Of a DNA stretch of 64,000 bases, positions 1-64,000 are shown piece after piece. The stretch is from Candidatus Nanoarchaeia archaeon (GTDB taxonomy: Archaea; Nanobdellota; Nanobdellia; Woesearchaeales; JANQNC01), in the NCBI GenBank assembly GCA_028279745.1, contig JANQNC010000001.1, forward strand, positions 273,876-337,875. The letters run 5' to 3'. Within the stretch, counting starts at the first letter, position 1, and each line of letters begins with the position of its first letter. The position numbers and the translations under genes are program-made. The notes under the pieces are model-generated. The model did no database searches. It was not told where the DNA came from and saw nothing but the letters and a program-made list of their open reading frames with translations.

Positions 1-536
1 AATCCAACTAAACCAGTCATTGCTCCCGCAGTAATCAGAATAATAAGCACATACGTAAAAACATTCTTTGAATCAAAAAAGAAATAAATAAATAATGCGA
101 GTCCTGTAGAGATAAAAACAAAATGTATCAAACTCTCAGATAGAAAACGCATCTCACCGACTAAAAAAGAGATAACTACCCCAATATAAAAATAAATAAA
201 TACTGCCATTTTCTTACTATTTAGCTTATCTTTAATGAGAAACCTTCCTTTAATAAAAAATAAAATGTAAACAAGCAATAACAAAACAATTGCAACATTC
301 TTCCCCACAAAAGGAACTAGGGGTAAGTAAATCATAAGAGGTACTGCACCGACCAAAATCATCACTGCAGATTTTAGATCTATGACGATTAGAGGCAATA
401 TTAAAACAAAAAAAATACCAAATAGTACTGAAAAAACCCCCTCAACTCCTGAGCTTATCAATATCACACCTATTAGAGATATCACAATGAACGATAAAAA
501 GATAAACTTGGTTATCCTGGACACACCATTTTCCAT
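1..536 (-). CDS. Polytopic integral membrane protein, C-terminus beyond the window edge; possibly a Wzy/O-antigen-polymerase-like protein given the neighbouring glycan cluster
   Basis: Reverse-strand reading from ATG (complement of 534-536) gives MENGVSRITKFIFLSFIVISLIGVILISSGVEG... with many successive hydrophobic helices and no stop before position 1. It is absent from the ORF track because it is truncated by the window edge. The function is a guess. Confidence 0.4.
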   Translation of the reverse strand, partial: MENGVSRITKFIFLSFIVISLIGVILISSGVEGVFSVLFGIFFVLILPLIVIDLKSAVMILVGAVPLMIYLPLVPFVGKNVAIVLLLLVYILFFIKGRFLIKDKLNSKKMAVFIYFYIGVVISFLVGEMRFLSESLIHFVFISTGLALFIYFFFDSKNVFTYVLIILITAGAMTGLVG

Positions 537-611
537 TTTAATATTTTGACAGGATAAGAGTGTTATTTAAGTTTTTCCAGCATGAACTGGAATGGTTTTT
601 AAACTTTATAA

Positions 612-1823
612 ATGCATCCTGAATTAAAACACCAAGTTATAAAAGCAACTCAGAGTTTATCTTTTATGATGAACGTACTCTATCACTCAAGAACTCTGGC
701 CGTGTCTGGGGGAAGAATCCACATAGACAAGATTATTGAAAACTTAAAAAAGTTAGGAAATAAAGTTGATCTAGTTGAACCCGTTCCTGGTGGGCGAGCT
801 TCAAAAAAAGCATCTTTTATTTTTAGGTTAAAAAGAAAACTGCCTTTGTTTATTTCAGAACTTTTAGAAATATTATATAACCTTAAATCTTACAGAGAGT
901 TGGATAATAAAAGAAAAGAGTATGATATAATTTATGAACGACACACACTTTTCAACAAAGCAGGAATGAAATATGCTAAAAAACACAGAATCCCTTTTGT
1001 TTTAGAAGTAAACTCCCCCATGTTTTATGAAAGGAAAAAGTACAAAGGATTATTTTACAAAAAAACAGCGAGGACCTGGGAAAGACAAGTTTTTCATGCA
1101 GCAGATAAAATAATCTGCGTATCTGAAAGATTAAAAGAAATTCTTATTGGATACGGAGTAGACAAAAATAAAATAGTTGTAATGCATAATGCAATTGATC
1201 CAGAAGAATGTAACAATTCTCTCCCAGACGAGACATTAGCCAAATATAGATTGGAAGATAAAATTGTGGTAGGGTTTGTGGGATACATGCTTAATTGGCA
1301 CGGTGGAGACTGTTTGCTTAAAGTTCTTAGAAAGATCATGAGAGAAAACAGATCAGTCGTTTTTCTATTGGTAGGAAAAATGGACCATGCAAAAAATTAC
1401 AAAAAGTTTCCATTTAAAAATAGGGTCAAGATTACAGGGCAAGTAGAACATAAAAAAATATTTGATTACATAAACACCTTTGACATAGCAGTTATGCCTA
1501 ACAGCAACGAGTATGGTTCTCCAATGAAAATAATAGAGTATCTGGGTGCGGGAAATGCTGTTGTTGGACCAAGAGTGCCAGCAGTAGAAGAATTGATAAC
1601 ATCTGGAAAAAACGGGCTTTTGATAAAACCTAATGATGAAGAACAACTTTACATTGCCTTAAAAGAGCTAATCAAAAACACTCGTTTAAAAAGAGAATTG
1701 GGGAAAAATGCAAAGAGATTTATACTTAGCAAAGGAATGACATGGGAAAATAATGCAAAAAAAACTTTGAATGTTTTCAAGGAACTTATAAGTGATAAAA
1801 AACTGCTTAGGAAGGTAGCATGA
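612..1823 (+). CDS. Glycosyltransferase family 4 (GT-B, group 1)
   Basis: C-terminal GT4 signature EYGSPMKIIEYLGAGNAVVG (E-x7-E) and a Rossmann-like N-domain; first gene of a co-directional glycan cluster. Confidence 0.8.
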   Translation: MHPELKHQVIKATQSLSFMMNVLYHSRTLAVSGGRIHIDKIIENLKKLGNKVDLVEPVPGGRASKKASFIFRLKRKLPLFISELLEILYNLKSYRELDNKRKEYDIIYERHTLFNKAGMKYAKKHRIPFVLEVNSPMFYERKKYKGLFYKKTARTWERQVFHAADKIICVSERLKEILIGYGVDKNKIVVMHNAIDPEECNNSLPDETLAKYRLEDKIVVGFVGYMLNWHGGDCLLKVLRKIMRENRSVVFLLVGKMDHAKNYKKFPFKNRVKITGQVEHKKIFDYINTFDIAVMPNSNEYGSPMKIIEYLGAGNAVVGPRVPAVEELITSGKNGLLIKPNDEEQLYIALKELIKNTRLKRELGKNAKRFILSKGMTWENNAKKTLNVFKELISDKKLLRKVA

Positions 1824-2914
1824 TAGAATATATTTTTTGGGGGTTAGTTGGGTTAGTGATATACAACCTATTAGGTTATCCGCTTACACTATTTATACTA
1901 ACCGTATTTTACAAGAACCAGGCCAGATCTAAACCAATAAGACCCATCGTTTCTTTAATAATTGCAGCATACAACGAAGAGAAATTTATTGAAGAAAAAA
2001 TAATCAATTCATTAAGGTTAGATTACCCAAGACTTGAGATCATAGTGATATCAGATGGATCTACTGATAGAACTGATGAAATATGCAGAAAGTATAACCA
2101 CGAGATAAACTTTGTGAGACTGCCCAGAGGAGGGAAACTAAAAGCACTTAATAAAATTGTTCCTCTAGCAAGAGGAAAAGTAATTCTTCTTTCAGATGCA
2201 AACACTCTGTATGACAGCAATACCGTGAAAGAGATGGTAAAACATTTCAACGATCCGAAAGTTGGAGGTGTGGTAGGAAACATAAACTTTGTCTGCAAAA
2301 AAGGAAAACACAAACAAGGAGAATATGTTTTTACAAAACTTGAAAGGTTTATACAAGAAAGAGAATCCTTACTGGGCTCAACAGTTGGACTAGTAGGGCC
2401 CATAAATGCTGTAAGAAAAGATCTTTATACTTCATTAAAAGGTATGGCTGTGGAAGACTTTGTTTTAGGGTTAGAGATACTAAAAAAAGGTTATAGGGTT
2501 GTGTATGACCCTGATGCAAATGCTTGGGAGGAATCAACACCAAACATAAAAGCAGAATCTGAAAGAAAAGCAAGAATAGTTGTGGGGGGAATGCAAAGTC
2601 TAAAATACATACCTTCATTTATAACACAACCAATTGTACTCTGGCAGTTTTTCTCAAGAAAAGTTCTTAGATGGTTTATGGCAGAAATATTACTTCTGAT
2701 CTTTCTTTTCAACCTATTGTTACTAAACAAAACACCTTATCTGCTCTTTTTTAACTTGCAACTAGCATTCTATGCAGTCTCCCTCTTAGGATCAAAAGTA
2801 AATAAACTATCTTTCTTTTACTACTTTATAAAAATGCAAATCGCATCATTAAGAGGATTTCTTAGGTTTGTCACAGGCAGACAAGAGATGACTTGGAAAA
2901 GAACTGAGAGATAA
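1820..2914 (+). CDS. Glycosyltransferase family 2 (GT-A) with a C-terminal multi-pass membrane region, a processive/synthase-like type
   Basis: IIAAYNEEKFIEEKI...VISDGSTDRT (DxD/DGS GT2 core) and SDANT; hydrophobic C-terminal 100 aa; 4-nt overlap with the upstream GT4. Confidence 0.8.
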   Translation: MIEYIFWGLVGLVIYNLLGYPLTLFILTVFYKNQARSKPIRPIVSLIIAAYNEEKFIEEKIINSLRLDYPRLEIIVISDGSTDRTDEICRKYNHEINFVRLPRGGKLKALNKIVPLARGKVILLSDANTLYDSNTVKEMVKHFNDPKVGGVVGNINFVCKKGKHKQGEYVFTKLERFIQERESLLGSTVGLVGPINAVRKDLYTSLKGMAVEDFVLGLEILKKGYRVVYDPDANAWEESTPNIKAESERKARIVVGGMQSLKYIPSFITQPIVLWQFFSRKVLRWFMAEILLLIFLFNLLLLNKTPYLLFFNLQLAFYAVSLLGSKVNKLSFFYYFIKMQIASLRGFLRFVTGRQEMTWKRTER

Positions 2915-2917
2915 TAA

Positions 2918-3475
2918 TCAAAACTCGCCTTTTTTTGTCATACCTCCAAAAAGTAATTTCAACGCGTAACTCCAGTGTACTTCAAACACTTCTCTTTTTA
3001 TTCTGTTATACACATTACGCTCTTCCCTACTAAGCACCTTACCAATCTTACTGCAGCCAGACCAAACACACATAGCTGGCCGAACATAATAACTAAGAGA
3101 ACAACCTCTGCCTTCAGTAAAAAAATCACAATTTCTTTTGTGGGATCTCTTAGGATTCATAAACGAACCTAGCGGGTAAAGTCTATAACCCCACTTAGGA
3201 GGTTGTTTGATGCCCTCAACTAAGTGCGTTATACGATCAAAAACAGTGACCCTATTAAAACCCCCCACACAACAGTGAGTTATGCAAAGTTTACATCTGC
3301 CAAGCTTAGAAAACAATCTTTCTGCATCATCAAAAGCAGAATAAAGCTTTTTTAGATCTTTTTGCAACCTATCCTTAGTTTGCTTACGAATTACCCACTC
3401 ATCAGACATGAATCTGGGCTCTAAAATAAAATACGCAATAGAGTACAACAACGCATGACTAATTTTTCTAAACAT
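2918..3475 (-). CDS. YkgJ/UPF0153-like putative Fe-S/zinc-cluster protein
   Basis: Cys cluster CKLCITHCC (CxxCxxxCC) plus further conserved Cys; sits antisense inside the glycan cluster. Confidence 0.45.
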   Translation of the reverse strand: MFRKISHALLYSIAYFILEPRFMSDEWVIRKQTKDRLQKDLKKLYSAFDDAERLFSKLGRCKLCITHCCVGGFNRVTVFDRITHLVEGIKQPPKWGYRLYPLGSFMNPKRSHKRNCDFFTEGRGCSLSYYVRPAMCVWSGCSKIGKVLSREERNVYNRIKREVFEVHWSYALKLLFGGMTKKGEF

Positions 3476-3608
3476 ATTCTTAAAGGTTAGCTCCCCCAGT
3501 TATTTATATTTTGTTATTCTTTTACGGCATCCTAAAATGCTAAAGCTTATAAAAAAGATGAAATCTACTATTAGAAGAAATATAGTGGTGCGGGGGTCGA
3601 TTTTATAG

Positions 3609-4760
3609 ATGGAAGTACATATTAAGAAAATAGAAAAAAGCAGTGACTTTTTTGATCTAAAAAACGAATGGAGCGAGTTTTTTGAAAAGACCAAAAGTAA
3701 AAACCCATTTTTAACTTTTGAATGGATGTATACTTGGTGGGAAAGTTTTAAAGATAATAAATCTAGACTTAATATCCTTCTTTTTTATAAAAAAAAAGAA
3801 TTGATCGGAATCGTGCCTCTGTTCTATAAAAAAAAATTAGGACTTTTTAGAGAATTCTTTTTCATAGGTACTGGACGTTCAGACCTGCTAAACATACTAT
3901 ACGCTGAAAAAGACTTTGAGCTTGTTTTTGATTATTTCATCTCCTATCTTCGTAAAACACTAAAAGGCTTTGATATAATTGATTTGCAAGATCTTTGCCT
4001 TAACCTAAATGAAATAAAGTACTTGATGAAAAAGTGCCGCAATCTTAAGTTAAACCCAATCTATCGGGTCCAGGACTGCTGTCCGATAATAAAAACAGGC
4101 AACCTAACCTGGACAAACTATCTTGAAAAGAAAAATATAAAGAAAAAAATTATCCAAGAAGAAAGGAGGTTAAAGAAAAAAGGAGATGTTCATGTTGAAA
4201 CAATTAAAAGTTTTAACATATCAAAAAGTTTTGATACCAACATATTCCAGGTCGCGAGCGATATCGAAAGAAAAAGCTGGAAATTTGTCAATGGCTCCGA
4301 AAGAATCAATACCTCAAAAAAGTCCAGAATGTTCTTTAAAAATATGTTACAAAGATTTTCATCAAAAGGCATGGTTGAATTTCGAGTATACTGCTTGGAC
4401 AAACTGCCCAGAGCTTACTCCATACTTTTCAACCTAGGTAAAAAAACTTTCTACTACAATACTGCATTTGACAATGCCCTCTTGCCTCTTGGACCTGGTG
4501 CTCTTCTCTTAATTAATAATGTACGGGAAAGTTTCAATAACGGATTTGAAGAATTTAACTTTCTAAGGGGGCACGAAGATTACAAGAATAAATGGACTAC
4601 TGAAACACAAAGCTTATATGAACTGGTAATCACAAAATCACAAATGCACCCCAAACAAGTGTACTACAAGACAAGATGGTTCTCTGCAAGAATCCCCTTC
4701 ATTATAACCGCCGCAGGAAAATTCAGAGGAACAATCCAAAAGTTGAAAAGAAAAAAATGA
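3609..4760 (+). CDS. GNAT-fold acyltransferase of the CelD/BioF2/FemAB-like family (Acetyltransf_6-like)
   Basis: N-terminal FLTFEWMYTWWESF pattern typical of CelD/BioF2-like proteins; about 380 aa; located in the glycan cluster. Confidence 0.55.
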   Translation: MEVHIKKIEKSSDFFDLKNEWSEFFEKTKSKNPFLTFEWMYTWWESFKDNKSRLNILLFYKKKELIGIVPLFYKKKLGLFREFFFIGTGRSDLLNILYAEKDFELVFDYFISYLRKTLKGFDIIDLQDLCLNLNEIKYLMKKCRNLKLNPIYRVQDCCPIIKTGNLTWTNYLEKKNIKKKIIQEERRLKKKGDVHVETIKSFNISKSFDTNIFQVASDIERKSWKFVNGSERINTSKKSRMFFKNMLQRFSSKGMVEFRVYCLDKLPRAYSILFNLGKKTFYYNTAFDNALLPLGPGALLLINNVRESFNNGFEEFNFLRGHEDYKNKWTTETQSLYELVITKSQMHPKQVYYKTRWFSARIPFIITAAGKFRGTIQKLKRKK

Positions 4761-5401
4761 TAAAAAAACTAATAAAAAAAGCAGTATTGAGCTTAATACC
4801 TAACCGATACATTATCAGAAAAGGAAAAAACAAACTTTACCTGACTTTTGATGATGGTCCCAATCCAGTTTACACCCCCAAAATTCTAGACATATTAAAA
4901 GAAAGAAACATTAAAGCAACTTTTTTCTTGATTGGTGAAGAAGCAGAAAAATACCCTGATATAGTAAAAAGAATCCATCAAGAAGGTCACAGCATAGGCA
5001 ACCACACACATACGCATTCAAACCTATCCAAACTGTCAAAAAAAGAAATAAGAAACGAAATTATCAAATGTTCTGAAGCCATAAGAAATATAACTGGTGA
5101 ACGACCATCACTGCTTAGACCCCCTTTCTTAAAACTATCTTTGATCTCTTGGTTCCTAAATAAAACACCCAAAGTAAGATTAGTTCTTAACTCACTAGAT
5201 AGCCTAGACTATAAAAAAGAAAATGAAAACATAATAATCTCAAGAGTCAACCCAAATAAGGTAAGAAATGGAGACATTATATTATTTCATGATAACAACA
5301 AATATTCACAATTTAAGGGAACACAGGAAAGTACCATTAATGCACTTCCAACAATATTAACAAGACTTCAGAGAAAAAAATTTCGATTTGGAAAATTATG
5401 A
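4757..5401 (+). CDS. Polysaccharide deacetylase (NodB homology domain, CE4)
   Basis: LYLTFDDGPNP...ATFFLIGEE...GHSIGNHTHTH (NodB motifs 1-3). The start was moved to ATG 4757 (MIKKLIKK), which overlaps the stop of the upstream gene as ATGA; the track's 4676 start would overlap the upstream CDS by 85 nt. Confidence 0.8.
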   Translation: MIKKLIKKAVLSLIPNRYIIRKGKNKLYLTFDDGPNPVYTPKILDILKERNIKATFFLIGEEAEKYPDIVKRIHQEGHSIGNHTHTHSNLSKLSKKEIRNEIIKCSEAIRNITGERPSLLRPPFLKLSLISWFLNKTPKVRLVLNSLDSLDYKKENENIIISRVNPNKVRNGDIILFHDNNKYSQFKGTQESTINALPTILTRLQRKKFRFGKL

Positions 5402-5411
5402 GGAGAACAAG

Positions 5412-6464
5412 ATGAAAATTGCAATAGTTGGTTTAGGACAAATTGCTGACGCACATATCTGCGAGATAAAAAAGATAAAAGGCTGCAAAGTAGTGGGTAT
5501 CTGTGATAAAGTCAACTCTATACTGACCATGTTTTCGCAGAGACACGGAATAAAAAACAAGTATACCGAATTTAAGACTATGCTCAAAGAAACAGAGCCC
5601 GATGTTGTACATATAACCACCCCTCCCCCCTCCCACTTCAGTTTAGGCAAAGAAGCAATACGACAAGGCTGCAGCACATACATAGAAAAACCATTCACTC
5701 TTTCACTAAATGAAACTGAAGAACTAATAACGCTTGCAAATAAGAAAAAAGTTAAACTTTGTGTAGGGACAGACTGTCTTTATTATACTGCCATGTATAA
5801 AGCGATGGAGTTTGTTAAAAAAGGAAAAATTGGGAGGGTCACACACATCGAAACAGTAATGAGTTATGACCTAACTGGAATCTTTGGAAAAGTCTTCTTA
5901 TCAAATCCTTCCCATTGGGTGAATAAACTACCTGGAAAACTATTCCAGAACATAATCTCCCACCCTCTTTCCGCAATAGTCCCATTCATAGGTGATACGT
6001 ACAAAACTTTTGCTTGGGCAAGTGACTTTTCAGAAAATGGAATGGTTAGTGATGAGTTGAGACTTCAAATATTCAATGAAAAAGAAAAAATCACTGCTTC
6101 ACTTGTTTTTACTTCAAACATAAAACCTGCCACGTTTCAAGTAAGATATTATGGCACAAAAAAATCAGTATACTTCGATAATATATTAAATACTTTGTCT
6201 ATTGAAAAAACCCCCTCAATTCCAAGCAGGATAGGTGAACTCATAAAAATCAAAAATAACATTACCAGTTTGAAAAAACAATTATGGCATATGCTAAAAG
6301 GATATTTTACTGGGAAAGAACAATATTTTTCTGGTATGAACCGGATGATAAGTACATTTTATGATTCAATAAAACACAACACACAACCACCCGTAAGCTA
6401 CACAGAATTAAGAAGAACTGCAAAAATAATGGACGAGATGATTGTCCAACTGAGGCGAAAATGA
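5412..6464 (+). CDS. Gfo/Idh/MocA-family NAD(P)-dependent sugar oxidoreductase
   Basis: MKIAIVGLGQIADAHI Rossmann N-terminus and EKP motif (YIEKPFTLS); GAGGAG ribosome-binding site before ATG 5412 (the track start at 5388 is a TTG). Confidence 0.75.
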   Translation: MKIAIVGLGQIADAHICEIKKIKGCKVVGICDKVNSILTMFSQRHGIKNKYTEFKTMLKETEPDVVHITTPPPSHFSLGKEAIRQGCSTYIEKPFTLSLNETEELITLANKKKVKLCVGTDCLYYTAMYKAMEFVKKGKIGRVTHIETVMSYDLTGIFGKVFLSNPSHWVNKLPGKLFQNIISHPLSAIVPFIGDTYKTFAWASDFSENGMVSDELRLQIFNEKEKITASLVFTSNIKPATFQVRYYGTKKSVYFDNILNTLSIEKTPSIPSRIGELIKIKNNITSLKKQLWHMLKGYFTGKEQYFSGMNRMISTFYDSIKHNTQPPVSYTELRRTAKIMDEMIVQLRRK

Positions 6465-7468
6465 GAATACTAGTTACGGGTGCAAACGGTTTTTTGGGCA
6501 GAAATACAGTAGAACACCTCTTAAGGTTAAAGAAAAAAGAAGATAAAATAAAATGCCTAGTAAGACATAAAAGCTCAACTAATGGCCTAGACAAACTACT
6601 TGTTAAGATCATACGCGGAAGCCTTAATGAAAAAAAAGATATACAAAAAGCAATACAAAAAGTTGACACAATAATACACTTAGCTGCAACAGGCTCGGGA
6701 AGTCCTGTAGGGATGTTTTCAGAAACGGTCGCCTCTACAGAAAGATTGTTTGATGAAATAAAAGAGAGCGACGTAAAAAAAGTTGTAATGATAAGCTCGT
6801 TTTCAGTATATGAAATAAATAAGACAAGAAGAGGTTCAGTTATTACTGAGAAAACACCTATCGAATCACACCCTGAAAAGCGTGACGCGTATGCATGGTC
6901 TAAATATCATCAAGAAATAATAGCAAAAAATAAAGCAGATGAGCTGGGAATAAATCTAATAATACTAAGGCCCAGCGTGATATATGGTGAAGAAACTAAT
7001 CTTTTATGCCGTAGAATAGGACAACAAATTCCCGGTCTTCCTTTCTTTGCAGTAGGCAGATCTGCCAAAGTTCCGTTAATATACATCAGAGACTGCGCGG
7101 AAGCTGTTGCGTTAGCATGCATTAATCAAAAGATAAACAATGAAATAATTAACATCGTAGGAGACAACCTGCCAACTCAGTCACAATATCTAAAGGAGTA
7201 CCAAAAGACATTTGGAAAAATAAAAAATAATATTTTTGTGCCTTTCCCCATATTCTACCTGGCTTGCTGGGTAGGGGAAATATTAAACAAAAATACAAGA
7301 GGTAACTTCCCAAATGTATACACAAGATACAAAGCAGCCAGCTACAAACCATTTGAATACTCAAACAAAAAAGCTAAAAAACTTTTGGGCTGGATACCTA
7401 AAACGTCAGTAACACAGGGCTTGAAAAAAAGTCTTATGCATATAAAACAAGCAGGCAACATAAAATGA
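6461..7468 (+). CDS. NAD-dependent epimerase/dehydratase (extended SDR)
   Basis: MRILVTGANGFLGRN glycine-rich NAD-binding motif and YxxxK (YAWSKYHQE); 4-nt overlap with neighbours. Confidence 0.8.
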   Translation: MRILVTGANGFLGRNTVEHLLRLKKKEDKIKCLVRHKSSTNGLDKLLVKIIRGSLNEKKDIQKAIQKVDTIIHLAATGSGSPVGMFSETVASTERLFDEIKESDVKKVVMISSFSVYEINKTRRGSVITEKTPIESHPEKRDAYAWSKYHQEIIAKNKADELGINLIILRPSVIYGEETNLLCRRIGQQIPGLPFFAVGRSAKVPLIYIRDCAEAVALACINQKINNEIINIVGDNLPTQSQYLKEYQKTFGKIKNNIFVPFPIFYLACWVGEILNKNTRGNFPNVYTRYKAASYKPFEYSNKKAKKLLGWIPKTSVTQGLKKSLMHIKQAGNIK

Positions 7469-8583
7469 AAAATAAACCCAAAATTATAACCATATCCACA
7501 CAATTCCCAAACCCCCGAGATCATTCTAGGGGAGTTTATGTATTAAATAGACTAAAAGCAATGCAAAAATACTTTGATGTAGAAGTAATTTCCCCCCTGC
7601 CTTGGTTTCCTTTCGTAAAGAAGAACAGACCAAGAAGAATGCCTTCTTCAGGAATAGTTCAAGGAATCAAAATTCATTACCCTAGGTTCTTCTCCATCCC
7701 AAAGTTCTTTAAATTCCTAGATGGGTGGTTCTTCTATCTTTCATTGAAAAAATTCGAAGAAAAAATAAAAGAATCAGATATTGTTGATGCTCATTTTGCG
7801 TGGCCTGAAGGGTATGCTGCATGGTTACTTACAAGGAAAATAAATAAAAAGCTTTCAGTCACATTACGAGGCAGCGATATCAACGTTAAACTTCAACAAA
7901 GACTGCTAGGTGAGAGAATTTCTGGGATGTTGATTGGGGCAGACAAAATTATATCTGTAAGCCAGAAACTAAAAAATAAGGCTCTGCAAAAGGTGGAACG
8001 AGAGATTGAAGTAGCATCAAATGGAGTAAACACTTCAATTTTTAATCCTTTAGGTAAAAAGAAATCCAGAACTGAATTAAACCTGCCTTCAAACAAAAAA
8101 ATAATCCTTTCTGTGGGGAGACCCTACAAACTAAAAGGGTTTTATGAATTAGCTGAAGCAGTTAAGGGCTTGGATGTTTTACTAGTTTTAATAGGTGATG
8201 ACAAAGATGGAAGAGTTAAATTCATTAATTTCCTTAAACGTCAAAACATAACAAATGTCAAGATTATCAAAAAGGTAAAACACGAAGACCTTTACAAATG
8301 GTATTCGGCCGCAGACCTATTCGTTCTTGCAAGCCATAGAGAAGGCTGGCCGAATGTCGTTATGGAAGCGTTGGCATGCGGCAAACCTTGTGTTGTTACA
8401 AAAGATGCTGCAGGAGAATTCATAACAAAAGATTTAGGATTTATCACAGATTATTCAAATCTTTCTAATATCATTGTTGAAGCTTTAAACCACAAATGGA
8501 ATGAAAAAAAGATAGTTAGTTTCGCCAGACAAAACAGTTGGGAACAAACTGCAAAGAAAGTTTACGAACACCTCATAAAATGA
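7465..8583 (+). CDS. Glycosyltransferase family 4
   Basis: HREGWPNVVMEALACGKPCVVT (GT4 E-x7-E motif). Confidence 0.8.
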   Translation: MKNKPKIITISTQFPNPRDHSRGVYVLNRLKAMQKYFDVEVISPLPWFPFVKKNRPRRMPSSGIVQGIKIHYPRFFSIPKFFKFLDGWFFYLSLKKFEEKIKESDIVDAHFAWPEGYAAWLLTRKINKKLSVTLRGSDINVKLQQRLLGERISGMLIGADKIISVSQKLKNKALQKVEREIEVASNGVNTSIFNPLGKKKSRTELNLPSNKKIILSVGRPYKLKGFYELAEAVKGLDVLLVLIGDDKDGRVKFINFLKRQNITNVKIIKKVKHEDLYKWYSAADLFVLASHREGWPNVVMEALACGKPCVVTKDAAGEFITKDLGFITDYSNLSNIIVEALNHKWNEKKIVSFARQNSWEQTAKKVYEHLIK

Positions 8584-9686
8584 AAATAGCAATACTGATT
8601 CACGATCTTAATCTAGAAGGCATCGCTCAAATGGTTACCTACTTAACCTCTACCTTAACCAATCACGAGTTTATCATAATATGTAACGAAGTTCTGTCAG
8701 ATCCCGGAGTAAAAAACGCAAAAATCTACGAGTTAAAAAAAAAGATAAAACATAAAGCCTCATTTAACCTTCTGAATCTTATTAGAGAAACCTCAAAAAT
8801 AATAAGAAAAGAAAAGCCAGACCTCATACACTTACAGGATATACCTCTGATCCTAAGGGTTAAAAACTTTCCAAAAAAAAGAACCATATGTACAATACAC
8901 CGAAGCTACTCAGATAAAGGGATAATGAAAAAAATCTTTCAAAACATTCTCTCAAGAAAAATAAGATATTTGATCTCTGTAGGAAGAATTACTAAACAAA
9001 GTCTCAAGCGTAATTTGGGCATATCCCAAAAAAAGATAAAACTTGTGATGAACGGTATCGATTTAGATAAGTTCAACAATAAATTTGACTTGAAAAAAAT
9101 TAGAAAAGATCTAGGACTGAAAAAAAATGAAAAAGTCATGTCTATAATTGCAGGCATAAGGGAGGAAAAAGACCACCTAACCCTAATAAGAGCATTTAAA
9201 AAAATAGTTTATACTGAACAAAATGTTAAACTGCTTATAGTTGGGGGAGGGTTAGCTGAACAAGTAAATAAAATAAGAAAAGAGATAGCTGACAATGGGT
9301 TAACAGATAAAGTCAAACTTTTAGGAGAAAGAAGGGACATAGACAAACTACTGGGAATAACAGACATATCTGTGTTAAGCTCAAGAATTGAAGCATTACC
9401 TATGACCCTTCTTGAATCCATGGCGTCATCTAATCCAATTGTAGCAACAAGTGTTGGAGGAAATTCTGAACTTATAGTTGATGGGGTTAACGGCTTTCTA
9501 GTTCCACCAAAAAACCCCTCAGCACTTGCTTCTGCTTTGTTGAGACTGCTTTCTGATTCTAAGCTAAGGAGTAAGATGGGAAAAGAAGGAAGAAAAAGAG
9601 TTGAGAAATATTTTTCAACAGAAAGAATGTGTAAAGAGTATGAACAGATTTACGAAAGTATTTTACCAAAAACCAGTGACCGATAA
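8580..9686 (+). CDS. Glycosyltransferase family 4
   Basis: RIEALPMTLLESMASSNPIVATSVGGNSELI (GT4 motif); start set at ATG 8580 (MKIAILIHD), an ATGA overlap with the upstream stop. Confidence 0.8.
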   Translation: MKIAILIHDLNLEGIAQMVTYLTSTLTNHEFIIICNEVLSDPGVKNAKIYELKKKIKHKASFNLLNLIRETSKIIRKEKPDLIHLQDIPLILRVKNFPKKRTICTIHRSYSDKGIMKKIFQNILSRKIRYLISVGRITKQSLKRNLGISQKKIKLVMNGIDLDKFNNKFDLKKIRKDLGLKKNEKVMSIIAGIREEKDHLTLIRAFKKIVYTEQNVKLLIVGGGLAEQVNKIRKEIADNGLTDKVKLLGERRDIDKLLGITDISVLSSRIEALPMTLLESMASSNPIVATSVGGNSELIVDGVNGFLVPPKNPSALASALLRLLSDSKLRSKMGKEGRKRVEKYFSTERMCKEYEQIYESILPKTSDR

Positions 9687-9862
9687 GCTTATAAACTAAT
9701 TATTCTCAGATCAAGTTATAGCAATTTGAAAAAATAGTAACAAAAGGTAGTTTTGATGGATGAAGTGAAGATAATAAAGCAGAAATGTAGATCTCTAACT
9801 GAAGAAGAAGACATAGACTGGCTGATGAGATGGAAATAGTTAGCCAGGTAGGCTAAAAAAAA

Positions 9863-10561
9863 ATGTCAGTAGCACAGCTAAAGAAAGACTTACTCGCAGA
9901 GGTAAAACCTGGCAAAAAGGCAGCTTTAGAGAGATTCTTCAAGACAGGTAAAGGCCAGTATGGAGAAGGTGATGTTTTCTTAGGGGTTATGGTTCCTGAA
10001 CAAAGGAAAGTTGCAAAGAAGTATTCTGAGTTAAGTTTAAAGGGAATAAAGACCTTATTGTATAGCAAGATACATGAGCATAGGTTGGTGAGTTTATTTA
10101 TTCTTATTGACAAATACAAAAGGTCTGATGAAAAAGGAAAAAAAGAGATATACAACTTTTATCTTAAGAATACAAAACAAGTAAACAACTGGGATTTGGT
10201 GGATCTATCAGCACATAAGATCGTTGGAGATTATCTGCTTGATAAAGACCGAAAGATATTGTATAAACTAGTTAAGTCTAAGAACTTGTGGGAAAGAAGA
10301 ATCTCAATAATATCCACATTTGCATTTACAGACAAGAAAGACTTCAAAGACGCAATAAAAATATGCGAAATACTGCTAAAAGACAAACATGACTTAATAC
10401 ACAAAGCAACCGGATGGGTATTAAGAGAGATAGGCAAGAAAGACCAAAAAGTTTTGGAAGGATTTTTAAAGAAATACAACAAAGTAATGCCAAGAACAAT
10501 GTTAAGATACTCAATAGAAAGACTAAGTGAAGCTAAAAGGAAGTTTTACATGAAAAAATAG
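9863..10561 (+). CDS. DNA alkylation repair enzyme (AlkC/AlkD-like HEAT-repeat DNA glycosylase family)
   Basis: ERFFKTGKGQYGEGDVFLGVMVPEQRKVAKKY and NNWDLVD...ATGWVLRE resemble the AlkD/DNA_alkylation family. Confidence 0.6.
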   Translation: MSVAQLKKDLLAEVKPGKKAALERFFKTGKGQYGEGDVFLGVMVPEQRKVAKKYSELSLKGIKTLLYSKIHEHRLVSLFILIDKYKRSDEKGKKEIYNFYLKNTKQVNNWDLVDLSAHKIVGDYLLDKDRKILYKLVKSKNLWERRISIISTFAFTDKKDFKDAIKICEILLKDKHDLIHKATGWVLREIGKKDQKVLEGFLKKYNKVMPRTMLRYSIERLSEAKRKFYMKK

Positions 10562-10572
10562 GAGGAAACAAA

Positions 10573-10854
10573 ATGGAAGAAGCAAAAAAACACTTTACTG
10601 AAGAGGAAGCAAAAGAGATAGGTGAAAAATTAGGGATAAAATGGGATAAGTTTGATGTTGATCAGTTCAGAAGAGGCATGGATGTTGAGTTAGAGCATGG
10701 AAAAAGAGATAGTGAAACAAATGTAACAAATGATAATGCCTTGCCTACTGGAAAAATTGCTCTAGCACATCTGAATGAATTCCCCGACTATTATGATCGG
10801 TTAGAAAAAATGGAAGAAGAAGCTGAAAAGTATTGGGAAGAGAAAGAAAACTAA
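10573..10854 (+). CDS. Small conserved acidic protein of unknown function (possibly DUF5661-like)
   Basis: 93 aa with GMDVELEHG...IALAHLNEFPDYYDRL motif; strong GGAGGAAACAAAATG ribosome-binding site. Confidence 0.45.
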   Translation: MEEAKKHFTEEEAKEIGEKLGIKWDKFDVDQFRRGMDVELEHGKRDSETNVTNDNALPTGKIALAHLNEFPDYYDRLEKMEEEAEKYWEEKEN

Positions 10855-10856
10855 AA

Positions 10857-11363
10857 TTATTCTTTTTGTTTTGCCTTTTCATAACAGCTAGCCCATAACG
10901 TTTCAAGATAGTTAAGCCTTTTGTTTAAAAGCTCGTTTTCTTTGACAGGATCATCAGAACTGATGTCAATATGATTCTGGTTAAGCTTGCCTTCTAATAG
11001 CCCAATCCTTCTCCCAACCGTATGTGCAGAAGAGCTATACATCGCATCAAGGTGAGATCTGTGAACACTTGTTATAACAACATTCTCAACATTCTCGGTT
11101 ATAACTGGAACATCATCTATAAACACAGCAGATTTAACCCACTCAGACTCAAGATAGTTAAGTCTTGCTTCCAACTGATTCTCTCTATCCTCAGCATCCC
11201 AAGCAATCTCAACATGTTCACAACCTAATTCATTTTCCAATATACATATCTGCCTTGCAGCATTATGTGCTCGAGCATGATCATAACGAGAATTAAGATA
11301 TCTCCTGTGTTTCTCTTCCATTTTTATTTCAGTTGTACTTGTCATATTTTCCATCAAAACCAC
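10857..11363 (-). CDS. Hypothetical protein with a tandem internal duplication
   Basis: Two roughly 57-aa repeats: HRRYLNSRYDHARAHNAARQICILENEL...RLNYLESEW and HRSHLDAMYSSSAHTVGRRIGLLEGKL...RLNYLETLW. Confidence 0.5.
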   Translation of the reverse strand: MVLMENMTSTTEIKMEEKHRRYLNSRYDHARAHNAARQICILENELGCEHVEIAWDAEDRENQLEARLNYLESEWVKSAVFIDDVPVITENVENVVITSVHRSHLDAMYSSSAHTVGRRIGLLEGKLNQNHIDISSDDPVKENELLNKRLNYLETLWASCYEKAKQKE

Positions 11364-11452
11364 CAGTTTGTGAGATTAATCAGTTATATATAAAGTTTGC
11401 CGCAATTTTTATAAAGCAAATAAACAAGGTAATGATATCGAGAGGTGATATC

Positions 11453-11830
11453 ATGCCAAGAGTAGTACACTTCGATCTTCCAGCAGAAGATCCAGAAAAA
11501 CTAAAAGGATTCTATGAACAAGTGTTTGGATGGAAATTTGAGAAATGGGATGACCCATCAGGGCAGATGGAATACTGGTTAATAACCACAGGGGAAGAAA
11601 ATGAACCAGGTATCAACGGAGGGATGGGAAAAAGAAAAGATGCTAATGAACAGATAGCAAACACGATAGGCGTTCCGAACGTTGATGAGTATATCAAAAA
11701 AGTAGAAGAAAATGGTGGAGAAATACTAATGCAGAAAATGGCAATTCCAGGCATTGGATGGATATCAAGTTTCAAAGATCCTCAAGGAAATAAGCACATG
11801 ATAATGCAAGATGACAAAGAAGCAAAATGA
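11453..11830 (+). CDS. VOC/glyoxalase-family protein
   Basis: MPRVVHFDLPAEDPEKLKGFYEQVFGWKF (glyoxalase/bleomycin-resistance fold); GAGGTGA ribosome-binding site before ATG 11453. The longer track ORF (11333) overlaps the upstream divergent gene. Confidence 0.65.
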   Translation: MPRVVHFDLPAEDPEKLKGFYEQVFGWKFEKWDDPSGQMEYWLITTGEENEPGINGGMGKRKDANEQIANTIGVPNVDEYIKKVEENGGEILMQKMAIPGIGWISSFKDPQGNKHMIMQDDKEAK

Positions 11831-12750
11831 GTAATGTATATCTAGTCAAGGGAGAAAGTAGAAAAGAAAACGTTAAACAAGCAGTTAAGTTAGCGGAAGC
11901 TGAATACTTGGAAAAGTTAAAGAAATCAAAAAGCATTCTGATCAAAGTAAACTTCGTAAGCAGTGACAAACAGCTAGCAGCAACACATGTAGATGCAGTA
12001 AAAGGAACAATTGAAGCACTGAGAGAACACACAGATGCACCAATAAGCGTGGGGGATGCAGCTTACAAAGACACAGACGATGCGTTCAGAAACTTTGGGT
12101 ATAATGAGCTTGAGGAGAATTATGAGAATGTTACACTGATAGATCTTAATAGAAGCGAAGCTACAGATTTTGAACTTTACACCGCTGAAAAAGCAAAGAG
12201 AAAGATCAAGATTTCTAAGACTGCTCTGAATTTTGACTTTAAAGTGTCATTGGCAATAATGAAAACACACTGTGATGTAATAACCACATTATCAATAAAG
12301 AACTGGTCTGTAGGAATAATGCTTCCAGGACTAAACGAGAACCAGATGCACACCAGATGTCACTACATACATGAAGATGACTTCGCAACAGTAAATAAGA
12401 ATACACTAAAAGTAACAAAAGAACATCCTTTTGATTTGGGAATCATAGATGGATTTGAAGCGATGGAAGGTGACGGACCTGCGATGGGCACACCAAAAGA
12501 GATGAAAGTTGCATTAGCAGGAGTTGATTTTGTTGAGTTAGATGCAGTTGCAACAGAGATAATGGGATTCAAAGCTTCAGATATAGGATACCTGTTTATA
12601 GCAAACAAAGAAGGAATGGGTGAAATTGAGCTAGACAAGATAAATGTTGAAGGTAACGTAAGCGTTGAAGATGTTAAGACTAAATTTGAGAATCCAAAGA
12701 AGTATGAAGAACAACTCAAATGGAAGGAACAGTTAACGAAAGATTTATAA
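11827..12750 (+). CDS. DUF362 domain protein
   Basis: ILIKVNFVS... pattern and size typical of DUF362 proteins; followed by a small ferredoxin gene. Confidence 0.5.
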   Translation: MSNVYLVKGESRKENVKQAVKLAEAEYLEKLKKSKSILIKVNFVSSDKQLAATHVDAVKGTIEALREHTDAPISVGDAAYKDTDDAFRNFGYNELEENYENVTLIDLNRSEATDFELYTAEKAKRKIKISKTALNFDFKVSLAIMKTHCDVITTLSIKNWSVGIMLPGLNENQMHTRCHYIHEDDFATVNKNTLKVTKEHPFDLGIIDGFEAMEGDGPAMGTPKEMKVALAGVDFVELDAVATEIMGFKASDIGYLFIANKEGMGEIELDKINVEGNVSVEDVKTKFENPKKYEEQLKWKEQLTKDL

Positions 12751-12795
12751 TTGAAAAATTTCAGTTTAAATAAATTATAATAAAAAGGTGATAAA

Positions 12796-13050
12796 ATGGC
12801 AAAGATAAAAACAGAAGACAAAGAATTAGAGTTAGAGGATGGTGTACCAATAGCAGATACTTGTGAACAGCTTGGAGTTCCACTAAGCTGCAGAGAAGGA
12901 GTTTGTGGCGTGTGCAGAATCGAAGTACTAGAAGGCATGGAAAACTTAAGCCCAAAAACAGAAAAAGAAGAAGAAATGGGTTTAGGAGATAATGAGAGAT
13001 TAGCGTGCCAGTGCAAGATCAATTCAGGAGAAATAAAGATTAAGTTCTAA
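12796..13050 (+). CDS. 2Fe-2S ferredoxin
   Basis: CREGVCGVCRIEV...LACQCK (Cx4CxxC...C 2Fe-2S motif); GGTGA ribosome-binding site. Confidence 0.75.
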   Translation: MAKIKTEDKELELEDGVPIADTCEQLGVPLSCREGVCGVCRIEVLEGMENLSPKTEKEEEMGLGDNERLACQCKINSGEIKIKF

Positions 13051-13052
13051 AC

Positions 13053-13790
13053 TTATTTTTTCTTTTTATCTTTTACACCAATAAAATATATACTATAAGG
13101 TGCCATATAAGAAAATTTGTTCTTAATTAAGAGATAATCTAAAAATTTTATTGGGAAAAAAACATAACCAAACATCCCTTTAAAGAAAATAAACAACATT
13201 TTTGAGTTAAAAGAGAATAGAATAGCAAAAAAATTCTTAAGCATAACTGTAATTGCTGCGGCAGGACCGTGTTCAACCCCACACTTTAAACATCTAAACT
13301 CTTTAAATAAATTAATAACACCCGTATGAGAATATCTTTGCATATCTACAGGGTCTTCATGATACCCATAAAGAAAAGGAACGCTGACAAAAATTTTTCC
13401 ACCAGGTTTTAAAACACGAAAACACTCAGCAGCCACTTTTTGGGGTTCTTTAACATGTTGCATAACCGCCGTGTTTATAACAAGATCAAATGTATCGCTT
13501 TTGATTGGCATATCTGCTGCATCTGCGATAATATCTGCAGACCCTTTGTCTTCAATATCAAGATAAGTAAAGTTTTTCTTCTTTTTACTCCTAGACCCTA
13601 AATTCAAAACTTTCGCACCAGGATTGTTTCGAAACAGCTCATCAATTAATCCCCTATAACTTCTACTTGAAGGAAAATTTCTAGAATGAACCATTCCAGA
13701 GGGCAGTTTTAAAATTCTTAGGATTAAGTTTCTTAAAAAAGGAATTTTTTTAATTGCTTGTTTGATAGATTTTATTTTAACTGCCCCCAA
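13053..13790 (-). CDS. Class I SAM-dependent methyltransferase (type 11)
   Basis: VLNLGSRS...DLVINTAVMQHV...FRVLKPGGKIFV (motifs I, II, post-I). Confidence 0.7.
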   Translation of the reverse strand: MGAVKIKSIKQAIKKIPFLRNLILRILKLPSGMVHSRNFPSSRSYRGLIDELFRNNPGAKVLNLGSRSKKKKNFTYLDIEDKGSADIIADAADMPIKSDTFDLVINTAVMQHVKEPQKVAAECFRVLKPGGKIFVSVPFLYGYHEDPVDMQRYSHTGVINLFKEFRCLKCGVEHGPAAAITVMLKNFFAILFSFNSKMLFIFFKGMFGYVFFPIKFLDYLLIKNKFSYMAPYSIYFIGVKDKKKK

Positions 13791-13824
13791 TTAACTAAAA
13801 GGAACCAAGGGAGTTATTTAAAGA

Positions 13825-14247
13825 TTAGCTTCTCTTTTTTAAGTGATCATGCTTGTTTTTTAAATCTTCAGGGATCTCAATGCCTTTCTCTTTGTAATAA
13901 TTATAGACTGCTTCTCCTAATGCTTCAGTTGCCAAAACAGAACAATGGATCTTAACTGTAGGCAGATTTCCTAATCCTTTGATAATATCATCTTTCTTAA
14001 CTTTCGAAGCTTCTTCTAGAGACATGCCTTTAACCATCTCCGTCAATATGCTTGATGTTGAGATAGCAGCAACACAACCAAAAGTTTCAAACTTGATGTC
14101 TTTTATTATGTTGTTCTCAATCTTAAGGTAAATTCTCATTACATCACCGCAAGTAGGGTTACCAACCTCGCCTATTGCATCTGCATTGTCCATCTTGCCG
14201 CAATTTCGTGGATTTTTAAAATGATCCATAACTTCTTCGCTGTACAT
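13825..14247 (-). CDS. iscU: Fe-S cluster assembly scaffold IscU/NifU
   Basis: NPRNCGKM...GNPTCGDVMRIYLKI...HCSVLATEAL with the three conserved Cys. Confidence 0.9.
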   Translation of the reverse strand: MYSEEVMDHFKNPRNCGKMDNADAIGEVGNPTCGDVMRIYLKIENNIIKDIKFETFGCVAAISTSSILTEMVKGMSLEEASKVKKDDIIKGLGNLPTVKIHCSVLATEALGEAVYNYYKEKGIEIPEDLKNKHDHLKKRS

Positions 14248-14248
14248 T

Positions 14249-15403
14249 TTATTTTAAAGGAGATATTTCCCTTAACCTCTTAATTATTTTTGGAAGTGTT
14301 TCTAAAAGAGTGTTAACTTCCTCTTCTGTAGTCTGTCTTCCTAAAGAAACTCTTAATGAACCGTGTGCGTCAGCAGCGCTAATGCCTAGTGCTGTAAGAA
14401 CATGCGAAGGTGTTAACTTAGGTGAAGAACATGCTGAACCAGTTGAACAAGCGATTTCTTCTTCATCCAACATCATTATTATTGATTCACCTTCAATATT
14501 TTTGAATCTTATGTTAATGTTATTTGGCAATCTTTTATCTTTACTGCCGTTAAGTGTTGAGTCTGGAATTTCTTTTAATATTGTGCTTATTATCTTGTTT
14601 CTTAGTTCAACCTGTCTTTTGCTTTCAGCACCTAACTCAAGTTCAGCCATACATAACTCAACCGCTCTTGCAAATCCAACAATGGCTGCCAAGTTAACAG
14701 TTGAACTTCTCTTATTGAACTCATGACCTCCTCCATGTAATAAAGGAGTTATCCTTGTTCCTTGTTTTATCATCAGTAAAGCAGAGCCTTTAGGGCCATA
14801 CATCTTATGAGAAGATGCAGTTAACAGGTCAATATTTTCTGTGTTTATAGGAATCTTACCAAAGGACTGTGCTGCGTCAGTGTGGAATAAGACTTTGTGA
14901 TTTTTGCAGATAGCTGCTATTTCTTCAATAGGCTGTATTGTCCCTATTTCATTATTAGCGTGCATTATGCTTACTAGAATCGTATTGTCTTTTATTGCTG
15001 CTTTTACGTCTTCAGGGTTGATTAGTCCTTCTTGGTTTACCTTGACTTCTGTTATTTCTAAACCTTCTTTCTTCAGAAAGTTTGCAGTCTCTTTTACACA
15101 GTCATGCTCTATGTTTGAGATTATAATGTGATTACCTTTGTCTTTGTAAGCATTTGCAACTCCTTTCAATGCAAAGTTATTGCTTTCAGTTGCAGATGCA
15201 GTAAAGATCATCTCATTTGGTTTTACATTTAAGGAGTTTGCAATAGTGCTCCTGCTTTTCTCAAGCGCTGCTGCGGTTTCCTGCCCAAAACTATGTAATG
15301 AAGAAGTGTTTCCAAACATTTTAACCATGTAAGGACACAAAGACTTTGAGACTTTAGAATCGATCGGAGTTGTTGCCGCATAATCGAGATATATTCGTTT
15401 CAT
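14249..15403 (-). CDS. iscS: Cysteine desulfurase IscS/NifS (class V aminotransferase)
   Basis: YLDYAATTP...SSHKMYGPKG (PLP-lysine)...active-site Cys loop SACSS. Confidence 0.9.
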   Translation of the reverse strand: MKRIYLDYAATTPIDSKVSKSLCPYMVKMFGNTSSLHSFGQETAAALEKSRSTIANSLNVKPNEMIFTASATESNNFALKGVANAYKDKGNHIIISNIEHDCVKETANFLKKEGLEITEVKVNQEGLINPEDVKAAIKDNTILVSIMHANNEIGTIQPIEEIAAICKNHKVLFHTDAAQSFGKIPINTENIDLLTASSHKMYGPKGSALLMIKQGTRITPLLHGGGHEFNKRSSTVNLAAIVGFARAVELCMAELELGAESKRQVELRNKIISTILKEIPDSTLNGSKDKRLPNNINIRFKNIEGESIIMMLDEEEIACSTGSACSSPKLTPSHVLTALGISAADAHGSLRVSLGRQTTEEEVNTLLETLPKIIKRLREISPLK

Positions 15404-15639
15404 TATTCTTTTTTATCTCCTTTTTCTTCAGCTCTTTTTTCAACTGCCGCATTCATCTCTTCAATCATCTTATCGATCTCTTTGTCATCAAACCCATGAC
15501 CTTTACAACCGTCTTCAATCGTTTCTGTCAAAGAGACAGCACAACCAATACAGTGTAAGCCGTGATCAAAGAAAACTTCTGCAACTTCAGAATGTTCTTT
15601 AACTACATCTCCAATAATCATATCTTTTGTTATCTTCAT
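15403..15639 (-). CDS. DUF1858 / hybrid-cluster-protein-associated redox-disulfide domain protein
   Basis: ITKDMIIGDVVKEHSEVAEVFFDHGLHCIGCAVSLTETIEDGC (CxxC); overlaps the iscS start. Confidence 0.6.
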   Translation of the reverse strand: MKITKDMIIGDVVKEHSEVAEVFFDHGLHCIGCAVSLTETIEDGCKGHGFDDKEIDKMIEEMNAAVEKRAEEKGDKKE

Positions 15640-15642
15640 TTT

Positions 15643-15822
15643 TTATTCCTCCTTCTTTATTGCCCCAACTGGGCAAGTATCTAGAATTTCATCTACGATG
15701 TCTTCGGGAACATCGTCTGTTTTTGTTTTTGCTTTGCCATCCACCAGCTCAAAATACTCTTCAGCAACTGCAGTGCAAGCTCCACACCCAATACATTCTT
15801 CTTCGTCTATTTTTACTTTCAT
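15643..15822 (-). CDS. Small single-cluster 4Fe-4S ferredoxin (59 aa)
   Basis: Absent from the ORF track because it is under 60 aa. My translation is MKVKIDEEECIGCGACTAVAEEYFELVDGKAKTKTDDVPEDIVDEILDTCPVGAIKKEE, with CxxCxxC...CP as in a 4Fe-4S ferredoxin; it lies 3 nt upstream of the DUF1858 gene. Confidence 0.7.
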   Translation of the reverse strand: MKVKIDEEECIGCGACTAVAEEYFELVDGKAKTKTDDVPEDIVDEILDTCPVGAIKKEE

Positions 15823-15993
15823 TTAAATTCCACCCTTATTTTTTAAAGTTCTGCTTATAAGTAAGCATATAATATATAAAGATTGTGGCTATATATTATA
15901 GGATATTCATACTATGAGGTTATGTATTATAAGGAATTTCGGCTATAAGTTATAACCAACAACTACTTTAAGCTTTTCATATATAGAAAAGAC

Positions 15994-16542
15994 ATGGAGA
16001 TAGAAGAATTGGATTCACTGGAGAAAGAAAGCATAAGAAGAGCAATACCCATAATAGGTTCAGAGAAAGGTGAGTGGTTGCTTGACAAAGTTAAGGAAGT
16101 TAAACCTTCCAAAGTGTTAGAGTTAGGAACTGCAAATGGTTATTCTGGAATAATATTAGGCTCAGAAGGTGCAGATATAACAACCATAGAACAAAATCCA
16201 AAAGTTGCTCCTGAAGCTAAAGCGAATTTTGAAAAGTTTGGTATAAATGCAAATATACTTGTAGGTGAAGGTGTGAGTTTTGTGAGATCGTTAGCAGACC
16301 ACCCAACCAATAAAGAAAGCTTCGATATGATATTCATCGACTTCTCTAAGAAGAACTATATCGATATTATTGAAGACTGTATCAAGCTAGTCAAGGTTGA
16401 TGGGCTGATTATAGCAGACAATATAATGAAAGAAGATTGTCAAGATTACGTTGAGAAAGTGAAGAATGACGATAGGTTGGAAACTTCCATCGTCGATATT
16501 AAGGATGGACTGAGTGTAAGTAAGAAAACAAAACCATTTTAA
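15994..16542 (+). CDS. Class I SAM-dependent O-methyltransferase (family 3-like)
   Basis: VLELGTANGYSGIILG...MIFIDFSKKNY...IIADNI motifs. Confidence 0.6.
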   Translation: MEIEELDSLEKESIRRAIPIIGSEKGEWLLDKVKEVKPSKVLELGTANGYSGIILGSEGADITTIEQNPKVAPEAKANFEKFGINANILVGEGVSFVRSLADHPTNKESFDMIFIDFSKKNYIDIIEDCIKLVKVDGLIIADNIMKEDCQDYVEKVKNDDRLETSIVDIKDGLSVSKKTKPF

Positions 16543-16566
16543 AAAGAAGAAGACTTCTCTCAGGCT

Positions 16567-16986
16567 ATGAAATACGAGATGCTAGAACATACAGCAGATG
16601 CAAAGTTTAGAGCTTATGGTTCAAACTTAGAAGAAGCATTCACCAATGCAGCTTTAGCTACTGGTGCGATCATGGCAGACATGGAATCTATCGAAGCTTC
16701 AATGGAAAAAAAAGTTAATGTTAGTGCAAACAGAAAAGAATCATTGTTGTATGACTTTTTAGAAGAGATATTATTTTTACTAGACACAGAAAACTTTTTG
16801 ATAAAAGACGTTAAAAGTCTAGCAATTGAAAAAAGAGAAGGGAAGTTTCAGTTAAGTGCAGTATTAGTTGGAGGAGAAGCAGACAAATACGAAATATTCG
16901 GAGCGATTAAAGCTGTTACTTACAGCGACATGTTCATAAAAGAAGAAGACGGACAAGTAATAGTCCAAGTAGTCCACGATCTTTAA
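16567..16986 (+). CDS. Archease (RtcB activator)
   Basis: YEMLEHTADAKFRAYGSNLEEAF N-terminus; immediately upstream of rtcB. Confidence 0.85.
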   Translation: MKYEMLEHTADAKFRAYGSNLEEAFTNAALATGAIMADMESIEASMEKKVNVSANRKESLLYDFLEEILFLLDTENFLIKDVKSLAIEKREGKFQLSAVLVGGEADKYEIFGAIKAVTYSDMFIKEEDGQVIVQVVHDL

Positions 16987-16995
16987 GGAGGAAAA

Positions 16996-18429
16996 ATGGA
17001 AGAAAAAATAGAACCAAAAAAACTAAACGATTATTCATTCATAGTAGACAAAAAAGGACCGATGAAAGTACCTTTGAAAATATTCGCAAGTGAAAAACTG
17101 CTAAAAAAGATGCAGGAAGATAAATGCATTCAGCAAGGAGTAAATGTTGCATCATTGCCTGGGATAAGAGGCTTTTCAATGATGATGCCAGACGCACACC
17201 AAGGATACGGGTTTAGTATTGGGGGAGTTGCAGCGTTAGATTTTGAAAAAGGATGTATCTCCCCAGGAGGAATAGGGTTTGACATCAACTGCGGTGTAAG
17301 GCTATTAACAACCAACCTAACAAAAGACGAAGTTGAACCAAAAGTAAGACATCTGCTTGAACAATTCTTTGAAAACGTGCCAGCAGGAGTAGGATCAAAA
17401 TCAGAAATAAAACTAACAGATGAAGAGCTAGACGAAGTGCTTGTAAAAGGAGCCAAATGGGCACTAACAAAAGGATATGGGACTGAAGAAGATGTTGAAC
17501 ATTGCGAAGAACAAGGATCCATGAAAGGTGCAGATGCTTCAAAAGTAAGCGTTAAAGCAAAAGCTCGAGGAAGAAAACAACTTGGAACATTAGGAGCAGG
17601 AAACCATTTCCTAGAAATACAATATGTATCAAAAGTATTTGATAAAGAAGCTGCTTCAGTGTTTGGATTTGAAGAAGGACAAGTTGTAGTACAGATACAT
17701 TGTGGTTCGAGAGGATTGGGCCACCAAGTTTGTTCAGATTATTTGAGAAAGATGGAAGACAACTACCCAGACATAATGGAAAAACTACCTGAAAAAGATC
17801 TTATTTATGCACCCTCAGGTTCACAGATCGCAAATGACTATTTTGCAGGAATGGTTGCTTCAGCTAATTTTGCGTGGGCAAATAGACATATAATAGGACA
17901 TCAAGTAAGAAAATCATTCAAAGAGATATTTGAAAAAGCTGAATTGCATACTTTGTATGATGTAGCACACAACATAGCAAAGATAGAAGAACATACTGTT
18001 GATGGTGAGACTTTCAAAGCTTATCTTCATAGAAAGGGTGCGACCAGAGCATTTGGACCTGGAAGCGATGAAATCCCTTCTAAATATAGAGAAGTAGGGC
18101 AACCAATCCTAATACCTGGATCGATGGGTACTTCATCATATGTTTTAGTTGGAACAGAAAAATCAATGGAAGAATCATTTGGGAGTACTGCACACGGAGC
18201 AGGAAGACTGATGTCAAGACATGAAGCGAATAGGAACTGGAGAGGAGAAGATGTTAAAGAAAGTCTTAAAGAACAAGGCATTTACGTAAAAGCAGCATCA
18301 TGGAAAGGAGTTAGTGAAGAAGCACCTGGCGCATACAAGGATGTTGATGAAGTAGTCAAAGTAAGCGACGCAGCAGGAATAGGCAAGCTAGTTGTTCAAC
18401 TGAAACCAATGGGTGTGGTGAAAGGTTAA
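16996..18429 (+). CDS. rtcB: RNA-splicing ligase RtcB
   Basis: GIGFDINCGVRL...GAGNHF...HCGSRGLGHQ...GSMGT...TAHGAGR (RtcB metal/GMP sites). Confidence 0.92.
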   Translation: MEEKIEPKKLNDYSFIVDKKGPMKVPLKIFASEKLLKKMQEDKCIQQGVNVASLPGIRGFSMMMPDAHQGYGFSIGGVAALDFEKGCISPGGIGFDINCGVRLLTTNLTKDEVEPKVRHLLEQFFENVPAGVGSKSEIKLTDEELDEVLVKGAKWALTKGYGTEEDVEHCEEQGSMKGADASKVSVKAKARGRKQLGTLGAGNHFLEIQYVSKVFDKEAASVFGFEEGQVVVQIHCGSRGLGHQVCSDYLRKMEDNYPDIMEKLPEKDLIYAPSGSQIANDYFAGMVASANFAWANRHIIGHQVRKSFKEIFEKAELHTLYDVAHNIAKIEEHTVDGETFKAYLHRKGATRAFGPGSDEIPSKYREVGQPILIPGSMGTSSYVLVGTEKSMEESFGSTAHGAGRLMSRHEANRNWRGEDVKESLKEQGIYVKAASWKGVSEEAPGAYKDVDEVVKVSDAAGIGKLVVQLKPMGVVKG

Positions 18430-19508
18430 TCCAACTCACACTCATCTTTTTCTATTTTGTCTTTTGTTCCTTTGCCGCTCAAGCCAGTCTCTGGTGTTGG
18501 AAGTAAATAATCTTCTGTGGAGAAATCTTTGTCTGAATTGACTAAATTGTGCCATTTCTTGAAATCGATCCAAGACATCCATTTGTTGTTTATTTTGAAT
18601 TTCTTTTTTGCCAACAGTATAACTCTTGATGGAATGTGTTCAGAAACAATCTCGTAATCATCTAAGTATTGAATCAAATCTTTAGTGAACTCAACAACAT
18701 CTTCATGGTAAGGCATGTTGGATTTATCTAAAATCTGTCTTGAAGCACCAACAAACATGTAACCTTTAACTTCAACAAAATCAGGACTGCCTCTTTCGAT
18801 AAGTTTAGCATACCCTTCAGGCTCGATCATATTCATATCTTTAAGTAAAGTTATCCTTATGCATGTTCTGTCTTTTCTAGTTGACATTAGGTCTAATGAT
18901 TGCAACATTCTGTCCCAAGAATCCTTAAACAAAGGAACATCAATCTTTTTCCAAACCTCTTCGTTAGGACCATCTAAACTAATGTATAACTGAGTGACTT
19001 GATCCATATCCGCCAAATGCTTAGGGTATTGACCATTAGTAACCATAAACGTAGAAATGTTCTGTTTATTACAAAGGGCAAGGAATTCATTCAGTTTAGG
19101 ATAGATTAAAGGTTCTCCTGTAAGAGATAATGCAACATGCCTTACAGTCTGACTCTGCTCTAACACTTTTTTATCAGCATTCTCATTTCCACCAAAACCT
19201 TGCAGTAGTTTAATGTGTGCTTCGATACTTCTAGTGAGAATTAGATCAGGTTCGTCTACATCTCCTTGCCATTCTTTAGCAACAGGTTCTTTATGTCCTC
19301 TCCAACAGAATAAACACCTATTAGCACATGAAAGACAAGTAGTCATCTGCAGACATTGATGGCTCATGATACCATAAAACTTCAGCTTATAACATCCGCC
19401 TCTGCCACGAATCATATTTTTAGTCCAACCACAAACCTTCACAGCTGAATGACTGCCGGCAAACCTATACTGTTGAGATTCCATCTCTTCTTTCGTTTTT
19501 GTGTCCAT
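18426..19508 (-). CDS. taw1: 4-demethylwyosine synthase Taw1/TYW1 (radical SAM)
   Basis: CYKLKFYGIMSHQCLQMTTCLSCANRCLFCWR (CxxxCxxC) plus overall Taw1 layout. Confidence 0.85.
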   Translation of the reverse strand: MDTKTKEEMESQQYRFAGSHSAVKVCGWTKNMIRGRGGCYKLKFYGIMSHQCLQMTTCLSCANRCLFCWRGHKEPVAKEWQGDVDEPDLILTRSIEAHIKLLQGFGGNENADKKVLEQSQTVRHVALSLTGEPLIYPKLNEFLALCNKQNISTFMVTNGQYPKHLADMDQVTQLYISLDGPNEEVWKKIDVPLFKDSWDRMLQSLDLMSTRKDRTCIRITLLKDMNMIEPEGYAKLIERGSPDFVEVKGYMFVGASRQILDKSNMPYHEDVVEFTKDLIQYLDDYEIVSEHIPSRVILLAKKKFKINNKWMSWIDFKKWHNLVNSDKDFSTEDYLLPTPETGLSGKGTKDKIEKDECELD

Positions 19509-19583
19509 AAACTTTCAGGATGCAATCCTCCCCTTAAAAAGGTTATGCAAAGGTTTATATTTCTAATTCTGAAACTCACTAAA

Positions 19584-20705
19584 ATGAAAAAACTACTCAT
19601 CGTGCCTAACTTTTCTCCCGCAAGAGGGGGATCTCATACACTTTATTATAATATCTGTAGAACACTTAACCCCCAGGAGATTGTAGTTTTTACAGGAAAA
19701 ACTAAGGGCTATAGAGAGTTTGATAAAAAACAAAAGTTTAAGATATACAGAACAAGGAAAGTGTCCATGTTAGATTCATTAGTCTTTAAAGAATTACTAA
19801 GATTAAACAGACTCATAAGGAAAGAAAAAATAAAAAAAATTCTTTTTGGACACCTAAACTCTTGTTTAACTGCTCTAGCAATCAAATTTATATTTGGAAA
19901 AAATTACTATCTCTACGTTCTTGCTGAAGAAGTGACGGGAATAATATCTGGAAGCAGATCGGGGTTCTTTAAAAAAAAATGTTTGAAACACGCAAAAGGA
20001 ATTATTGCCATAAGTGATTACACAAAAAACCTAATCAAAAAATATAACAAAAATATCAAAATCATATACCCTGCAGCCAAGTTAGACAAATTCAAACCAA
20101 AACAAAAAAGCGAGGAGTTAATGAAAAAACATGGCCTAAAAAATAAAAAGGTTATCTTGACCTTGGCTCGATTGGATGAAGGGAAAGGGCATGGAAAAAT
20201 TATAAAACTCCTCCCAAAATTAATAAAAGAACACCCCTCTCTAAAATACCTGATAGTTGGCGAGGGTGAAGAAGGATCAAAACTTAGAAGATTAGTTTCA
20301 GATATGAATCTTAACAAACATGTAACATTTGCGGGAGAAGTTCCTGAAAAAGAACTTGTTGATTACTATAATCTATGCGACATATTTGCAATGCCAAACA
20401 GACCTATTATGAACAAAGACAAAAAAACATTTTACACTGAAGGTTTTGGAATCGTATTCTTAGAGGCAAACGCTTGTGGAAAACCCGTCATAGGCGGAAA
20501 TTCAGGAGGGGTTCCCTCTGCAATAACACACAGACATAACGGTCTGCTTGTAAATGGAAACGATGAGAAAGATATATACAACAGCTTGAACAACTTATTA
20601 GAGAAAAAAAGGTTAAGAGAAAAACTTGGTAAAAATGGATTGGAGTGGGCAAGAAGATTCAATTATAAAAAAATAGCAGCAGAATTAGAAGAATTTATTT
20701 CTTAA
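19584..20705 (+). CDS. Glycosyltransferase family 4
   Basis: EGFGIVFLEANACGKPVIGGNSGGVPSAI (GT4 motif); start moved to MKKLLIVPNF at 19584 to avoid overlap with divergent taw1. Confidence 0.75.
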   Translation: MKKLLIVPNFSPARGGSHTLYYNICRTLNPQEIVVFTGKTKGYREFDKKQKFKIYRTRKVSMLDSLVFKELLRLNRLIRKEKIKKILFGHLNSCLTALAIKFIFGKNYYLYVLAEEVTGIISGSRSGFFKKKCLKHAKGIIAISDYTKNLIKKYNKNIKIIYPAAKLDKFKPKQKSEELMKKHGLKNKKVILTLARLDEGKGHGKIIKLLPKLIKEHPSLKYLIVGEGEEGSKLRRLVSDMNLNKHVTFAGEVPEKELVDYYNLCDIFAMPNRPIMNKDKKTFYTEGFGIVFLEANACGKPVIGGNSGGVPSAITHRHNGLLVNGNDEKDIYNSLNNLLEKKRLREKLGKNGLEWARRFNYKKIAAELEEFIS

Positions 20706-20711
20706 TCAAAA

Positions 20712-21974
20712 ATGAATAAGATACACTTTATGACACAAGGATGTTCAGCAAACCAAGCAGACACAGAGATAATGGCAGGATTGCTGATGGAAAATGACTA
20801 CCTAATCGTTGAAGATCTGAATGATGCAGAGTTGGTCGTGTTTAACACATGCACTGTTAAAGGCCCCACAGAATCAAATTTTAAGAAGAAATTAAAAGAG
20901 TTGGATAGACTTGGAAAGAAAATAGTGATTGCAGGATGTATCCCGCAAGCAGAAAAAGATGCAGATGTTGTTAAACAGTATTCTTGTATAGGGCCTAGAG
21001 AAGTAGATAAGATAGTTGAAGTTGTTGAAAACACACTTGAAGGGCAAGTTGTTTCCAAACTAGGCGATTCTGGTGAGAGCAGATTAAACTTACCTAAGAG
21101 AAGGAAAAACAGATTGATTGAGATAGTTCCAATCGCTCAAGGCTGTTTAGGTTCATGCAACTATTGTAAAACGAAGCAAGCCAGAGGAAATCTAGTCTCG
21201 GTTCCGATAAAGGAGATCATCAGACATGTAACTTGTGCCGTTAGCGAGGGCGCAAAAGAGATATGGTTGACATCACAAGACAACGGGTGTTATGGATATG
21301 ATCTAAAAACAAACATAGTTGAATTACTGAAAGAAGTTGTAAAAATTAAAGGAAATTTCAAAGTAAGAGTTGGGATGGCAAATCCTAATTCCATTCTAGA
21401 CTTTCTGGAGGATCTAATTGAAATTATGAAGGATGATAAAGTTTACAAATTTATTCACATACCCTTACAAGCAGGAAGCAATAAAGTCCTAAAAGATATG
21501 AACAGACAATATGGTGTTGAAGACTTTGTGTATATTGTTCACAAACTAAGAAAAGAGATTCCTGAAATAACAATACTGACAGACATAATATGCGGATATC
21601 CAACAGAATCAAAAGAAGACTTTGAAGAAACAATAAGAGTGATAAAAGAAACAAAACCAGACCTAATGAACATATCAAGGTTCTGGCCGCGACCAAAAAC
21701 AAAAGCAGCAAAACTAAAACCTGTTCCAACCAACGAGCTAAAAAGAAGAACAAGAGAGACAACTACCTTGTTTCATAAAATTGCCAAGGAAATAAACAAT
21801 TCTTGGATCGGTTGGGAAGGTAAAGTATTGATTATACAACATGGAAAAAATAATACCTCGGTTGGAATGAATTCTTCGTATAAACAAGTCGTTTTGAAAG
21901 AAAGGATATCTTTAGGAACTGAGAGAAATGTCAAAATAAACAATTCTAAAGAATTCTATTTAGAAGGAATATAA
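20712..21974 (+). CDS. MiaB/RimO-family radical SAM methylthiotransferase (archaeal MtaB-type, ms2t6A)
   Basis: N-terminal MTTase domain (FMTQGCSANQADTE), radical SAM CLGSCNYC, C-terminal TRAM-like region. Confidence 0.85.
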   Translation: MNKIHFMTQGCSANQADTEIMAGLLMENDYLIVEDLNDAELVVFNTCTVKGPTESNFKKKLKELDRLGKKIVIAGCIPQAEKDADVVKQYSCIGPREVDKIVEVVENTLEGQVVSKLGDSGESRLNLPKRRKNRLIEIVPIAQGCLGSCNYCKTKQARGNLVSVPIKEIIRHVTCAVSEGAKEIWLTSQDNGCYGYDLKTNIVELLKEVVKIKGNFKVRVGMANPNSILDFLEDLIEIMKDDKVYKFIHIPLQAGSNKVLKDMNRQYGVEDFVYIVHKLRKEIPEITILTDIICGYPTESKEDFEETIRVIKETKPDLMNISRFWPRPKTKAAKLKPVPTNELKRRTRETTTLFHKIAKEINNSWIGWEGKVLIIQHGKNNTSVGMNSSYKQVVLKERISLGTERNVKINNSKEFYLEGI

Positions 21975-22960
21975 TCTGGCATACCCACACCATTAAACAT
22001 GGTCTTCTCATAACCCTCTTGCTTGTATCTCTCGAAATCCTTATTCCCAAACAGACCCCACTTAGTCCTGTAAAGAGAGGAGAAAAGTTGAACCTTTGTG
22101 ATCTTAACAGGGTTATGAGTGAAAACTTGAGGATTACCCTCTAACTTATCCAGAGTTTTCATAGCTAAAACTGCAGGAAGATAACAAAACTTCCTATAAC
22201 CTTCTAACTTTTTTGGAATCTTCTGTATGTAACTAAAAGTTGGTTCGATCTCTTCTGCTGCGCTGTCAACCATCCTAGCCAACATTTCCAGATTACCCTT
22301 AGGATTTGCAAGAACTGAACCCACACTTTGACCTCTAAATAGTTTGCTAGGCCAGAAACTTCTGCCTTCACACGCATCCTTGTAAAAATCCTTGATTATG
22401 TTCACTTTCTGCAAGAATCTTCCAAAACTAACAGCTTCATCATTGTCAAACTCATGAAACTTGTCTTTTACACCAACCAAGTCAGTCAAGTATCTTCCAA
22501 CTGTGCCAGCAACATAATAACAGTAATCGTTCAAATCAGAAAAATTCACAACCTTTTTCTCAACATATTTACTCATACCTTTACACATCTCATCCAACCA
22601 AAAAAGAGAGAGATCTTTAGTCTTAGAATCAAATGAGTTGAATACACTAGCTACAGAACCTATGTGCTCTAATAAAACTTTATCATGATCATTTATTGTC
22701 TTTTGATGAACTTCCAAAACCAAAGCATATAATCTTGGCTTGTCTTCGCTTCTCAAAAAAGTCACAAAGTCTCTAAGCATGGACTGTTTGTCATTAACAG
22801 AATGGTTAGAATCTTCAATAGTGTCAGCAACCCTATCAAACAGATACTGGTTTTGGACTTCCTCTCTTTTGTTCTCATCAAGAAGAGGTATGTTTAATGC
22901 AAACGTCCTAGACGTCTTATCCAAAAGCATCTGCGAAGTCTTTTTAGCGTTCTCTAACAT
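21956..22960 (-). CDS. Squalene/phytoene synthase-family (head-to-head isoprenoid synthase)
   Basis: DRVADTIEDS (DxxED), YCYYVAGTVG and FGRFLQKVNIIKDFYKD resemble the SQS/PSY signatures (cf. eukaryotic FDFT1 GLFLQKTNIIRDY). Confidence 0.65.
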   Translation of the reverse strand: MLENAKKTSQMLLDKTSRTFALNIPLLDENKREEVQNQYLFDRVADTIEDSNHSVNDKQSMLRDFVTFLRSEDKPRLYALVLEVHQKTINDHDKVLLEHIGSVASVFNSFDSKTKDLSLFWLDEMCKGMSKYVEKKVVNFSDLNDYCYYVAGTVGRYLTDLVGVKDKFHEFDNDEAVSFGRFLQKVNIIKDFYKDACEGRSFWPSKLFRGQSVGSVLANPKGNLEMLARMVDSAAEEIEPTFSYIQKIPKKLEGYRKFCYLPAVLAMKTLDKLEGNPQVFTHNPVKITKVQLFSSLYRTKWGLFGNKDFERYKQEGYEKTMFNGVGMPDYIPSK

Positions 22961-23005
22961 AAGTATAAGGGGTTCTAACTTTTTTTATAAAAGTTAGCCA
23001 TTCAT

Positions 23006-23596
23006 TTATAAAAGAAAATCTTTAATCTTTAAGAAGTCTTTTTCTAGATCTTCCTTCCAAGCTCTACGATAAATTACTGCAGCAGGATGATACAAAGGCA
23101 TCACCTTAAAGCTTAAACCATCAACTTGAACATCTACTGGATCACCATGCAAAGAACTGATCCCTTGAATCTTTTTCATACCATCAACATCAAACTTAGC
23201 AAGAACAAACTTAGTGGAAAAATTACCCAACGTGCAAATCAGCTTAGGTTTAATAATCTTGATCTGCTCAATCAAATAAGGAGTATGACTTCTGATCTCA
23301 TCAGTCTTTGGATCTCTATTTTCAGGAGGTCTGTACTTCAGAATGTTTGCAATGTAAACATCATCCAAAGATAAACCGATAGAGTGCAACAATTCATCTA
23401 GCTGTTGTCCTGCTTTACCAACAAAAGGTATACCTTGCAGGTCTTCCTGCGCTCCAGGAGCCTCGCCAATAAATAAAATATCTGCGTCAGGATTTCCTTT
23501 ACCAAAAACTAAGTTAGTTGCTGCATCCTTAAGAGGACATTCAAGATTATCAACAATCTTTTGTTTTAAAATATCTAGTTCTTCTTGTTTTGACAT
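23006..23596 (-). CDS. Uracil-DNA glycosylase family 4
   Basis: ILFIGEAPGAQEDLQGIPFVGKAGQQLD (GEAPG motif) and HPAAV near the C-terminus. Confidence 0.85.
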   Translation of the reverse strand: MSKQEELDILKQKIVDNLECPLKDAATNLVFGKGNPDADILFIGEAPGAQEDLQGIPFVGKAGQQLDELLHSIGLSLDDVYIANILKYRPPENRDPKTDEIRSHTPYLIEQIKIIKPKLICTLGNFSTKFVLAKFDVDGMKKIQGISSLHGDPVDVQVDGLSFKVMPLYHPAAVIYRRAWKEDLEKDFLKIKDFLL

Positions 23597-23599
23597 TTT

Positions 23600-24646
23600 C
23601 TATAACGCAACGTTCTTCCTTAACCAAGCACCTATAAAAGTCTTTGTAAAAATAAAAGGGAAACTCTTGATTATCTTGCTCCCAAAAGATCTTCCTTCAT
23701 ATCTGTCTTCAGAAAAACTTTCAGGGTAAGTATATGTGTAAATGTCCCTTCTTTCACAATCATACTTCTTCTTGAAAAAAGAATGGCTTGAGCCAGGCTT
23801 TGATCTGCCAAAGTCTATTTTTAGGCATCCTGTATTGATGGCTCTTTTGATCTGTTCAACAAACAAAATGTCTGTTGATGTTTTCTTCATATACTCCTTA
23901 TCAGAACCTAACTGATGAAGTAAAAGCTCACCATTAAATGAAAGGCTAGTCATTGAAGCAATCGGATTTTCTTTAAGCATAGAGTTTGTGTAAAATAATC
24001 TTGTCTTAAGATGCTTGTCAACATTAACGTAAAACTTTTTAGGAAATGTTGGGCTTCCAAGCTTAGCGTCTTTTGCAGAGATAAGCTTGTAAATCACTTC
24101 AGGATTTTTTTGATTCTTTACTTCGACACCAAACCTGACAGACCGATTGTATTCAGTTCTAACGCCTGAATCTTTTGTGAAACTGTTCCACACATCATCG
24201 AAACTTTTGTCTTTTAAACTTATGAAAAAGCTGTACGCTTCTAACTCTTTATTAAATCCGGTTTCTCCATAGTCCGCGTCTGAAGGTAATGATCTTATTT
24301 TAACATACTTTACCTTTTTTTCATCGACAAATGATTTGTACACCTTGAATAGATCTTTGTAAGCTTCTTTGTATCCTTCTTTTATGAAAGGCCCCCCATA
24401 TTCAAAGAAAGGCATCGACACTATCGCTTTTTTGAAAAATTCCTTAACAATAAATGCAGGACAGACACCCACAATCTCCTTATCTTCAGTTTTAACAACA
24501 TAATATGCTGGCTTAAACCCAAAAGTTTCCTCCATTATCTTTTTCCACTCAACCGTATGGAAAATTGTAAGTTCTTTATTTGCATTTACGAACTCATTCC
24601 ACTCCCTAGAATCAGATTCTTTAAATTCTTCAATAAAATATCTCAT
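23600..24646 (-). CDS. FemAB/CelD-like GNAT-fold acyl/aminoacyl-transferase
   Basis: ELTIFHTVEWKKIMEETFGFKPAYYVV...about 350 aa, FemAB-family-like; overlaps the downstream sugar transferase. Confidence 0.5.
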   Translation of the reverse strand: MRYFIEEFKESDSREWNEFVNANKELTIFHTVEWKKIMEETFGFKPAYYVVKTEDKEIVGVCPAFIVKEFFKKAIVSMPFFEYGGPFIKEGYKEAYKDLFKVYKSFVDEKKVKYVKIRSLPSDADYGETGFNKELEAYSFFISLKDKSFDDVWNSFTKDSGVRTEYNRSVRFGVEVKNQKNPEVIYKLISAKDAKLGSPTFPKKFYVNVDKHLKTRLFYTNSMLKENPIASMTSLSFNGELLLHQLGSDKEYMKKTSTDILFVEQIKRAINTGCLKIDFGRSKPGSSHSFFKKKYDCERRDIYTYTYPESFSEDRYEGRSFGSKIIKSFPFIFTKTFIGAWLRKNVAL

Positions 24647-25950
24647 TTTTTAAAGTTTCTCAGAATTTTTCCAACAGTACTCCACGCAATATTAATATCA
24701 AGAAGCAAAGATTGATTCTTGACATAGTATAGATCATACATAGCCTTTCTTTGTGGATCTAAAGAACAACTATCCTTAACTTGAGCAAGACCTGTCATAC
24801 CTGGTTTAACATCAAGTCGTCTATCCCAATCTTCAACTTCCTTACTGAACTTATTTGAAAAGAAAGGTCTTTCAGGTCTTGGGCCAACAAAGCCCATGTC
24901 TCCCTTAAGAACATTCAACAGTTGTGGAAGTTCATCAAGATGTGTTTTTCTTAGAATATTCCCTATAAAGGTTATCCTACTATCTCCACTATTAACACTT
25001 AATAAAACAGGTCCTGTTTTCTTTTCAGCATCATCCACCATTGTTCTAAACTTGTATAAAGTGAACTCCTTCCCACCTTTTCCAACTCTTTTTTGTTTGA
25101 ACAGAATATCGCCTTTTGAGGTTATCTTAACAAGAGCTGAAATCGCTGCAAAAAACGGAAGAGACATAACCAGACCAGTAAAAGCCACAGGCACCTCAAA
25201 GAATCGTTTCATCTTAATGTACCTGGAGTCTATAGGGAAAAGATTAAGATCGATCAAAGGCGCACCCATATTTTGCAGGTTAGTGTGCCCCGTTAAGATC
25301 TCATAAAAATCAGGAACAATTTTTACATTTGTCTTGCAATCCATCACGCTGTCAAGAACATGCTTATTGTCTTTTAGGGATAATGCTATTATAATCTCAT
25401 GAACTCCTTTCGTTGAAACAATTGAAGAAATATCTTCGGTCTTACCTATAACTTTATGATCCCCCACACTGCCAGTTACAGAATCATCGACAAACCCCAC
25501 AATATTAGAATTGTAATGCAAGTCTTTCACAACTTTCCTGCCCTGATTTCCAGCACCAACTATAAGGACGTTTAAGGGAATATTTGCATTAATCAAAACC
25601 CTAAAACCGCTAAGCAACAGTATATTTGCAAACCAAGATAAAGCTAAAACTGTTCTTGGCGCAAAGTTCTCTACAAAGAAAGTCACGATTATGATAAGCA
25701 CATAAGTCAAGGTCATACTCTTGAAAATCTTATAGATAATATCTGGGTTTGATAATCTCTTATCCCTCCTATAAATCCCTGCAAAATATAAACAACCAAC
25801 ACCCAAAACTGAAACCAATCCGATAAGTTTTATGGGGTTCTGAGGCGCATAATCTCCAAAACGGATGACAATAGATAACAGAAGAACCAAATTTATAAGC
25901 AATAAATCTATGAATCCTTGTAACAATGTTCTAAACTTAACTATTTTCAA
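24643..25950 (-). CDS. Polyprenyl-phosphate sugar phosphotransferase (WbaP/bacterial sugar transferase family)
   Basis: N-terminal TM helices plus C-terminal LYKFRTMVDDAEKKTGPV...GNILRKTHLDELPQLLNVLKGDMGFVGPRPERP signature. Confidence 0.85.
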   Translation of the reverse strand: MKIVKFRTLLQGFIDLLLINLVLLLSIVIRFGDYAPQNPIKLIGLVSVLGVGCLYFAGIYRRDKRLSNPDIIYKIFKSMTLTYVLIIIVTFFVENFAPRTVLALSWFANILLLSGFRVLINANIPLNVLIVGAGNQGRKVVKDLHYNSNIVGFVDDSVTGSVGDHKVIGKTEDISSIVSTKGVHEIIIALSLKDNKHVLDSVMDCKTNVKIVPDFYEILTGHTNLQNMGAPLIDLNLFPIDSRYIKMKRFFEVPVAFTGLVMSLPFFAAISALVKITSKGDILFKQKRVGKGGKEFTLYKFRTMVDDAEKKTGPVLLSVNSGDSRITFIGNILRKTHLDELPQLLNVLKGDMGFVGPRPERPFFSNKFSKEVEDWDRRLDVKPGMTGLAQVKDSCSLDPQRKAMYDLYYVKNQSLLLDINIAWSTVGKILRNFKK

Positions 25951-26014
25951 ACACCCCTATATGATTAAACATAAACTCTGAAATCCCTTTATATATTTTT
26001 CCTAAAATACTATT

Positions 26015-26980
26015 CTAAACCTTGATTTTTACTGACTTAATCGTAAGTAAATTAACTCCTCCAACCAAAACAGCCAAAATACGCACTGCACGATTCAACA
26101 ATACAATCTGTAATGCAACCAACGGACTTACACCAAACAAGACCAGGATTGAGCTAAGACTTAATTCGGTTATACCTATACCCCCAACAGTTAAAGGCAA
26201 CCAGTTAAGGATGTATATTAAAGGAAGCACAAATAGCAAAGAGAAAAAAGGCAATAACTCACCAACCGACAGACCTAAAGTGAACAGCATCAATGTTGCT
26301 ATGAAAGCACTTAAAATATCTATCAAACCCAATATAACTAAGTCTAATCTGTTAAACTTATTGGTGCTCAAATCTATCTCCCCAACTAATTTTTGTAATC
26401 TGACCCAGTTCTTAAAACGCACCTTAAGAAAGTTTATTATTACTTTTCTATTAATCGAAAGAAGCACAAAAAAAGCCAACATAACTACAAACATAAACAC
26501 AAATAATACATAGTTTATCTGAAAATTAAACCCCCTGCTTAGTACCACTAAAATACCTGTTGCTGCAAGAGAAAAAGTTATCATCAGTCCAACAATCAAG
26601 TCTATAGATATTGCTGCTGCAGACCTCAAAACTTTAATGCCAAGAAAACTTTTCATAACATAAAACCTATACAAAGAACCCATCTGGGACGGCAAAGTCT
26701 CAGACACAAAAAAAGAGGACAGAATAACCCTAAACGAGGAAATCTTTCCAACTTTGAACCCGACCAACTTCAAAACCCGTTTGAATATCAATGATTTTGC
26801 AAACAAATATACCATAAAAAAAACAAATGCTAAAAAAACCAGTAAAAAATTTGCTTCAAATAAAGAAGGGATCAACTTGTCTAAATCCTGTTTGGAAAAC
26901 AAGAAAATTGTGCCTATAAGCAACAGCAAACCTATAACATACAAGTGAATATACTTCTTTAGCTTGACAAGTAACTTCAT
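26015..26980 (-). CDS. Flippase-like membrane protein (UPF0104 / lysyl-phosphatidylglycerol-synthase TM-domain family)
   Basis: 8-TM protein with FRVILSSFFVSETLPSQMGSLYRFY-type motif. Confidence 0.5.
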   Translation of the reverse strand: MKLLVKLKKYIHLYVIGLLLLIGTIFLFSKQDLDKLIPSLFEANFLLVFLAFVFFMVYLFAKSLIFKRVLKLVGFKVGKISSFRVILSSFFVSETLPSQMGSLYRFYVMKSFLGIKVLRSAAAISIDLIVGLMITFSLAATGILVVLSRGFNFQINYVLFVFMFVVMLAFFVLLSINRKVIINFLKVRFKNWVRLQKLVGEIDLSTNKFNRLDLVILGLIDILSAFIATLMLFTLGLSVGELLPFFSLLFVLPLIYILNWLPLTVGGIGITELSLSSILVLFGVSPLVALQIVLLNRAVRILAVLVGGVNLLTIKSVKIKV

Positions 26981-27016
26981 GTTACATATAGTTAGTCGAT
27001 ATATTAAAAAGCTTTC

Positions 27017-27886
27017 TCATTCAAGACTATCAAGCAATGGAGAAATGTCAATACTTTCAATATCCTGTTTAGCGACAGAGGACTTGTCCCCTATTTTTAA
27101 CTCGTCACTATATGTTGGCTTATCTTCCTTATAGAATATACCCGTAGCAACTTTGCCATCGTATATATCATGCTCCAATAAAAAATTGAGTACATTAGAT
27201 CTGTTTGTTGTGTCAAATTTCTCATCAGCAACATCATATAATATATCTTTGTAGAAATCAAATGATTTATCTTTTCTCCAAGACACACAAGGCTGTAATA
27301 CTTCGATAACCGCAACACCATGATGATTAATTCCTTTCTTGATCAATTCTGTAAGCTGTGGGATGTTACCAGCGTAACCTCTCGCAACAAATGTGCTTCC
27401 TGCAGTTACAGCAACCGCCAAAGGATTAAATGGGATCTCAATTGATCCATGAGGTGTTGTTGGTGAAACATACCCTTTTTCAGTTGTCGGAGAGTACTGA
27501 GATTTAGTCAACGCATAAATTTGATTATTGTGGATTATGTAACAAAGGTTAACATTCCTTCTTAATGTATGTAAGAAATGAGCTGAACCTATACTGCAAG
27601 CATCACCATCGCCTGCACACACAACAACATTTAAGTCTGGGTTTGCTAACTTAACACCTGTCGCAACAGGCAACGCTCTTCCATGAATACTTTCAAAACC
27701 ATAAGTCTTAATGTAATGAGGTATTTTACTATTACACCCAATACCTGAGACAACAACTGTGTCTTTAGGGTCTAGGTTAAGTTGAGCAAACGCTTTCTGA
27801 ATGCTCATCAAAATACCAAAATTGCCGCAACCTGGACACCAAGTGTTGGTGTGAGTTGGTTCTTGAAAGTCTTTTATATCTGCCAT
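27017..27886 (-). CDS. 2-oxoacid:ferredoxin oxidoreductase beta subunit (TPP-binding)
   Basis: WCPGCGNFGIL...GDGDACSIG TPP motif; follows the alpha subunit with a 1-nt gap. Confidence 0.85.
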   Translation of the reverse strand: MADIKDFQEPTHTNTWCPGCGNFGILMSIQKAFAQLNLDPKDTVVVSGIGCNSKIPHYIKTYGFESIHGRALPVATGVKLANPDLNVVVCAGDGDACSIGSAHFLHTLRRNVNLCYIIHNNQIYALTKSQYSPTTEKGYVSPTTPHGSIEIPFNPLAVAVTAGSTFVARGYAGNIPQLTELIKKGINHHGVAVIEVLQPCVSWRKDKSFDFYKDILYDVADEKFDTTNRSNVLNFLLEHDIYDGKVATGIFYKEDKPTYSDELKIGDKSSVAKQDIESIDISPLLDSLE

Positions 27887-27887
27887 T

Positions 27888-29603
27888 TTACTTGTTTAAC
27901 AATTTTCTTACTTGTTCAACCACATCTTCAGGATAGATAGGCCTTGAATCATACTTGCCGTAAAAGTTTTCTAATAAAATTCCTGTGTTCTCTCTAATCA
28001 CTCCTCTTAGCTGGCCGCTCTTGTTATGTTCTAAAATCAATATAGGTTTATCGTTGTCAAGTATATCCCCAAACTGCTGTGTGGGAAATGGAAGTACATA
28101 CTTTACCTGTATGATTCTCGCCTTTATGCCTAGTTCTTCCAGTTCTGGAAGTGCATCTACACATGCGCCCTTAGTTGAACCCCAAATAATCAACTGAACA
28201 TCAAATTCATCCTCCCCATAAACTTCGATCCCTTTAACAAAATCAAAAATGTGATCTAGCTTTCTAGCTCTCTTGTCCATATGGTCAATGTGGTTCTGAG
28301 CACCTTCAGAAGTAAACCCTGTTTCATCATGCTCATAGCTTGAGCCCACATGCAAACCATTCGGTTGGCCAGGAACAGATCTTGGTGAAATCCCATCTTC
28401 TGTCAATAAGTGTCTTTTGAAATCAACTGAAGACTTCATATCTTCATCAGACATCAGTTTGCCTCGGTTAATTTTTAAGTTATCTGTGTTAAATTTCTCA
28501 ATCGTAGTTTTTGCACTTGCCAATTCTTTATCTGAAACTAAGATTACAGGAGTCTGATAAATTTCTGCTAAGTTAAATGCATTAAACCCTTCATAAAAGC
28601 ACTCTTCAGCATCTCCCGGTGCGATAACAATTCTTGGGAACTCTCCTTGTGAAGCGTGCATAACAAATCTTAGATCATCTTGCGCAGTGTAAGTTGGGAT
28701 TCCTGTACTTGGACCCCCTCTTTGCACTTCAACCATAACCAAAGGAACTTCAGCTAAAGCAGCCATCCCCAAAGCTTCGGACATCAAAGCAAAACCTCCT
28801 CCAGATGTGGCAGTCATAGCTCTTACACCTGTAAAAGCTGCACCGATTGCCATATTTACAGCAGCAATCTCATCTTCTGTTTGTTTTACAACAATGTTAT
28901 AATCCATCTCATTCTTTGCTAGAGTTTGCATTATAGAAGTTGCAGGTGTCATAGGATACGCAGAGATAAATTTACAACCTGCTTTAATTGCCCCGTATGA
29001 CAAAGCTGTGTTGCCATCAATCATTATCCTGTTATTATCTTCTTGTTTCTCAACCTTAGTGTCAAATTCCTTTTCTCTTGCAATATCAAAACCTTTCTTC
29101 AGTGCTTCAATATTTTGTTTAACAATTTCATCTCCTTTCTTTTGGAATGTAGATTTTAGAATATTTGTAGTTATTTCTTCATCAGTATTAAGTAATCCAC
29201 AGATTGCACCCAAAGCAACAGTGTTTGCATAAATCTTATTGCCAACTTCTTCAGCCAAGCCTTTAAGATGAACAGGAACAATATGAATATCTTTTCTGTC
29301 AATGTTTAAATTCTTTACAGCTCCGCTGTCATAAATTAAAGCACCGCCTTCTCTTATACTTTGAGCATGTTTAGTTATAGTTGTTTCATCAATAGCGACA
29401 AGAATGTCTAGTCTATAGATGTTTGAATTGATCTTATGGTTTTCAGCATAAACCATAACTTGGTTATGGCCTCCTTTAATCAAGGAAGGGTGATCTGTAC
29501 AAGTGTATACATATAATCCAGACTTTTTTAGAATTTTAGCTATAGTGGTGCCTACAGTCATAACTCCTGATCCAGCAGGACCCCCAATCTTTATCGTTAC
29601 CAT
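27888..29603 (-). CDS. 2-oxoacid:ferredoxin oxidoreductase alpha subunit with fused N-terminal gamma domain
   Basis: N-terminal MVTIKIGGPAGSGVMTVG (gamma-like) followed by POR alpha domains (AYPMTPATSIMQ). Confidence 0.8.
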   Translation of the reverse strand: MVTIKIGGPAGSGVMTVGTTIAKILKKSGLYVYTCTDHPSLIKGGHNQVMVYAENHKINSNIYRLDILVAIDETTITKHAQSIREGGALIYDSGAVKNLNIDRKDIHIVPVHLKGLAEEVGNKIYANTVALGAICGLLNTDEEITTNILKSTFQKKGDEIVKQNIEALKKGFDIAREKEFDTKVEKQEDNNRIMIDGNTALSYGAIKAGCKFISAYPMTPATSIMQTLAKNEMDYNIVVKQTEDEIAAVNMAIGAAFTGVRAMTATSGGGFALMSEALGMAALAEVPLVMVEVQRGGPSTGIPTYTAQDDLRFVMHASQGEFPRIVIAPGDAEECFYEGFNAFNLAEIYQTPVILVSDKELASAKTTIEKFNTDNLKINRGKLMSDEDMKSSVDFKRHLLTEDGISPRSVPGQPNGLHVGSSYEHDETGFTSEGAQNHIDHMDKRARKLDHIFDFVKGIEVYGEDEFDVQLIIWGSTKGACVDALPELEELGIKARIIQVKYVLPFPTQQFGDILDNDKPILILEHNKSGQLRGVIRENTGILLENFYGKYDSRPIYPEDVVEQVRKLLNK

Positions 29604-29759
29604 TTAAACCCCTTTTTTAGTTGATTTGGGCTTATTTGGTTTTTAAATGTTTCTAAAATAAACTTAACCCTTGAGGGCAGCATATTAGGCCAATAACTTG
29701 TTTGATAAAGTTTAAATATTACTGCCTGATGTTTATATTGGGGGGTAATTTTAATTAAT

Positions 29760-30812
29760 ATGAAAAAAGAATTAATGAAAGGAAGTCACGCACTTGTTCA
29801 CGCAAGTATTGAAGCAGGCTGCACATTTTTTGCAGGCTACCCCATAACACCCCAAAATGAAATACCTGAACTGATGTCAAAACTTATGCCGAAAAGCAAC
29901 GGAACTTTCATTCAAGCAGAATCGGAAGTATCTTCAATCAACATGATTTTTGGTGCTGCTTCTACAGGAGCCAGATCTATGACTTCCTCAAGTTCGCCAG
30001 GAGTATCTCTGATGCAAGAAGGAATATCTTATATTGCTGCCGCAGAACTCCCTTGCGTCATAGTTAACATGGTTAGAGCAGGACCGGGGCTTGGCAATCT
30101 AAGAGCATCCCAAGCAGATCTTTTTCAGTCCGTAAAAGGAGGAGGTCATGGCGATTATCGATTGATTGTACTTGCACCGTCCACAAACCAAGAAATATAC
30201 GATCTTACGATGGCTGCATTTGATTATGCCGACCATCATAAAAACCCCGTTTTAATTCTTGGAGATGGAATCATTAGCCAAATGATAGAGCCAGTTGAAT
30301 TGAAAAAATATAAACCAATACTGCCTTTACCATCAAAAGATGATTGGGCTCTAACTGGATGTAAAGATAGGCAAAGACATTTGGTGAAGACTACCCGATT
30401 AGATCCTCCTGACCTTCTAGTCAAACACAACCTACATCTCAAAAAAAAGTATAAAAAAATATCTGACGAACTAACTCTATTTAAGGAATTTGAAACTGAA
30501 GATGCAGAAATTATCATTGTTGCTTACGGCATAACTGCAAGAGTTGCTCAAGAAACTGTTCATCTTGCAAGAAAGGAAGGGATGAAAGTGGGATCGATAC
30601 AACTAATAACACTTTGGCCATTTCCAAACAAGATTCTAAAAAAATATAGAGGACGTGATTTCTTGGTTGTTGAAATGAGCAACGGTCAACTGATCGAAGA
30701 TGTTAAACTCGCACTTGGTTGTAAAGGGAGAATACTGCATTTTGGATACGGCGGCGGTTGGTACCCCGATACAGACCAGATACTAACAAAACTTAGGAAC
30801 ATGAAAAAATGA
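29760..30812 (+). CDS. 2-oxoacid:ferredoxin oxidoreductase alpha subunit (Por/Vor/Kor-type)
   Basis: GSHALVHASIEAGCTFFAGYPITPQNEI. Confidence 0.8.
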   Translation: MKKELMKGSHALVHASIEAGCTFFAGYPITPQNEIPELMSKLMPKSNGTFIQAESEVSSINMIFGAASTGARSMTSSSSPGVSLMQEGISYIAAAELPCVIVNMVRAGPGLGNLRASQADLFQSVKGGGHGDYRLIVLAPSTNQEIYDLTMAAFDYADHHKNPVLILGDGIISQMIEPVELKKYKPILPLPSKDDWALTGCKDRQRHLVKTTRLDPPDLLVKHNLHLKKKYKKISDELTLFKEFETEDAEIIIVAYGITARVAQETVHLARKEGMKVGSIQLITLWPFPNKILKKYRGRDFLVVEMSNGQLIEDVKLALGCKGRILHFGYGGGWYPDTDQILTKLRNMKK

Positions 30813-31540
30813 CTTCACAAAAAACATTAAAAGATGTAAAGATGCATTACTGCCCTGGTTGCGGCCATAGAATGATCAATAAACTAATTGCCCACGTGAT
30901 AGATGAGATGGGTCTGAGAGAAAAAACTATAATGAGTTCTCCAGTGGGTTGCTCGGTTCTGGTTTATGACTATCTTGATCTTGATGTTATCGAATGTGCG
31001 CACGGCAGAGTTCCAAGCGTGTTAAGTGCAATAAAAAGATGCCTTCCTGACAGATTTGTGCTAGGATATCAGGGGGATGGTGATCTTGCAGCGATTGGAA
31101 CAAATGAAACAATCCATACTGCTAACCGCGGAGAAAATATAACAATCATTTTCATAAATAATGCAGTTTATGGGATGACTGGGGGGCAGATGGCACCAAC
31201 CAGCTTGCCCGGACAGGTATCAACAACAACCCCAAAAGGCAGAGGGGCTAACTTTGAAGGCAACCCAATAAAAATGTGTGAGCTGTTAGCAACTCTTGAT
31301 GGCCCAACCTATATCGAACGTTTAGCCATGAATAGTGCAGGCAGTTTAAAAAATATAAAAGAAGCCCTAAAAAAAGCATTTCAATGTCAACAGGATGGAA
31401 AGGGATATTCATTCATTGAGATATTATCACCTTGTCCTACAGGTTGGAAGAATGACATAAAAGAGTCCTTGAACTTTGTTGATAAAATGCAGGAATTTCT
31501 CCCTGTTGGAGTTTTCAAAGACGAACGGAAGAACAGATAA
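30809..31540 (+). CDS. 2-oxoacid:ferredoxin oxidoreductase beta subunit
   Basis: HYCPGCGHRMI...GYQGDGDLAAIGTNE TPP-binding motif. Confidence 0.85.
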   Translation: MTSQKTLKDVKMHYCPGCGHRMINKLIAHVIDEMGLREKTIMSSPVGCSVLVYDYLDLDVIECAHGRVPSVLSAIKRCLPDRFVLGYQGDGDLAAIGTNETIHTANRGENITIIFINNAVYGMTGGQMAPTSLPGQVSTTTPKGRGANFEGNPIKMCELLATLDGPTYIERLAMNSAGSLKNIKEALKKAFQCQQDGKGYSFIEILSPCPTGWKNDIKESLNFVDKMQEFLPVGVFKDERKNR

Positions 31541-32070
31541 TGAAAGAAAAAATAATAATTGCAGGACACGGAGGGCAAGGCATAATATTGGCAGGGAGCC
31601 TGCTGGCAAATACTGCTATGAACCAGAATTTGCAGATCTGCGGCACAATTTCATATGGTGTTCAGATGCGTGGAGGAACAACAAACTCTTCGATGATCCT
31701 ATCTGACAAAAAAATTGAAAGCCCAATCATAACTAAACCAACTGTGTTACTGATACTTAACCAACCCGCACTAGATAAGTATGAGAACCTAGTTGAAAAA
31801 AATGGACTGGTAATCCTAAACACTTCTGATTGCAAAACCAAAGTGTCTAGAGATGATGTATGTGTTGTTGAAGTTGATGCAACCAAGATAGCAGAAAAAC
31901 TCGGAAATAAAAAAGCAACCAACATGGTCATGGTTGGAGCGTACCTAAAAAAAAATAGGACATTAGACATTAAACTTGCTAAAAGCATGGTTAAGAAAGT
32001 GTTACCAAAAGCAAGCGAAGAGCTGATTGAGCTTAATAAAAAAGCCCTATTGCTAGGGTATACCCAATAG
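31540..32070 (+). CDS. 2-oxoacid:ferredoxin oxidoreductase gamma subunit
   Basis: KIIIAGHGGQGIILAGSLLANTA. Confidence 0.8.
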   Translation: MKEKIIIAGHGGQGIILAGSLLANTAMNQNLQICGTISYGVQMRGGTTNSSMILSDKKIESPIITKPTVLLILNQPALDKYENLVEKNGLVILNTSDCKTKVSRDDVCVVEVDATKIAEKLGNKKATNMVMVGAYLKKNRTLDIKLAKSMVKKVLPKASEELIELNKKALLLGYTQ

Positions 32071-32167
32071 CTAATTTTAGTGGTTTATCATTACCTTTAT
32101 AAATAACCTATAAGTTCTTCTCATTAGAGGGATTTTCGGGAGATAGTCTCAGAAGATCTAAATTAAA

Positions 32168-33088
32168 ATGAAATGTACTAAATGTGAAAGGGAAGCAGTA
32201 TACTGGACTACAAACCATAAACTATGCAAAGAACACTTCTTTGATTATTTTGAATCAAAAGTTTTTAGGACGATAAATAAGTATAGACTGTTTAATAGGG
32301 AAGATAAAGTCTGCGTAGCTACATCTGGTGGAAAAGACTCAATGTCTTTACTCTATGTAGTCAACAAGTATTGTAAGAAACGAGGCATTAAATTCTTTTC
32401 TTTAGCGATAGATGAAGGGATTAATGGATACAGGAATGAGGCATTAGACAATCTGAAAGACTTTTGTAAAGAATATGATATTAAACTAGAAATATTTTCT
32501 TTCAAGGACAGATATGGCAAAACAATGGACCAGCTTAGAGAAAAAGCCATAAATGAATTTGGAAAAACCCCCTGCACCATATGCGGAACATTCAGACGAT
32601 CACTGTTAAACAAGAAAGCTCGTGAGTTGGGAGCTACAAAACTAGCAACAGGACACAACATGGATGATGAGGCACAGAATTTCCTGATGAACCTGTTTAA
32701 GGGGAACATGGGAAATAATGCTTCATTAGGACCAATAGTTGGAGTATCTGCTAATGAAAAGTTTGTCCCAAGAGTAAAACCTTTGTATCACATACTAGAC
32801 ATAGAGGCAAAACTCTACGCAAAATACAAAGAATTCAACCTATGTTTTTGTGATTGCCCACATTCAGACATGTCATTCAGAAAAAAGATTAAATTGAAGT
32901 TACATGAGATAGAAAAAGAAGTCCCAGGAATAAAAAATGGAGTTGTGAATTCTTTTATGGAAATCATGCCTACTTTGAAAGAGAGGTACAAGAACAAAAA
33001 AGAGTTCAAATACTGTTCTAAATGTGGAGATGCATGTGTAGGTGAGAAGTGCAATGCTTGTCTGTTGGAAGAGCAGTTATGCAAATGA
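32168..33088 (+). CDS. tRNA 2-thiolation PP-loop ATPase of the TtuA/NcsA (Ncs6/Ctu1) family
   Basis: N-terminal CxxC..C, SGGKDS PP-loop, PCTICGTFRR cluster Cys, C-terminal CSKCGDACVGEKCNAC zinc finger. Confidence 0.75.
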   Translation: MKCTKCEREAVYWTTNHKLCKEHFFDYFESKVFRTINKYRLFNREDKVCVATSGGKDSMSLLYVVNKYCKKRGIKFFSLAIDEGINGYRNEALDNLKDFCKEYDIKLEIFSFKDRYGKTMDQLREKAINEFGKTPCTICGTFRRSLLNKKARELGATKLATGHNMDDEAQNFLMNLFKGNMGNNASLGPIVGVSANEKFVPRVKPLYHILDIEAKLYAKYKEFNLCFCDCPHSDMSFRKKIKLKLHEIEKEVPGIKNGVVNSFMEIMPTLKERYKNKKEFKYCSKCGDACVGEKCNACLLEEQLCK

Positions 33089-33097
33089 TTTGTTAAG

Positions 33098-33403
33098 ATG
33101 GCTGAAAAAACATTTAATGAAAAATGTTATTCTTTACTCAAGAAAGTTCCTAAAGGAAAAGTTACAACTTATGGAGAGATTGCAAAAGCACTTGGGGGTA
33201 AAGCATACCAAGCAGTAGGCAATGCAATGAACAAAAACCCTTATGCACCTAAAGTTCCATGTCATAGAGTTGTTAATTCAGATGGTTCTATTGGAGGGTT
33301 CGCTTTTGGAGTTAGTGAGAAGGTCAAGATCTTGAAATCTGAAGGTGTCGATGTTATTGATGGAAAAATAGTTGAGTTTGAGAAGAAGTTGTTTAAGTTC
33401 TAG
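33098..33403 (+). CDS. ogt: Methylated-DNA-protein-cysteine methyltransferase (MGMT/Ogt), catalytic C-terminal domain only
   Basis: TYGEIAKALG...PCHRVVNSDGSIGGF (PCHRV active-site motif). Confidence 0.75.
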   Translation: MAEKTFNEKCYSLLKKVPKGKVTTYGEIAKALGGKAYQAVGNAMNKNPYAPKVPCHRVVNSDGSIGGFAFGVSEKVKILKSEGVDVIDGKIVEFEKKLFKF

Positions 33404-35073
33404 ATCTTCTTTGTCATATATGGTCCTTCTTTAGAATAACCTTGGTTCTTGTAATACTCTCTAACGCCAATGCCGCTTATGACAACAACTTTGTCTTTGT
33501 TGTGTTGTTTAGAAAGTTCTTCTGCAATTTTTAGAAGAGTTTTACCAATGCCTCTATGCTGGGTTGTTCCTTTACCTTTTATGGCTAATGCCTGACCGTA
33601 AACATGCAGTTCTCTGACGATCGATGATTTAGTTGTTATTTCGTCTCTTAATGATTCTGAAGGAAATCTTAGCCTGCAAAATCCTAAAAGTTTATCATCT
33701 TCAGTGGTTGCTTCAATAAAATATTCAGTTCCTCCCGATGCTTCATACTTAGTTGTTTCGTAAGAGATGTCTTCATCTTCTTTTAACGTGTCTTTGATTT
33801 CTCTGCATCTGATGCAATTACATGTAACACCTTTCTCTTTCTTTAGGTTATCAACGTACTGTCTTAGGTTAGTCTTATCAACACCTGCTTCAGTCCTATA
33901 AGTTGGGATGTCTCTCTGCACCCTCATTATCCTGCAATATTTAGGAACATACTTTTTGCATTCTACAATCAGTTCTGCTGCTTCAATTGTTGTTAATGGT
34001 GTGTAGTTCCCTTCTTTCCAATCTCTGTAAAGTTTTGTGCCTTTCATAACCATACAAGGATATATCTTAAGCATATCCGGCTGGAAATCTGAATTTTCAA
34101 ATAGTTGTTTGAATAATTCTAAGTCTTGTTCTTTAGTTACACCTGGCAGACCAAGCATGTAATGAAAATTAAGCTTGAAACCTAAGTCTTTCAATTCTTT
34201 TATCGATCTAATGTTATCTTGGATGGTGTGGCCTCTTTCAATTGCTTTTAGTGCATTATCATCTGTTGATTGTATCCCCAGCTCAACTCTTGTACAACCA
34301 AGTTTTAACATCTCGTTTCCATGCTCCTTAAAACCCCAATCAGGTCTTGTTTCTATTGTTAATCCAACACATCTGATGTTAGAGGTTTCGTTCTTAGTTT
34401 GTTCTTCTTCAAGAACGCAGTCCTGCTTTAGCTCGTTTAACTTCTTATGAATATTAGCAACTCTGTCTTTTGAGCCCACTTCACCAGGCATCTCAAAAAA
34501 TTCTTTGAACTTGTCTATGTTGAATTTCTTGTCTTCGTAGAAAATGTCTGAAAAGTCATTCATCGCTTTGAACGCATATTTTGTGAAATTCTCAATGTAC
34601 TCTTTGTCTTGCGCTATGAATGTTCCACCCATGATAATCAGTTCTACTTTTTCAGGGTTATGGCCAAGAACAACAAACTGTTCTAGTCTATTAAAAACCT
34701 GAATGTAAGGATCAAAATTTGCTCTAATAGCTCGCATAGTAGCTGGCTCTTTACCAGTATATGATTGAGGCACACTGCCAAATTCAGAATTTAGGCCGCC
34801 AGGACACATCTTACACTTTCCGTGAGGACACTTACTTGGTTCAGTCATTATAGCAACAGGCACAACACCTGAGATAGACCTTGTTGGTTTTGATTGCAGT
34901 AAATGTTTTATTTTAGGATCTGAGTTAGATAGATATATTTCAATATCTGTAGGAATGTTTTTCAGGCTGTATTTCTTACATAGCTTAACCTTTAGTTTAG
35001 ATATCTGAGTCTTGTCCAGACTATTGTCTTTTAGCTCTTTGTACAGTTCTTCTATGTATTCTTGTGGTATCAT
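33400..35073 (-). CDS. elp3: Elp3-family radical SAM/GNAT tRNA U34 modification enzyme
   Basis: KCPHGKCKMCPGG radical SAM cluster and C-terminal GNAT (HRGIGKTLLKIAEE). Confidence 0.85.
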   Translation of the reverse strand: MIPQEYIEELYKELKDNSLDKTQISKLKVKLCKKYSLKNIPTDIEIYLSNSDPKIKHLLQSKPTRSISGVVPVAIMTEPSKCPHGKCKMCPGGLNSEFGSVPQSYTGKEPATMRAIRANFDPYIQVFNRLEQFVVLGHNPEKVELIIMGGTFIAQDKEYIENFTKYAFKAMNDFSDIFYEDKKFNIDKFKEFFEMPGEVGSKDRVANIHKKLNELKQDCVLEEEQTKNETSNIRCVGLTIETRPDWGFKEHGNEMLKLGCTRVELGIQSTDDNALKAIERGHTIQDNIRSIKELKDLGFKLNFHYMLGLPGVTKEQDLELFKQLFENSDFQPDMLKIYPCMVMKGTKLYRDWKEGNYTPLTTIEAAELIVECKKYVPKYCRIMRVQRDIPTYRTEAGVDKTNLRQYVDNLKKEKGVTCNCIRCREIKDTLKEDEDISYETTKYEASGGTEYFIEATTEDDKLLGFCRLRFPSESLRDEITTKSSIVRELHVYGQALAIKGKGTTQHRGIGKTLLKIAEELSKQHNKDKVVVISGIGVREYYKNQGYSKEGPYMTKKI

Positions 35074-35147
35074 GTGATGAAAGATTAGGGTTAGTTATAA
35101 AAAGGTTTAGGGCAAAAGTTAAAAAGCGCAGGCACTAGTTAAGAAAA

Positions 35148-35897
35148 ATGGCTGAATTAAGACACTCAACACTAGAAGAAAGAGAAGAGTATTATTCTAA
35201 TGAATTTGACCTGGCAAAAGTGGAAAAATGGTTTTCTGAAAATAAAGTTAAGAAAGCACAGATCTTTGCGGTTGATTGTGGGACTGAGACAGGCATAATT
35301 AAAGATAAGAGTAAGATAAATAAGTTGATTCATTTGCGACCTGAAGGTTTAAAGAAGAAATTTGTTAATTACCTACCCGAAGATGCTTACTACGATAGAA
35401 ATGTTTATGTGGATCCAGAGTTACAGCTTAAGATAAAGAATTTTACAAAAAGTTTTGGCGGGCCAAACGTTGAGTGTCAACAGCTAGTTTTTGATATCGA
35501 TCCAGAAAACATGAACTGTTCCTGTGAGAAAAAGTTTCCAAACTTTTGCGACAGATGCATAAGAAAAACTGTTGAAAAAGTGATAAAATTGTATGAACAT
35601 CTTGAAGATAAGTTTAACAAACTGAGAATAGTGTACAGCGGGAGGGGGATGCATCTTCATGTGTTTGATAAATCTGCTTTTGAGTTAACGATGAAAGAAC
35701 GAGAAGAGCTAAATGACACGCTAAAAGAGTTTGCAATAGACCCTTGGGTGTCAAGGGGTAGAATTAGGTTAGTAAGATTGCCTTATTCACTAAATGGGTT
35801 AGTATCTAGAATTGTAACACCTTTAACTTTCGATGAAGTTTTAGAATTTGATCCAGTAAGTTCAGAAAAAACAGTTCCTAATTTCTTAAAAAATTAA
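35148..35897 (+). CDS. priS: DNA primase small (catalytic) subunit PriS-like, compact
   Basis: VFDIDPENM (DxD catalytic), SGRGMHLHV (SGRRG-H motif), zinc knuckle CSCEKKFPNFCDRC. Confidence 0.6.
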   Translation: MAELRHSTLEEREEYYSNEFDLAKVEKWFSENKVKKAQIFAVDCGTETGIIKDKSKINKLIHLRPEGLKKKFVNYLPEDAYYDRNVYVDPELQLKIKNFTKSFGGPNVECQQLVFDIDPENMNCSCEKKFPNFCDRCIRKTVEKVIKLYEHLEDKFNKLRIVYSGRGMHLHVFDKSAFELTMKEREELNDTLKEFAIDPWVSRGRIRLVRLPYSLNGLVSRIVTPLTFDEVLEFDPVSSEKTVPNFLKN

Positions 35898-35909
35898 AAT
35901 AAGGTTGCT

Positions 35910-36203
35910 TTATTCGCAACCTTCACATTTATCATCTTTGCAATCTTCATCATCGCAGTTTTCGTCCTTGCAACCTTCACAAGTCTCATCTTCAGACTCT
36001 TCCTTCTTCTCGTAATACTCTTTCTTTTTTTCCTCTTCTTCGCCGTCTTCGTCCTCTTCTTCTGCCTCTTCTTCCTCTTCAGATGTTGTCTCTACATCTT
36101 CTGCGCCTTCTTCTTTCTTCTCTTCTTCTTTTTCTTCTTCAGTCTCTTCGTCTTTATCGTAGTACTCCTTCTTTTTCTCTTCTTCCTCACTCATTTGATT
36201 CAC
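35910..36203 (-). CDS. Hyper-acidic low-complexity protein with a C-terminal Cys-rich tail
   Basis: More than 55% Glu/Asp; duplicated EEEKKKEYY[DE]K-EE-E unit; C-terminal CEGCKDENCDDEDCKDDKCEGCE. Confidence 0.5.
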   Translation of the reverse strand: MNQMSEEEEKKKEYYDKDEETEEEKEEEKKEEGAEDVETTSEEEEEAEEEDEDGEEEEKKKEYYEKKEESEDETCEGCKDENCDDEDCKDDKCEGCE

Positions 36204-36242
36204 CTCGTTAAATAATATTAGTTTAGAACTAGGAAATCGAGT

Positions 36243-37331
36243 TTATAACTTTTTTGGTTTAAATATACTATTCTTAAGAAGACTTACGCCTAATGAGACC
36301 AGTCTTGGTTCCCTTAATACCAGTTTGAACAAGAACTTACTAGGATAATCTCTATCATGAGTTGAAAGAACATCTTTATTTTGCTTCTTTGAGAAAATAG
36401 TTATCAGAGCATTCTTTTGCTTAGTTGTCATGACATTCATCAACTGCCTCATCTTAAGACTAATCCACAACTCTTTGTTTAGATGTTTGAAATTCTTTTC
36501 GTAAGTGTTTTTGTTATTTGCAAGGTACTTTGCTGCTTGTAACCCAAACACCAAACCCCCATGAGTTGTTGCTTTTAGTTGAGAAGCAGCATCACCTATC
36601 AGAAAGATATTTCCCTTTCTTAATTGTTGTTTTGGGTCGAATACCGGGATCGCGCCAGATATGTTTTGGATTATCTTCCTTTTTCCTATCAGGTTCATAT
36701 AATCCTTCCATAATCTCTTGGAAGGTTTGCCTAGGACTCCAACTCTTGCTATTTTATCATCTTCAGGAATGACCCATGCAAAATCTCCTTTGTCTAAGAA
36801 GATTGTTGTTGTACCTTCTTCAAGATTTTTGTACTTGCATCTTGATTGAAGCCCGGTGATTGACTTTCTTTCTTTGAAAATCTTGGCAGACTTAGCAACC
36901 TGACTGAAAGGACCATCCGCACCAACAATCATGTTTGTATCGTAGGTTGATTTAGATGTTTTAATTTTGTATGCATTGTTTTCTTTTTTGTAACCCAAGA
37001 ACTTTTCATTTAAGTGAGAGGTTGCACCATTATCTATTGCTTTGTCAAAAAGCCACCTGTCAAACTTAGTCCTGTCAATAATCAAGTTAGGATGTTTTAA
37101 TGGGACATAGATCGCTTTTTTATTTGGAGCAACTATTTTGAATTGTTTAATCCTGCTTATGATCAGTTCATCAGGGATCTTTACTATCTTACTAATTGAG
37201 TTTGTTAATACACCCGAACAAGAGAAAGGCTTTCCAACTACTTTATGTTCTTCAAACAAATGTACATCATCATGCTTTTCTTGTGAAGCATAAAATGAGC
37301 CCGCAGGACCTGCACCTATAACACTAATCAT
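36243..37331 (-). CDS. Geranylgeranyl reductase family FAD-dependent oxidoreductase
   Basis: MISVIGAGPAGS...GKPFSCSGVL (GGR motifs); start set at MISVIGAG. Confidence 0.75.
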   Translation of the reverse strand: MISVIGAGPAGSFYASQEKHDDVHLFEEHKVVGKPFSCSGVLTNSISKIVKIPDELIISRIKQFKIVAPNKKAIYVPLKHPNLIIDRTKFDRWLFDKAIDNGATSHLNEKFLGYKKENNAYKIKTSKSTYDTNMIVGADGPFSQVAKSAKIFKERKSITGLQSRCKYKNLEEGTTTIFLDKGDFAWVIPEDDKIARVGVLGKPSKRLWKDYMNLIGKRKIIQNISGAIPVFDPKQQLRKGNIFLIGDAASQLKATTHGGLVFGLQAAKYLANNKNTYEKNFKHLNKELWISLKMRQLMNVMTTKQKNALITIFSKKQNKDVLSTHDRDYPSKFLFKLVLREPRLVSLGVSLLKNSIFKPKKL

Positions 37332-37403
37332 AACATTTGTCTTTATTGTATAATATAAAAATTTAACCAAAGCTTTAAGAATAAACTCTTATTCTTTCGT
37401 CCC

Positions 37404-38350
37404 ATGAACTACGACTTAGAAGTTGATAAACTGATAGCAGAAATCAAGAAAGAAAAACACAAAACTGTGCTGATCCAGCTAGCTGATGGGTTAAAACCAA
37501 TGGCTAAAGAGATAGTGGATCAAGTTAGAGATCAGACTAATGCAGAAGTGCTAATATGGATGGGTTCGTGTTTTGGAGCATGTGACATTCCGTCAGTTGA
37601 TGCAGATCTAGTTGTACAATGGGGACATAACTTATTCAAGAAAGAGGAAAAATGGTAAAATTTATGGTGCTACCCGCAAAATATAACAAAGAAGTTAAGT
37701 TAAGCAGTTCTGTAATTGACAAATGTAAAGGTAAAAAGATAGCAATCTATACTGCAGTTCAGTTTTTAGAACAGATAGAAGATGTTGTTATACAGTTGCA
37801 GCAGAATAATGTTAAAGTTGTTAGCTCTCAACCCGCTCGAACAGAATCTGAATTCCAGATATTAGGTTGTGATTGCAACTGGGATAATTTGAAACTAGAA
37901 GGCGAAGTTGATGCGTTCTTATATGTTGGAGATGGAATGTTTCATCCTACTGCGTTAGTGCTTGCGCAACGTGAGCAAGATAGTTTTAAGGAGGTCATAG
38001 TATATGATCCAACATCTGGAAATGATAAAGTGTTAGGCCTTAAAGATATGGACAAAGTTTTGAAAAAATACAAAGGGTCTTATGTTAAATTTTTATCATC
38101 TGATGTGATTGGTGTGTTGGTTTCAACTAAACCAGGACAGAAACAATATGAAGTTAGCAAGAAATTAAGTTCTAAGTATCCAGATAAGAAGTTTTACTAT
38201 TTCATTTCAAATGATATCAACTTTAGTGAGTTTGAAAACTTTAACTTCATTCAGTGCTGGGTAAACACAGCTTGTCCAAGAATTGGTTTTGAGGACAGTT
38301 CTGAGATTAAGAGATCTATTGTGAATCTGAGTGATGTTTTAAGAGAGTAA
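37404..38350 (+). CDS. dph2: Diphthamide biosynthesis enzyme Dph2 (2-(3-amino-3-carboxypropyl)histidine synthase), interrupted by an apparent +1 frameshift near 37648-37658
   Basis: N-terminal ORF (VLIQLADGL...GSCFGACD...QWGHNLFKKEEKW*) and C-terminal ORF (MVKFMVLPA...ILGCDCNW...GDGMFHPTAL...NTACPRIGFED) together align colinearly with archaeal Dph2; adding one A to the A5 run gives the continuous ...KKEEKMVKFMVLPA. Confidence 0.8.
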
Positions 38351-38365
38351 GACCAAAAATTAGTC

Positions 38366-38770
38366 TTACTTCTTAGCGTAATCACAGATGTAAAGGCTTG
38401 GTTTGTTCACCGTAAGTATAAGATAGTTATCTTTAGGTATCACTAATTTCTCATACTTAGATGGGATGACTAAACTTTCTTTTCCAACTCCCCACATCAA
38501 ATTACCCAATAAAAAATGCATAGTCTCTTGATTTTCTCCTGTGTTGAATTCAAATTTACCAATAGGAATATAGCCAAATGTGGAAGGCATCTCGTTACCT
38601 GATCCTTCAATCACCACACTAACAACACCATTATCATATTCATTAACCTTGCCAGGATTTGTTCCATCAAAATAATTTGAGACTCCAGGGAATTCTACTG
38701 CAAGCTGGCCAAAATCTATGTTTCCACTCTTTAACTCTTTAAGCAGTTCTTCTAGTTGTTTTCTGTCCAT
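38366..38770 (-). CDS. Hypothetical protein (134 aa), no recognisable motif
   Basis: Clean ORF flanked by long AT-rich intergenic regions. Confidence 0.4.
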   Translation of the reverse strand: MDRKQLEELLKELKSGNIDFGQLAVEFPGVSNYFDGTNPGKVNEYDNGVVSVVIEGSGNEMPSTFGYIPIGKFEFNTGENQETMHFLLGNLMWGVGKESLVIPSKYEKLVIPKDNYLILTVNKPSLYICDYAKK

Positions 38771-38983
38771 TTTAAGATTCTCGGATCAAACCTAAATATA
38801 TAAGTTTTATCCATAGGGCAATATATTAAGCCTATAATTAATAGTCTCTGATTTGATGATTCTTATAAAAAATAGAATAATTAATTGGATTAAATTGAAA
38901 ATTAACTATCACAATATATGAAAATGCGTTAAAATGCTTATTAAAAATAGGTTATATACTAAAATATCTTATAAAAAATAGAA

Positions 38984-39532
38984 ATGTTTATAAGGAAGTT
39001 CGTTCCTCCAAAAGAGCGGATGTTAAAAGAGAAATTGGGGGTGGACGAGAGAGATGCAGTTATACTCTCCATGTTTGCTAAAAATCCAGAAGTTAGTCAA
39101 ACAGATTTAGCTGAAGCTTTGAAACTGAGCCAGCCTTCTATCAATGCGCGAGTACAGAAACTAAAGAAAAAAGGACTATTATCATTAACAGCAGGGATAG
39201 AGTTCAACAAAACAGATATGTACATGGCAAGAGTTGACTTTACCGCACCAAATTCTGAAGAAATATTGAGTCAGTTGCAGAACTGTTCTTTCTTCGTAAA
39301 TGGATTCATAATGTCCGGAAGCAATAATGTATCAGTCTTTATTGTAGGACATGATCTGCAGAGGATCGAGAACATAATCAGCATGCACCTAAGATCCAAC
39401 CCAGACATAAAAGACATAAACATGAGTGTTGTCGTAAGTTCAGCAAAACCATTCATATATTCAGTAGACATAGAAAAAGAAGAAAATTCTGATTGTGAGA
39501 ACTGCGACAAGTGCAAAAACAAAAAGGAATAA
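38984..39532 (+). CDS. Lrp/AsnC-like transcriptional regulator with a C-terminal Cys-rich tail
   Basis: HTH (SQTDLAEALKLSQPSINARVQKLKKKGLL) plus RAM-like domain; C-terminal CENCDKCKNKK; TATA-like TTATATA about 27 nt upstream of the ATG. Confidence 0.55.
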   Translation: MFIRKFVPPKERMLKEKLGVDERDAVILSMFAKNPEVSQTDLAEALKLSQPSINARVQKLKKKGLLSLTAGIEFNKTDMYMARVDFTAPNSEEILSQLQNCSFFVNGFIMSGSNNVSVFIVGHDLQRIENIISMHLRSNPDIKDINMSVVVSSAKPFIYSVDIEKEENSDCENCDKCKNKKE

Positions 39533-39539
39533 ATCGTAA

Positions 39540-40013
39540 ATGAACCAACTAGCACATATATTCATAAGTTATCTCGTAGTTGATCTAATAATCCCAGATG
39601 CACAGCAGTACTTATTGCCAATAATTCTTATATCATTATTTATGGATATAGATCACATTCCAGGATATTTTAAGATGTTCAAGATGTCAAAGAAAAAAAG
39701 AAAATCTTTGAACATGGATCAGTTGAACAAACTAGTTAGAAGCGGGATACAAGAACCGTTGGGTGTTTTGGTCATGTTAATAATTTTGGGTGTGTTGTAC
39801 CTTCTGGGAATTAGAGACCCAGTTGTTTTGATTGCAGCAATCATAATACCTCTACACTGGTTGGTTGATTTTTTAACTGTGCACACAAGACCACTACTGC
39901 CATTTAACAATAAATTAGTTGTTCTGTTTTTTGATTCGATGAAACAAAGAATCGTGAGTGAGACAGCAATAACAACAGTAACAGGAATACTTTTCTTGAT
40001 TGCTTACTTCTGA
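39540..40013 (+). CDS. Membrane-bound metal-dependent hydrolase-like protein (YdjM/DUF457-like)
   Basis: 4 TM helices with DIDH motif. Confidence 0.4.
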   Translation: MNQLAHIFISYLVVDLIIPDAQQYLLPIILISLFMDIDHIPGYFKMFKMSKKKRKSLNMDQLNKLVRSGIQEPLGVLVMLIILGVLYLLGIRDPVVLIAAIIIPLHWLVDFLTVHTRPLLPFNNKLVVLFFDSMKQRIVSETAITTVTGILFLIAYF

Positions 40014-40106
40014 ATCAATCTAGTTATAACTAACCTGGGATGATATTTTATAAGAAAAAGACAGCGACAGAAAGTTTTATAATTTAACTAAAAGAAACGA
40101 ACTTAG

Positions 40107-41477
40107 ATGAATGTACATTCACTTGAAAAAATATACTTAAAAAGCCCTTTAGCTCTGCAAAACATATTAGTAAGCACTTACGGATTAAGAGAGCAAAGGA
40201 TAAGATACGGAGGCATCTATAAAACACATCATAACTGGTTGCTTAAAACACAATGGTTACCTAAAGACGAACTAAACAAGATAGAAAGTAACTTATTAAG
40301 CCAAACCCTCCAGAATGCATTAGTAAACGTGCCATTCTATAAAGACTTGACTATAAAGAAAGAAGCTAGTTTAGAAGACTTCCCCACAATTCTAAAAAAA
40401 AGGTTTTTTGATGAACCAAACGCATTCTTGTCAAAAAAATTTGCAAACAAAAAATTACTAACTCTCCACACTAGCGGCAGCACAGGGACTCCGTTGGCAA
40501 TAAAAATGAATAAAGATACTAGGCGAAAATCTTACGCATTTATGTCTCGATTTTACAACACGATTGGTTTCAAGGCAGGTGAGAAAAAAGCAACATTTGT
40601 AGGAAGACGAGTTCAACTTCCAGACAATAACAAACCTCCCTTCTGGAGATATAATCTTTTTGATAACCAGCTACTTTTCTCTTCATACCATACAAGCAAA
40701 AAAAATCTTTGCCACTACTTAAAAAAACTGGACAGATTTAAACCAAAACTGATAGAAGGATACTCTTCAAGCATTTTAAGAATTGCCCGACACATCCTGG
40801 AACACTCAGTAAACCTAAACCACGTACCAAACTCAATTGCTGTTAGCTCTGAAACTCTTACAAAAAAACAGAGAGATGAGATAGAAAGTGCTTTTGGATG
40901 TAAAGTGTACAACCAATATGGATCTTCAGAAACTGCTTTATTTGCAAGCGACTGCGAACACCAAAAAATGCACATAAGTCAAGAACACGGAATAATAGAA
41001 GTTCTACAAAAAAATAAGCTTAACCGAAAAGGGGAAGGGGAGCTTATAGTCACAGGATTTATTAACCCTGTAACACCTTTTATACGGTATGCGATTGGAG
41101 ACAGGGGCTCAATCTCTTACAAAAAATGCAAGTGTGGAAGGCAATCACCCATTATTGAAAAGGTTGAAGGTAAGATAAATGACATAATAGTGACCCCTGA
41201 CGGAAATCATGTTCCTTCTGCAGGACTTATCTTGGCGTTTGAGTACTTGAACTCGATCAAAGAATCTCAGGTTGTGCAAGATAAAAAGGATGAAGTTTGT
41301 GTGAACATAGTTCCAAAACTCAACTATAACAAAAAAGAAGAAAAATTCATGCTATGGGAGCTAAGAAAAAGATTGGGAAGCAAAATGAAGATACACATCC
41401 AAAAAGTAAAAGAGATAAAAGTGAGCTCAAATGGAAAATACAAATTTATAGTTCAAAATTACCTTAAGAAAAAATAA
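40107..41477 (+). CDS. Phenylacetate-CoA ligase-like adenylate-forming enzyme (PaaK / CapK / F390 synthetase family)
   Basis: LTLHTSGSTGTPLAI (AMP-binding motif), YNQYGSSE, GD-R-type C-terminal motifs. Confidence 0.7.
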   Translation: MNVHSLEKIYLKSPLALQNILVSTYGLREQRIRYGGIYKTHHNWLLKTQWLPKDELNKIESNLLSQTLQNALVNVPFYKDLTIKKEASLEDFPTILKKRFFDEPNAFLSKKFANKKLLTLHTSGSTGTPLAIKMNKDTRRKSYAFMSRFYNTIGFKAGEKKATFVGRRVQLPDNNKPPFWRYNLFDNQLLFSSYHTSKKNLCHYLKKLDRFKPKLIEGYSSSILRIARHILEHSVNLNHVPNSIAVSSETLTKKQRDEIESAFGCKVYNQYGSSETALFASDCEHQKMHISQEHGIIEVLQKNKLNRKGEGELIVTGFINPVTPFIRYAIGDRGSISYKKCKCGRQSPIIEKVEGKINDIIVTPDGNHVPSAGLILAFEYLNSIKESQVVQDKKDEVCVNIVPKLNYNKKEEKFMLWELRKRLGSKMKIHIQKVKEIKVSSNGKYKFIVQNYLKKK

Positions 41478-42209
41478 TCAGTTCTGAATATCAAAAGAAG
41501 TTAGTTCGCCGTCTTTTTCATTCATGATAGAAGTTCTGACACTGATCTTGCTTTTAAGCTTGTTTTCAATCAGCCATCTGTCAGAAGGAATCACTTTCTG
41601 TTTTTCTAATTCTTTCAAGGTATACCACTTAAGCTTGCCATACTCAGAATTCCTAAACTTATCATGAGTTGTTGTGACTTTTGTGAAAAACAAGATAAAA
41701 TTGTGTTTGACCATATCATCCCCTTCAACCCTCTCCTGCAGTACTGCGTTCATAGATGAGAATTTTGTGTCTAAGTTTGTCTTTTGTTTAACTTGTCTAA
41801 GACTTGCCTGCTCAAAATCTTCTTCCAAAAGCATCTTCCCTCCGATCAAAGACAGGTAATCTTTGTAAGGACGTCTGTTTCTTTTTATCATTAAGATCTT
41901 TTCTTGGTTTTTCTCTTTTCTCATCGCAGCAACCAGAATAATAGGTAAAGGAGAAAGTTCTTGACCCACTAAATTTGAGAAAAAAGGCAAGTACTTCTCA
42001 GAATCTTTAGTAAGATAGTAATAATCTCCTTTCTTTTCAACTATCCCTTCTTTTTGCATACGTTCAAGATGGTAGCTTACCATGTTAGATCTAATCTTGA
42101 TCTTCTTTTCTATCTCACTGAACTTCAGCTTTATACTGTCTAGGAAAAGTTGGAATATTTTCTCTCTTTCTTCCTTAACTAAGCTTCCTGAATACTTCAT
42201 TTTAGTCAA
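41478..42209 (-). CDS. Winged-HTH (ArsR/MarR-like) N-terminal domain fused to a degenerate NUDIX domain; candidate regulator
   Basis: N-terminal IRSNMVSYHLERMQKEGIVEKKGDYYYLT (wHTH); C-terminal GGKMLLEEDFEQASLRQVKQKTNL (Nudix-box-like with RE->RQ). Confidence 0.5.
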   Translation of the reverse strand: MTKMKYSGSLVKEEREKIFQLFLDSIKLKFSEIEKKIKIRSNMVSYHLERMQKEGIVEKKGDYYYLTKDSEKYLPFFSNLVGQELSPLPIILVAAMRKEKNQEKILMIKRNRRPYKDYLSLIGGKMLLEEDFEQASLRQVKQKTNLDTKFSSMNAVLQERVEGDDMVKHNFILFFTKVTTTHDKFRNSEYGKLKWYTLKELEKQKVIPSDRWLIENKLKSKISVRTSIMNEKDGELTSFDIQN

Positions 42210-42234
42210 ATGAATTCGAGGAATTATTTAAATA

Positions 42235-42287
42235 TTAGCAAAAGGTTACGTCCTTTTGCTAATTAGAAAAGGACGCTGCCCTTTTCT
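42235..42287. promoter_or_regulatory. Two adjacent hairpin/palindromic elements (TTAGCAAAAGG-ttacgt-CCTTTTGCTAA and AGAAAAGG-acgctgc-CCTTTTCT) in the divergent HTH-NUDIX / NUDIX intergenic region
   Basis: Read directly from the sequence; perfect 11-bp and 8-bp stems sharing an AAAAGG/CCTTTT core. Confidence 0.45.
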
Positions 42288-42329
42288 ATATTTACAAGCA
42301 TTTATAACTGACTATCGACGAGGTGGAAA

Positions 42330-42797
42330 ATGGCAGAAATCAAAGAAAAAGCACATTATGTGGCTGTAACAGGAATAATAAGAAAAGACGGGAAATACCT
42401 TATATGTAAAAGAAGCCCGAAAGAAAAGGCATTCCCAAATATGTGGTGTGTGCCTGGCGGAAAAGTTGAGATGCAAGACTTTATCAACACACCAAAAGAC
42501 ACACAAGACCATTGGTTAGATATTCTAGAAAAAGTATTGAAAAAAGAGATATTTGAAGAGACTGGGTTGAGTGTGAAGAATATTGGATATGTATCCAGTT
42601 TAGTGTTCATAAGACCAAATGGATTTCCCACCATAATCATCAGTTTATGTGCAGACCATCTTGCAGGAGATATCAAGTTAGCTAAAGATGAACTAGTGGA
42701 ACATGCGTGGGTGACAGTAGAAGAAGCAAAAAAGTATGAACTGATAGAAAATATATACGAACAGATAAAGAAGGTAGATGAGACACAACCTTTTTAA
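42330..42797 (+). CDS. NUDIX hydrolase
   Basis: GGKVEMQDF...EKVLKKEIFEETGL (GX5EX7REUXEEXGU Nudix box). Confidence 0.8.
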   Translation: MAEIKEKAHYVAVTGIIRKDGKYLICKRSPKEKAFPNMWCVPGGKVEMQDFINTPKDTQDHWLDILEKVLKKEIFEETGLSVKNIGYVSSLVFIRPNGFPTIIISLCADHLAGDIKLAKDELVEHAWVTVEEAKKYELIENIYEQIKKVDETQPF

Positions 42798-42814
42798 ATC
42801 AAAAATTTAGTTAA

Positions 42815-43813
42815 GTGGATATGGACTTAATAGTTACTCTAGTTGTACTGGCAGTATTGCCACATCTTATCTGTAAATTAACGAGCAAAGTAAATATTCC
42901 GCACGTTATAGGATTAATAATAAGCGGGTTGATCATAGGGATTCCTCCTGTAAGAGAATACCTAATCGAACCACATTCAGATCTGGTGTTCAAACTAGGG
43001 GACATAGCGCTATTCTGTCTTATGTTTTTAGCAGGGATGAAAAGTTCATTAAAAGAGATCTATTATGAGACAAAAGACGAAACTATAATAGCATTATTTG
43101 CAGCAGTGATACCTTTCTTACTGGGATTTTTAGTGTTTAAATTGCTTGGGTTTTCTTTACTGATATCAATCATAGTTGGCGTGTGTATGACAATAACCTC
43201 AGAAGCGACAAAAGCAGAAGAACTGCTTGACTTAAGAAAAATAAAAAGCAAAGTAGGGAGTGCGATGCTGGCTTCAGGAATACTAGACGATCTAATAGGC
43301 TTAATCATCTTCATACTGGCAACAAGCGCGTTAGCAATAGTGCCTATAAACGATTATCTATTACTACTGGGAGTGTTGGTGTCTTTCTTTGTTGGGGTAA
43401 TGGTCCAAAGAAAAGCCAAAAAAATAGAAAAAATAGCAGATGTAAACAATTTATTCAAACTAATAATCCCTTTCTTCTTCATCTCCATGGGAATGTACTT
43501 CAACTTTGAATCATTAATAGTAAACCCAACACTGTTACTTCTTATAATTGTAGTTGCTGTTGTGGGAAAGTTTGTGTCAGTGTTTTTAGCAAAACCATTT
43601 ACAACATTCAGCTGGGCACAAACTAAACTTATAGGTTGGGCAATGAACTCAAGAGGTGCAATGGAGCTGGCAATTGCAGTTATTGCACTAAGAAATGGAT
43701 TAATCCCAACAGACTTATATTCGAGCATCATAATAATGACACTAATCACAACCATACTGTTCCCATTTGTTTTAGTGAATGCAATCAAGAAAAACAGAAA
43801 AATAATGAATTAA
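42815..43813 (+). CDS. Cation:proton antiporter (CPA1/CPA2 Na+/H+ exchanger family), membrane domain only
   Basis: About 10 TM helices, no C-terminal regulatory domain. Confidence 0.55.
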   Translation: MDMDLIVTLVVLAVLPHLICKLTSKVNIPHVIGLIISGLIIGIPPVREYLIEPHSDLVFKLGDIALFCLMFLAGMKSSLKEIYYETKDETIIALFAAVIPFLLGFLVFKLLGFSLLISIIVGVCMTITSEATKAEELLDLRKIKSKVGSAMLASGILDDLIGLIIFILATSALAIVPINDYLLLLGVLVSFFVGVMVQRKAKKIEKIADVNNLFKLIIPFFFISMGMYFNFESLIVNPTLLLLIIVVAVVGKFVSVFLAKPFTTFSWAQTKLIGWAMNSRGAMELAIAVIALRNGLIPTDLYSSIIIMTLITTILFPFVLVNAIKKNRKIMN

Positions 43814-43814
43814 A

Positions 43815-44462
43815 ATGAAGATTGACAATATTTATCGAATCCTAAAAAAGGAAGTAAAAAGCTACAAAGTTCCTATTGTAGATCTAGTACAGATACAGAC
43901 AAAAAATCCATTTAAAGTTTTATTAGCAACAATACTTTCTGCCAGGACAAAAGATGAAACAACAACACAGGCAGCAAAAAGATTGTTTAGCAAAGTTAAA
44001 TCAATGAAATCACTTAGTAATCTTACAGTCAAACAGATAGAGAAACTGATATTCCCTGTTGGTTTCTATAAGAATAAAGCAAAGTTTTTGAAACAACTCC
44101 CTGTTGTGATAAAAGAGGAATTTGGCGGAAAAATTCCATCAACCGTTGATGAACTAGTGAAGTTGCCAGGTGTTGGCAGAAAAACAGCAAACTTAGTTGT
44201 TGCAGTTGCATTTAACAAGCATGCAATATGTGTAGATGTTCATGTACATAGGATAATGAATAGGTTTGGTTATCTGAAGACTAAAACACCTTTCGAGACT
44301 GAGATGAAATTAAGGGAAAAACTGCCAAAGAAATACTGGAAGACAATAAACTCAATACTTGTTGCATTTGGTCAAAACTTATGCACTCCTGTAAGCCCTT
44401 ACTGCAGCAAATGCCCCGTAAGAAAATATTGTGATAGAGTTAATGTGAAAAAGTCAAGATAG
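43815..44462 (+). CDS. nth: Endonuclease III (Nth), HhH-GPD with 4Fe-4S cluster
   Basis: LVKLPGVGRKTANLVV (HhH-GPD), catalytic region VDVHVHRI, C-terminal CTPVSPYCSKCPVRKYC. Confidence 0.9.
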   Translation: MKIDNIYRILKKEVKSYKVPIVDLVQIQTKNPFKVLLATILSARTKDETTTQAAKRLFSKVKSMKSLSNLTVKQIEKLIFPVGFYKNKAKFLKQLPVVIKEEFGGKIPSTVDELVKLPGVGRKTANLVVAVAFNKHAICVDVHVHRIMNRFGYLKTKTPFETEMKLREKLPKKYWKTINSILVAFGQNLCTPVSPYCSKCPVRKYCDRVNVKKSR

Positions 44463-45770
44463 CTATCTTCTTTTCAAATATAAGAAATCTGTAAAGTTAT
44501 CTTTAAGACCGCTCAGTCCTTTCTTCAATATCTGAAGATCGTAAAGTTTTGCAGCATTTGCAGATGCAATAACTACTGTTCCTTTAGGATACTCCCCCTT
44601 AGATAATCGTTTTGCAGCCAAAGCAGTATCCCTTGCAGACACTAGCTTTACTCCTTTGAAATCTTTATCAAGAGTTTTCTTGCTCTGTTTTATCGCTTGG
44701 GGATGAGACCTTATTATTTTTACATCTTTGATGCTTTGTTCAGGTCTTGCAAGAAGGCAATGCACTGCTTTCATCTTGTGAATGTTTTCTATAACTGATG
44801 TTGACTTAGTTAAAGACTCAATAGTCTCAATCACCATTCCTCCAACAGAATTTTGAACTGCCATCACACCTCTATCAATATCTCCATACGCAAGTGCAGT
44901 TGCTACTTTATCTGCAGTGATCAAATATTTTATTTCAAACTTTTTTACCTTGTGTTTTTTCATCAGCTCTTTACAAGCCTGCTCACTGAAAGAACCTTCA
45001 TCGCCCTGTATGCCAACAGTCAAAACTTTCGGATTTACTTTAGAAGGTAAAAGTTTAGCAGATATTTTCTGGACTGCCCTCAACACATCCATTCTCATCT
45101 GCCTAGTGAACTTGTTCTGAGCTTGTAAATCACAAAACAACTGCCAGCTATCTCTTGTGGTTTGTTCCCTCACCTCTAAAAGTTTCTTAAAACCTTCAGT
45201 GTCTATACTTGAATGTTTAAGGTTAAGTTCATCAAGAATTCTTCCAACAAAATGGGTTACTCCTTGAGAGTATGCTGCAATCTTATCATGTTGTTTAGGT
45301 GTTAACTCAACGACATTAAAACCTTTCTTGTTAAAATAATCATACCAAAACTTATACCTATCTTCAGATGTACGTTCAGGGTGCATCACAATCCTCAATC
45401 CTTTTATGCCTTTCTTTGCAGAGTCAGGACCAAACATGGGGTGTGTTGCGATTATGTTGATGTCTTGCTGGATGTTCTTCTTCATGTGTCTGACGGGCAG
45501 CTCCTTAACAGAACAAACATCTATTACAGTTGAACCTTTCTTAAACTTTAGTTTCTTAGTCACTTCATCCATCTTTGAGATAGGCACACAAAGAAATATG
45601 TTACTACATTTTAGAACCGCCTTTTCTGTTCCGTAATAAACTCCGATAGATTTGGCTTCCTTTGATTTGTCTGAAGTGTTGAATGCAACAACCTTAAAGT
45701 CTGGTTTGAGAATAGTTGCTAATAGCTGACCAAACCTTCCAAATCCATAGATCCCCACAGTCTTCTTCAT
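44463..45770 (-). CDS. Bifunctional prephenate dehydrogenase (TyrA) / prephenate dehydratase (PheA) fusion
   Basis: N-terminal VGIYGFGRFGQLLA Rossmann TyrA domain; C-terminal LTVGIQGDEGSFSEQA...AVQNSVGGMV PDT domain. Confidence 0.6.
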   Translation of the reverse strand: MKKTVGIYGFGRFGQLLATILKPDFKVVAFNTSDKSKEAKSIGVYYGTEKAVLKCSNIFLCVPISKMDEVTKKLKFKKGSTVIDVCSVKELPVRHMKKNIQQDINIIATHPMFGPDSAKKGIKGLRIVMHPERTSEDRYKFWYDYFNKKGFNVVELTPKQHDKIAAYSQGVTHFVGRILDELNLKHSSIDTEGFKKLLEVREQTTRDSWQLFCDLQAQNKFTRQMRMDVLRAVQKISAKLLPSKVNPKVLTVGIQGDEGSFSEQACKELMKKHKVKKFEIKYLITADKVATALAYGDIDRGVMAVQNSVGGMVIETIESLTKSTSVIENIHKMKAVHCLLARPEQSIKDVKIIRSHPQAIKQSKKTLDKDFKGVKLVSARDTALAAKRLSKGEYPKGTVVIASANAAKLYDLQILKKGLSGLKDNFTDFLYLKRR

Positions 45771-45803
45771 CTTTGTTATTTTGGTGGTTGTTGTTTAAAA
45801 ATG

Positions 45804-46802
45804 TTAATGTTTTCTCATCTGTTTAAGATAAAGACTAAGCTTTTTCTTGATCTTTTCTTTTAGCTCTTCACTGAAGGTTAGTTTGTCAACTACTTCATCC
45901 CAGTCAAGGTCTGGCATCTTTGTTAATGACCCATTAAATTTTCTTCCTGCAAGTTTAACTTGTTCTTCAACTTTTTTTGCAGACTCAGAATTAAATGCTT
46001 TAATTGCTGGGAACTTACTGATAGAGTTAGCGCCAGCCTTCAACAAGAAAGAAGTATATTCGGGTCTGTCTTCCCAAATACCAAACTGGATGTCAATCTT
46101 TGGGAATTCAATTCTTGTTTTGGCAATCCATTCACCCTGGTATTCTTTTGTGGGTGCAGGAGTGTTTTCGTAAACAGTGCCTTTATGAGGATTTAACCCA
46201 TATATGTGAATCTTTTCAATGTTGTATTTGTTAATCATGTCTTTCAGATATGTGAAATCAGCTATCTTTTCACCTAACCCGCAGATCATAGTCATAGCAT
46301 TCTTCAAACCTAACTCGTTAGCATACTCAAACATCTTAAAATAAGGAAGCTCAGGTTTTGAGGGACAAACTTTCTTATGCAGTTCAGGGTTAACAGTTTC
46401 TATACTTCCAACAACACCTTCAACGTAAGGTGCGTATTCAGTTAATGTTTCTTTGTCTAATGCTCCAATGTTAATCCAAAACTTTTCACCAGTTGCTTCG
46501 TGCATCTGTTGCAATAACTCTTTAAAATCTTCTTTGCTGAAAGCACCAATCCCCCCAGAGATAAAACCAATGTCCCAACCCATCTTTTTACATATTAGCA
46601 ATTCTGCAAGCAAAGACTCGTTGCTTCTTCTGGCAATATTTCCTTTACTGTTCTTTCTAGGTTGAGTTGACATATAACAATACGCACAATCTCTAAGATC
46701 ACAGTACCAACTAAAGAAAATAGCTCTCTCAAAACAAGTCTCATTTGGAAAGTTTTCTAAGAAAACTTTATTTGCCTCTTCCATAAGTTCGTTACTGCTC
46801 AT
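45804..46802 (-). CDS. Radical SAM protein (BioB/HydE-like core)
   Basis: CDLRDCAYCYMS (CxxxCxxC) near the N-terminus; about 330 aa; 11-nt overlap with the upstream U32 gene. Confidence 0.6.
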   Translation of the reverse strand: MSSNELMEEANKVFLENFPNETCFERAIFFSWYCDLRDCAYCYMSTQPRKNSKGNIARRSNESLLAELLICKKMGWDIGFISGGIGAFSKEDFKELLQQMHEATGEKFWINIGALDKETLTEYAPYVEGVVGSIETVNPELHKKVCPSKPELPYFKMFEYANELGLKNAMTMICGLGEKIADFTYLKDMINKYNIEKIHIYGLNPHKGTVYENTPAPTKEYQGEWIAKTRIEFPKIDIQFGIWEDRPEYTSFLLKAGANSISKFPAIKAFNSESAKKVEEQVKLAGRKFNGSLTKMPDLDWDEVVDKLTFSEELKEKIKKKLSLYLKQMRKH

Positions 46803-48054
46803 CGTGACCCTTCTGTTCTTTTTCTTTATCTATTTCTAAGTATAGTTTGTCGTTTGCTCTTACCTTATCTTTTATCGGAATAGTGATGTCGTTACCTTTA
46901 CCTGCTTCTTCTGCATCTTTTTCATTTACTTTTATAGATTCTACTTTTTGTTTTAATACTCCAGTTGTAGGACCCGTAATAATTATCGTATCACCAATCT
47001 TAATTTTTCCAGTTGTTATGTTAAAGTGTGCAACTTTGGGTTTTTCAAAATAGTTCTCAACAGTGCCTAAGAATTTCTTTTCTTTTTTAGCTTTTGATCC
47101 ATACGCGTTCGCCCATTCTCCCAGTTTGTGACCTAAATAATATCCGCCTTGCCAAAATCCTCTGTTGAAAACAGTTTCAAGTTGTGCGATCCATTCTTCT
47201 GCTTTTTCTAAAGAGAATGTTTTGTTGTAATATGCGTCCACTGCTTCCCTGTAACACTTAGTCACAGTATTTACATAGTCTGGTTGCCTGCCCCTGCCTT
47301 CAATCTTCAGGATTGAAACTCCCGCATCTACAATCTTGTCAATAAATTGTATAGTGCACAAATCTTTAGGGGACATAACATATTTGTTGTCTATATTTAA
47401 TTCATCTCCTGTTTCTAAATCTGTGACTTTGTAAGATCTTCTGCAAGCCTGCAGACAATCCCCCCTGTTAGCTGAGTGATTGTATTGAGCTAGACTCATG
47501 TAACACTTGCCAGAAATTGAGACACATAAAGCACCATGGATGAACATTTCTATTTTTATTAATTCGTTGTTTGGGCCTTTGATATTTTCTTCCTTAACTT
47601 TAGTGCATATTTCTTTTATTTGGGGCAGAGTTAATTCTCTTGCTAGAACAACAGTGTCAGCAAACTTCGAATAGAACTTAACTGCTTCAATATTACTTAC
47701 ATTAGCTTGAGTTGAGATATGAATAGGTAAATTGATTGAGTTAGCATAGTTTATTACAGCAAGGTCGTGTGCTATGACTGCTGTGATACCTGCTTCTTTT
47801 GCTGAGTTGCAGATTGTTTTTATGAGTTCAATCTCATCAGTGTAAACTACAGTATTTAGAGTTAGGTAAGATTTGACATTCTTATCTCTACAAATCTTAG
47901 TGATCTTCCTTAGATCATCTAAAGTGAAGTTATTTGCAGCTCTAGCACGCATATTCAGGTGTTCAACCCCAAAGTATACTGAATCAGCACCTGCATTAAT
48001 TGCGGCCTGTAACGCCTCATATGAGCCAGCTGGAGCCATAATCTCTGCTTTCAT
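46792..48054 (-). CDS. Peptidase U32 family protein (RlhA/TrhP/UbiU-like; likely O2-independent hydroxylase rather than a protease)
   Basis: MKAEIMAPAGSYEALQAAINAGADSVYFGV...FN.RA.A.NF N-terminus typical of U32; conserved Cys cluster region CVSISGKCYMS...GDCLQACRR. Confidence 0.8.
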   Translation of the reverse strand: MKAEIMAPAGSYEALQAAINAGADSVYFGVEHLNMRARAANNFTLDDLRKITKICRDKNVKSYLTLNTVVYTDEIELIKTICNSAKEAGITAVIAHDLAVINYANSINLPIHISTQANVSNIEAVKFYSKFADTVVLARELTLPQIKEICTKVKEENIKGPNNELIKIEMFIHGALCVSISGKCYMSLAQYNHSANRGDCLQACRRSYKVTDLETGDELNIDNKYVMSPKDLCTIQFIDKIVDAGVSILKIEGRGRQPDYVNTVTKCYREAVDAYYNKTFSLEKAEEWIAQLETVFNRGFWQGGYYLGHKLGEWANAYGSKAKKEKKFLGTVENYFEKPKVAHFNITTGKIKIGDTIIITGPTTGVLKQKVESIKVNEKDAEEAGKGNDITIPIKDKVRANDKLYLEIDKEKEQKGHDEQ

Positions 48055-48110
48055 GCATTCAAAGAATGAGGGTTGTTTTTTAAGGGTTTTGGCAGAAACA
48101 TTTATATATA

Positions 48111-48127
48111 AGTAAGATTATCTTACT
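48111..48127. promoter_or_regulatory. Perfect palindrome AGTAAGAT-T-ATCTTACT immediately upstream of the antitoxin start, preceded by a TTTATATATA TATA-like box; candidate toxin-antitoxin operator
   Basis: Read directly from the sequence: 8-bp arms, 1-nt spacer, ending 3 nt before ATG 48131; TATA-like element at 48101-48110. Confidence 0.55.
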
Positions 48128-48130
48128 GCT

Positions 48131-48421
48131 ATGAGAAATGAAATACTAGAAGAAGTGCCTGAGCTAACAAAAATAAGCTCAAAAGGACAGGTAGTGATAC
48201 CCCAAGAGTACAGAGAAAAATTGCACATACACGAAGGAAACGTTTTTGCAGTTACCGCACCGACAGAAGACATGATTGTCCTAAAGAAGATCAAAAACCC
48301 CATGTTAAGAGATGACCTAACAACACTAAAAAAGATAGATGAAGCATGGGAAGAGATCGAGAAAGGCGAGTTTGAAAAAACAACAAAAAAAGAATTCTTG
48401 AAAAAGCTTGATAAATGGTAG
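48131..48421 (+). CDS. AbrB/SpoVT/MazE-type antitoxin
   Basis: ISSKGQVVIPQEYREKL swapped-hairpin beta-barrel motif; overlaps the downstream toxin by 7 nt. Confidence 0.7.
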   Translation: MRNEILEEVPELTKISSKGQVVIPQEYREKLHIHEGNVFAVTAPTEDMIVLKKIKNPMLRDDLTTLKKIDEAWEEIEKGEFEKTTKKEFLKKLDKW

Positions 48422-48666
48422 ATTACATCATAAGAACCAAAAAGTTTGATAAAGAACTTAAAACAGTCAAGACTAAATCGATAAAAGGAAAAATAAAAAA
48501 ACAAATACTAAAAATTATTGAAAATCCAGAAACAGGCAAACCACTAAAGTATAACCTAAAAGGAGAAAGGACAATCTATGTTAAACCATACCGGATAATA
48601 TATGCAGTAAAAGACAAAACCCTTTTTCTACTACGTTTTGAGCATAGAAAAGAAGTATACAAGTAA
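48415..48666 (+). CDS. RelE/ParE-family toxin
   Basis: 83 aa, ...YRIIYAVKDKTLFLLRFEHRKEVY (RelE/ParE C-terminal signature). Confidence 0.7.
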   Translation: MVDYIIRTKKFDKELKTVKTKSIKGKIKKQILKIIENPETGKPLKYNLKGERTIYVKPYRIIYAVKDKTLFLLRFEHRKEVYK

Positions 48667-48703
48667 TCTTTTATAAACCGCTTCGAAAAGGTTATATATT
48701 ATT

Positions 48704-48743
48704 ATGAATATATATTCATTATAAGTTATGAATAAATATTCTT
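48704..48743. promoter_or_regulatory. Two tandem inverted-repeat sites (ATGAATATATATTCAT perfect 16-bp palindrome; second imperfect copy ATGAATAAATATTC) upstream of the DUF5320/DUF134 operon; candidate operator
   Basis: Read directly from the sequence; about 70-110 nt upstream of ATG 48813. Confidence 0.5.
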
Positions 48744-48812
48744 AACTGGAGGCAAACGGAAAATAAATTTTCCAGGCCTCCTCGAATGAAAAACATAACT
48801 GGAGGAAACAAA

Positions 48813-48932
48813 ATGGCAAACCGAGATGGAACAGGACCAAGTGGAGAAGGGCCCCTAACTGGGAGAAGGATGGGCATCTGTGGAAGGAAACAAAGGAGAG
48901 CGATAGACTTAAATAATGAAAAAGCAGAGTGA
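48813..48932 (+). CDS. Small DUF5320-like protein (39 aa)
   Basis: Below the ORF-track size cutoff. Strong GGAGGAAACAAAATG start context. The product is MANRDGTGPSGEGPLTGRRMGICGRKQRR..., recalling the MPRGDGTGPxGxGPxTGRG family that is frequently paired with DUF134. Confidence 0.5.
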   Translation: MANRDGTGPSGEGPLTGRRMGICGRKQRRAIDLNNEKAE

Positions 48933-48937
48933 AAAGT

Positions 48938-49231
48938 ATGCCTAGACCAAGACTAAGACGAAGAGTGAAAGGAAACCCAAAAATAACTTACTTCAAGCCG
49001 GCAGGAGTAAGGATGCAGGAATTAGAAGAGACAACTCTGACAGTTGAAGAGTATGAGGCTGTGCGGCTAAAAGACTTTGAAGGGTTAGGACAAGAAGAGT
49101 CTGCAGCAAAGATGGAAGTCTCACAGCCAACATTCCACAGATTATTGTTAGATGCAAGAAAAAAGATAGCAGATGCAATAGTAAACGGAAAAGCGATAAA
49201 GATAGAAGGCGGCAGTTTTAAGATAAAATGA
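48938..49231 (+). CDS. DUF134 (UPF0251) predicted DNA-binding protein
   Basis: MPRPRLRRRVKGNPKITYFKPAGV...EEYEAVRLKDFEGLGQEESAAKMEVSQPTFHRLLLDARKKIADAIVNGKAIKIEG matches the DUF134 pattern; start set at ATG 48938. Confidence 0.75.
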   Translation: MPRPRLRRRVKGNPKITYFKPAGVRMQELEETTLTVEEYEAVRLKDFEGLGQEESAAKMEVSQPTFHRLLLDARKKIADAIVNGKAIKIEGGSFKIK

Positions 49232-49602
49232 AAACAGTATTAGTGTTTGGATCAGAGGATTTTGAGTTTGACGATGGGGCAGTTAAGCTAGTTCCAGAAC
49301 TGAAGGAAAAGTTAACAGACTATGTTGTGTTTAAGCTTTCAAGACCTGAACAGATAATGGACTTCTTAGGACATGACTTTATCATACTAGATGTGGCTGT
49401 TGGCATAAAAGAGCCTTGTTTGATTACTGATCTAGACCAGATCAAGTATGGGAAAAAAATAACCGCTCATGATATGGATCTGGCAGCTTTCCTGAAAACA
49501 TTAAAAGAGTTAGGACAGCTTGACTCTGTAAATATTGTGGCTCTGCCAAACGATAAAAAACCCGAGCTGGATAAGGTTATGCAGTTGATAAGAAGTGTGT
49601 AA
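49228..49602 (+). CDS. Hydrogenase maturation endopeptidase (HycI/HybD family, peptidase A31)
   Basis: VLVFGSEDFEFDDGAVKLVPELK (GxxxxGDDG-like), FIILDVAVG (DA motif), TAHDMDLAAFLKTLKE (H-x-M/L box); aligns by eye with E. coli HycI; ATGA overlap with the DUF134 gene. Confidence 0.65.
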   Translation: MKTVLVFGSEDFEFDDGAVKLVPELKEKLTDYVVFKLSRPEQIMDFLGHDFIILDVAVGIKEPCLITDLDQIKYGKKITAHDMDLAAFLKTLKELGQLDSVNIVALPNDKKPELDKVMQLIRSV

Positions 49603-49656
49603 GGGAAAGTTTTAAAAATAAAAAGGATACTTTTTGGATCAGAAGGGGTGAATTAT

Positions 49657-50577
49657 ATGAATAAATCAAAAAAGGGGCTATTACTTGTATTAACAACAGC
49701 ACTGATATCTGGAGTATCAATTTTCTTAAACGGGTTTGGAGTAAAAGGATTTGACTCATCCGTATTTACATTCTCAAAAAACTTACTTGTAGGCGTATTT
49801 TTACTTGCAGTAATAATGGGAGTTGGACAGTTTAGTTCATTGAAAGAGTTAAGCAAAAAACAATGGCTACAGCTAGTTGGCATAGGATTCATCGGAGGAA
49901 GCATCCCTTTCCTAATGTTCTTCAAAGGACTGCAGCTAACAACAGGAACAACTTCTGCATTCATACACAAAACCCTATTCATATACGCATCAATATTCGC
50001 GCTTATCTTTTTGAAAGAGAAACTAACTAAATGGGTCTTAATTGGAGCGGGAATGCTTTTAGTTGGAACCTATTTAATGCTAAAGCCAGACTTCAGCTTT
50101 TCAATAGGGCACTTGTTAATTATTGGGGCAACAATATTCTGGGCAGTTGAGAATGTTTTGTCTAAGCACGTACTTAAAGAAGTTAAAGGAAATGTGGTTG
50201 CATTTGGTAGAATGTTCTTCGGAGCAGGCTTTATCTTTGCTTTCTTATTATTTACAGGAAAGGCACCAACCATAATATCAATGTCTCTCGAACAGTACTT
50301 ATGGATACTTGTAACTACTGTGTTCTTGATGGGCTATGTGATGACATACTACAATGGGTTAAAGCATGTAAAAGTAAGCACAGCAACATCAGTTCTTGCT
50401 TTGGGAGCACCAATAACAACACTGCTTGGAGTTTTGTTTAAAGGCAGCGCAGTGAGCGTCTATCAAGTATTAGGCATGGTGCTGGTTGTTGCAGGAGTTA
50501 TGTCAATAACAATACTATCTTACCTTTCATCATCTGTCGTAAAATCAAGAGATGTGGTTAAAGATGAATGGAATTGA
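49657..50577 (+). CDS. EamA/DMT-superfamily transporter (10 TM)
   Basis: Two EamA-like 5-TM halves; start placed at MNKSKKG. Confidence 0.65.
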   Translation: MNKSKKGLLLVLTTALISGVSIFLNGFGVKGFDSSVFTFSKNLLVGVFLLAVIMGVGQFSSLKELSKKQWLQLVGIGFIGGSIPFLMFFKGLQLTTGTTSAFIHKTLFIYASIFALIFLKEKLTKWVLIGAGMLLVGTYLMLKPDFSFSIGHLLIIGATIFWAVENVLSKHVLKEVKGNVVAFGRMFFGAGFIFAFLLFTGKAPTIISMSLEQYLWILVTTVFLMGYVMTYYNGLKHVKVSTATSVLALGAPITTLLGVLFKGSAVSVYQVLGMVLVVAGVMSITILSYLSSSVVKSRDVVKDEWN

Positions 50578-51274
50578 GCTGGCAATCAGATTTTCTTATG
50601 TTGTTAATTCATTAAGGTACTGTGGACCAGAATCAGAAGATGATTTCTTGAAATATCTCAATGGAGAAAGTAATGAGGAAGAAGTAAAAGAGTTATTCAA
50701 AAAATTTGAAGGATTCAGACCATATATGCAGCTAACATCAGAAAAAACAGGCAAAGATATGTTTGATTATGATGTTATAGAAGCATACTGGTTAGGAAAT
50801 TCTCTTCTTGATGAATTCGATGGAGAAGATATGAAGAAAATAGTTGAGATGCTGGTTACTCGAGGATTGCCTAAGTCAATTGGGGACGAGTTGGTTAAGA
50901 ATATGCCTGCAGAAGCATTTCCTCACCACAGTTTTCATGTAATGTATGTGGGGCCTGGAAGAACAACAGGTACAGTTCCAACAAATATGGATACAATGAG
51001 CAAGTGTATTGCGTCAGAAGCAACAGTTGTTGAAGTTAACGAGGGAGAGTTAGTTGTTAAAACTTGTCCACTTGATAAGAAAGATGATAAATTTGTATTT
51101 GGGGAAGAGATCGAGAAAAAAGTCAAGTGGAAGAAAGAGATAACTCCTTCAATCAAAGTTGGAGATAAAGTTGCTTTGCATTGGGATTTTGCAGGGTTAG
51201 TTCTGACTGAGAGGCAGGTCGAGAATTTGAAAAAGTATACCAAACAGACACTGGATACCGTAAACAACCTATAG
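50564..51274 (+). CDS. Hypothetical protein
   Basis: Clean ORF, acidic, no recognised motif apart from scattered His/Cys. Confidence 0.4.
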   Translation: MNGIELAIRFSYVVNSLRYCGPESEDDFLKYLNGESNEEEVKELFKKFEGFRPYMQLTSEKTGKDMFDYDVIEAYWLGNSLLDEFDGEDMKKIVEMLVTRGLPKSIGDELVKNMPAEAFPHHSFHVMYVGPGRTTGTVPTNMDTMSKCIASEATVVEVNEGELVVKTCPLDKKDDKFVFGEEIEKKVKWKKEITPSIKVGDKVALHWDFAGLVLTERQVENLKKYTKQTLDTVNNL

Positions 51275-51419
51275 ACAGCTCGTAATGCCACAATTTATGG
51301 GTTTTAGATGCCAGAATTCAGAGGTTTAAGACTTTCTTTACTACTTATTAGTGACGATATAATGAAAAGATTTAAATACTAGTTATGAATCACCATACAA
51401 GGCATTAAACAGTTATGAG

Positions 51420-52481
51420 GTGAAAAACGTGATTATCCACTTAAACAAAAATTACTCACAAGACAGTTTAGACAGACTACTTACCAACATAAAAGAAACT
51501 GGTTTAAACGCTGAAGTCAGAGAAGGTAAATTCGAGACAGTAATCGACCTTTTCGGGGACACAAAGACAAGCGGTCTTACACCAGAACAGCTAAAGAACG
51601 ATTATTCTATCATAAAAGATGTTATGGTTATCCAGACACCTTACAAAAGGGTCGCAAGAAGAGATAGAAATGACAAGATAGTGAACTTAGGAAACCTAAA
51701 GATACGAAACAAGCACCCGATTATAATTGCAGGACCTTGCTCTGTAGAAGATGAGGACACCATGATCGAGATTGCAAAAAAAGTAAAGAAAGCAGGAGCT
51801 AATATGCTAAGAGGCGGCGCATATAAACCAAGAAGCTCATCCTACTCATTCCAAGGAGCAGGACTAGAAGGACTTAAGATACTAGCAAAGTGCAGGGAAG
51901 AAACAGGCCTTCCAGTAGTAACTGAAGCAACAGGACTTTTTAGGCCAATAAACGGATCAGGAAAAATTGAACACATCCTTGAAAACGTAGTACAATATGC
52001 AGACATGATACAGATCGGAGCAAGAAACATGAAGAATTACGAGTTGCTAAAAATGGCTGCACACCTTACAAAAGAATCAAAGAAACCTATCCTGCTAAAG
52101 AGAGGTGAATATGCAAAAATTAGCGAATTCTTAAACTCAGCAGAATACATAGCTGATAGCGGGAATGATAACATCATACTTTGTTTAAGAGGTACGTTGA
52201 CAAACGACACAAGACCAGACAAAAGATATCAGACAGATGTAGATGACATACCAAGACTTATGAGAGAAACACATTTGCCAATAATATATGACCCAAGCCA
52301 CGCATGTGGATTTGCGGAAGACGTTCCATTGTTAAGCAAACAAGCATTGATGGCAAGACCTGCAGGACTTATAGTCGAGGCTCATGTAGACCCAGTTAAC
52401 GCAAAATCAGACGCAAAACAAACTATAGACATAAACACTCTGAAAAACCTCATAGATTACAAAAACGAAAACTATTCTTAG
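51420..52481 (+). CDS. 3-deoxy-7-phosphoheptulonate (DAHP) synthase, class I-beta, with an N-terminal ferredoxin-like regulatory domain
   Basis: IIAGPCSVEDEDTMIEIAKKVKKAGANMLRGGAYKPRSS...core; N-terminal 90 aa (VIIHLNK...REGKFETVIDLFGD...VMVIQTPYKRVARRD) resembles the Thermotoga-type FL domain; GTG start. Confidence 0.75.
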   Translation: MKNVIIHLNKNYSQDSLDRLLTNIKETGLNAEVREGKFETVIDLFGDTKTSGLTPEQLKNDYSIIKDVMVIQTPYKRVARRDRNDKIVNLGNLKIRNKHPIIIAGPCSVEDEDTMIEIAKKVKKAGANMLRGGAYKPRSSSYSFQGAGLEGLKILAKCREETGLPVVTEATGLFRPINGSGKIEHILENVVQYADMIQIGARNMKNYELLKMAAHLTKESKKPILLKRGEYAKISEFLNSAEYIADSGNDNIILCLRGTLTNDTRPDKRYQTDVDDIPRLMRETHLPIIYDPSHACGFAEDVPLLSKQALMARPAGLIVEAHVDPVNAKSDAKQTIDINTLKNLIDYKNENYS

Positions 52482-52482
52482 T

Positions 52483-52515
52483 TTTTTTATCTTCTTTTTG
52501 ATAACAAGAAAGAAG
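52483..52515. terminator. Candidate bidirectional terminator between convergent genes (T7 run plus CTTCTTT/AAAGAAG hairpin)
   Basis: Seen in the sequence between the DAHP synthase stop (52481) and the minus-strand gene stop (52563). Confidence 0.3.
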
Positions 52516-52562
52516 TATACTCAGAAGACTATGGACATAGTAAACAAAATAAGTTAAGAATT

Positions 52563-53039
52563 CTAATTAAACATCTTGATAACATAACTGAAAGATATTA
52601 TTGTAAGAGTAACTATCGTGATCGCATATTTATAGAACGGCCTGTACCAGTTCTTGCTTTTTACAGCTAGGAAGTATATGAAAAATGCACTAGTAGTTAT
52701 CAGAAAAACACCCATCATCTGGTGAACAATTACAGGCATGCCATTCCCCCCATAAAGATTGAATGCAATAACCCAATCAGGTGAATTCTCTACCAAATTT
52801 GTTAATGGTGCTGTTGTATGAAAGAAACCATCGCCAATTATGGCAGGCAACATAACATAATCCGAAATGTTAACCTTTTTTGAAAGGATGACAAGACCTA
52901 TCCCCACAACTAATGCTATAGGGATAAAAACTTCAGGACCCAAATGTAACTGGATTTTCTCATTAAGTACAAAGAATAACGAAACAAATACTGCTAGGAT
53001 TATAATGTAAGAATTGCCTATCTGTTTTATGTTAACCAT
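52563..53039 (-). CDS. Hypothetical 4-TM membrane protein, last gene of the hydrogenase-associated minus-strand string
   Basis: Hydrophobic helices; co-directional and closely spaced with hypC and the small ORF. Confidence 0.45.
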   Translation of the reverse strand: MVNIKQIGNSYIIILAVFVSLFFVLNEKIQLHLGPEVFIPIALVVGIGLVILSKKVNISDYVMLPAIIGDGFFHTTAPLTNLVENSPDWVIAFNLYGGNGMPVIVHQMMGVFLITTSAFFIYFLAVKSKNWYRPFYKYAITIVTLTIISFSYVIKMFN

Positions 53040-53064
53040 GGTTCAATATCTGATCTGTTAGTAT

Positions 53065-53226
53065 TTAAATTTTTTTATTGAATATTCTACTTTTTATACC
53101 ATTGAAACTTATAATGATTAAGCTTACCAAACCTAAAAGAATGACATAAGGGTTAATGCCAAGTTCGTGGTGTGCTTTTCGGTTCACCATTAAAGTGGTG
53201 CCAGAAAACCTTGTTTTCTGTGTCAT
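53065..53226 (-). CDS. Small membrane ORF (53 aa) translationally coupled to hypC
   Basis: Absent from the ORF track. My translation is MTQKTRFSGTTLMVNRKAHHELGINPYVILLGLVSLIIISFNGIKSRIFNKKI, with one TM helix; its ATG overlaps the hypC stop as ATGA. Confidence 0.3.
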   Translation of the reverse strand: MTQKTRFSGTTLMVNRKAHHELGINPYVILLGLVSLIIISFNGIKSRIFNKKI

Positions 53227-53432
53227 TTGAAGTTCTCCTGGTATGTCTTTAATGCAGTTATCGCTTCCTCTTCGGGGATCTTCATTACAACAACCCCTCC
53301 TTGAATGATGACATAGTCCCCCTCTTTATAGATATCTTCAACTATTGCACCTTCTCGTTTTTCTACTCCGTAATCTACGATAGCTTTGTCGTCTTTTATT
53401 TCAACTATCTTTCCTGGGACCGCTAGACACAT
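53223..53432 (-). CDS. hypC: [NiFe] hydrogenase maturation factor HypC/HybG
   Basis: N-terminal MCLAVPGKIVEI (MC(L/I)(A/G)(I/V)P signature), 69 aa. Confidence 0.85.
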   Translation of the reverse strand: MCLAVPGKIVEIKDDKAIVDYGVEKREGAIVEDIYKEGDYVIIQGGVVVMKIPEEEAITALKTYQENFK

Positions 53433-53434
53433 TT

Positions 53435-54250
53435 TTACACCTTAAACATCATCCTAAAAATCTTATCTAACCACTTATCTGGCATTATCCATTTCAAAAA
53501 CATAAACATCTTTCCATCCATCGGAAGAACATATCTTGTTTTTGGATTATTTGACCTGCTTGCTTTATAGATTGCGTTAGCGATAACTTCTCCCGTAGGA
53601 GATCTTTTTGCCCTCTTGACAAAATCAGTTTTTAATGCATTAGTCAACTTCCTGTAGGGTCTAGTCACTTTAACCTTGCCTAGGTGCTGCCAAGCAACTC
53701 GGTATAGATCTGTCTTAATAAAGCCCGGCTCAATCATCACAACGTTTATACCGAGATCTGAAACTTCTTGTCTTAGTGCATCTAATAATCCTTCTAATGC
53801 AAATTTCGAAGCGTTATACCAAGTAATTATGCCTGCCGCAGCTCTTCCTGCAGTAGAAGTTACATTTATTATGTGTCCTGATTTTTGTTTACGCATATGT
53901 GGCAGGACTTCTTTTATTAATCTAGCATATGCAAAAGTGTTTGTTTCTAGTTGGGCTCTTGCTTGATCCATCGTAACATCTTCTAATGAACCATACTGAG
54001 CATACCCTGCATTGTTTACTAACACATCTATTCTTCCTTGCTCTTTGATTAATTTTTTAACAGCACTTTTCACTTGTTTATCATTTCTTACATCAGTATA
54101 TAAAGTTTTACCCCCTAACTTTTCTAGGTCTTTGTCTGATTTTGCTCTAAAGTCAATGGCATATACTATATGCCCTTCTTTAAGAAACCGTTTAGCAGTA
54201 GCTTTACCTATTCCAGAAAATGCACCGGTTATTAAAACAACTTTTTTCAT
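53435..54250 (-). CDS. SDR-family short-chain dehydrogenase
   Basis: VVLITGAFSGIGKATAKRF (TGxxxGIG), NNAG, YNASKFALEG (YxxxK). Confidence 0.85.
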   Translation of the reverse strand: MKKVVLITGAFSGIGKATAKRFLKEGHIVYAIDFRAKSDKDLEKLGGKTLYTDVRNDKQVKSAVKKLIKEQGRIDVLVNNAGYAQYGSLEDVTMDQARAQLETNTFAYARLIKEVLPHMRKQKSGHIINVTSTAGRAAAGIITWYNASKFALEGLLDALRQEVSDLGINVVMIEPGFIKTDLYRVAWQHLGKVKVTRPYRKLTNALKTDFVKRAKRSPTGEVIANAIYKASRSNNPKTRYVLPMDGKMFMFLKWIMPDKWLDKIFRMMFKV

Positions 54251-54570
54251 TCTTCCACCTCGACACTCTTCAGCACAATGTCTTCGCCTTCTAGTACCTC
54301 AGGCACTTCACCACACTTAGGACAAAAAAATATATTCATATCATGTGAATGAGCCTCTATCTTTGGTTGGCCCTCAAAACCACACTTGCATTTTACTTTT
54401 GCAGGAGTCTCAATAACTTCAACTTCAAAATCTGCATGATCTTTTAACACGTTTTCCATATCTTTTGCAGGCAGATGAGCTAAAGCCCCACACTCAACTG
54501 TAATCTTCTTAACTTTACCTTGTTGTTTAGCTTGCTCGATAATGTTATGAGCCATAGCGTGTTCATGCAT
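54247..54570 (-). CDS. hypA: [NiFe] hydrogenase nickel-incorporation protein HypA
   Basis: MHEHAMAHNIIE (MHE N-terminus), CKCGFEG...CPKCGE zinc site; start set at M-H-E. Confidence 0.8.
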   Translation of the reverse strand: MHEHAMAHNIIEQAKQQGKVKKITVECGALAHLPAKDMENVLKDHADFEVEVIETPAKVKCKCGFEGQPKIEAHSHDMNIFFCPKCGEVPEVLEGEDIVLKSVEVEE

Positions 54571-55861
54571 CTTTCCTTTTACCTTCAAACTCTACTTCCA
54601 AGAAATGTGTTGAACATGAAAAGCAAGGATCATGAGATCTTATGAGTTCCTCTACTTTTATGATCAATTCTTCATTATTGAGATCTAGGATGTTTGGCAA
54701 GTATTCTTTTATTGCATCTTCCATGCACTTAAGGTTTTGAACTGTAGGAGTTACAATGTTAGCTTTAGTTATTGTGCCAGAATCGTCAACCTCATACTCA
54801 TGGATCAAGAAACCTCTTGGTGCTTCAGTAACACCAACACCTCTGCCTGCTTTAACTTCTGCCTTGATAGGTTCCTCATCTTGAACTTTGAAATTTTCTA
54901 ATCTTTTGATTATCTCTTCAATATAATGAACAGTTTCAATACCTTGCGCGAAAGGTATCAAGAAAGGATTATTCGATGGGAACTTAATACCTGACTCTTC
55001 AAGAACTTTCTTTGCATTCTCATTTAATAAGTCAAGATTATTGTTCATCCTTGCCAAAGAACCGACCATATACGACTTTCCATCTTTAGTTATGAAGTTA
55101 CAAGTAGATCTTTCTTCATGATACTCCTTAAAAAATTCATCAAACTGTTCTCTCGTATAAGTTTCACCAGTTGAACAGTATAAATCTCCAGTCAGCATAG
55201 GATACGTGTTTTCTTCTTTTATTGAAAAATACATTGTTTCCCTTTCAAAATCAGGATACTCTAAAGTTCCAAACAGCTTAGCTGCTTCAATTGCATCAGG
55301 TAATGCTTCTTTCAATCTTTGAACTAACTGATCAACTTGTTCTTGAGAAGGCGTCTTGTAAAAACCTCCAACCTGTGCAGAAACAGGATGTAAATCTCTG
55401 CCAGCAATTGTGAAAATTATGTCATTCCCTAACTTCATAAGCTTTAGTGCCCTAAGCACAACGTCTTTATGGGTTTTAGCCAAATCCATACCAGACTCAG
55501 CACCCAGATAATCTGGCAAAGATAAAAAGTGCATGTGAGTAATGTGAGATCTTATCCTTTCTCCGATTGTGAATAGTTCCCTCAATAGTTTAGTTTGTTC
55601 GGTTACTTTAACACCCACTGAATCTTCAATAGCATAGATTGCTGCAATCTGGTGAGCACAAGAACAAATCCCACAGATTCTTGATGAGATCTCTGGAGCT
55701 TCATAATAACGTCTGCCTTTAAGCATACCTTCAAAATATCTGGAACCTTCTATTGATTCTAGCTCGCATTTCTTAATCTCGTTATCTTCACCAATATTAA
55801 GTAAAAGCTTAGCGTGTCCTTCGACCTTTGTTATATTGTTTAATTCAACTACTCTAGCCAT
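54563..55861 (-). CDS. [NiFe] hydrogenase large (alpha) subunit, group 3b sulfhydrogenase-type
   Basis: N-terminal RICGICSCAHQIAA (L1 CxxC) and C-terminal DPCFSCSTH (L2 DPCxxCxxH). Confidence 0.9.
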   Translation of the reverse strand: MARVVELNNITKVEGHAKLLLNIGEDNEIKKCELESIEGSRYFEGMLKGRRYYEAPEISSRICGICSCAHQIAAIYAIEDSVGVKVTEQTKLLRELFTIGERIRSHITHMHFLSLPDYLGAESGMDLAKTHKDVVLRALKLMKLGNDIIFTIAGRDLHPVSAQVGGFYKTPSQEQVDQLVQRLKEALPDAIEAAKLFGTLEYPDFERETMYFSIKEENTYPMLTGDLYCSTGETYTREQFDEFFKEYHEERSTCNFITKDGKSYMVGSLARMNNNLDLLNENAKKVLEESGIKFPSNNPFLIPFAQGIETVHYIEEIIKRLENFKVQDEEPIKAEVKAGRGVGVTEAPRGFLIHEYEVDDSGTITKANIVTPTVQNLKCMEDAIKEYLPNILDLNNEELIIKVEELIRSHDPCFSCSTHFLEVEFEGKRKDA

Positions 55862-56616
55862 TTTTTCTTAGCATCCTCTTTCTCTTTATATTTTAAACCT
55901 TCGAAAGCATCAATCCTTTGTTTGATGAATTTCTCATCATACCCTTTCTCTTTTAAAACTTTGATCATAAGTTCAAAATTAGCATCCTGAGCAGGGCCTC
56001 TGCAACCCCAACAAACTAATCCACCATTAGTGCAGACTGAGTTACAGCCCCCATTAGTTACAGGACCAAGACACGGAAGACCTTTTTCTAGTAAACAAGG
56101 ATTTCCGTTATGCCTGCACTCAATACAAACGGGTTTTGAGTACATCAAAGGTTTTTTGCCTCTTAATAAGTCATCAATAAACCCAAGAATCTCTTTTTTA
56201 TCTGGAGGACAGCCTTGGATGTAATAATCTACTTTAACATATTTGTCAACAGGACTTGGATCAACATCCGTAATCTCTAAAGCTTTATGGTAAATTAATG
56301 GTTGAATGTTTTCAGGAGGTGTGAAGTTTCTTAATGCTGGAACTCCTCCAGTAGTTGCACACGCACCTAAAGCTATGAAAATATCACATTGATCTCTGAT
56401 CTTTTTTACCATCTCTTCATCGTGCTTAGATGTAACAACCCCTTCAAAGAAAACAATGTCTAAATGCCCGTCATACACTTTTTCTTTAATGAACGGAAAA
56501 CTTTTTACATCTATCTTTTCTAAAACTCCCAATAACTCTTCCTCGTTAAATATAACTGAAAGTAGACAACCTTGACATCCTGTCACGCTATAAAATCCTA
56601 CTTTAGGCTTAGTCAT
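55849..56616 (-). CDS. [NiFe] hydrogenase small (delta) subunit, group 3b
   Basis: MTKPKVGFYSVTGCQGCLLS, GACATTGG, GCPP motifs; start set at MTKPK. Confidence 0.85.
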   Translation of the reverse strand: MTKPKVGFYSVTGCQGCLLSVIFNEEELLGVLEKIDVKSFPFIKEKVYDGHLDIVFFEGVVTSKHDEEMVKKIRDQCDIFIALGACATTGGVPALRNFTPPENIQPLIYHKALEITDVDPSPVDKYVKVDYYIQGCPPDKKEILGFIDDLLRGKKPLMYSKPVCIECRHNGNPCLLEKGLPCLGPVTNGGCNSVCTNGGLVCWGCRGPAQDANFELMIKVLKEKGYDEKFIKQRIDAFEGLKYKEKEDAKKKWLE

Positions 56617-57412
56617 TTTTGAAATTCTCCAGCTCATCCCATCTAAAGACAGGACCATCTAAACAAGTATATTTGCCATGAATCATGCAATGACCACACA
56701 TTCCTAAAGCACATTGCATCAATCTTTCAGCACTTAAGAAAATTTGTTCCGATTTGAAACCTTTTTCTTTCAGTAATCCTATTATCTTGTTGATCATGAT
56801 AGGTGGACCGCAAAGGAATGCAACAGTGTTTTCGCTGTTTATATCTAGTTCTTTCATCCTTTCCATCAGATAACCCGTTTTCATCTCAAAACAAGCCAGG
56901 TCATCACCTTCTTCTGCTTTGTCAACAGACATCATCAAATTGTATTTATTTTTCCATTCAGGAGTTTCTCTTCTGAATAAAACATCATGAACACTTCTAT
57001 AACCGAAGAAAAGATCGATGTTTTGGTAGTCTTCTCTGTTCTGGTCAACATAATCAATAATCCCTTTTAGTGGAGCAACACCACAGCCGCCACCTATGAT
57101 CAAAAGGTTGTTGCCTTTTAGCTCTTGCATAGGATAACCTTTACCGTAAGGACCTCTGACCCATATCTCGTCACCTTCTTTTAGCTTTCCAAGACTGTTT
57201 GTTACTGAGCCAATCTCTCTAACGTTTAGTTTCATGTGATCTTTTGAATATGAACAGATAGAGATCGGAGCTTCACCAATACCTGGGAGAGATACTTGAA
57301 TGAACTGACCTGGTTCGTGGTCAGTTTTGAAATCTATCACGATAGAGAAATTATCAGGGCTTTCTCTATAAAATTCTAAAATTTTTACCTTTTGTGGGAT
57401 GTAGTCATTCAT
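56609..57412 (-). CDS. Sulfhydrogenase gamma subunit (FAD/NAD(P)-binding, 2Fe-2S)
   Basis: FNR-like fold and C-terminal CALGMCGHCMIHGKYTCLDGPVF cluster motif. Confidence 0.8.
   Translation of the reverse strand: MNDYIPQKVKILEFYRESPDNFSIVIDFKTDHEPGQFIQVSLPGIGEAPISICSYSKDHMKLNVREIGSVTNSLGKLKEGDEIWVRGPYGKGYPMQELKGNNLLIIGGGCGVAPLKGIIDYVDQNREDYQNIDLFFGYRSVHDVLFRRETPEWKNKYNLMMSVDKAEEGDDLACFEMKTGYLMERMKELDINSENTVAFLCGPPIMINKIIGLLKEKGFKSEQIFLSAERLMQCALGMCGHCMIHGKYTCLDGPVFRWDELENFKND

Positions 57413-64000: not shown

Follow-up and report, generated by a model that had tools for sequence, protein, structure and literature searches.

A predicted winged helix-Nudix regulator divergently paired with a Nudix hydrolase in DPANN archaea

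NrtR proteins are the Nudix-related transcriptional regulators of bacterial NAD metabolism (Rodionov et al. 2008, PMC2330246). Members with a perturbed Nudix signature are inactive as enzymes, and restoration of the box raises kcat 600-fold; those of the NuhA type, with intact boxes, are active (PMC2330246). Bidirectional archaeal promoters of the BRE-TATA-BRE type are also known (PMC6640164), the divergent transcription start sites (TSSs) flanking one TATA box being 49-52 bp apart (PMC6640164; bioRxiv 10.1101/2020.01.31.928960). In the literature we found no Nudix regulator with an N-terminal HTH.

DPANN archaea have tiny genomes with few recognisable regulators and are thought to depend on salvaged nucleotides; to our knowledge, they have no cultured genetic systems. 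In a 64-kb stretch of DNA from this group (the window, meaning the whole stretch analysed), a protein that joins a winged helix-turn-helix (wHTH) to a Nudix-fold domain, encoded by gene A, is transcribed divergently from a Nudix hydrolase, gene B. With a probability of roughly 60%, A is a local one-component regulator, NrtR-like in logic but not an NrtR member, that represses itself and controls B via a conserved palindrome. If it is a regulator, the A family, which Woese- and Pacearchaeota have in common, would be among the few directly testable circuits in DPANN archaea, with an operator that can be identified, a single-TATA bidirectional promoter of fixed size (52-57 bp) and, as partners from nucleotide metabolism, a dNK-like kinase or a MutT/NudI-like hydrolase. 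A can be compared with relatives that are active, both stand-alone and fused.

Domain architecture of protein A and its partner

The two genes and their parts, with strand and supporting evidence, are placed in the window as follows.

41478..42200, minus strand: gene A, wHTH-Nudix fusion of 240 aa, predicted one-component regulator (ORF, homologues, AF2 model)
41961..42200, minus strand: N-terminal winged helix-turn-helix, residues 1-80 (DSSP, Foldseek, HMM matches)
41481..41951, minus strand: C-terminal Nudix-fold domain, residues 84-240, catalytically degenerate as judged from PF00293, Foldseek and a stand-alone homologue
41772..41840, minus strand: degenerate Nudix box GKMLLEEDFEQASLRQVKQKTNL, REUxEExG changed to RQVKQKTN (sequence)
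42330..42797, plus strand: gene B, Nudix hydrolase of 155 aa, MutT/NudI-like (PF00293 at 48.5 bits, PDB sequence matches)
42320..42326, plus strand: Shine-Dalgarno-like GAGGTGG, 3 nt ahead of the B ATG (sequence)

In the ORF list gene A was called at 41478..42209 (minus strand), starting from a TTG at 42209. An MKYSG start is common to 194 homologues of 235-240 aa; since all homologues begin in this way, A starts at the ATG at 42200 and not at the TTG. The stop codon occupies 41478-41480, and the AF2 model of the full protein has a pLDDT of 86.7.

The first-pass annotation placed a winged helix at the N-terminus of the minus-strand gene, and structure prediction bears this out. Modelled alone, the N-terminal domain has a pLDDT of 81.5; DSSP on the AF2 model gives the order H-E-H-H-E-E-H, and Foldseek returns CadC, HlyU, SqrR, AspA and MarR at TM 0.67-0.78 (0.74 for CadC, 1u2w), so that the predicted DNA-binding fold is an ArsR-type winged helix. 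Profile matches are weaker. Residues 10-70 give weak ArsR/HTH_5/DUF7347/MarR matches in Pfam, with HTH_5 at E 5.5e-4 and 20.2 bits, under the gathering score of 22; in NCBIfam there is an ArsR/SmtB match at E 2.8e-4, and NF033788 (HTH_metalloreg) reaches 20.6 bits, under its cut-off of 55. A PHROG transcriptional regulator profile matches the domain at E 5.7e-6. Several homologues carry precomputed PF01022 or PF12840 matches while the window protein falls below the cut-offs, and the A family as a whole is thus borderline ArsR/SmtB. From these models, protein A is predicted to carry a winged helix of the ArsR/SmtB type. Its recognition helix, IRSNMVSYHLE in the window protein, is nearly invariant across the relatives, S38, N39, Y43 and H44 being invariant across the homologues, and changes from RSNMVSYH in the Woese clade to RSNKLAYH in the Pace clade. 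There is no Cys in residues 1-84, and their only His is part of the recognition helix; the domain lacks the metal- or thiol-sensing residues of the ArsR/SmtB type.

The remainder of the protein is a Nudix-fold domain. PF00293 matches residues 96-210 at 38.1 bits against a cut-off of 21.1, and the best Foldseek match of the full model is 3gz8, the Nudix domain of NrtR with ADP-ribose (E 2e-10); more than 500 matches were returned at E <= 1e-3, and the best 50 listed are all Nudix structures. The box of the window protein reads GGKMLLEEDFEQASLRQVKQKTNL. The first-pass annotation called it degenerate on the strength of an RE to RQ change, which is right but understated: all three Glu of REUxEE are replaced, by Q, Q and K (RQVKQK), and the G by N, so the catalytic signature GX5EX7REUXEEXGU is not satisfied. 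In the Woese clade the box has the consensus R(L/Q)VKEK, in the Pace clade RIMKEK; the two clades together make up 79 of the 84 locus-encoded A proteins, and neither they nor the window protein retain the full catalytic residues. By comparison, a stand-alone Nudix protein (P0174) that matches the domain at 36% identity (E 6e-36) has REVKEETG intact. Because stand-alone relatives keep this box, the fused domain of A is, as judged from its residues, a derived pseudoenzyme.

That A might still be a working Nudix hydrolase (bifunctional, tethered to DNA or under its own control), as are NrtR members with intact signatures, seems to us highly improbable, even though E127, R135 and E156 are invariant, most members still have one box Glu, five fused relatives (L035 and L038-L041) have a fully canonical REUxEE, and NrtR proteins of the NuhA type are active (PMC2330246). 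Against it stand the replacement of the three box glutamates in the window protein, the near-invariant Lys found family-wide at the second, metal-binding Glu of EE, and the inactivity of NrtR proteins with a perturbed signature, together with the 600-fold gain on repair (PMC2330246). With the invariant residues in place, A may have some residual catalysis or metal binding. Members of the family are now annotated as 'NUDIX domain-containing protein' or 'ADP-ribose pyrophosphatase YjhB'; despite these names, they are probably not hydrolases.

The family models do not single out a ligand. NCBIfam matches of A lie far under the cut-offs and mix MutT, NudI, NadM-ADPRase, NAD diphosphatase and folate-type enzymes, and the active stand-alone relatives yield the same sub-cut-off mix; assignment of the ligand from such models was rejected, as they cover several enzyme types. 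Matches of the Nudix domain are likewise spread over MutT, NudI, NadM-ADPRase and NrtR: ADP-ribose is the effector that frees NrtR from DNA, and ADPR-bound NrtR is the closest in fold, yet matches of the MutT, NudI and NadM types are equally near.

Protein B matches PF00293 at 48.5 bits (cut-off 21.1) and, among PDB sequences, 3grn (3e-7) and NudI (9e-6). Its earlier description as a canonical NUDIX hydrolase holds only approximately. The box (42456-42569) contains KEIFEETGL, in which E..EE is intact, but K stands in place of R, and a conserved stretch of about 15 aa, DFxxxxKDTxxHW, is inserted; the box is conserved in all 66 partner genes. In the closest relative (L085), GAGGTGGTG stands where the window has GAGGTGG ahead of B. 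A recent paralogous origin of A and B was considered and rejected (BLASTP E 4.2).

The comparison set for the pair comprised 84 A-related loci from Woese-/Pacearchaeota. A search of these relatives, as the first-pass annotation had proposed, found the divergent arrangement of A and a Nudix hydrolase kept in 66 of them, and none of the other window neighbours is retained across the set. The A family occurs widely among DPANN archaea, in Woesearchaeota, Pacearchaeota and related Nanoarchaeota. Where B is replaced, A faces another operon, in some cases one with a dNK-like kinase; further alternative partners (a YGxTY protein of about 260-290 aa, a 135-aa protein, and proteins of 153 and 127 aa in locus L004) have no match in Pfam, NCBIfam or PHROG. 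The clade with intact boxes (L035/L038-L041) is without a B partner.

The promoter region between the two genes

Measured from the ATG at 42200, the spacer between A and B is 129 bp rather than the 120 bp first reported. It contains the following elements.

42205..42220, minus strand: 16-bp palindrome CTCGAATTCATTTGAC, candidate operator, between the TATA box and the A start codon (motif alignment)
42218..42223, minus strand: invariant TTCCTC (GAGGAA on the plus strand), overlapping the left arm of the palindrome (anchored alignment)
42225..42234: near-palindromic TATA box TATTTAAATA (sequence, geometry in relatives)
42234..42263: hairpin IR1, 12-bp perfect arms ATTAGCAAAAGG / CCTTTTGCTAAT at 42234-42245 and 42252-42263, 6-nt loop TTACGT, adjoining the A-side TATA box (sequence)
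42264..42288: hairpin IR2, 9-bp perfect arms TAGAAAAGG / CCTTTTCTA at 42264-42272 and 42280-42288, 7-nt loop ACGCTGC (sequence)
42287..42307, plus strand: two TATA-like elements for B, TATATTTA at 42287-42294 and ATTTATAA at 42300-42307 (sequence)

The first three elements belong to a motif conserved upstream of A, TATTTAAATA-n-TTCCTC(G/A)AA-N3/4-TT(C/T)GA(G/C) (window 42205-42234), which is found in 72 of the 84 loci, down to 33% identity in protein A, 20-24 nt ahead of the A ATG. The palindrome has the family consensus CTCGAA-N4-TTYGAG. Its arms pair on average at 4.74 of 6 bp, against 2.85 when shuffled; the window's own copy is imperfect, with 4 of the 6 arm bp pairing. Spacing of the half-sites is specific to clade, N4 in 38 of 39 Woese loci and N3 in 30 of 31 Pace loci, and tracks the change in the recognition helix. 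TTCCTC has the highest information content in the anchored alignment, and its complement GAGGAA falls where the BRE-TATA-BRE model (PMC6640164) has the BRE of a promoter reading towards B.

Among the relatives, one TATA box would, by its position, serve both A and the divergent gene, its centre being 26-30 nt away from the A ATG and 25-29 nt from that of B. Of the 66 pairs, 34 have a spacer of 52-57 bp and 55 have one of at most 75 bp. The centre of the window's TATA box is about 29 nt from the A ATG, but the geometry is otherwise unlike that of the relatives, with a 129-bp spacer and no divergent starts about 50 bp apart around one TATA box. The two TATA-like elements for B, TATATTTA and ATTTATAA, lie 39.5 and 26.5 nt from its ATG, and both distances occur as classes in the relatives; on sequence grounds, either could be a separate B promoter made by an insertion.

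When a PWM of the motif was scanned over 578 kb, one site was found beyond the A promoters (L004 4715-4734), and a wider regulon was rejected on this count. The window has one full match; a second, weak one at 7744, with 3 mismatches, is at chance level. The motif stays with A where B has been replaced by another operon, and in a third clade it is inverted and lies upstream of the TATA box. Loci L035, L039 and L040 have a palindrome-GAGGAA-TATA element upstream of their own A start.

The conserved element might be a strong core promoter only (BRE-TATA-BRE plus initiator) for two leaderless genes, with A binding DNA elsewhere or not at all. GAGGAA falls exactly at the BRE position for B, bidirectional promoters of this build have been published, and the right arm of the palindrome touches the A start codon and could be an initiator for A. 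We consider this explanation unlikely, because a generic promoter would recur, whereas the motif occurs once per locus in 578 kb and once in the window. Its dyad symmetry, well above that of shuffled controls, the co-variation of half-site spacing with the recognition helix, its persistence after a change of partner gene and its inversion upstream of the TATA box in the third clade also argue against it.

The twin hairpins present a different picture. The first-pass annotation described adjacent perfect stems of 11 and 8 bp; they are adjacent and perfect, and each arm is one base longer. IR2, whose right arm runs into the B-side TATA-like element, resembles an inverted copy of IR1 (22-nt arms, 77% complementary). 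Only 7 distinct perfect hairpins (arms of at least 9 bp, loops of 3-9 nt) occur in the 64 kb, three of them clustered at 42234-42288, and for arms of at least 12 bp Markov simulations give an expectation of 0.17 per window. The pattern AAAAGG-N4-9-CCTTTT occurs three times in the window against 0.2 expected, the third copy being within a coding region.

The original proposal took IR1 and IR2, with their AAAAGG/CCTTTT cores, as operators from which the wHTH-Nudix protein would control both genes. Two statistically unusual perfect palindromes do cluster between the genes, each adjoining a TATA-like element on its upstream side, and a site upstream beside such an element is where archaeal regulators can act. 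None of the 85 related loci has them, however, not even the loci of relatives at 72% and 70% identity, in which B and A remain paired across a spacer of 68-74 bp; yet the recognition helix of A is nearly invariant. The hairpins also have no sequence in common with the conserved palindrome, which still adjoins them at 42205-42220. Searched against 624 kb of related sequence with blastn-short, they gave nothing beyond 13-nt chance matches. The inverted repeats are not conserved in related genomes, and the proposal was abandoned; a role as the operators of A is very unlikely. The hairpins were also rejected as a repeated or mobile element, with no second copy in the window and four metagenome matches to IR1 at chance level (unrelated contexts, 30-61% GC), and as a known RNA or terminator, the window giving no Rfam family and no tRNA, nor any terminator-like site or tail. 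From these comparisons we take the hairpins to be a lineage-specific insertion of about 55-65 bp.

Such an insertion might be a functional add-on and not neutral debris, either a stable structure in a lengthened 5' UTR of B or a site for another factor that uncouples B from the shared promoter. This is possible but doubtful. The perfect pairing of the arms (12/12 and 9/9) points to a recent origin or to selection; the RNA fold over the hairpins has -28.6 kcal/mol (z = -3.35) with an alternative 2:3 pairing of 42249-57 with 42267-75; and if the old TATA box is still used, the B TSS would lie near 42255, with IR2 in the leader. Set against this are the lack of an Rfam match or terminator-like tail in the window, and the fact that template-switch mutation also produces perfect quasi-palindromes that have no function.

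A proposed circuit and its relation to known systems

The reading we favour is that of A as a local repressor acting through the palindrome. We infer that its predicted ArsR/SmtB-like winged helix binds CTCGAA-N4-TTYGAG as a dimer. The site has the TATA box on one side and the start codon of A itself, probably a leaderless gene, on the other, and it overlaps GAGGAA, which has the place of the BRE in the divergent promoter. Bound there, A would block recruitment of polymerase or TFB, repressing its own gene and co-regulating B. The Nudix-fold domain would sense a ligand of nucleotide type (a nucleoside di- or triphosphate derivative) that alters DNA affinity. In the window, the insertion of about 55-65 bp would have left the ancestral shared TATA box at a distance of 100 nt from B, which probably acquired a TATA element through the same insertion.

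An extension of this scheme, which we offer as speculative and rather improbable, makes A a ligand-gated selector of promoter direction. With the palindrome downstream of the TATA box for A but over the BRE for B, ligand occupancy would decide which way one shared TBP/TATA complex fires, towards the regulator or the hydrolase. The associated path would lead from a stand-alone active Nudix enzyme through an autoregulated wHTH-enzyme fusion, as in the L035/L038-L041 clade with intact REUxEE, to a dead sensor whose catalysis is outsourced to a separate hydrolase on the same promoter side.

The first-pass annotation proposed NrtR-like logic with the opposite domain order, and the arrangement found (wHTH in residues 1-80, Nudix in 84-240) agrees with it. 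Both NrtR and, as predicted here, A combine a winged helix with a Nudix-fold effector domain of perturbed signature in a one-component regulator, the box being frequently degenerate in NrtR, with loss of hydrolysis, and read as degenerate in A from its residues. In each, a palindromic operator (a candidate in A) overlaps the promoter, often with autoregulation, and AraR/NrtR chains appear in the profile search with A. The differences are several. NrtR has its Nudix domain first and its wHTH last, and the wHTH of A is ArsR/SmtB-like rather than the NrtR-specific C-terminal domain. The A host is archaeal, with a TATA/BRE promoter; the NrtR operator is a 21-bp GT-N7-AC, as against a 16-bp CTCRAA-N3/4-TTYGAG (or, more broadly, TTYGAS) for A; and where NrtR has NAD genes beside it, A has a dNK-like kinase operon or a MutT/NudI-like hydrolase. 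On A, the NCBIfam NtrR equivalog reaches 17.4 bits against a cut-off of 400, in the Nudix part only.

A resembles the ArsR/SmtB repressors (CadC, HlyU and SqrR; the archaeal AspA, Lrs14-like) in the fold and helix order predicted for residues 1-80, in the recognition helix pattern ...S..HL..L/M...G and in its target, for A a candidate one, which is palindromic. It differs in scoring under the family cut-offs and in having neither Cys nor metal/thiol sensor sites in the wHTH, sensing presumably being left to the fused Nudix-fold domain. In sequence geometry, the promoters of the relatives resemble the bidirectional BRE-TATA-BRE promoters of P. furiosus and T. kodakarensis, with one near-palindromic TATA box midway between start codons 52-57 bp apart; here, however, both directions lead into protein-coding, apparently leaderless genes, the arrangement is kept across many species with a palindrome embedded, and in the window the hairpin insertion has broken the geometry (129 bp).

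The stand-alone Nudix proteins (such as P0174, P0158 and P0178; 150-168 aa) show 36% identity over 152 residues to the Nudix domain of A and have in common with it KxPYxGYW...GGK, LHER and a C-terminal IPSDxW...beta-hairpin extension. They are without a wHTH and have a canonical REVKEETG, whereas the fusions of the window's clade have lost the glutamates. The A family likely arose from a fusion separate from that of NrtR, and the principle of a dead Nudix domain as sensor was apparently invented a second time, independently of the bacterial regulators.

The divergent pair and its genomic setting

Two genes, A and B, face away from each other in this stretch, with the following features in and around their shared promoter region.

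41478..42209, minus strand: ORF of A, a winged-helix-turn-helix (wHTH)-Nudix fusion and predicted regulator, divergent to B
42205-42223: the conserved operator-like site, the sole full match in 64 kb
42234-42263: inverted repeat IR1, perfect 12-bp arms
42264-42288: inverted repeat IR2, perfect 9-bp arms, adjacent to IR1
42287-42294: TATA-like element near B
42300-42307: TATA-like element near B
42330..42797, plus strand: ORF of B, a Nudix hydrolase, divergent to A

Since all A homologues open with MKYSG, the true start of A is the ATG at 42200, giving a protein of 240 aa and a spacer of 129 bp. The homologues carry the names of Woesearchaeota or Nanoarchaeota, which are DPANN archaea, and promoters in this setting are therefore to be read as TATA/BRE and not as sigma-70. 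The G+C content of the window is approximately 35%, and a search of its whole length returned no tRNA or Rfam matches.

A scan of species-representative genomes gave 80 loci, and contigs of the closest homologues added five; the set of 84 compared here consists of the 80 scan loci, L081-L083 and the window. By tblastn, B lies directly upstream of A, in divergent orientation, in 66 of the 84, and the pairing of regulator and hydrolase proposed in the first-pass annotation is thus a conserved one. Other window neighbours (the adenylate-forming enzyme, Na/H exchanger, EndoIII, Lrp-like and YdjM-like proteins) never occur near A in the relatives. The adenylate-forming enzyme (40107-41477, plus strand, convergent with A) is of the PaaK/F390-synthetase/DVU_1553 type, scores 106.7 bits in NCBIfam, under the cut-off of 300, and adjoins A in no relative. 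At lower coordinates are an Lrp/AsnC-type regulator (38984-39532, plus strand; HTH_24 1.4e-11, AsnC_trans_reg weak) with a Cys-rich C-terminal tail, SDCENCDKCKNKKE, and then a YdjM-like membrane protein (39540-40013).

B is a Nudix protein (48.5 bits) whose nearest relatives in sequence are a Methanosarcina MutT-related protein (3grn) and NudI. All 66 orthologues adjoining A keep both the box, [K/R]E-x2-EE, and within it a conserved insert, DFxxxxKDTxxHW. Recent duplication as the origin of A and B is ruled out, the Nudix domain of A having no pairwise similarity to B (E 4.2).

A predicted winged helix fused to a degenerate Nudix domain

Residues 10-70 of A give weak matches to winged-helix families in Pfam (HTH_5 at 5.5e-4, DUF7347, MarR, TrmB), with which an ArsR/SmtB match in NCBIfam (2.8e-4) and a PHROG 'transcriptional regulator' match (5.7e-6) agree. 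An AlphaFold2 model of full-length A, built from an alignment of 34 homologues (pLDDT 86.7), places helices at 10-21, 27-34, 38-50 and 65-78, a strand at 24-26 and a wing at 54-63, followed by a Nudix fold. Modelled by itself (pLDDT 81.5), the N-domain superposes on the DNA-binding domains of CadC, HlyU, SqrR, AspA, OhrR/MarR and IclR with TM scores of 0.67-0.78, and every PDB entry matched by its profile is a wHTH regulator (marginal E-values, 0.007-0.1). A wHTH is thus predicted for A, in keeping with the N-terminal DNA-binding fold proposed at first pass and not with the absence of one. The domain resembles ArsR/SmtB in fold but lacks the sensor sites of that family and scores beneath its sequence cut-offs.

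Residues 96-210 match Pfam NUDIX with 38.1 bits (cut-off 21.1). The best Foldseek match to the full model is the Nudix domain of NrtR with ADP-ribose (3gz8, 2e-10), many more Nudix enzymes following within two orders of magnitude. In the Nudix box, GGKMLLEEDFEQASLRQVKQKTNL, Q, Q and K stand in for the three glutamates of REUxEE and Asn for the glycine, a degeneration that goes beyond the RE to RQ change first reported. In the family at large this segment reads R(L/Q)VKEK among the Woesearchaeota group of homologues (Woese clade) and RIMKEK among the Pacearchaeota group (Pace clade), the change of the second Glu of EE to Lys being nearly invariant.

An exhaustive profile search, clustered at 50% identity, gave 74 clusters at E <= 1e-30 and 581 at E <= 1e-10, including stand-alone Nudix proteins of 150-168 aa. 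One of these aligns with the window domain at 36% identity (E 6e-36), setting LRQVKQKTNL of A opposite LREVKEETGL. Because the stand-alone relatives share the A-family motifs (KxPYxGYW..GGK, LHER and a C-terminal IPSDxW) and retain the canonical REVKEETG box, the fused domain is, judged by its sequence, a derived pseudoenzyme. The same search returned two tandem double-Nudix proteins, P0170 (289 aa) and P0198 (304 aa), in which one module, box intact, is of the A-domain lineage and the second is a different Nudix; they represent another fusion context of this subfamily.

Five fused homologues (L035, L038-L041; 41-44% identity) retain an intact REUxEE. In these same five the promoter element described below is inverted (L035, L039, L040; order palindrome, GAGGAA, TATA, A) or absent (L038, L041), and none has B as a neighbour. 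Where inverted, the candidate operator precedes the GAGGAA-TATA from which the fusion gene itself would be driven. The association of intact box with missing B has p of about 3e-4 (hypergeometric; 18 B-less loci among 84), a value that effectively reflects a single evolutionary event, since the five probably form one clade. These fusions may be autoregulated active enzymes, a stage intermediate before the dead-sensor form.

A conserved promoter element and a lineage-specific pair of hairpins

With starts refined and the sequences anchored, 72 of the 84 loci, in which A ranges from 100% down to 33% identity, carry the element TATTTAAATA-(A/G)-TTCCTC(G/A)AA-N3/4-TT(C/T)GA(G/C)-TAA, followed by the ATG of A. 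TTCCTC (GAGGAA on the plus strand) lies 20-24 nt from that ATG and, in the Pace clade, exactly 32 nt from the ATG of B. Of 6 positions, 4.74 are paired between the arms CTCRAA/TTYGAS; with the right half shuffled the figure is 2.85 (maximum 3.1, 200 trials), and the window palindrome has 4 of 6 arm pairs. Half-sites are separated by N4 in 38 of 39 Woese-clade loci and by N3 in 30 of 31 Pace-clade loci, and in parallel with this shift the recognition helix changes from RSNMVSYH to RSNKLAYH. A position-weight scan of 578 kb (motif-bearing loci plus the window) found the site at A promoters only, with one extra copy. This copy (L004, 4715-4734), just downstream of A and in B-type orientation (palindrome, GAGGAA, TATA), precedes genes 4771-5232 and 5207-5590, which encode small proteins of 153 and 127 aa with no family match. 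An operator-like match with three mismatches at 7744-7761 of the window is at chance level.

The motif stays with A where B is missing. In eight loci (L002, L006, L010, L019, L031, L081-L083), some with A at 67-70% identity, A diverges instead from an operon (L081 1525-2944; L002 549-1756) that opens with a gene for an 'MGYGxTYxREP' protein (about 260-290 aa); next comes a gene for either a dNK-family kinase (PF01712, 35.3 bits) or a 135-aa 'MSKGKVLxDW...' protein. The TATA-operator element is present with its geometry of approximately 33 nt unchanged (read on L002). Neither the 'MGYGxTYxREP' nor the 135-aa protein has a Pfam, NCBIfam or PHROG match. In three Pace-clade loci (L067, L069, L071) the B homologue is 355-566 bp from A, and an intervening start codon about 32-34 nt from TTCCTC, the usual place of the B start, suggests the insertion of a different gene into the slot of the bidirectional promoter that B normally fills.

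The start codons of A and B are a median of 57 bp apart; of the 66 pairs, 34 have a spacer of 52-57 bp and 55 one of <=75 bp. Measured from the ATG of A, the TATA centre lies at 26-30 nt in 51 of 62 loci; measured from that of B, it lies at 25-29 nt in 32 and at 37-43 nt in 12 others, this last class probably having a short leader with a Shine-Dalgarno sequence. Transcription start site (TSS) maps and in vitro transcription in Pyrococcus furiosus (PMC6640164) and Thermococcus kodakarensis (bioRxiv 10.1101/2020.01.31.928960) place archaeal divergent TSSs on one symmetric TATA box 49-52 bp apart, with a BRE-TATA-BRE motif. By analogy, we infer that the ancestral A/B unit would have been a single-TATA bidirectional promoter yielding a pair of mRNAs with no leader or almost none. 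On the A side, the palindrome falls between the TATA box and the inferred TSS; it overlaps GAGGAA, which occupies the place of a BRE for transcription of B.

In the window, a hairpin insertion puts B 100 nt from the conserved TATA box; the distances to B of the two TATA-like elements closer to it fit both classes seen in relatives. The hairpins themselves are real and non-random: arms of at least 12 bp are expected 0.17 times per window, comparable hairpins number seven distinct per 64 kb, three of them in the A-B spacer, and the region folds as RNA at -28.6 kcal/mol (z = -3.35). IR2 is approximately an inverted copy of IR1, and a third perfect 9-bp pairing runs from IR1 (42249-42257, loop and right arm) to IR2 (42267-42275, left arm and loop). 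The region can thereby form three hairpins (1:2, 2:3, 3:4) that exclude one another, a layout like that of an attenuator; the third pairing may be a mere consequence of the inverted copy. A further AAAAGG-N6-CCTTTT hairpin, at 57102-57119 inside a coding region (ORF 56609-57412), is at chance level.

The first-pass annotation took both repeats for operators, a proposal that their lack of conservation contradicts. No related locus has these hairpins in its spacer; in the two nearest relatives, at 72% and 70% identity, the B-A pair is retained and its spacers, of 74 and 68 bp, are free of hairpins. Queried by blastn-short against related loci totalling 624 kb, the hairpin block gave chance matches only, and a metagenome scan with IR1 gave four, all unrelated. 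Their absence from related spacers marks the hairpins, by sequence comparison, as an insertion, some 55-65 bp long, that is restricted to the window lineage.

A candidate regulatory switch among Nudix-sensor regulators

Of the self-contained switch first envisaged, the regulator and its conserved divergent hydrolase stand, and the hairpin operators do not. In the scheme we favour, a dimer of A would bind the palindrome, occlude the TATA-TSS region and so presumably repress its own leaderless promoter, and would modulate B via the overlapping BRE; a nucleotide-type ligand in the dead Nudix pocket would alter the DNA affinity of A. Family models for A and its active relatives are a mixture of MutT, NudI, NadM-ADPRase and NAD diphosphatase, all far under cut-offs. 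With a MutT/NudI-like hydrolase in some loci and a dNK-like kinase in others, the partner genes might hint at control of the (deoxy)nucleotide pool.

The literature searched gave no account of a Nudix regulator whose HTH is N-terminal, or of any Nudix regulator in archaea; a study of Sulfolobus acidocaldarius reports an HTH in none of its four Nudix proteins (PMC10311068). The nearest system in logic is NrtR, which differs from A in domain order, wHTH type, operator and regulon, and whose NCBIfam model gives A 17 bits, the cut-off being 400. The A/B case belongs, as a variant, among the Nudix-sensor one-component regulators.

Follow-up and report, generated by a model that had tools for sequence, protein, structure and literature searches.

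The tight packing of a hydrogenase maturation protease gene behind genes for a DUF5320-type mini-protein and a DUF134 DNA-binding protein, with tandem palindromes upstream, raises the question as to whether these genes form a module dedicated to regulating or maturing the hydrogenase encoded nearby, as the initial annotation suggested, or whether parts of different origin have been brought together. Our analysis of the window (the whole 64-kb stretch of DNA studied here) favours the second answer, with a probability of about 0.6: an autoregulated DUF5320-DUF134 cassette, which probably works by occluding its promoter, would have captured the gene of a minimal A31 protease in this lineage.

Organisation of the unit

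The mini-protein (39 aa), the DUF134 protein (97 aa) and a HycI/HybD-like protein (124 aa) are encoded by three tightly packed genes, preceded by a promoter-like element and a long leader. Window coordinates are as follows.

48684-48698, plus strand: promoter-like element, with a BRE-like CGAAAAG (48684-48690) and a TATA box, GTTATATA (48691-48698)
48704-48719, no strand assigned: operator site 1, a perfect 16-bp palindrome, ATGAATATATATTCAT, with the core TGAAT-ATAT-ATTCA at 48705-48718
48728-48743, no strand assigned: operator site 2, an imperfect copy, ATGAATAAATATTCTT, with its core at 48729-48742
48743-48813, plus strand: long 5' leader in which the ribosome-binding and start region has a degenerate duplicate, with a predicted hairpin
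48814-48932, plus strand: mini-ORF, ATG at 48814 and stop codon at 48930-48932, 39 aa, beginning MANRDGTGPSGEGPLTGRRMGICG
48938-49231, plus strand: DUF134/UPF0251 gene, 97 aa, Pfam DUF134, predicted sigma-70 region-4-like helix-turn-helix
49228-49602, plus strand: putative HycI/HybD-type (MEROPS A31) endopeptidase gene, 124 aa, assigned from fold, ligand residues and gene context

The operon-like packing that had been noted from the sequence is borne out, with the DUF134 ATG at 48938 lying 5 nt past the mini-ORF stop codon and the start of the protease gene overlapping the DUF134 stop codon in an ATGA. The mini-ORF carries GGAGG 7 nt upstream of its ATG. An alternative reading of 48 aa from ATG 48786 is the one given by the ORF listing and by public gene callers, and the mini-ORF, whose 39-aa form had been described as missed by the ORF track, was therefore not universally missed by automated calling; the start at 48814 is favoured because homologues of the mini-protein begin at MPxxDGTGP. 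Directly upstream of the cassette we observed a toxin-antitoxin pair of a typically mobile type.

The perfect palindrome and its imperfect second copy were both confirmed. Operator site 1 starts 6 nt after the TATA box, lies 95-110 nt upstream of the ATG at 48814 and is followed by site 2 at a start-to-start distance of 24 nt, the second copy having two differing positions in the 16-mer and one mismatch in the 14-nt core TGAATAAATATTCT. When up to 3 mismatches were allowed the 16-mer had 4 matches in the window, compared with a mean of 0.96 in shuffled sequence, and none of 100 shuffles reached 4. A further exact TGAAT-N4-ATTCA site is present at 40108, at a gene unrelated to the cassette, and a half-matching site at 51386, behind a TATA box.

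Within the leader, TAACTGGAGGCAA at 48743 is a degenerate duplicate of TAACTGGAGGAAA at 48796, which contains the ribosome-binding and start region, and a GGAGGC...GCCUCC hairpin is predicted (minimum free energy -23.2 kcal/mol, z-score -3.0). The spacing from operator to ATG is 20-45 nt in related loci and the leader in the window is some 50 nt longer; given this extra length and the hairpin, additional control is possible. An Rfam scan of 48400-49800 gave no match, and therefore no known riboswitch or leader was recognised in that interval.

The palindrome is conserved across related DUF134 loci

In order to assess the palindromes beyond this genome we compared 80 related DUF134 loci spanning 331 kb, all of them collected through DUF134. 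Exact TGAAT-N4-ATTCA sites numbered 108 where about 1.1 would be expected, and 107 of these lay upstream of DUF134. The site was present in 66 of the 80 loci and in 39 of the 41 whose upstream sequence extends to 1.5 kb or more, and about 50 related DUF5320/DUF134 loci have the identical 14-mer at this place in the promoter. Its place is fixed at about 5 nt past the TATA box, and 48 distinct primary sites share the BRE/TATA-then-operator layout, with the consensus CnnAAAnnTTTAAATAnTnTTA directly before TGAAT. Of 49 distinct primary sites, 13 are followed by a second site at exactly +24; between -40 and +40, all other offsets together gave three weaker matches only (two at +26 and one at +17). 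Many loci also contain a second operator-bearing promoter that ends 2 nt before the DUF134 ATG, an arrangement that fits leaderless transcripts with the same geometry.

The genes behind these sites are almost exclusively DUF5320 variants, DUF134 and EncFtn-like genes, and no site was found at other intergenic regions of the 331 kb of flanks. Likewise, no site was found in 99 kb of protease loci without DUF134 or, within the window, upstream of the hydrogenase operon or the hyp genes. Conservation in related genomes had been named as a check on the operator-like character of the palindromes, and they pass it; judged by this comparison of sequences they are a genuine, conserved operator-like element and not a product of chance.

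DUF134 and its possible small partner protein

The DUF134 protein is a clear member of the DUF134/UPF0251 (COG1342) family, matching the Pfam profile at E=8.2e-28 (97.3 bits with a cut-off of 27) over positions 6-97 of 98. More than 1900 homologues were found at E<=1e-10, with clusters numbering in the thousands, and the best 120 of the more than 1900 share 67-77% identity with it. Homologues that carry a name are mostly from DPANN-type archaea. The nearest relatives of the source organism are labelled Nanoarchaeota, Woesearchaeota, Aenigmarchaeota and similar. In the AF2 model (core pLDDT 81-89) residues ~35-83 can be overlaid on ECF sigma region 4, DeoR-N and GerE, with about 47 residues fitting to 0.6-1.0 A; the matches have a probability of 1.00 and weak E-values (0.03-0.1) because the domain is short, and the predicted structure contains a helix-turn-helix DNA-binding fold. 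Searching PDB sequences with DUF134 gave no match. Of the 80 related loci, 63 carry the recognition-helix motif SQPTFHR, and S62, Q63, P64, T65, F66 and R68 are invariant in an alignment of 40 DUF134 sequences. The window copy differs in lacking Cys7 and Cys55, two cysteines that most homologues have and that are common in the close ones.

The mini-protein matches Pfam DUF5320 (PF17253) above the gathering cut-off (E=1.1e-8, 36.6 bits with a cut-off of 27), as proposed, over the N-terminal positions 1-28 of 99 only. It resembles the family in its conserved Gly/Pro-rich, Cys-containing N-terminal motif (DGTGPxGxGPxTGRxxGxC) and in its place directly upstream of DUF134, and differs in lacking the usual C-terminal coiled coil. 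At least 50 of the 80 loci have a DUF5320-like ORF upstream of DUF134 in the same orientation; most of these ORFs encode 76-96 aa and a short subclass encodes 47-57 aa, which the window copy resembles, at 39 aa the shortest seen. We considered the mini-ORF as a pseudogene and rejected this, since the Pfam match is significant and the short subclass exists elsewhere. The cassette in the window may be partly degenerate, as suggested by the loss of Cys7 and Cys55 from DUF134 together with the shortness of the mini-protein.

In the literature searched we found no functional study of DUF134/UPF0251/COG1342/PF02001, of DUF5320 or of the operator, nor a description of the operator and promoter layout reported here. 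ArsR/SmtB-family operators have a TGAA...TTCA core, and the palindrome might accordingly be the site of some other regulator (an ArsR/SmtB-, DtxR- or Fur-type global metal repressor) that has DUF5320/DUF134 as one target. The loci were collected through DUF134 and another regulator could own the site; the metal-related nature of the cargo genes, the exact site at the unrelated gene at 40108 and the half-matching site at 51386 are all consistent with such an owner. We nevertheless regard it as unlikely, since essentially every site in the 331 kb lies directly at DUF5320, DUF134 or EncFtn-like genes, no HTH gene other than DUF134 recurs as a neighbour in the 80 loci, and the operator and the DUF134 recognition helix are both near-invariant. 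DUF134, with its predicted sigma-4-like HTH, is most likely the protein that binds the operator.

Genomic context of the protease gene

Two further genes follow the protease gene.

49648-50577, plus strand: EamA-family transporter (Pfam)
50552-51274, plus strand: DUF6390 protein (Pfam)

The EamA-DUF6390 pair, which may have a promoter of its own, is also found behind the protease in loci L008-L010, beside HypA and the hydrogenase in L001, and, in L013, on the opposite strand at a distance of about 3.3 kb downstream from the protease and HypC. A scan of a genome collection yielded two protease loci only. Protease homologues adjoin HypC, HypA and a 3b-like hydrogenase, and the closest of them (68-73% identity) have a ZIP transporter gene upstream. 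An ancestral order DUF134-ZIP-protease was considered and rejected, as L012, the sole relative with sequence upstream of ZIP, has neither DUF134 nor the palindrome there. The protease gene of relatives lies within 1-2 nt of the gene before it and so appears to rely on upstream promoters.

These observations bear on whether the juxtaposition in the window has any regulatory meaning at all. The protease and the EamA-DUF6390 pair might be expressed from their own signals, with the cassette inserted upstream of them, perhaps along with the toxin-antitoxin pair. The coupling is unique to this genome among the loci compared, a mobile type of gene pair lies next to the cassette, the mini-protein is cut short and the scar of a duplication is left in the leader, all of which such an insertion would accommodate. 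It is nonetheless quite unlikely that the protease would be independent of the cassette: a promoter could not fit between two genes that overlap by ATGA, inspection by eye of the end of the DUF134 gene showed no suitably spaced TATA-like element, and the relatives' protease genes, as described above, sit almost flush with the gene before them. A promoter internal to the unit that serves the protease gene is possible.

A compact putative A31-type protease and its presumed substrate

The group 3b-like hydrogenase that had been placed about 5 kb from the three-gene unit is present as a four-subunit set on the minus strand at 54563-58389, with hyp genes downstream of the large subunit.

54563-55861, minus strand: group 3b-like [NiFe] hydrogenase large subunit, the presumed protease substrate
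54247-54588, minus strand: HypA
~53223-53441, minus strand: HypC

The best NCBIfam matches of the four subunits are to the sulfhydrogenase (group 3b) alpha, beta, gamma and delta chains, namely ShyA/HydA, ShyB, a ShyC/HydG type (with AsrB highest) and ShyD/HydD, all below the equivalog cut-offs, and the Pfam domains are consistent with the sulfhydrogenase type. In the large subunit DPCFSCSTH is followed by FLEVEFEGKRKDA, a 13-aa extension encoded at ~54566-54604, and relatives' large subunits keep a similar tail of 11-13 aa (FLDVTFVGPRADK, FLDVTIEGREK). A cognate large subunit with an extension after DPCxxCxx[HR] is thus at hand, and the tail check proposed for the hydrogenase gave a positive answer.

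Sequence profiles identify the 124-aa protein weakly. It matches Pfam HycI (PF01750) at E=5.1e-4, with 20.3 bits under a gathering cut-off of 23, and NCBIfam TIGR00072 with 15.1 bits under a cut-off of 47.45, so that the expected HycI match is there and falls short of both thresholds. All 13 members of its close family match HycI weakly (best E=1.6e-4). They belong to a wider family of their own, with some 625 clusters (50% identity), nearly all of 120-135 aa, in which 57 of 101 representatives match HycI (best E=5.1e-7). PDB sequence searches with the protein and with the 13-member and 101-member profiles gave no significant HycI or HybD match (best relevant E 0.2-1), and hhalign of the family against E. 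coli HycI reached a probability of 12% only. As these sequence-level comparisons were non-significant, a comparison of folds was needed.

The AF2 model (pLDDT 86) has the alpha/beta fold of HybD and HycI. Five matches reached E<=0.001 (1.9e-6 to 3.2e-4), all of them to chains of HybD or HycI structures, the top PDB matches being 1cfz (HybD, E=1.9e-6), 5ija (Tk-HybD, TMq 0.70) and 2kml and 2e85 (HycI), with a probability of 1.00. D16, D55 and H81 align with the metal ligands D16, D62 and H90 of HycI, giving the expected triad, in which an acid from the N-terminal GNxxxxD[DE] loop is joined by the Asp that follows strand 3 and by a His. Across the 101 family representatives D55 and H81 are invariant and D15 nearly so (>=90%), while the canonical ligand position 16 is an acidic D in only 2 of the 13 close members. 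The protein therefore shares with HycI, HybD and HoxW (MEROPS A31) its predicted fold, the aligned acidic and His residues, the location of family genes beside hydrogenase, HypA and HypC, and a substrate tail after DPCxxCxxH. It differs from them in length (~124 residues compared with 156-164, about 30 shorter), in a conserved E-D in the close family in place of the usual G-N, and in the variable position 16, D15 being the conserved acid of this family. All three family assignments of the initial annotation stand, that of the mini-protein through its N-terminal motif and that of the protease through fold and context and not through a significant HMM score.

HMM scores below the cut-offs, a chain about 30 residues shorter than HycI and HybD and a canonical acidic ligand position that varies among close relatives could describe an inactive, degenerate paralogue, for example a large-subunit chaperone. 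We consider this very unlikely in light of the conservation of D55, H81 and D15 and the match of the modelled fold to HybD and HycI; moreover, the substrate still has a C-terminal tail to be removed and no other HycI-like ORF was found in the 64-kb window. The assignment as a minimal, divergent A31-type endopeptidase holds on the modelled fold, ligand residues, substrate tail and gene context, and the protein would be proteolytically active.

No general link of DUF134 to hydrogenase maturation in the loci compared

The initial annotation proposed gene-neighbourhood analysis of DUF134 for co-occurrence with hydrogenase maturation genes, and the outcome went against the dedicated module. The protease was found within 4 kb in none of the 80 related DUF134 loci, and neither DUF134 nor the operator was found in the loci of the protease homologues (8 homologous proteins). 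The usual cargo behind the cassette elsewhere is instead metal- and cofactor-related, comprising NifX-like, ZIP, EncFtn-like and Fe-S ATPase genes. As the DUF134-protease link is absent from related loci the coupling is specific to this genome or lineage, and it appears from the gene orders compared to be a local event that should not be generalised beyond the window. Despite the operon-like packing and the nearby 3b-like hydrogenase with HypA and HypC, a reading of the three genes as a dedicated group 3b hydrogenase module, with DUF134 generally tied to hydrogenase maturation, is largely refuted by this census and highly improbable, there being in addition more than 1900 DUF134 clusters at E<=1e-10 compared with 13 close protease members and no operator upstream of the hydrogenase operon.

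A model in which the cassette captured the protease gene

Under the preferred reading of an autoregulated cassette that captured a protease gene, 48684-49602 would be one transcription unit with two parts of different origin. The first part, common in DPANN-type archaea, comprises the TATA box, the TGAAT-N4-ATTCA operator, the DUF5320-type mini-protein and the DUF134 HTH protein. With its position about 5 nt after the TATA box the operator would cover roughly -16 to -3 relative to the transcription start expected from the sequence, and site 2, 24 nt downstream, would fall just inside the transcribed region. Among DNA-binding proteins DUF134 is the one that accompanies the site throughout, and it would most likely bind the palindrome as a dimer and repress, rather than activate, its own promoter by keeping RNA polymerase off the TBP/TFB-bound promoter. 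The mini-protein, which contains Cys, may be a partner or sensor, and release may come from a signal tied to metal or cofactor status, which we infer from the NifX-like, ZIP, EncFtn-like and Fe-S ATPase genes that form the usual cargo.

The second part would be an A31-type endopeptidase that cuts the 13-residue tail after the His of DPCFSCSTH once nickel has been inserted. Placed directly behind DUF134 with an ATGA overlap, its gene would be co-transcribed from the cassette promoter.

MDR1, NrpR, TrmB and Phr are archaeal repressors whose palindromic sites lie between TATA box and transcription start, where their binding blocks recruitment of RNA polymerase. The cassette resembles these systems in that its palindrome stands right behind the TATA box and its layout is that of an autoregulated operon, as well as in its tandem sites and metal-related cargo. 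It differs in that the predicted DUF134 fold is sigma-4-like and not of the winged-helix, DtxR or TrmB type, in that DUF134 binding and repression are predicted, and in the inclusion of a small Gly/Cys-rich partner gene.

Implications

More broadly, and as a tentative and rather doubtful proposal, DUF5320 and DUF134 could together form a transcription switch of two proteins, not described before, that controls genes for metal-cofactor supply in DPANN-type archaea and possibly in many anaerobes. If so, TGAAT-N4-ATTCA at the promoter would be bound by a sigma-4-like HTH protein whose activity would be set by a Gly/Pro/Cys-rich mini-protein, either a sensor of metal or Fe-S status or an anti-factor. 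The targets would be NifX-like carriers, ZIP importers, encapsulated-ferritin-like proteins and Fe-S ATPases, and in this genome the switch would be wired to the last, nickel-dependent step in hydrogenase maturation. The DUF134/UPF0251 family is old and abundant and has no assigned function; it now has a precise, testable candidate operator, TGAATATATATTCA, about 5 nt past the TATA box and often repeated at +24, along with a small partner gene and with metal and cofactor cargo genes that form a coherent set. In addition, the analysis defines a compact family of putative hydrogenase maturation proteases of about 125 residues that standard HMM cut-offs miss, which matters for judging group 3b hydrogenase maturation in small DPANN genomes.

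Gene layout

The initial annotation described three packed genes behind tandem palindromes, and re-reading of the sequence, its ORFs and its palindromes confirmed this observation as a whole, with every coordinate correct. The features are as follows:

48684-48698, BRE/TATA-like element, CGAAAAG then GTTATATA
48704-48719, perfect 16-bp palindrome, ATGAATATATATTCAT
48728-48743, imperfect copy of the palindrome, ATGAATAAATATTCTT, starting 24 nt after the start of the first
leader of ~70 nt between the palindrome copy and the 39-codon ORF
48814-48932, 39-codon mini-ORF, with GGAGG 7 nt 5' of its ATG
48938-49231, 97-codon ORF (DUF134), beginning 5 nt past the mini-ORF stop
49228-49602, 124-codon ORF (protease-like), in ATGA overlap with the DUF134 stop

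The ORF listing and public gene callers give an alternative 48-codon mini-ORF from the ATG at 48786. Because homologues of the mini-protein begin MPxxDGTGP immediately 3' of GGAGG, the ATG at 48814 is the likelier true start. Overlapping genes for an AbrB/MazE-type antitoxin and a ParE/RelE-type toxin (48131-48666) lie directly 5' of the cassette promoter.

A conserved operator at DUF134 loci

In 80 metagenomic loci with a close DUF134 homologue (331 kb in total) the core TGAAT-N4-ATTCA occurs 108 times against ~1.1 expected from base composition, and 107 of the 108 cores lie upstream of DUF134. At least one site is present in 66 of the 80 loci and in 39 of the 41 whose upstream sequence reaches 1.5 kb or more. 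No site occurs in the negative control, 99 kb of protease-homologue loci in which DUF134 is missing, and none was found near the hydrogenase or hyp promoters of the 64-kb window. The operator-like role first proposed for the palindromes is thus borne out much more strongly than could be known from the window, and the palindrome is a conserved operator with a putative bound protein.

The most frequent form, TGAATATATATTCA, is identical to that of the window and always lies directly 3' of a promoter-like CnnAAAnnTTTAAATAnTnTTA; in related loci the GGAGG and ATG of the DUF5320 gene follow 20-45 nt past it. Many loci have a second operator-bearing promoter in the DUF5320-DUF134 spacer; just 2 nt separate its palindrome from the DUF134 ATG, which fits a leaderless transcript. 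Almost without exception the gene next to an operator site is a DUF5320 variant, DUF134 or EncFtn-like. Of 49 distinct primary sites, 13 have a second one at exactly +24; elsewhere between -40 and +40 there are just three weaker matches (two at +26, one at +17). The window carries this same +24 tandem form with one mismatch.

The one additional exact core in the 64 kb, where ~0.2 are expected by chance, is TGAATGTACATTCA (40108-40121), which overlaps the start codon of a gene (40107-41477) for a PaaK/F390-synthetase-like adenylate-forming enzyme and has a TATA-like element ~20-30 nt 5' of it. The DAHP synthase promoter (51365-51399), TTTAAATActagtta then TGAATCACCATACA, has a TATA-spacer-TGAAT layout like that of the operator promoter, with a degenerate second half-site.

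The DUF134 and DUF5320 proteins

The second protein matches Pfam DUF134 (E=8.2e-28) and also sigma-70 region 4, on which the three-helix core of its model superposes at 0.6-1.0 A. The family is abundant (>1900 clusters at E<=1e-10, the best 120 at 67-77% identity), with named homologues in Woesearchaeota, Aenigmarchaeota, Nanoarchaeota and Diapherotrites MAGs. Recognition-helix residues S62, Q63, P64, T65, F66 and R68 are invariant across the alignment, and the operator is nearly so.

The mini-protein matches Pfam DUF5320 (E=1.1e-8) over just profile positions 1-28 of 99. At least 50-52 of the 80 loci have a DUF5320-like gene upstream of DUF134 in the same orientation, mostly as its immediate neighbour. 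These copies mostly measure 76-96 aa and carry a coiled coil at the C-terminus; a short subclass of 47-57 aa is without it, and the 39-aa window copy is the shortest compared. A Trp-rich DUF5320 variant (MPWGDGTGPWWAQGRGWRCW...) stands behind the operator and upstream of DUF134 at L037, L039, L052, L066, L081, L083, L087 and L090, and a Lys/Gly-rich mini-protein of 43-48 aa stands behind it at L027, L031 and L075. As such variants also occupy its place, this partner varies far more than do DUF134 and the operator.

The centre of an archaeal TATA box lies ~26 nt before the transcription start, so the palindrome would span about -16 to -3 and the +24 site would fall shortly past the start. A protein on the palindrome would shut out RNA polymerase, the mode of several archaeal repressors. 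The sole DNA-binding protein always alongside the site is DUF134, and since it also has a sigma-4-like core, and recognition helix and operator are both near-invariant, we infer binding, with autoregulation through the operator as the most economical reading. The mini-protein might, speculatively, be a partner, sensor or anti-factor, and the cargo genes raise the equally speculative idea of metal or Fe-S status as the signal.

Genes downstream of or interleaved with the cassette in the 80 loci were counted as cargo and include Nitro_FeMo-Co/NifX-like (24 loci), ZIP (10), EncFtn-like (7) and DUF123 (6) genes, together with a MinD/NUBPL-type ATPase with a ferredoxin insert and P-type ATPases. 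Their common thread is the handling of metals and cofactors rather than hydrogenase.

The window cassette itself shows signs of rearrangement, namely the truncated mini-protein, an altered leader, the lack of an internal promoter, a DUF134 without its usual Cys and the toxin-antitoxin pair immediately upstream. In the leader (48743-48813), which runs from operator site 2 to the mini-ORF, the ribosome-binding and start region recurs as a degenerate duplicate spaced 53 nt apart, and GGAGGC pairs with GCCUCC in a predicted hairpin (z-score -3.0); this insert is absent from related DUF134 loci. Cys is found at position 7 in 34 and at position 55 in 24 of 40 aligned close homologues; the window protein contains no Cys anywhere and may have lost a sensing function.

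A compact, probable hydrogenase maturation protease

The third protein falls below the Pfam HycI threshold (20.3 bits vs 23) and the NCBIfam cut-off, and a word-indexed search gave just 13 close relatives, all matching Pfam HycI weakly. Sequence-only comparison with solved structures gave nothing significant. An AlphaFold model built from the 13 relatives (pLDDT 86) was used for a fold search, in which all five matches at E<=0.001 were HybD or HycI chains (E 1.9e-6 to 3.2e-4, probability 1.00, TM-score <=0.70). When the window protein is aligned by MAFFT to HycI and HybD of E. coli, its D16, D55 and H81 fall opposite HycI D16, D62 and H90; however, it is ~30 residues shorter than HycI/HybD, and an acidic residue stands at position 16 in just 2 of the 13 relatives. 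With an exhaustive profile search the family grows to 625 cluster representatives (E<=1e-3), almost all 120-135 aa long; 101 of these share an invariant G8, D55, H81 and P107 and a nearly invariant D15, and 57 of the 101 match Pfam HycI (best E=5.1e-7).

The four window hydrogenase subunits have sulfhydrogenase (group 3b) as best models, and the large subunit ends in DPCFSCSTH then FLEVEFEGKRKDA, the tails in relatives being FLDVTFVGPRADK or FLDVTIEGREK. HypA and HypC come after the hydrogenase operon in the window, and at L001, L004 and L013 protease homologues adjoin HypC, HypA and a four-subunit hydrogenase. Fold, aligned ligand residues, substrate tail and gene context together support the protease assignment, and we regard the third gene as encoding a minimal hydrogenase maturation protease of predicted activity.

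On the minus strand at 53223-54588, where the hydrogenase operon ends, hypA and hypC flank a short-chain dehydrogenase gene (53435-54250). In two lineages a protease homologue adjoins radical-SAM/BATS genes (L004, 3865-6564; L011, 696-2105); at L004 one of them carries a fused HypC domain and has HypA and a [NiFe] hydrogenase as neighbours. This pairing is unusual and hints at a non-standard route of active-site ligand synthesis.

The protease and the cassette

The window's protease gene overlaps the stop of DUF134 and would have its expression driven by the cassette promoter. The proposal that the two form a dedicated hydrogenase module was not borne out: the protease lies within 4 kb of DUF134 in 0 of the 80 DUF134 loci, and a DUF134 homologue is absent from all protease-homologue loci examined. 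The nearest homologues of the protease (68-73% identity; L008, L009, L010, L012) have a ZIP transporter gene upstream at a 1-2 nt gap and, where the contig reaches that far, EamA and DUF6390 downstream as in the window, and more distant ones adjoin HypC or radical-SAM genes.

The EamA-family transporter and DUF6390 genes form an overlapping pair (window 49648-51274; L001 3758-5522; L008 1032-2646; L013 13668-15306) near the mini-protease in all relatives with enough sequence, and in L001 also near a 3b-like hydrogenase and HypA. They are candidates for unrecognised hydrogenase accessory genes.

The literature searched describes neither the DUF5320-DUF134 promoter-operator architecture nor the compact protease family. 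The main result is that this uncharacterised cassette has a conserved promoter-operator architecture, and secondary to it is a compact protease family that evades thresholds.
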